DNA of 64,000 bases, taken from Eledone cirrhosa. Taxonomy: Eukaryota. The position numbers and the translations under genes were made by a program. The notes under the pieces were generated by a model. That model did no database searches, was not told where the DNA came from, and worked only from the letters and a program-made list of their open reading frames with translations. Of this stretch, positions 1 to 64,000 are shown piece after piece. How positions within the stretch are numbered: position 1 is the first letter of the stretch; every line of letters starts with the position of its first letter. The stretch spans positions 351,044,001-351,108,000 of the forward strand of contig OZ024741.1 of assembly GCA_964016885.1 (NCBI GenBank), given 5' to 3'.

Positions 1-34094: not shown

Positions 34095-34940
34095 ATGTAT
34101 TGGCACGCGATGGGGCCCACCCACAGCCCCGGCGGACAGAATGGAGAAGACATTGGCCTTGACGAAGGCTGCTGTTGACTGGCCGCCCCGGCCAGCGCCA
34201 GAGCTGGGGAGGCCGAGGGCGAGTGGGGCGAAATAGAACAGCCGCTCCCAGTCACTGGCTCACTTGGAGTCCATGGCGCTCTCAATCAAGGAAGCGAGGG
34301 CATCGGCTACCGGCACCTGTGCCGCTCTTGGGATCCTGAGTGGGATCTTCCGGATTCGCCTGAGCCGAGCGATGTTGACCAGCGATGCTCGGGCGTCAGG
34401 CAAGCCCGCTGTCCCATCTGGTGGTGTGCCAGACGGCCGTGGCTGGGAAGAGGCAGCTCCTGCACCTCCACGCTGCGAGGGCATTGGAAGCTCGACGAGT
34501 CAAGCCAACGCAGGTGAGGTGGTGGAAGCAGCCGCACCCCAAACAGTTCCGGCCCCTCTTCCGTTTGTTAGTGGTGCCGCAAGTGCTGTAGATGTCGATT
34601 TGGAGGGGTGGGGGGTGGGGCGTGGAGCCGGGGAACCGAGCGGCATCAGGGGTGGGTGGCTGGTGTGTGTGGGTGGAAGGGAAAGTGCTGGTAAGAGGGC
34701 AGCATAGTTCACCTATATATATGCAGGTGCCAGAAAACGAGAGCGAAAAGGGGCTGCATGGAGGGGGAGACACAGGAAGGTAGAATGGCAGTAAATGAAT
34801 GAGTGAATAGATGGATGTACACAAAAAGGGGGGGGGGGACAAGGGGTTGTTCCCAGCGGAAAGACCCAGAGTTCAGCACGCACATATGCGAGCAACTGAG
34901 CAGTTTGTCATAGACGATATTCTCAATGGACGCGCTTACA
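34095..34940 (-). mobile_element. CRE-type retrotransposon 5' part with N-terminal PHD-type finger
   Basis: [C/Y]STC..CLGC..HLTC..WRCRSC, then after a frameshift RIPRAAQVPVADALASLIE..WERLFYF, typical of the CRE pre-RT region; GC-rich island. Confidence 0.7.
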
Positions 34941-35500
34941 ATATTTGAATATAACTGAACCGTCGTGTCATTTAATTTGAAAAGTGGAGCAAAGTAAAAG
35001 GAGAATAGTGAATTTGGAGTGTCAATGCCATGTAATTTTTTTTTTTTTTTTTTTCAATACCGGACTTACAGTTTTCCAGGATTTATACTCAATTTTTTTC
35101 TTTTTCCTTCAAAAGGATGGGGGCGTTTTATCTCATGAAACTAACATTACTTTATGATGTTCGTCATCTATGGCTTATTCTTCCGGGGTCGATAAAATAA
35201 AGTACCAGTAATGCACTGGGTAATTGCTGGCCTTGTGCCAAAAGTAGAAACAATTATTACATAACTCTATAGAACTATTAGAATGTTTGTGCAGTGTTCT
35301 GTGTCCAGCCAGGTTTGTACAACAGGTAAGAAAAATGATGATTCGGTGACGGTTTCTTCTGATAGGAGCCTCTTCAACGTCGGAAGATCGAAGTGAGTTT
35401 TCTTGTCTTCTTCAATACTTTCATAAACGGCTTCGGAGATTTAAAACTTATGTTTCAATTGGTGCTTCCATTTCCACACGGTTCTATTGTCTTTCTCTAT

Positions 35501-35503
<3 letters not shown>

Positions 35504-35564
<61 letters not shown>

Positions 35565-35588
35565 CTAGAGAGAGAGAGAGAGAGAGAT
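35504..35588. repeat. (GA)n microsatellite
   Basis: Directly visible. Confidence 0.95.
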
Positions 35589-35690
35589 ATGAAGTGATTT
35601 GGATTTTTTTCAACACACTAATGTGTGTATGTTGTTCTTTTATTTTGTAAAATTGCTAGAGCGAGAAAGAGAGATTGTATGTGTCAGTAT

Positions 35691-35812
35691 ATCATCATCA
35701 TCATCACCGTTTTACGTTCGTTCTTCCACGCTAGCATGGGTTAGACGGGTTGTCCTGTTGTGGGCAGTGTCTGGTCGGCTGACCATGCCTTGCTCATACA
35801 GGAACTGATTTG
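35691..35812 (-). mobile_element. RTE 3' tail fragment
   Basis: Near-identical to 18012-18130. Confidence 0.8.
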
Positions 35813-36125
35813 GCTATATATATATGTATATATTGTAACTATAATCGCGCAAACACAAACTTATAAAAATAAACGCTCACGGATATACATTCATACAAAT
35901 ACACATACTTTCACGCATATACATTTACACATTCACGCATATACATTTACACAAACACGCACATACAGTCATGATAGCAGTGTTCGGTGAATTGGAAATG
36001 GGAGGGTAAAACAAGTATAATGTTTTATTTATTTATTAACACAGTTAAAGTCTTTTTTAAAAACTCATTTGTATAAAAATTTAATATAAAGGTTACAGAA
36101 CGAAAACACTAACAAATGTAATATA

Positions 36126-37100
36126 CTAGCTGGCCCGTCCGGCTGGCGTCCGGCTAGGTATACCGGCATTTTATTTTTTCAGGAATCCCCCCTCCACTTC
36201 AGTGCAAAGATACCGCACGCCCTCTCAAGTCTGCAAGGTTGTGTGTGTGTGGGGGGGGGGGGGTTTAACATGCTCTGATGTTGGGTTTGAATAGTGTTTA
36301 GGATTCCCCAGTTGAGCAGCCAGTATGTTAAAGAAAATTGATAGTTACAACAATAAAGGCTGAACAGAGAACAAATTTTTTAACAAACTTTACAATAATT
36401 TGTACAACCATAATGGAAATTCCAAGTAACAGAAAATATTTAAATTACATTGTTAGAGCCTCAGAGTATACAATATTTTTTGTTCGGCCCTCCGGAGCAA
36501 AGATGAAGAGATTGTTTGGCGAACTCACCCTAGAGCATCCTACATACAATTGACCATGGGAGAAGCACTGATTTCGTAGCTCGTCTCGCGGAGAAGCTCT
36601 GTAGACGTTGACCCCTGGACACTCCTGTCAGGAACAGGTAAGCTGTAGTGACTTAGAGGCCTACCACCAATCTCCAGGACACTGTTTTCAAGACGAATGA
36701 GCACCTCATTGAAAACGACATCGTATATTACGTTCAGATTGTGTCTGCGTGTGCGGTGAAGGATGTCCTCAGCTAGACTTTCGCGGTGGTTGTTCCACAG
36801 TGCGAGAGGGTCGGCGAGATCGCAGTTGTGCAACATAATAGCAAAACTGTTTTGCAGCTGAGAAGGGACTTTAGCAGTTGCTGCTTCTTGCAGGGTGAGG
36901 TGCCAATGGCTGACATCATGTAACATACTACGCATCTGGCAAGCCAAACGGTAAGTGGAACATTGATAGCCATTGATGGTTCTCAGATCTTGGAAAGACT
37001 GTGGTCCTCTAACCTCAAATAGTAACAATGACGATATGCAAAAATATCTGTACACGAATATATATATTAAAATAACAGATTAAAGTTTAAGCAAAGGCTT
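36126..37100 (-). mobile_element. Internally deleted Helitron (RepHel remnants and 3' end)
   Basis: LLLFEVRGPQSFQDLRTING..TYRLAC..W..TLQEA..LW..LAEDI joined to CFSHGQLYVGCSRV..TKNIVYSEAL*; GC-rich imperfect hairpin then CTAG|T at 36126. Confidence 0.9.
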
Positions 37101-37479
37101 TCATACTTAACGGGATCTTCTGAAACTAAAAGAATCAATCTGTTAACGCAGAAGTAAATATTTCGAAAAACGTTTAATGCAGACAGCCAGACATACAGAG
37201 ATATTATAAGGGCGTTACGTTATAGCTATGTATCTATCTAAAAAGACAGACTAATAAAAAGAGGGGAATGTTGTGCGACGTCATAATAAAAAGTGAGGAA
37301 TGTCATATAACCAGAAGTGTTGACATTTGAAATTTTAAAGAAGTGAATATTTAAATAATGTCTTTAATCTTTTAACAAAATTCAGTAGACAAAAATACCC
37401 TCACTTTTTAACTTGGAAATAGTTACATTTATGATGTAAATTGGTGCTGTTAGGTTCAGCCGTTTGGCGAAAAGTTTGT

Positions 37480-38092
37480 TACATACATACGGCCGTCAGC
37501 TTTATATTATAGATACAAAGGAAAGGGAAAGGAAAAAAGAAAGAGAAAAATACACAAGCATGTAATACACACATCTTAGACCACATCAACAAAAGGCAGG
37601 TGAAAGGGGTGGACAAACGAGACACTACCAGAGCAAAATAATATAGCGAGGAGCACTGGGAAACCTCTCTAATAATTTTTGTGACAAGCCAGCATGCTCG
37701 CAGCGTTACCTGGGGCGATGGCAAGGCTGAGGTGCTTGAACAACCAAGTGCCTTCACAAGCACACCAGTTACCTTTGTTTGGCGAGCCACCAGTGAAGAT
37801 AAGAACCTCGCTGTCAGTCGTCCGACCACCCCAAACGCCTCAAACACCACAGGCTGGATAATTAGTTAGCTGACAGAACACGGTATTTTAGGATTTAGTT
37901 CTGTTCAGCTGCGGATGCTGTACAGCTGCATCCAGGATGTGGGAAGAAGCAAAAGAGTCACTAACTGTGACGTCCCAGATAAGGCCTCTTTACCAGGAGC
38001 ACAGAGTAAGACCGTCAAGTCTTTTCCCATCAATTCTGGACAACCCAGACGGTTCCAAAATTGAGGGGATGTTTGCCCGGGCCAAAGCTCTT
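37480..38092 (-). mobile_element. CRE-type retrotransposon 3' RLE fragment
   Basis: Homologous to 24088-24530 ([24 protein letters not shown]). Confidence 0.88.
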
Positions 38093-38289
38093 AAGTGGTA
38101 ATAGGACAGTGTGTGTATGTGCGTGCGTGTGATTTTGGTGTTCTTAAATTAGAGACGTGTGTGTGTCAATGTTTTTAAGTTAGAGACATATACGTGTGTA
38201 TCCCTTTCCTTCCTTTTACACACACATACATTCACACAAACAGACATACACATTGTGTGGTGGACAGAAGTCCCTCAAATTTATATACA

Positions 38290-38920
38290 TGTGAATGGAG
38301 TTCTACTGAAGCATTTAGAGAAGTATCTTGGAGCCGTGTTCATGAGTGGTGGAATGCAGGAGGCTAAATTAAGTGCAAGAATTGCAAAAGCTGATGCAGT
38401 AATGCACCAGCCTCAGCAATCAGAAGGGGGTAGGTGTAAAAGCCAAACTGGCTGTCTTCCTGGTATTCCTGCCAACACTTACCGAGGATCATGAATCTTG
38501 AGTAATGACCAAAATAATACAATTGCAAATAAAAGTGGCAGATATGGGATTCCTCCAAAGAGTCTTTGGAGTAACGTTACTCGATAAAGTGCATAGCTCA
38601 GAGACCAGAGAGTCACTCCTGGTAGAGCCACTACTTCTCCGAATTGAGAGATCACAACTCCGATATTATGAGCATGTGGTTAGAATGTCTCAGTAAAGAA
38701 TCGCTGGACACATTTTACAGGCAAAACCAGACAGCAAGGGACCTAGAGGTAGACCCTAAGCAAGATAGTTGCATAACATCCATGAGCTTGGCTGGTCTCG
38801 CTTTGGGATCCAGCTGGATCAGTTAGAGATGTTTGCTTCTGACAGACTCGCTGGAAGGAGTGTTTGAGAAGGACTCTGCCCTCACAACCCTCTCAGAAAT
38901 AAGTGGGCAAAGAAGAAGAT
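38290..38920 (+). mobile_element. RTE second-family 3' fragment
   Basis: KYLG, ARIAKA, IERSQLRYYEHV; homologous to 21130-21735. Confidence 0.8.
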
Positions 38921-39020
38921 ATTGTCAATTTACTTTTCAATCTACATATATATATATTTGCGTAGAATACCGATATGCACACTACACGCTCGTGGGCGGT
39001 TTTTCTGCTAGTGATGATAA

Positions 39021-39205
39021 TTGTTTCTATTTTAGGCACAAGGCCAGCAATTACCCAGTGCATTACTGGTACTTTATTTTATCGACCCCGTAAGGATGAA
39101 AGGCAAAGTCAACCTCGGCGGGATTTGAACTCAGATCATAAAGGGACGTAACTCTGCTGGAAAGCATGGCGTCTGACCCTCTACCGATACTTCCAATCCA
39201 CCGCC
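39021..39205 (-). mobile_element. Full-length tRNA-derived SINE with TSD
   Basis: TSD ctgctagtgatgataat at about 39004 and 39206. Confidence 0.9.
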
Positions 39206-39639
39206 CTGCTAGTGATGATAATGATTAGACAACTGTGAGTAGAGTATTTGTCTTAGCAACCAAGTTTCCTGTATTTCATACATGCCTAAAGCGGTGAAGA
39301 TTTGGTTGCATCAATATTTCTTCTATGTTAAAGTGCATGGCTTTTTCTAGCTGGCTAGCTGGGGCCACGACAATTTTCACCCACTACAGTTTGTAAGGTG
39401 TTAGTGCTAATGCCCCAATACACTCTGTAAAGTGATAGTGTCATGATAAAATGCACATGGTTCACTCTACAAAGTGGCTGGCATTAAGAAGTGCATCCAG
39501 CCATAGAAACTATATCAAATATGGAACATATGGACAAAATATAATTCTCTCACCAGTCTAGTCTTGGACCATGATGACCCATCCAATCCATGCCTGCATG
39601 GAAATTGGACTTAAAATGCTGATTCTGCTGACCAAACAT

Positions 39640-40540
39640 CATCTGCCCTTCAATGATGACAGTCTTAAGTTATGCCACATGGCTTCAGTTAGGACTTAAC
39701 TGATAAACAACTTCAGTCTTCTGGATGTTAATTATCCAACCAAACTTTGTAGCTGCACCATAAAAAGCATCCAACAACTTCTGCATGTCCTCTGCACTAT
39801 AGAGAATAAGAACACAGTTGCCAGCAAACAACAGTACTCTCACTAAAATGTGTGGTCTTAATCTTAGTAAGAAGTTGAATGTGTTAGTATCAGTGACAAA
39901 TAAAATAAGAATAACATTAATAATTGTTTCTACTTTAGGCACAAGGCCAGCAATTACCCAGTGCATTACTGGTACTTTATTTTATCGACCCCGTAAGAAT
40001 AACATTAATAATAGAATGCAGACCTGTTGATTCCTGCTGTAAAATTTAATGGTGCAGAGCTGGAGTTTATCTGTATAACCTGGTTGCTTATACCAGACTG
40101 TAGGAGCTCTGTCATGAGTGAACTTGTCTGGGTATCCAAATCATTCTGAGTATCTACCACAGACCTGAACAGTTTACAAAAGCCTTTGTCAAGTCAACAA
40201 AGACCACATACAATGTATTATTCTGTTCCATACCTTTCTACTGGATCTGGAAGAGTAACAATTCTGTATCTGTGGTGTTTCTTCTAATTCTGTTGGAACA
40301 ATACTCTAAGTCTGTCGAAAATACCTTTTCAATAGACTCCAAGCCTCTTGTAAATATCTTTTGAACTAGAGCAAGTAGTAAACTCTTTGGATAGTTCCTC
40401 AATTCATTCCTACTCTACTTCTTGAATGATTCCAGAATCATAGACATCTAATGAGTTTGTCTCCTCCATTTATACATACTTCTGTAGGAATTCTGTCCAG
40501 ACCTGGTACATATCTATCTGAAAGCAACCTGGTTACAACT
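39640..40540 (-). mobile_element. Old RTE/BovB-like LINE fragments with a nested SINE piece (39925-39993, TSD taagaataacattaataat)
   Basis: LLFAGNC..MQKLLDAF..INIQKTEV; VDLTKAF-like motif. Confidence 0.6.
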
Positions 40541-40559
40541 AGACTCCTCCTAAACTTTA

Positions 40560-42055
40560 CAGGTCATATATCCAAGTTGACAGGTAGGGAGTCAAAGAAG
40601 CAATCAAGGAGATGAAAAATGGTAAAGCTGTAGGACTATCAGAGATAGTTGCAGGGATGCTAAAAGTATCAAGAGAAGTAGGAGTTGAACTAGTAACCTT
40701 CATAATACAGTACGGACTCAAACCCAATGACTGACACAGCAGTACAATCATAAATTGCTACAAGGGCAAAGGTGATATTCTAGAAATCAGTAACTATAGA
40801 GGAAGAAAACTAATGGACCAAGTTATGAAATTGACAGAAGGAGTTATAGCACAGCTTATTAGGAAAAGAGTTGAATTAGACAAGATGTGGTTTGTTTTCA
40901 TGCATGGGAAATGTAATACAGATGCCCCCTTTTTAGTAAGAGGAATACAAGAAAAGTTCCTGGCCAAGAATAAGCAGCTATATTTAGCTTTTGTAGATCT
41001 AGAAAAGGCCTTTAGCAGAGTACCTCGATCAATTATCTGGTGGTTCTTAAGGAAATTAGGTGTAGAAGAATGGCTTGTAAGAGCAGTTTTAGACTGGCTA
41101 TTCATGGTAACTTGTCTATATTGATGATCTTTTAACTGAATCCATAAAAGAGAATAAGTTCCAACTATGGAAACAGAATTTGGAATCAAAAGGTTTGGAA
41201 TCAAAAGGTCTGGAATCAAAACTAAAGAGCTTGTACGTAGGAAAGATAGGATTCTCTCAGGGAAGTGGGCCTGCTCAATATGTAGTAAAGGAGTAAGCAA
41301 AAACTCTATACGATTTACACAATATAAATCTCGGATACATAGGAGATGTAGTGGGACATTGGGTATACTGACAGGAAGGGAAGACTTTGTATGTAAAAAA
41401 TGCACAAGGGTAATTGAGAGGAATAGCATTATTGATATAAACTTTTTCCAATTACATGAAGGATCCGTAGATGCGGTCGATAGCTTTTGCTACCTAGGAG
41501 GCTTAATTAGCAGTGGAGGAGGGTGCTCTATGAACATAATAGCTAGAATAAAGATAGGATGGAAGAAGTTTAGAGAGCTACTCCTGCTGTTGGCAACAAA
41601 AGGATGACTGTATGACGCCTGTGTGCGAAGTGTGATGCTGCATGGTAGTGAAACATGAGTAGTGACTGCGTAGGCAGGAGAGAAATGAAGCAACCAAGCT
41701 TCGTTTGATGTGCAATGCAAATGTGAGATAAAGACAGAACTTGGATGAACTGAGAGAAAAACTAGGTTTAAGAGGAATCCAAAGTGTTATGCAGGAGAGA
41801 AGACTGTGTTGGTATCGACATGTGATGCGAATGGATGATGATTGCTGGGTGAAGAAGTGCCAAGAAATCCCAGTGGAAGGACAACACAGTAGAAGTAGAC
41901 CAAGGAATACCTGGGCAAAGTTTGTGAAAGCTGATCTCAAATCATCGAAACTCACAGAGATGTCAAAGGAATGCAGTAAGTGGAGAGATGCTGTGCTGAA
42001 GAGGACCTTTCCAACCAATGCATGTGTGGAAAAAAGGAAGTAAAAACAATGATGA
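40560..42055 (+). mobile_element. RTE LINE (PHD-RT family), decayed
   Basis: FVDLEKAFSRV, KWACSICSK, FCYLG, ERRLCWYRHV. Confidence 0.9.
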
Positions 42056-42390
42056 CATATATGTTTGTATGGATATAAGTTTATGTCTACTTATAACTAA
42101 AAGTACATCTATCTATAATTATATATGTCCATGTGTGTGTATATATATATATATATATGTGTGTGTGTAGGTATATATATGTGTGTGTGTACATGTATTT
42201 ATAGGTATATGCTTGTTTAAATAATTTTATTCATATATATACGAGTTATATATGTATCTGTGTATGTATATATATATATTTGTATGGGTATATTTGTGTA
42301 TATATGCGTACGTTTATATATGTATATGAATAGAAAAAATACATATTTCATGGTTGTTTAACTTTAAGACTGACAATGTAAGTTATATGA

Positions 42391-43330
42391 GTGATAAGTC
42401 CAATTTTCAAAAAGGGAGATTGCTCCAATTATAGACGGATCTCTTTCTTAAACCTCCCTGATAAAGTCTATGCTAAGTGTCTGGCAAAGCGATATGGAGA
42501 TTGTCAAATCCCCGAGCTAGCTGATGAACAATGTTGTTTTTCACCCAGACGCACCATAGCCAACCAAATATTCACACTGTCGCAGGTCTTTGAGAAATCA
42601 TGGAAGTACTGCTAAAGGATGTATGCTTGTTTCGTAGACCTCAAAAAGGCATATGACCATGTTCCATGGGACCTGCTGTGGAAGGTTCTGCAGGAGTATG
42701 GGATCAATGGTTAGCTTCTTGTTGCCTTGATGTCTTGAAATGAATGCCCTAATATTTATGTTCAGATAAATGCTACTAAATCAAAGCCATTCTAAGTGGG
42801 AGTCAGACTCTGCACGGGGTGCATACTGTCACCACTCCTGTTCGTAATCTTCATGAACAGAATTGACATACACAGCCAGGTTGGAAACGGTATCACAACT
42901 GGTAGGTGTAGGATCACTCGGCTGCAACATGTAGAAGGCATGGTGTTACTTAACTCATCAAAAGGTGATCTCTGACATGCACTTGATAAGTTTGATGTGG
43001 AGTGCTGCATGGCTGGAATGAAAATCATGCTGCAAAGACTAAGACACTCGTCTTCTCAAGGAAGCCTGCCTAGTGCACTCTACATATGAATAGAGTTCCA
43101 CTGAAGCAAGTGGAGAAGTTCAAGTATCTCAGAGCTGTGTTCATGAGTGATGGAAGGCAGGAGGCTAAATAAAGTGCAAGAACTGAAGGAGCTGGTGCAG
43201 TAATACGCCAGCTTCAGTAATCGGAAGATGTAAAAGTCAAACTCGCTATCTTCCATTCGGTATTCATGCCCTATGGTCATGAATCTTGGGCAATGACTGA
43301 AAGAATTTGATTGCGAATACAAGCGTGTTT
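42391..43330 (+). mobile_element. RTE second-family RT fragment
   Basis: PIFKKGD..NYRRISFL, FVDLKKAYD, LSPLLF. Confidence 0.82.
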
Positions 43331-43574
43331 GAGGACTATCCCCATGATCCTCCTAGAAAGAAGCAGAAGAAAAAAGGGAGAAGATTGTAAGTTACCTCCC
43401 TTCCAATATTTTTAATCCTTTCTCTGTTTAGGAATTTTAACATTTTTTGCTTAGCACTCTTATGACATAAATTTGACTGTTCTAATAATTTTAATAGAGA
43501 TGAAGTCACTAAAATAGCAACCTGTTGTGCTCCCTGGGCTCGCCTTTTTTATACCGATTTTTAATCTTCTGGTG

Positions 43575-44590
43575 AGATACATATATTAATGACATAGATG
43601 TCAACTTAAAGAATGCCAGTTCTGAAATATGCAAATGACATCAAGCTGTACCTTGAGATAAAAAGGACATATCCTGAACACTATAGATCTTTCCTGCAAT
43701 CAGAAACAATGCAGCAATGGATCACGGACTGGCAACTCAAGCTGGCTGTGGACAAGTGTACCACCATGCATTTTAGGAGGAAAAACCCAGCGTCCACATA
43801 TCCCCTCCGCAACACTAATATCAAGAAGTCTTCTTGTGAACGTGACCTGGGCATTACTGTCAGCAGCGATTTGCGTTGGACAAAGCACGTCTCTAAAATT
43901 GTCAAGAAAGCTGAGGGTGTCTTACCATCACTCAGCAAGACCTTTGTCAGCCGCTCTCCAGCTATCTATTTAAAGCTGTATGGTGCGGCCACACTTAGAA
44001 TTTGCATCACCAGTTTGGAACCCCTATCTAGCTCAGAACATTGACCGCCTGGAAACTGTTCAGAGATGTGCAACCAAGTGTATACCCTCCAGCAGGCATC
44101 TACCGTACTCTGAACGCCTGCTTCCCTGGGCATGGATACATTGAAGCCCCGACGTCTGGCAACTGACTTGGTAAACACCCACAAAATTATTAACCATCTT
44201 GCAAACAACAACCCTGAGTACCTTTTTGATTTCCATGTGTCTAACACACTTGGGCATGCCTACAAAGTCAGAAAACAGCACAACTCCCATGACTTTCAGA
44301 AACATTTTTTCATGCTCAGAGTTGCTGAAGCATGGAACAAACTACCTGTATCAGTTGTTAGCTGCTGAGACACTGCATCCTTTAAAACCTCCATGCTTCC
44401 TGAAATTCGCCAACACTACCCCTGATATCCCCGCTCCATACACACGCACACATGTATATCATGATTCATAAACTGTTCACTTTCCTAACATTTGTACATG
44501 TACAATACATCCACTATATGTACTATACAAGTACCTTTGATGAGTTGTAGTGCACCTGAGCACTGTACACAATTTCATTCATTATTATTA
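43575..44590 (+). mobile_element. CR1-type LINE 3' part
   Basis: YINDI, KYANDIKL, WQLKL..KC, ERDLGITVSSDLRW..H, RVAEAWNKLP; (ATT)n tail. Confidence 0.88.
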
Positions 44591-44593
44591 AAT

Positions 44594-44912
44594 TCTGAGT
44601 CCAAATCCCGCCGAGGTTAACTTTGCCTTTCATCCTTACGGGGTCGATAAAATAAAGTACCAGTAATGTTCTGGGTAATTGCTGGCCTTGTGCCAATAGT
44701 AGAAACAATTATTATTAAAAGGCGGTGGATTGGCAGTATCGGTAGAGGGTCGGACGCCATGCTTTGCAACACAGTTACGTCCCTTTACGGATTGAGTTCA
44801 AATCCCGTTGAGGTTAACTTTTCCTTTCATCCTTACGTTGGTCGATAAAATAAAGTACCAGTAATACACTGGGATAATTGCTGGCCTTGTGCCAAAAGTA
44901 GAAACAATTATT
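44594..44912 (+). mobile_element. Two tandem tRNA-derived SINE copies (partial plus full)
   Basis: Same family as 17123. Confidence 0.85.
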
Positions 44913-44964
44913 ATAATTATTATATTGTCATTACTATTATTATTATAGATTACATTTTGCTTAG

Positions 44965-45158
44965 TAATATTTTGAGGCAAGCCAATACGTTCGCAGCATT
45001 ACCGCGGATGATGGTGAGGTTAAGCCGCTAAAACAACCAGGCCCCCTCACGGGCATCACCTGATACCTCAGTAAAGTGAACTGCCAGTGATGACAAGTAC
45101 CTCACTGTCAGCAGCCCAACTCCACCAAACGTCTCGAACGCCACAGGCTGGAAAAAAT
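44965..45158 (-). mobile_element. CRE-type 3' terminal fragment
   Basis: FQPVAFETFGG..REGAWL..RGNAANVLACL. Confidence 0.82.
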
Positions 45159-45194
45159 AACTGTTTTATAGTTCCCGGCAATTTCGGATTTTAT

Positions 45195-45216
45195 TCCGTT
45201 CGGCAACGGAGGCTAG
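45195..45216 (+). mobile_element. Helitron-like 3' terminus (orphan)
   Basis: TCCGTT-CGGC-AACGGA hairpin followed by GG-CTAG|T. Confidence 0.5.
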
Positions 45217-45882
45217 TGTTTAATGAAAATTTTGTGTCGAAACAATTGTAAAGATGAAATGATTTAAGAACTTTTATCGGTCGTCTTAATTTGTTTTATA
45301 TGCTCTGTGTTTAAAATGTCACTTTTCTTCCACTCTTAAAATTCTCCCCGCTATATTTCTATCTGTATAAACACATTGAGCTTAAATTTTCTCTCCTAAT
45401 TTCTCTTCAAGTAAGTCTATGTGTACTGTATGTTTAGGTTTTCGGGGAAAAGGTTCATTGCGAACATGCAGGAGGTCAGATTAGTTGAAAACACACGAAA
45501 AAAGCCTAAGAAAAAAATATTACTTAGCAATCCCCAGCGGATGTTTTACTATAAACTTAAACGGTTGAGAGGTGCTTATCTGTAACTCCGAGGGTACCCC
45601 TCCCTTCCACGCCTCCGTTTTCGGGAAGAGGAGACATTGGCAAGTGAGTCGGATATCAGATCGGTTAAAAACAAACGAAAAAAAACCTACAAAAGAAAAA
45701 AAAAAATCACACCGAAGAGAACTCCGAGGGTCGTCCTCCACCCCCCAAAAATCCGTTTTCGGAGGGGGTAATCGATCCGAGGTCATATTAGTTGAAAACA
45801 CGGAAAAACCCTGAAAATGTTTTTGAGTTATCAATTTCATGTATAGGGTTGGTGAAAAAAATTTGATAACCATATATCTGTT

Positions 45883-46232
45883 TTCTAATTTGGCCCTTGT
45901 AAGGGCCACCTATATTTTCATTTAAGTTAACTCCACTGTTGGTGAAAATGACTTGTTTTCTACATTGATAACCATGACTGAAAATATAGTTCATGGTATT
46001 AGCTGTCAGCAGTAACTTCACTGTTGGTGAAAATGACTTGTTTTCTACATTGATAACCATGACTATGAAAATATAAATGATTAAATCCAATTTATTGGCA
46101 CTACAACGCTATTAGCTGTCAGTCGAAGCAGCCGATGAAAGCAAAACATCGTTTATTTCCGTATTACTACCACGCGTAAGTGGAGTTACTTAAATGAAAA
46201 TATAGGTGGCCCTTAAAAGGGCCAAATTAGAA
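45883..46232. mobile_element. MITE with ~55-bp TIRs and an internal ~50-bp direct repeat
   Basis: ttctaatttggcccttgtaagggccacctatattttcatttaagttaactccact versus its reverse complement at 46179-46232. Confidence 0.8.
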
Positions 46233-46291
46233 TATACCGCTGCGTTTTTACAGTTTTACTAGTTACACATACACACACATATATATATACA

Positions 46292-46370
46292 CACGGTGTC
46301 CCCTCCAAAATATATACACACTTCGATTACTTTGCTGTTGAAGTGTGTATACATTTTTTGGGACACTGTG
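46292..46370. mobile_element. Solo ~80-bp Tc1/mariner-type MITE
   Basis: cacggtgtccc..aaaatatatacacactt / aagtgtgtatacattttttgggacactgtg; relative of the array units at 47.7-49.1 kb. Confidence 0.75.
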
Positions 46371-46372
46371 TT

Positions 46373-46406
<34 letters not shown>

Positions 46407-46894
46407 GGGAAGGGAGAAATTTTTGGATGCTATACCTGACATAATAAAAAACCCAAATACACCCCTAACATTTGTCGCAATATCAATCACGAGAGTAAAT
46501 AAATACATAAATAAGAAATGATAAAGGAAAAGAAAATCCCTACATTATGTAATATTCCCAGTCAACCCTAAATTTTCCCTAAATTTCAAAACCGGGAGGG
46601 GAAAGTCCGAGAGTTAAAATCCCAAATGATGGTACCTCAAATACTAGTGTATCCCTTCGCATTACAGTTTAAAGCAATACATATGATCGCTTTGATGACT
46701 CTTAATCGTTTCTAAGGGTCTCATTTTTTTCTCTTCTTTCTCTCATATATCTATATATGTCAAAATCTTTCCCTCTGTCTATCTCTTTCCCTCTCTGTCT
46801 ATCTTTTGCCATAAAAACGATAATGATAATCAATTCAATTAAGAAATATATATATATATATATATGTATATTATTAGTATTATTATTAAAATTA

Positions 46895-47150
46895 AATACC
46901 ATTTATTCTGCGGCAGAGAGCTTCATCTTCCCAGAATCGTAGTACTGGTCATTATTGTATGTGTGTGTTTCTGCGTATATATATATATATGTAGTGTATA
47001 TACGCATTCACATATTTAGAGGTAATATCACGTGACAAATCACATTATTCTTTCAAAAGGAAAAGTTTGGCGCCATTTTTCTCCAGGGAATAACGCGTCA
47101 ACAAACGCAAGAGAAAAGAAGAAGCAAAAGATAAGAAAACGGTAAATAAT
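46895..47150. promoter_or_regulatory. Candidate (bidirectional) Pol II promoter
   Basis: TTCCCAGAATC (ZNF143/Staf-like) at 46928, TCACGTGA at 47028, TTTGGCGCCATTTT (overlapping E2F and YY1 motifs) at 47066, and outward-facing GT donors at 46899 (-) and 47142 (+). Confidence 0.45.
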
Positions 47151-47420
47151 ATCAGTTTCCATTTATTAATATATTGTATATATATATATGTATGTGTGTA
47201 TATATATATATATACAAGTATGTACACGTACATACATATATATATACATACATACATGCACACATATATATATATATATGTACGTATGGATTCACCGAAC
47301 ATTTATTATATATACATACTACTGTACGTCTGTATACATATATGTATGTACGTGTACATACATATATTTAAGTAACAGCCGTACTAAGAGTGGGAAATGA
47401 AATTTCGTTTCATTTTTTCC

Positions 47421-47493
<73 letters not shown>

Positions 47494-47498
<5 letters not shown>

Positions 47499-47590
47499 AG
47501 AATCTAAATTATGTTAATTTTAAATCTAACTACCCCACTAACATTAAAAATGCTATAGTTAGTAATATTGGAAAAAGAATATCAAACCTA
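47494..47590 (+). mobile_element. Naiad-like PLE ORF, left piece (RT thumb)
   Basis: NENLNYVNFKSNYPTNIKNAIVSNIGKRISNL; continues in frame at 49160. Confidence 0.85.
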
Positions 47591-47866
47591 TCTATATCCT
47601 ACTAAAACTCTGATCTTAATTGCTTGCTTGCACACACTTTCTCTCTCTATATCATATTTGTGTATATACAGGTTGTCCCCCCAAAAAATGTATACCCACT
47701 TTGATTGCCTATACATGCATTATTTGTTAGGATGGTGTATACATTTTTCGGGACACCGGTATTATTATATATATATATATAGTGTCCCCGAAAAATGTAT
47801 ACACACTTTGATTACCTGTACAGGCAATATATATATTAGAATGGTGTATACATTTTTAGGGACCCC

Positions 47867-47905
<39 letters not shown>

Positions 47906-49159
47906 TGTCCCCGAAAAATGTATACACACTTTGATTACCTGTACAGGCAATATATATATATTAGAATGGTGTATACATTTTTAAGGACCCCGGTATATAT
48001 ATATATGGTGTCCCCGAAAAATGTATACACACTTTGATTACCTGTACAGGCAATATATATATTAGAATGATGTATACATTTTTAGGGACCCCGGTATATA
48101 TATATATATATATATGGTGTCCCCGAAAAATGTATACACACTTTGATTACCTGCACAGGCAATATATATATATTAGAATGGTGCATACATTTTTAGGGAC
48201 TCCGGTATCTATATACTACTAAAACTCTGATCTTGATTGCTTGCTTGCACACACTTTCTCTATATATATATGTTCATATTTGTGTATATACAGGTTGTCC
48301 CCCCAAAAATGTATACCCACTTTGATTGCCTATACATGCATTATTTGTTAGGATGGTGTATACATTTTTAGGGACCCCGGTATTATATATATATATAGTG
48401 TCCCCGAAAAATGTATACACACTTTGATTACCTGTACAGGCAATATATATATTAGAATGGTGTATACATTTTTAGGGACCCCGGTATATATATGTATATA
48501 TGGTGTCCCCGAAAAATGTATACACACTTTGATTACCTGTACAGGCAATATATATTAGAATGGTGTATCCATTGTTAGGGACCCCGGTATATATATATAC
48601 GGTGTCCCCGAAAAATGTATACACACTTTGATTACCTGTACAGGCAATATATATATTAGAATGGTGTATACATTTTTAGAGACCCAGGTATATATATATA
48701 TATATGGTGTACCCGAAAAATGTATACACACTTTGATTACCTGTACAGGCAATATATATATTAGAATGGTGTATACATTTTTAGGGACACCGGTATATAT
48801 ATATATATGGTGTCCCCTAAAAATGTATACAGACTTTGATTACCTGTACAGGCAATATATATATTAGAATGGTGTATACATTTTTAGGTACACCGGTATA
48901 TATATATATATATATGGTGTCCCGGAAAAATGTATACACACTTTGATTACCTGTACAGGCAATATATATATTAGAATGGTGTATACATTTTTAGGGACCC
49001 CGGTATATATATATGGTGTCCCCGAAAAATGTATACACACTTTGATTACCTGTACAGGCAATATATATATATATATATATGGTGTCGAGGAAAAATGTAT
49101 ACACACTTTGATTACCTGTACTAGACTACTCGTGACCCGTTGGGTCACGAGTAGTCTAG
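47591..49159 (+). mobile_element. Non-autonomous Helitron carrying a tandem MITE array (two 5' ends, one 3' end)
   Basis: A|TCTATAT.CTACTAAAA at 47591 and 48208; 19-bp perfect hairpin at 49120-49160 ending CTAG|T; no TSD. Confidence 0.88.
47669..49120. repeat. Tandem array of about 12 full and 2 half ~90-bp hairpin (Tc1-type MITE) units separated by variable (TA)n
   Basis: GGTGTCCCCGAAAAATGTATACAC-[loop]-GTGTATACATTTTTAGGGACCCC repeated. Confidence 0.95.
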
Positions 49160-50590
49160 TCATTTAATAAAAATATCTTTGATGCTAACGCCAATTACTT
49201 TAATAATGCGCTTTCTAAAGCCGGTTATCCTGATAAAATCAAATACAGTAAAGAAACCAATCCTAGAAGATCTTACAATAAAATAATTAATTATGATCAT
49301 TCCAATAACATAAATAAAAGACCTAGATACAAAAATATAATCTGGTATAATGCTCCTTTCTCTATTTCTATTAATAATAATATTCCTAAATTATTCTTTA
49401 GTGCCTTAAATATATGCTTCCCTCCCTCACATATCTATAGTAAAATATTTAACAAACATACAATAACATTTTCCTATTCCACCTCCTCCAACATCTCCAA
49501 CATTATCTCTAAACACAACAATAAAATATTAAATACTAAATCACTTCCTTCCAACACTGAATGTCATAATAATAGCAGTAGTACTCCCGACGTCATTGTT
49601 AACTCTAGGCTAGTTTCTGCAAACTCAAATACCACGTCAAACGTAACTTCGTTCTTAATACCAATCTAAATCAGGAAACTATTATTCCTATCGTAAATAA
49701 CTTCTCCAATCCAATTCCTCCTATAGATAACACTAGGTCACTTGTTAATAACTCTGTTAATTTCTCTAATCGCAATTGTAATTGCCCTGTTAAAAATAAA
49801 TGTCCTCTCAACAACCATTGTCTTGAAAAAACTTAGTTGTTGAAGAATATATGAAACTTAGATGTTGAAGAATATATGAAAGAACTGCTTGATTCTTCTG
49901 ACTCCCAAGTACAGATATTTCTAAATCATTTACTTAAAGAATGGAAGACACCTGTGATAAAACAACTTGTCAACTCTAAACAGTCGACCAAACAAACCAG
50001 TGCCAGTAATTCTAATAATCGACAAAAAACTCAGACACTACCATCTAAACTTTCCAACAATACAGAACCTTCCAAAAATATACCCATCTTTCTACCTTAT
50101 TTCAATATTATTTATTATACATTATATAATACTAGTTACTCATTCTATATCATTCCTATTTATCACTTTCCTTTCTTCCCCTTTTCTTTTAATTTCTAAC
50201 CTCTAATCTGTACTTTTTCTTCCTAACTACTTCTCAATTCTTATTATTACTCACCACCACATATCCACTCTTCCATCTTTCTTCATATCATTGGCCATAA
50301 AAATTATTATTACCTTTTAAATACTTTATAGCATTACCTTTAAAAATCCTTCGTAAACAAACATTTTTTGACGTTAGATTATTCCTCCTCAATTCATTAT
50401 ATTTTTCTCCCCTTCATGCTCGTCTGACTTTTACATATCACACATCACAATACATAAAAACAAACTTAAACCCTAACTAATCTCCTTTATTACATTATAT
50501 TATTACCATTCGAAAATACTTCATAAACATATATATTTTGATGTTAGAGTCTTCTCTTCCTTAAACACTATTTTCTTCTTTGCTTTCTGC
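49160..50590 (+). mobile_element. Naiad-like PLE, right piece (thumb/linker, start of zinc knuckle, 3' UTR)
   Basis: SFNKNIFD..YFNNALSKAGY..KNIIWYNAPFS..FPPSHIYSKIFNK..SYS..KHNNKIL; NCNCPVKNKCPLNNHCL. Confidence 0.88.
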
Positions 50591-50594
50591 GCTC

Positions 50595-51065
50595 ATTTGT
50601 AAATGAACAATAATAATTCTTAGGGGTATAAAAACCCTAGAAAATGCTATTTTCATCATTTTTAAAAATAGCAAACCAATTGATGCTTTGAATAGGGCCA
50701 AATAGAAGTCGTTAGACATGCCCAACCAACCGTGATGCCTAAACCAATCAGCTTCAGTAATCCAGTGAAACTACACACCGATTGGTCGAAATACAGTTTG
50801 CAAAATTTAGCATTCTGTAGTCGCTTTTCACTGTATATAAGGCACAAAATTTACCCATCTCATTACAGTTGAAAATTGTAAACTTGACTTTCACCACAGA
50901 ATTTGAACCTGAAGATTGCGAAAGCATGAAATTACTTGTTCAATTAACACTTAACACTTAATATTCGACCATACTATTTCATTCTAATACCATTATAATT
51001 TTAAAGGATTGTAAATGAAACGAGTAAATCAGACAAAGTTGGAATTCCTTTTATTAATATAATCT
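50595..51065 (+). mobile_element. PLE pLTR-like terminal segment (endonuclease end, CCAAT/TATA, hammerhead)
   Basis: KTLENAIFIIFKNSKPIDALNR* resembles a GIY-YIG C-terminus; CCAAT near 50677 and 50743, ATTGG near 50780, TATATAA near 50834. Confidence 0.6.
50903..50943 (+). ncRNA. Ultra-minimal type I hammerhead ribozyme motif
   Basis: TTGAAC-CTGAAGA-TTGC(GAAA)GCAT-GAAA-TTAC-TT-GTTCAA; 6-bp stem I, GNRA-capped stem II, weak stem III. Confidence 0.72.
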
Positions 51066-51089
51066 TCTATACACAATCATACACACCCG

Positions 51090-51101
51090 TGTATATTTAT
51101 T

Positions 51102-51132
<31 letters not shown>

Positions 51133-51150
51133 GTATATTTATTTATATAT

Positions 51151-51248
<98 letters not shown>

Positions 51249-51282
51249 TTATTTATATATATGTATGTATATATATATATAT
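51090..51282. repeat. (TA)n tract
   Basis: Directly visible. Confidence 0.95.
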
Positions 51283-51464
51283 AGCTTTTAAGCTATTTTG
51301 TAGTATCTCTGTTCAGGAACACACCACTTATATTAAACTGGAGCTTTGTAAAAGTCTGAGAGATTGTCTACATAGGTTTTATATATATTTTTTTTGTTTA
51401 GATGGAAGACAAAACAAAGAAGATGAATACAAAGATGAAGAAGATAAAGATAAAGATGAAGAAC

Positions 51465-51680
51465 CTCACTGCACAATACCACACTGCACAACACCGCAGT
51501 GCACCGCACCACACTACATAAAAACATACAACACTACACCACATAACACAACACAACACACTACACCACACCACACCACACCACAACACACCACACCTCA
51601 CTACATCACACCACATAAAAACACACCTCACTACTCCACTTCACATAAAAACACACCACACTACTCCATACCACATAACA
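51465..51680. repeat. Degenerate (CACCA)n pentamer tract (also 52820-53160, 53455-53520, 54150-54320, 58425-58620)
   Basis: Directly visible. Confidence 0.85.
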
Positions 51681-52029
51681 CCCAAAATTTTTTCCTCATC
51701 TTTTTTTCATCTGTTATCAACTAATCTGATCTCCAAGATGTTTGTTACTGACTCTCTCTTCATGGAAAACTTAGGTGGATGCACTTCTCTCATTTAACCC
51801 CAGAGTTTTCTCTAAGATTTTTCGTATGTTATCAACGAATATGACCTCCAAACCAGTTGGAAATGATTAGTTGTTCTAGAAAAAAGGAGGGGTAAAGCGG
51901 GTGGAAAAACCATTGTCGTTTTGTAGATATATACCCTAATGATTTTTCTTCGGTCTCCTTTTGAGTGCTATCAACTAATCTGACCTTTTAGTTGCTCTGA
52001 ATCAATTTTTTTTCCTGGGATTTGGAAAC

Positions 52030-52422
52030 TAAAACTAAATTAAACATAAAATTAAATCTAGCCCCAACACTAAATCTAAACCAAACCAAGCTAAATCTAA
52101 ATATAAACATTACCCAACCCTTAAACTAAACCCTAAACTATACCCCAACCATAAAACTAAACCCTAAACATTACCCCAACCCTAAACATTACCCCAACCC
52201 TAAAACTAAACCCTAAACTTTACCTCAACCCTAAAACTAGACCCTAAACATTACCCCAAACCTAAAACTAAATCCCAAACCTAAAACTAAACCCTAAACT
52301 TTACCCCAACCCTAAACTTTACCCCAACCCTAAACATTACCCCAACCCTAAAACTAAACCCTAAACTTTACCCCAACCCTAAAACTAAACCCCAAACATT
52401 ACCCCAACCCTAAACCTAACCC
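52030..52422. repeat. Telomere-like AACCCT/CCCTAAA minisatellite (~30-bp unit)
   Basis: accccaaccctaaaactaaaccctaaacatt repeated with variants. Confidence 0.85.
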
Positions 52423-54359
52423 AGGGAAATAAGTTGATTGGAAGCATCTAGGAGGTCAGATTAATTAATAGCACAGGAAATAGCACAGGAAATAACATAG
52501 GAAATAGCATAGGAAATAGCACAGGAAATATACCGAAAATGATTAAGTCCCACAACATGTGAGTGGGGTGTAGATCTGCAAAACTGTTACCCTCTCCCTC
52601 TCCTCTTTCTCCAAAGCTAGTTGTTTTTGACTGGTTTGGAAGTCATATTCACTGATAACGCATGAAAATAGAATCAAAGAGAAAATTCCGAGTAAGCAGG
52701 GGTTATCCGGGTGAAGGGGGAACCACCTCACCCCGCCGTTTTCCTGGGGGGAAAAAGTCAGTTTCAAGCATCTTGGAGATTGGATTAGTTGATAGCACAT
52801 GAAAAATAGGATGAAAAAATTTCACATCACATCACACCACATCAAATCACTCCGCACGCCATCACACTACGTCTCGTCTCACCTCGCCTCATTTCACCAC
52901 GCCACGCCACATTTCAGCACATCACATCACATTTCACCATGCCACGCCACATCACATCACATGCCATCACACCACATGCAACCACACTACATCCCACCAC
53001 ACTCCACTACACCATATCCCCCACCCTACATTGAACCACACTCCACTACACCACACCACTGTCCACTACATTAAACCACACTCCACTACACTACACCACG
53101 CCACTGTCCACTACACTAAACCACACCACACTAAACCAAACCACACCACACCACTGTCTATTCGACTGTTTTCTATTTCGTAGGTATGTCCAGTTACAGT
53201 AAGAGAAAGAAAGTTATTTCAAAGGATCTGAGTAAGTAAACACTTCATTGACCATCATTTTAAGCAGAATCTCAGTCTAGTTTTAAATTGACCTTTTCAT
53301 ATGATTACACCTCAGTCTTAACTTAATCACCTGTAGATGGATGCTACATGTAATGTTAAAATTAGTTAAACACCGTTTCCCTCTTCCCATCACATGTGGA
53401 TGCTACATGTGTATTGTTAACATTAATCTAACGTTGTGTCTCCCCCCCCCCCCGCCTCACCATATCATACCACACCACATCACACCATGTTGTACCACAC
53501 CACATAACACCATGCTATACCATATATATATATGAGCTCCCCACTCGTTATATTAACTGTATCTCCTCGGTGTTTCGTGAAAGTCTGAGAGATCAGCTAT
53601 ATATTTGTTTACAATTTTTTTTTTATTTAGGTGGAAAAGAAGAAAAAGACGAAGCAGACGACTAAAATGAAAATGACAACAAAGACAAAGAAGACACGGG
53701 AAACGAAGATGACGAAAAGAAGAAAGTATGATCTCAGTTCAGTCTAAACCTAATGATTTATAGATATGATCTTAGTTCAGTCTTAACCTAATGACCTGTA
53801 GATAGGATCTATTTAGGTTTAACTTAAACATTCAAAGATATTTGTATATACTTTTGTTGATGTTTGACATTGTTTTTTAGTTATGAAATAGCTTATAAGC
53901 TACATTATAGGATCACAGTGCATGAGCACACTGCTCTTTAAATTAACTTTATCTCCTCAGCACTTTGTAAAGTCTGAGAGATAGGCAACATATATGTTTT
54001 ACATTCTTTGTTTTTGGTATTTAGATGGCACAGGAGAAGTCAAAGGCACAGAAGAAGTCAAAGGCACAGAAGCAGTCAAAGAAAATGAACAAGAAGAACA
54101 ATTATTATTACTATTATTATTGTTATTATTATTTGTATTATTATAATCAAACTAAGCCACACTACATCAACCTATACCATACCACACCACACTACGAAAC
54201 ACTGTACGACCTCACATCAGACCATGCTATGAAACAATATACCATACTACACTATACAACAATAGACAACACTACACAAGACTATGAAACACTATACTTT
54301 ACCACACTATATCACACCACTCAAGTTAGAGAGGATCAACTTTTTTCGTGGAAAGTAGA

Positions 54360-57300
54360 AAACCTAACTTTAAGCTAAAACCGAACTTTAAAAATAACAC
54401 TTACCCTAACACTTGCACTCACACATGCTCTAACAGTGAACTTAGCGCTAACATGAAAACTAACACAAACACAAAATCTGAAAACTAACATTAAATAGAA
54501 AACTAACACAAACACTAACACTAAAACTGACACTAACACTAACCTGAACACCAGCACTAAAACTAACACTACCGTAAACACTAATACAAACACTAACACT
54601 AACCTGAACACTTACACTAAAACTAACATTAGCACAAACATTAGCCTGAACACTAGCACTAAAACTAACACTACCATAAACACTAACACTGACCTGAGCA
54701 CTAACACTAAAAGTAACACTAACACAAACACTAATTTGAAAACTGATACTAACCAGAAAACTAAGCTAACATTAACTTCAACACTAAAACAAACACTAAC
54801 GCTAACAGAGATACTAACACAAATATTAACACAAAAACAAACACTAACACAATCTCTAACACTAAAACTAACATTAACTTGAACACTAACTCTAACCTGA
54901 AAACTAAGCTAACATTAACCTGAACACTAACATAAACACTAATGCTAACACTAACAGAAATACTAATGCTAACATTAACACAAAAACAAAGACTAGCGCT
55001 AACACAATCACTAACACTAATGGAAACATCAAACACTAATGCTAACAGAGATACTAACACAATCTCTAACACTAACCTTATCACTAAAACTAACACTAAC
55101 ACTAACCTGAACACTTACACTAAAACTAACATTAACCTGAACACTAACAGAAATACTAATGCTAACATTAACACAAAAACAAAGACTAACGCTAACACAA
55201 TCACTAACACTAATGGAAACATCAAACACTAATGCTAACAGAGATACTAACACAATCTCTAACACTAACCTTAACACTAAAACTAACACTAACCTGAACA
55301 CTTACACTAAAACTAACATTAACCTGAACACTAACACTAACAGAAATACTAATGCTAACATTAACACAAAAACAAAGACTAACGCTAACACAATCACTAA
55401 CACTAATGGAAACATCAATCACTAATGCTAACAGAGATACTAACACAAATATTAACACAAAAACAAATACTAACACTAACACAATCTCTAACACTAACCT
55501 TAACACTAAAACTAACTTGAACACTAACCTTAACACTAAAACTAACTTGAACACTAACACTAACCTGAACACTAACACTAAAACTAACATTAACCTGAAC
55601 ACTAAAACTAACAGAGATACTAACACAAATATTAACACAAAAACAAACACTAACATAATCTCTAACACTAACACTAACTTGAAAACTAAGCTAACATTAA
55701 CCTGAACACTAACACAAACACTCATGCTAACACTAACAGAAACACAAAAACAAAGACTAACGCTTACGCAATCACTAACACTAATGGAAACATCAATCAC
55801 TAATGCTAACAGAGATACTAACACAAATATTAACACAAAAACAAACACTAACACAATCTCTAACACTAACACTAAAACTAACACTACCATAAACAGTAAC
55901 ACAAACACTAACACTGATCTGAGCACCAACAGTAACACTAACACGAAAACTGATACTAACCAGAAAACTAAGCTAACATTAACCTCAACACTAAAACAAA
56001 CACTAACATTAACAAAAAAATAAAGACTAGCACTAACTCTAATGGAAACACTAACACAAACATTAACACAAAATAAAACACTAACACTAAAACTGACATT
56101 AACACGAACATTAACCTGAACACTAACACTACCACTAAAACTAACACTACCATAAACCACTAACCTGAGCACTAACACTAAAAGTAACATGAGCCCTAAC
56201 CTGAAAACTAACACTAACCAGAAAACTAAGTCAACATTAACCTGAACACTAACACTAACAAAAATGCTAACACTAATACAAAATCAAACACTAACACGAA
56301 CACTAATGGAAACACTAACGCCAAAGCTGATATTGACGAAGATGGCTATGCTGGCACAAACGCTAGCGCAAATGTTGACACAATCGCTTACGCTGACACA
56401 AACACTAACGTGAATACTGATGTAGGTGCAAAGGCGAATGCTGAAAAGACTGACGCACACGCTGATGTAAATGCTACACAGACTCTAACGCTGATGTAGA
56501 CTTTGACAAATGCTCACGCTGATGCAAACACTAAAGTAAATGCAAACACAGACACAAATATTGATGCAGATGTTAAAGCAAATGCAAATGATGACAGCGA
56601 TGCTAATGTGAACCTTAACGCAGACGTAAACATTGACGTAGAAGCTAAAGGAAACACTGATGCAAACACTAATGAAAATGCTGACACAGACGCTGACACA
56701 GACGCTAACACACGTTAACACAGATGCTAACGTAAACACTGACACAGATGCTAATATAAACACTGACGCAGATGCTAACACACGTTGACACAGACGCTAA
56801 TGTAAACGATGACGTAGAAGCTAACGTAAACGCTGACGCAGACGCAAATGTAAACGCTGACGCTGATGTAGATGTAAATACAGACACTGACGTAGAAGCT
56901 AACACAAACACTGACGTAGAAGCTAATGTAGATGCTGACGTAGAAGCTAACGTAAACGATGACGTAGATGTTAACGTAGACGCTGACGTAGAAGCTAACG
57001 TAGATGCTGACGTAGAAGCTAACGTAAACGCTGATGTAGTTGTTACGTAGAAGCAGGCGTAGAAGTTACCGTTTACCCTTACCGCCGAAGCTGATCTCCA
57101 AAACGCAATTGCTGATGCGGATTGCTGAAGCCAAAGCCAAGCTAACGCTGACGCAAATGTTGAGGCAGTTTTGCCGGCGCTGACGTGTATGCTGATGCGG
57201 ACGCTAGGGCTAAGGCTCAGGCTGATGCAAATGCTTACATGGGATATGCAGACGCTGCAATGATGCGGACGCCACAGGAAAGGTTGATGGAAACACTAAT

Positions 57301-58305
57301 GCTAACGGAAAATGCTGACGTAGACGTTACGGAAACGCTGACGTAGAAGCTAACATAAACGCTGACACAGATGCTAACGTAAACACTGACGTTAACTGAA
57401 ACGCTGACACTGATGTAGATGTAAATACTGACGCTGACACAGACGTGGTCGGAAACGCTGACGTAGAAGCTAACGGAAACACTGACATAGATGCTAACGG
57501 AAACGCTGACGTAGAAGCTAACGGAAACACTGACATAGATGCTAACGGAAACGCTGACGTAGAAGCTAACGGAAACGCTGACGTAGAAGCTAACGGAAAC
57601 ACTGACATAGATGCTAACGGAAACGCTGACGTAGAAGCTAACGGAAACACTGACACAGACGCTAACGGAAATGCTGACAAAGACGTTAAAGGAAACGCTG
57701 TCGCTAATGCTAATGCTAATGTGAATGCTGATGCAGATGCTGACACAAATGCTAACCCCTACACAAATGCAAACGCTGATGCTAACACTGACTCAAACAC
57801 TAATGCAAATGCTGACGTGCACGTTGATGAAAACGCTGACACTGAGGGAAATGCTGACACTGACACAAGTGCTGACGCGGACGCTAATGATAATGCTGAC
57901 TCAGAAGCTGACGTAGACGTAGGCACTGAAACAAACACTAATGTTGACTCAGACACTAAGGGAAATGCTGACACAATCACTATCACCAATGCAGACGCTG
58001 ACGCAAATGCTGACACTTACGCAAACACTAAGGCTAATCCAAACACTAATGCAGATGCTAACACCAGTCTACATAGACACTAACACAAAAGCTTACATAG
58101 ACGTTTATGCAAATGCTAACGCTGATGCAGACAGTAACGCAAACAGTAACTGTAAGAGTAACAGTTACAGTAACACTAACAGTAACACTAACAGTGACAG
58201 TAATGCTAACAGTGACAGTAATGCTAACAGTAACACAGTCACTAACAATAAACTTACCATTAACAGTAAAACTTACCCTAACACTAACCCTAAATCTAAC
58301 ATTAA
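54360..58305 (+). repeat. Hexamer-periodic cryptic repeat (ACTAAC to GCTGAC/GCTAAC to AGTAAC) with ~190-bp and 24/48-bp higher-order units
   Basis: Directly visible; the ORF track shows TNTN, ADVEANGN and SNSN frames broken by frameshifts. Confidence 0.9.
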
Positions 58306-58479
58306 TCCAGAGAAAAAAGTAATTTGCAATCACATTTAAGGTCACTCTTTAAGATATAGAAGATAGGCATTACATTTTAATGATTTTAATTTAAAGAGAA
58401 TCACGCTATACGATGCAACACGATAACACACCACACCACACTAACCTACACTACACCAAACCAGATTATACCATACCTT

Positions 58480-60410
58480 GGTAAATTTATGATAGGTTTC
58501 CATGTCATAACTACACCAAACTAAACCATACCAAACTACACCAAACCAAACTACACCATACCAAACTACACCAAACCAAACTACACCATACCAAACTACA
58601 CCATACTACATCACACCATGCTATTAATCTCAGTGAGAACATTTTTCTTCCTGCTTTTTTTTTTCTGCGTGTGCTTACCACCCAATCTGATATCAAAGGT
58701 GCTCACAAATGACTATTTTTTTACACATTATCAATGTATATAACATGGAAACCTATCATTTGCAATAGGTTCCCATGTCATAACTACAACAGTCCAAACC
58801 ACACCACAACAAACTACACCATTCTACATCACACCATGCTTTTGATCTCAGTGTGAAAAATTTTCTTCCTGTTTCTTTTTTTTTTGTGTGTGTGTTCTTA
58901 CCACCCAATCTGACATCAAAGGTGCTGCAATTGACTATTTTTTGCACATATTATCAATAATTATGACATAGAAAACTGTCGAAAATGACTAGCTTTGTAG
59001 AAAAAAGAGGGAGGATGTGGGTGGAAATACCATTTACAAAGCTAGTAATTTTTTATTGTAGCGGAAGTCATATTTTTTGTTAATATGCTAAAAGCATAGT
59101 CCACTGCGAGCTTCTTGGAAGTTGATAGCACATGCAAAATTGAAGAAAAAATTTTTTTTCTAACATAAATCAAAGTGGAAATTTAAATCCTCACTTATAA
59201 CAAAGCACACCACAGCACATTAATCTACCCCAATCCACACCATAAATTCACCATAACCATACTTCACTATATGGTAAATTTATTACAGAACACCTACTCG
59301 TATCATTTACATCACACCATGGTATGGAGATCAATGTGACAAATTTGCTACCTGCTTTTTATTTTTTTTTTGTGGTTACCACCTCAAACTAACATCAAAG
59401 GTGCTTGCAAATTATCAATGAATATGACATGGGAATCTATCGTTTACAATTGGTTTCCATTTCATAACTTCACCAAACCAAACCACACCATACCAAGTTA
59501 CACTATAGTACATCACACCAAGCTACTGATCTTGGTGTGAAACATTTTCTTCCCGTTTCCTTTTTTTTTTTTTTGTGTGTGTGCTTACCACCCAATCTGA
59601 CATTAAAAGTGCTCCCAATTGACTATTTTTTTTCCACTTATCAATAATTATGACATGGAAACCTGTCGAAAATGACTATCTTTGTAGAAACTTCACCAAA
59701 CCACACCATACTACATCACACCAAGATATCGATTTTGGAGTGACAAATTTTCATCTGGCTTTTTTTTTTTTTTTTTTTTTGTGTGCTTACCACCCAATTT
59801 GACATAAAAGGTGCTCGCAAATTACTATTTTATGCACATATTATCAATGGTTATGACATGGAAACCTGATGAAAATGACTAGCTTTGTAGAAAAAAGAGG
59901 GAGGATGTAGGTGGAAATACCATTTACAAAGCTAGTCATTTTTTATTGCAGCGGAAGTCATATTTTTTGTTAATATGCTAAAAGCATAGTCCACTGCGAG
60001 CATCTTGGAAGTTGATAGCACATGCAAAAATGAAGGAAAAATTTTTTACTAACATAAATCAAAGTGGAAATTTAAATCCTCACTTATAACAAAGCACACC
60101 ACAGCACATTAATCTACCCCAATCCACACCATATACTTCACCATATGGTAAATTTATTACAGAACACCTACTCCTACCATTTACATCACACCAATGCTCG
60201 CAGTTGACTATTTTTTTCACATATTATGAATGAATATAACTTTGAAACCTATCGTCAATGATTAGCTTTGTAGAAAAAATAAAGGCAGAAAGTGGGTGGA
60301 AAAACCATTCACAAAGCTAGTCATTTTTAATTGCAGTGGAAATCATATTTGTTGTTAATATGCTAAAAAAAATAGTCAATTGCAAGCATTTTGGAGGTCG
60401 GATTAGTTGA
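58480..60410. repeat. Degenerate complex tandem repeat (~230-bp subunits, ~900-bp duplication)
   Basis: cttaccacccaatctgacatcaaaggtgct recurs near 58675, 58897, 59376, 59585 and 59786; 58900-59320 matches 59790-60192. Confidence 0.85.
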
Positions 60411-60535
60411 AAGGAAAACAAATATTGTCTATATGTTCCTGTGGAAAGTCGGGTCTTCTGTATTACTGTGTGATGCCAGAGGTCATGGTCGGGTGTCATT
60501 GCCCTTGAGAGGTGCAATTGGGAAAGGTCGGGTTA

Positions 60536-61085
60536 GAAATATTTACTTCTGCGTTCACAGATTGATTTTTTTAGTTTCAGAAGATCCCATTAAGGGTGAA
60601 AGCAGCCGATTCTTTGATTAAATTTTAATCTGTTATTTTAATAAATATTTGCTCTACGGTTCTTATATAATTGATATATATTTATCCCTATCGAGCCCTC
60701 TTTGGATGTTAGTCTTCAAATTTATTATTATTACTATTTGGCTCCCTTGACTGAGTACTCTAGTGACTTATATTCATGCAGAAACATCTGAATATGTCTA
60801 CAAAGAACATACCCGTACCAAGCAGGAAGAAATACCTAAAACTATGTCTCCACGAACCAAAGTATCGTCTTTCTGTCTTCCTTCGGTTGCAACGTTTTTC
60901 GAAATATTTACTTCTGCGTTCACAGATTGATTTTTTTTTAGTTTCAGAAGATCCCATTAAGGGTGAAAGCAGCCGATTCTTTGATTAAACTTTAATCTGT
61001 TATTTTAATAAATATTTGCTCTACGGTTCTTATATAATTGATATATATTTATCCCTATCGAGCCCTCTTTGGATTTTAGTCTTCA
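60536..61085. repeat. ~184-bp direct repeats (60536-60718, 60901-61085) around a 182-bp unique core
   Basis: Near-identical copies directly visible. Confidence 0.9.
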
Positions 61086-61164
61086 TATGTATTATTATTA
61101 TATATATATATATATGTATATATATATGTATATATGTGTGTGTGTGTGTGTATATATAGATATT

Positions 61165-61530
61165 GAGAGCATTGGCCTTGCAATCGAAAGGTTGTGAGTT
61201 CAATTCTCACACCGGGTGATGTGTTGTTTCCTTGAGCAAGACACTTTATTTCACATTGCTCCAGTTTACTCAGCTGTAGAAATGAGATGATAGGACTGGG
61301 GTCCCTATCATTCCACTGCAAAGTGGTCGTGGCGGTGCCACGGCAAAAAAGCACCCAGCCCACACTGTAAAGTGGATGTGGAGGTGCCACAGGAAAAAAA
61401 GCACCCAGCACTCACTGTAAATGAGGTTGCTGTTAGGAAGGGCATCCAGCTGTAGAAATCAAGCCAGAATCAGTTCCTGTCCCACCCTTGCAAGCAGGGA
61501 AAAAGTGGACGTAAAATGAAATGATGATGA
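61165..61530 (+). mobile_element. Chimeric SINE: tRNA/CORE head plus RTE 3' tail
   Basis: ccttgagcaagacactt followed by ttaggaagggcatccagctgtagaaa..(GAT)n. Confidence 0.8.
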
Positions 61531-61554
61531 ATGCTCCCAGCTGTGGTCACCCCA

Positions 61555-61862
61555 TAGTATCAAACTAACCATGGAGCTTGAAGCAATCCAATGAAGCTAC
61601 ACCAAGAAGGTTGCCACGATGAAGGAGATAAACTACTGGGAGAGTCTAAAAGAACTGAAACTCTACTCCTCGGAATGAAGATGGGAGAAAGATGCAATGA
61701 TATACATATGGAAAATCCTGCGGGGACTAAGACCAAACTTTCGCATTGAGAGCTGGACCAATTCTCGAACAGGACGTCACGGTGTGGTACCAAAGGTCCC
61801 GTCTTCCACATCTAGAATCAGGAGCAGCTATTGCTATAGCCTGGGGTTCAAAGGCCCTCAAC
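61555..61862 (+). mobile_element. CR1-type LINE 3' fragment
   Basis: LKLYS..R..IYIWKILRGL.PNF..SRTGRH. Confidence 0.65.
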
Positions 61863-61934
61863 TTGGTTTTCAAAATTTAAATTTGTGTTTCCTATTCATC
61901 AATGCTTCAAGCAAGCTATAAAACCGTTATATTT

Positions 61935-62315
61935 CATCATCATCATTTTATGTCAGTTCTTCTACGCTAGCATGGGTTGTCCTGTTGTGGGCAGTGTCCG
62001 GTCGGCTGACCTTGTCTTGCTCATACGGGAACTGATTCTGTCTCGATTTCTACAGCTGGATGCCCTTCCTAACACCAACCCCATTTACAGTGAGTACTGG
62101 GTGTTTTTTTTTTTTTGCCGTGGCACCTCCACGACCACTTTGCAGTGGAATGATAGGGACCCCAGTCCTATCATCTCATTTCTACAGCTGAGTAAACTGG
62201 AGCAATGTGAAATAAAGTGTCTTGCTCAAGGAAACAACACATCACCCGGTCCGAGAATTAAACTCACAACCTTTCAATTGCAAGCCCAATGCTCTAACCA
62301 CTGAGCCATGTGCCT
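61935..62315 (-). mobile_element. Chimeric SINE (same family as 61165, inverted)
   Basis: Reverse complement of 61165-61480. Confidence 0.82.
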
Positions 62316-62319
62316 TCTA

Positions 62320-63297
62320 TTGTTGGCAATGTTAGGTCAGGTGACCATGTCTTGCTCATAAAGAACTGATTTTGGCTTGGTTTCTACAGCTGGATGCCCT
62401 TCCTAATGCCAAGTTCATTTACAGTGAGTACTGGGTGTTTTTTGTTGTGATTCCTCCACGACTACTTTACAGTGTGGACTGGGTGTTTTTTACCGTGTCA
62501 CCATCACGACCACTTTACAGTGTTTCGGCCTGTTCTCATGAAAGATATATTGGCGGGTGGGATGGAGTGGTGCATACTGTATGTATGTTTCAGCCTTGGC
62601 CTGGGCCCGTGGGAAGTTGTGGTTTCTGTATTACCTCATAACGCCAGAGATCTTGGTCCTGTGTCACTGCCTTTCAGAGGTGCAATTGGGCAAAGTCGGC
62701 TTTTATCACTTCATCTCAAGTCTTTCTGGGACTTTATGTAGCTGTCATCCTTCATACGAATCACATGTCCATACCAACATAATCTCCTCTCCTGCACACA
62801 TTTGATTCCTCTTATGCCTAGTTTCTCTTTCAGTTTGTTTATGCTTTGCTGTTCGCGTATATTACTATTACACATCCATCGGAGCATACAAGCTTCATTC
62901 CTTTCTAATCTACGCAAGTCTTCTACACACAGCGCCCAGCTCTCACTACCATGCAACATTGCCGTTCATATGCACACATCATACAGTCTACCTCTTATTC
63001 TGAGGGAAAAGCCTTTTGTATCCAGCTGTGGCAGTAGCTCCCTCAACTTCTTCCATCCCGTTCTTTCAGAACACCTCCCTCCGCTGCTAATTCGGTATTG
63101 TTTTTCCCAAGTCCTCCCAGACTTTGATGTCACTTGTTTTCAGTGATTGTTTGCTGCTTACTGTCCTGGTGCAACTGCTACATGTAAAGCCTACATTCTT
63201 AACTAAACTTCCTGAGATCTCACTACATCTCTTATGTACCCATAGTTTGCATATGGGGCAGAGGATGGAGTTTCTACCTACACCTCTCCTACATAAT
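62320..63297 (-). mobile_element. RTE LINE 3' part (PHD-RT family)
   Basis: CSLCRRGVGRNSILCPICKLWVHKRC, MLHGSESW, ERRLCWYGHV. Confidence 0.9.
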
Positions 63298-63344
63298 GAG
63301 CACACACACACATATATATACACACACTCACATATATATATATA

Positions 63345-64000
63345 CTAGCCGAATTACCAGCGCCTTGCTCCGTTTCACTCATTTTTTTTGTAAGAAAATG
63401 ATGATTGATTTTAAATCAATGATATAATTTATGGAGAAAAACTCAATATTACTCAATGTAAATATAATGCATGAAAAATTGGAAAACATCATTTTTTGTA
63501 ATATATCAAATCAAAATTGCATTATTAAATCTTATTCTTATTTTGTTTCTTGTAAATAATTTTTTTCAAAATATCAATTGAAAACTTTTGTGAATAAGCA
63601 TCATATCTTGTCATTTACCTATGGTTTAAGTTTCATATATCGAAAGGGAGAAGTTTTCAGCAGGGGTTTGTACCCCTGGGGAACCCTAATAGGGGGTTTA
63701 ACCACGATTAAGGTGTCTTATAGTATTGAAATTTTGTGAATAGGCATCATATCTCTTCATTTATCTATGGTTTAAATTGCATATAAATCGAACCGAAAGA
63801 ATTTTCACCGGGGATTTTGTGCCCCCTGGTGAACCCTAATAGGGGGTTTAACCCCCATTAGGGTATTGTAATTTTATTGAAATTTGTTGAAATGATGTGA
63901 ATAGGCATCATATCTTGTCGTTTACCTATGGTTTAAATTGCATATAAATCGAAGGTAAAGTTTCAGCGGCGGTTTTGTGCCCCCGATGAATCCTTTGATT
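63345..64000 (-). mobile_element. Non-autonomous Helitron-like element 3' part with ~150-bp internal tandem repeats
   Basis: Minus strand ends in a GC-rich stretch then ggCTAG|T; tgtgaataggcatcatatct..tatggtttaa recurs near 63589, 63734 and 63896. Confidence 0.65.

What the first reader, a model, noticed from the sequence alone, without database searches (positions are those of the whole stretch)
47494..49260. Nested system: Helitron shuttling a tandem array of Tc1-type MITE hairpins, inserted cleanly into a PLE gene
Seen: removing 47591-49159 restores the PLE ORF in frame (..KRISNL|SFNKNIFD..) at an A|T site with no TSD. The insert starts TC and ends with a perfect 19-bp hairpin running through CTAG. 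Inside are two blocks, each a 5' end, one variant-A hairpin and 4-6 variant-B hairpins separated by variable (TA)n. A solo relative of the unit lies at 46292. Known: A|T insertion and TC..CTAG ends define Helitrons, which can disperse satellites. Inference: a cut-and-paste MITE was captured, amplified and moved by rolling circle. The array could also titrate transposase or yield hairpin small RNAs.
Basis: partly seen in the sequence, partly recalled or inferred. Interest (0 to 1): 0.75.

Follow-up and report, generated by a model that had tools for sequence, protein, structure and literature searches.

The report
Helitron spreading a MITE-derived satellite
A small rolling-circle jumping element, found in at least 35 places in this genome, carries a chain of crippled copies of a different miniature transposon that ranges from 2 to over 210 units, so it likely turns that transposon into scattered satellite DNA; its tail is a perfect mirror repeat whose 3-base loop points either way, likely flipped more than once.

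Summary
The 1,569-bp insert (47591-49159) sits at A|T with no target duplication, and 29 of 29 sister copies of the Penelope-like host lack it. It belongs to a non-autonomous canonical Helitron family: 35 fetched copies share the palindromic end, all end before a T, and 27 complete ones hold 2-20 units. One array exceeds 210 units. Both parents are in the genome: the 5' head is the start of a RepHel-coding Helitron, and the unit derives from a ~100-bp TA-flanked MITE of a DD41D Tc1/mariner element.

Corrections: the host is a 5'-truncated, broken retroelement piece, not a gene. The MITE parent is DD41D, not Tc1 proper. B units have lost their terminal bases, so they are likely cargo that cannot excise. 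Titration and small-RNA roles have no support.

New point: the terminal 3-nt loop occurs in both orientations (26 vs 9 of 35), against 1 of 100 in the parent's short hairpin. Flipped copies do not cluster on a weak tree, though one origin is not rejected (p-AU 0.098). Helitron-borne arrays and MITE-derived satellites are each known; this combination, with both parents traceable, is a new variant.

The parts
47494..47590 (+). 5'-truncated Penelope-like retroelement fragment, left of the insertion (32 codons of the region after the reverse transcriptase)
   Evidence: Contiguous with 49160 onward in 29 of 29 paralogs. A paralog's 589-aa frame has RT-like and GIY-YIG-like motifs (motif names recalled; no Pfam, NCBIfam or PDB hit).
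47591..47666 (+). Helitron 5' head 1: TC start, about 28 bp shared with the start of a RepHel-coding Helitron, a (GCTT)n tract, then a captured linker
   Evidence: 141 exact matches of a 19-mer.
47667..48207 (+). Array block 1: one A unit and four B units separated by (TA)n
48208..48288 (+). Helitron 5' head 2 (internal, A|TC)
   Evidence: 89% identical to head 1 over 81 columns; aligned.
48289..49119 (+). Array block 2: one A unit, six full B units, one truncated B and the terminal half unit
   Evidence: the half-unit junction has 36 exact matches genome-wide.
49120..49160 (+). Terminal palindrome: arms 49121-49138 and 49142-49159, loop 49139-49141 in the flipped (GTT) state; ends CTAG before host T 49160
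49160..49837 (+). Penelope-like fragment right of the insertion; frame ends at 49669; similarity to paralogs resumes at 50074
   Evidence: 92% protein identity to a paralog over 161 aa.
46290..46372 (+). Decayed solo copy of the same MITE family, internally deleted, not part of the Helitron

Best explanation
The insert is one copy of a gene-less canonical Helitron family that sits at A|T sites and carries a head-to-tail chain of damaged copies of a DD41D mariner-type MITE, and it is likely moved by the RepHel enzyme of the coding Helitron that shares its 5' end. Shown: clean A|T insertion, family-wide ends, varying unit number, both parent elements in the genome, loss of terminal bases in B units, two kinds of 3' end, and two loop orientations. 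Inferred steps: (1) a Helitron start read through into flanking DNA holding one MITE; (2) that MITE was duplicated through the (TA)n flanks, losing its left terminal bases, and the chain grows and shrinks by slippage or unequal exchange; (3) the head-plus-array module picked up terminators from sister Helitrons at least twice; (4) one terminator was extended into a full palindrome by a fold-back template switch that re-entered the unit at a TA; (5) the long palindrome lets the loop invert by template switching, which the short parental stem rarely allows.
For: 35 of 35 palindrome copies are followed by T; 20 of 27 heads read A|TC and 7 lie unresolved in (TA)n. Host site empty in 29 of 29 paralogs. 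Loci with the same head run into Helitron_like_N (E 7e-43) and PIF1 (E 2e-66) frames and end in the same short stem-loop plus CTAG. Solo MITEs: 438 exact terminal-repeat matches, 26 of 30 sampled are short two-ended elements, 21 of 26 have TA on both sides. Parent transposase has 41 residues between the second and third D in both copies where the motif was readable. 219 of 224 scored B starts (307 units) lack the terminal CAG, and 4 of 307 were tallied with the solo-type CTG end. All units point the same way. Mean divergence: solos 4.9% (n=15), B 3.0% (n=268), A 1.4% (n=31). Among 44 head-plus-array loci: 27 palindrome, 6 with a nested Helitron body and short-stem end, 6 truncated, 5 running off the locus; at least 3 of those 5 later reached that same nested body. 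L206 shows array joined to the short-stem end of the sister family. Helraiser data show the left end is essential and the right end can be bypassed (PMC4778049, passages).
Against: No intact RepHel frame was found in the six coding loci read; all were broken, so the mobilising enzyme is inferred. The order of capture events is reconstructed, not observed. The 10-bp deletion shared by A and B also occurs in 24 solo-type matches, so it alone does not prove one captured MITE; that rests on the shared right-end changes. The tree is star-like (0 of 23 branches starred) and one origin of the flipped loop is not rejected (p-AU 0.098). Array variants are often incompatible with each other (46 of 135 pairs), so exchange among units may blur lineages.
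Confidence: 0.8

Rival explanations
1. The palindromic end works like a parvovirus terminal hairpin: the displaced single strand folds back, primes its own second strand, and resolution yields flip and flop ends during transposition.
For: The stem is perfect through the last base. Loop 26 vs 9 of 35, against 1 of 100 flipped in the short-stem parent (Fisher p 2e-5, copies not independent). Flipped copies need 7 changes for 7 copies on the tree. Two small variant-sharing groups hold both states (L009, L127, L017; L087, L110, L095). L105 continues 8 nt as a fold-back beyond CTAG.
Against: The ratio is 26:9, not near 1:1. A flip also exists in a short-stem copy. The internal CTAG is followed by A, not T. 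None of the 15 copies with arm changes shows the change mirrored in both arms. The same array also spread with an ordinary end.
Confidence: 0.15
2. The loop flipped once, and two source copies differing only in the loop produced all copies.
For: The AU test does not reject one clade (p 0.098); no branch is strongly supported.
Against: No variant is shared by all flipped copies; 9 of 17 nearby variant sites conflict with the loop state, close to the random-label mean of 10.3.
Confidence: 0.25
3. The array was built by repeated cut-and-paste insertion of MITEs into the TA spacers and still releases units.
For: The family targets TA, and spacers are (TA)n; a solo dimer exists at L207.
Against: All units share orientation, lost termini and a B-specific interior seen in 0 of 15 deletion-type solos; solos are more diverged than array units.
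Confidence: 0.05
4. The arrays are kept because they bind transposase or yield hairpin small RNAs that silence the mariner family.
For: The inner part of each terminal repeat is preserved and units fold (z about -3.1); one related 420-aa transposase frame exists.
Against: The cognate transposase copies are broken and 79-91% identical over the best pieces; variable length and decay fit neutral cargo.
Confidence: 0.07

Closest known systems
Canonical non-autonomous Helitrons (HLE1), e.g. Helraiser/HelibatN (PMC4778049 and PMC11417382, passages)
   Same: 5' TC, 3' hairpin and CTAG, A|T insertion without duplication, ends shared with a RepHel-coding element, new 3' ends acquired by bypass.
   Different: The hairpin is extended into an 18-bp-arm palindrome that includes the CTAG, its loop occurs both ways, and the body is almost wholly a MITE chain.
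Cg_HINE and Pearl of oysters, DINE-TR1 of Drosophila (PMC7492417 abstract and passages; PMC9659126 table; PMC12628747 passages)
   Same: Rolling-circle element with a 4-nt microsatellite on the left and a central tandem array of varying length that grades into satellite DNA.
   Different: Those are Helentron-type (subterminal inverted repeats; HLE2s insert at T|T). Here the ends are HLE1 type and the monomer is a near-whole MITE with its parent identified.
Xstir/Xmix and miDNA4 of Xenopus (seen only through PMC12628747 and PMC9659126 passages)
   Same: Satellite repeats derived from or tied to a MITE.
   Different: There the array lies inside the MITE and rides on it; here the MITE itself is the repeat and rides a Helitron.
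Helitron arrays with several 5' ends and one 3' end (Xiong et al. 2016, seen only through PMC12628747)
   Same: The two-head, one-tail layout of the window copy and of L212.
   Different: Only 2 of 27 complete copies show it, and the repeated unit here is mainly the internal cargo.
Visitor/DD41D family of Tc1/mariner (name seen in the search listing of 10.1101/2022.10.13.512200)
   Same: D41D spacing, TA target, about 27-bp terminal repeats and a DUF4817 helix-turn-helix in the parent element.
   Different: Array units are non-coding and have lost their termini.

Membership tests
HLE1 (canonical Helitron), non-autonomous | 5' TC terminus | tested here: met
   Window and 20 of 27 heads; 7 unresolved in (TA)n.
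HLE1 (canonical Helitron), non-autonomous | 3' hairpin followed by CTRR | tested here: met
   33 of 35 end CTAG, 2 carry one substitution (L098 read). The parent-type short stem lies within the palindrome.
HLE1 (canonical Helitron), non-autonomous | Insertion between A and T without target duplication | tested here: met
   Empty site in 29 of 29 paralogs; T follows 35 of 35 ends.
HLE1 (canonical Helitron), non-autonomous | Termini shared with a RepHel-coding element | tested here: met
   Same head; near-identical last 25 nt, differing at two positions; Helitron_like_N and PIF1 hits.
HLE1 (canonical Helitron), non-autonomous | Mobilisation by RepHel through circular intermediates | not testable with these tools
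   Needs a transposition assay or circle sequencing.
HLE2 / Helentron-type HINE | T|T target and subterminal inverted repeats at both ends | tested here: not met
   Target is A|T. No end-to-end inverted repeat was noticed in the termini, though no dedicated search was made.
Tc1/mariner MITE (solo family) | Terminal inverted repeats with TA duplication | tested here: met
   26 of 30 sampled loci two-ended; TA on both sides in 21 of 26.
Tc1/mariner MITE (solo family) | Both ends match a transposase-coding parent | tested here: met
   One end matches L163/L231, the other matches L232, L247 and L248.
Tc1/mariner MITE (array B units) | Intact termini | tested here: not met
   219 of 224 scored starts lack CAG; most ends read CGG.
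Tc1 proper (DD34E) | DD34E catalytic spacing in the parent | tested here: not met
   D41D in L231 and L240.
Penelope-like element (host) | Reverse transcriptase followed by GIY-YIG endonuclease | tested here: inconclusive
   Motifs visible in a paralog's frame (names recalled); no profile hit in Pfam, NCBIfam or PDB.
Parvovirus-type rolling-hairpin end | Terminal loop in flip and flop states | tested here: met
   26 vs 9 of 35.
Parvovirus-type rolling-hairpin end | Flip produced by self-priming and a resolving nick in each round | not testable with these tools
   Genomic signs are inconclusive.

The most novel reading that the evidence does not exclude
This Helitron's fully palindromic 3' end self-primes second-strand synthesis and is resolved into flip and flop forms during transposition, a rolling-hairpin step not found described for Helitrons in my searches, while the same element pumps a dead MITE into satellite arrays.
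Probability: 0.15. Interest if true: 0.8.

Novelty: new variant of a known kind. Interest (0 to 1): 0.47.

Why it matters
The origin of the central repeats in Helitron-borne satellites is often not traced. Here both donors, the swapped terminators and a series from 2 to over 210 units are readable in one assembly, giving a traceable route from a cut-and-paste MITE through a rolling-circle carrier to satellite DNA. The two-way loop is a natural marker of strand switching at a Helitron end. Helraiser's terminator depends on its loop rather than its stem (PMC4778049, passages), so the two loop states give a direct test of how termination is read and whether the end can prime the second strand.

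Tried and rejected
The 17-mer across the half-unit/palindrome junction gave 3,780 matches, but 20 of 20 fetched regions were an unrelated retroelement coding sequence; that count is not a copy number. Pfam found nothing useful in the window's host fragments. Pfam, NCBIfam and PDB found nothing in longer paralog frames, and the atlas could not read the sequence. No RNA holder was listed. Laid reads and contigs mix paralogs: joints skipping the insert come from other host copies, and no loop variant was listed. The shared 10-bp deletion was dropped as proof of single capture. Head-targeting, noted earlier for other families of this genome, does not describe this family: about 3-6 of 35 right flanks look like Helitron starts by eye. 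Rows dropped: L021 and L102 as duplicates of the window and L098; L088 (loop region deleted) and L211 (cut in the left arm) from the loop count; 9 of 35 copies from the tree (no head or too few units) and 4 of 35 from the variant test. Literature: 'Helitron + flip-flop + terminal hairpin' gave 0 papers; searches listed no title or abstract start on a whole-MITE Helitron array or Helitron loop inversion. Only listings and passages were seen, subscription papers are not held, and no supplements were read.

Full report
Observation. All 29 other host copies examined are contiguous at this point without extra bases, so there is no target duplication. The host is a 5'-truncated fragment whose frame ends at 49669. 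A paralog's 589-aa frame shows reverse-transcriptase-like and GIY-YIG-like motifs (names recalled), but no profile library recognised it. The two blocks, the unit counts, the hairpin and the solo copy are as described.

The family. The right arm has 64 exact matches in the genome and the half-unit junction has 36. I scored 35 non-duplicate copies with array and palindrome. All are followed by T; 20 of 27 heads read A|TC and 7 lie in (TA)n. The 27 complete copies span 280-2,461 bp and 2-20 units, median 10. One headless array holds more than 210 units over more than 22 kb (36 + 87 + 91 scored in three slightly overlapping stretches). Of 63 sampled matches to the head 19-mer (of 141), 18 carry arrays and 45 do not.

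Helitron parent. Array-free heads continue into a conserved body. The six followed further hold broken RepHel-type frames; two were scanned and hit Helitron_like_N and PIF1. They end in a 6-8-bp stem with loop AAC shortly before CTAG. Sister families carry the exact last 18 nt of the palindrome with only the short stem. The array module also occurs with a second end, a nested Helitron body of about 750 bp. This fits read-through capture, shown for Helraiser (PMC4778049, passages), and the HLE1 definition (PMC11417382, passages).

MITE parent. The terminal repeat pattern has 438 exact matches; 26 of 30 sampled are short two-ended elements, 21 of 26 with TA on both sides. The two ends match the two ends of a 1.2-kb transposase-coding element with D41D spacing, so the parent is DD41D rather than Tc1. 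Array B units lack the first three bases of the left repeat, have a changed right end and their own interior; none of 15 deletion-type solos has that interior. Solos are more diverged than array units. I infer one capture followed by in-place amplification, and cargo that cannot excise. The 10-bp deletion recurs in solos, so it is not proof by itself.

The end. The palindrome equals the sister-family end with its left arm extended to mirror the tail through CTAG. A fold-back template switch that re-entered the unit at a TA explains the junction (inference; L206 shows array joined to the short-stem form). The loop reads AAC or a one-base variant in 26 copies and its reverse complement in 9, including the window. 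In the parent's short stem, 1 of the first 100 listed matches (of 348) is flipped. Flipped copies share no variant and need 7 changes for 7 rows on a tree, no fewer than shuffled labels. The tree is star-like and one clade is not rejected (p-AU 0.098). Repeated template-switch inversion is my best reading; one inherited flip and a rolling-hairpin step remain open. Earlier unreviewed notes report mirrored Helitron ends in other families of this genome; the head-targeting they describe does not fit this family.

Comparison. Rolling-circle elements with central satellite arrays (PMC7492417 abstract and passages; PMC12628747 and PMC9659126 passages), MITE-derived satellites and multi-head Helitron arrays (the two reviews) are known. 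My searches listed no paper on a whole-MITE monomer inside an HLE1 element or on loop inversion at Helitron ends; only listings and passages were seen.

Verdict. Observation confirmed, interpretation partly supported, new variant of a known kind, interest 0.47. The rolling-hairpin reading has probability about 0.15 and would merit about 0.8.

Noticed in passing
L061-L080; G000 genome-wide: The 17 nt spanning the half-unit/palindrome junction match exactly a coding stretch of a different, abundant retroelement (about 3,700 matches). Probably chance.
   Followed up: partly
L212 (G000:C2:31116500-31120500): Two-block copy in which the left arm of the palindrome joins the next head through a 5-nt microhomology, as expected from a head-to-tail dimer that lost its terminator.
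   Followed up: partly
L105:3375-3800: After the final CTAG the sequence folds back 8 nt, resumes the second half of a unit, then continues with inverted units; looks like a template-switch product.
   Followed up: partly
L106, L217, L256 (G000:C3:18134500-18156950): More than 210 units over more than 22 kb ending in the palindrome; the 5' end was not reached. L113 and L197 hold about 95 scored units over 14 kb with the other end type.
   Followed up: partly
L085, L089, L107: Copies with the palindromic end but a different, microsatellite-rich left part; all three are followed by what looks like another Helitron's start.
   Followed up: no
L084: Left arm intact but the right arm replaced by a different CTAG end, suggesting exchange of ends between families at the loop.
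   Followed up: no
run X4 (organism B) on window 49120-49152: 18 contigs join array units directly to the hairpin at a different junction, with loop AAC in array orientation, in a run with very low depth on this host retroelement.
   Followed up: no
L240:1306-2565: A 420-aa open DD41D transposase frame with a 6-aa repeat before the helix-turn-helix; only a diverged left terminal repeat was found.
   Followed up: partly
L194:1726-7236: A RepHel copy with a 1,837-aa run of charged repeats before the Rep domain.
   Followed up: no
window 46500-47214 and 49160-51062: Five paralogs (L032, L039, L047, L049, L059) match the host to about 51030-51100 and also part of 46500-47280, so the host fragment lies in a larger repeated unit.
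   Followed up: no
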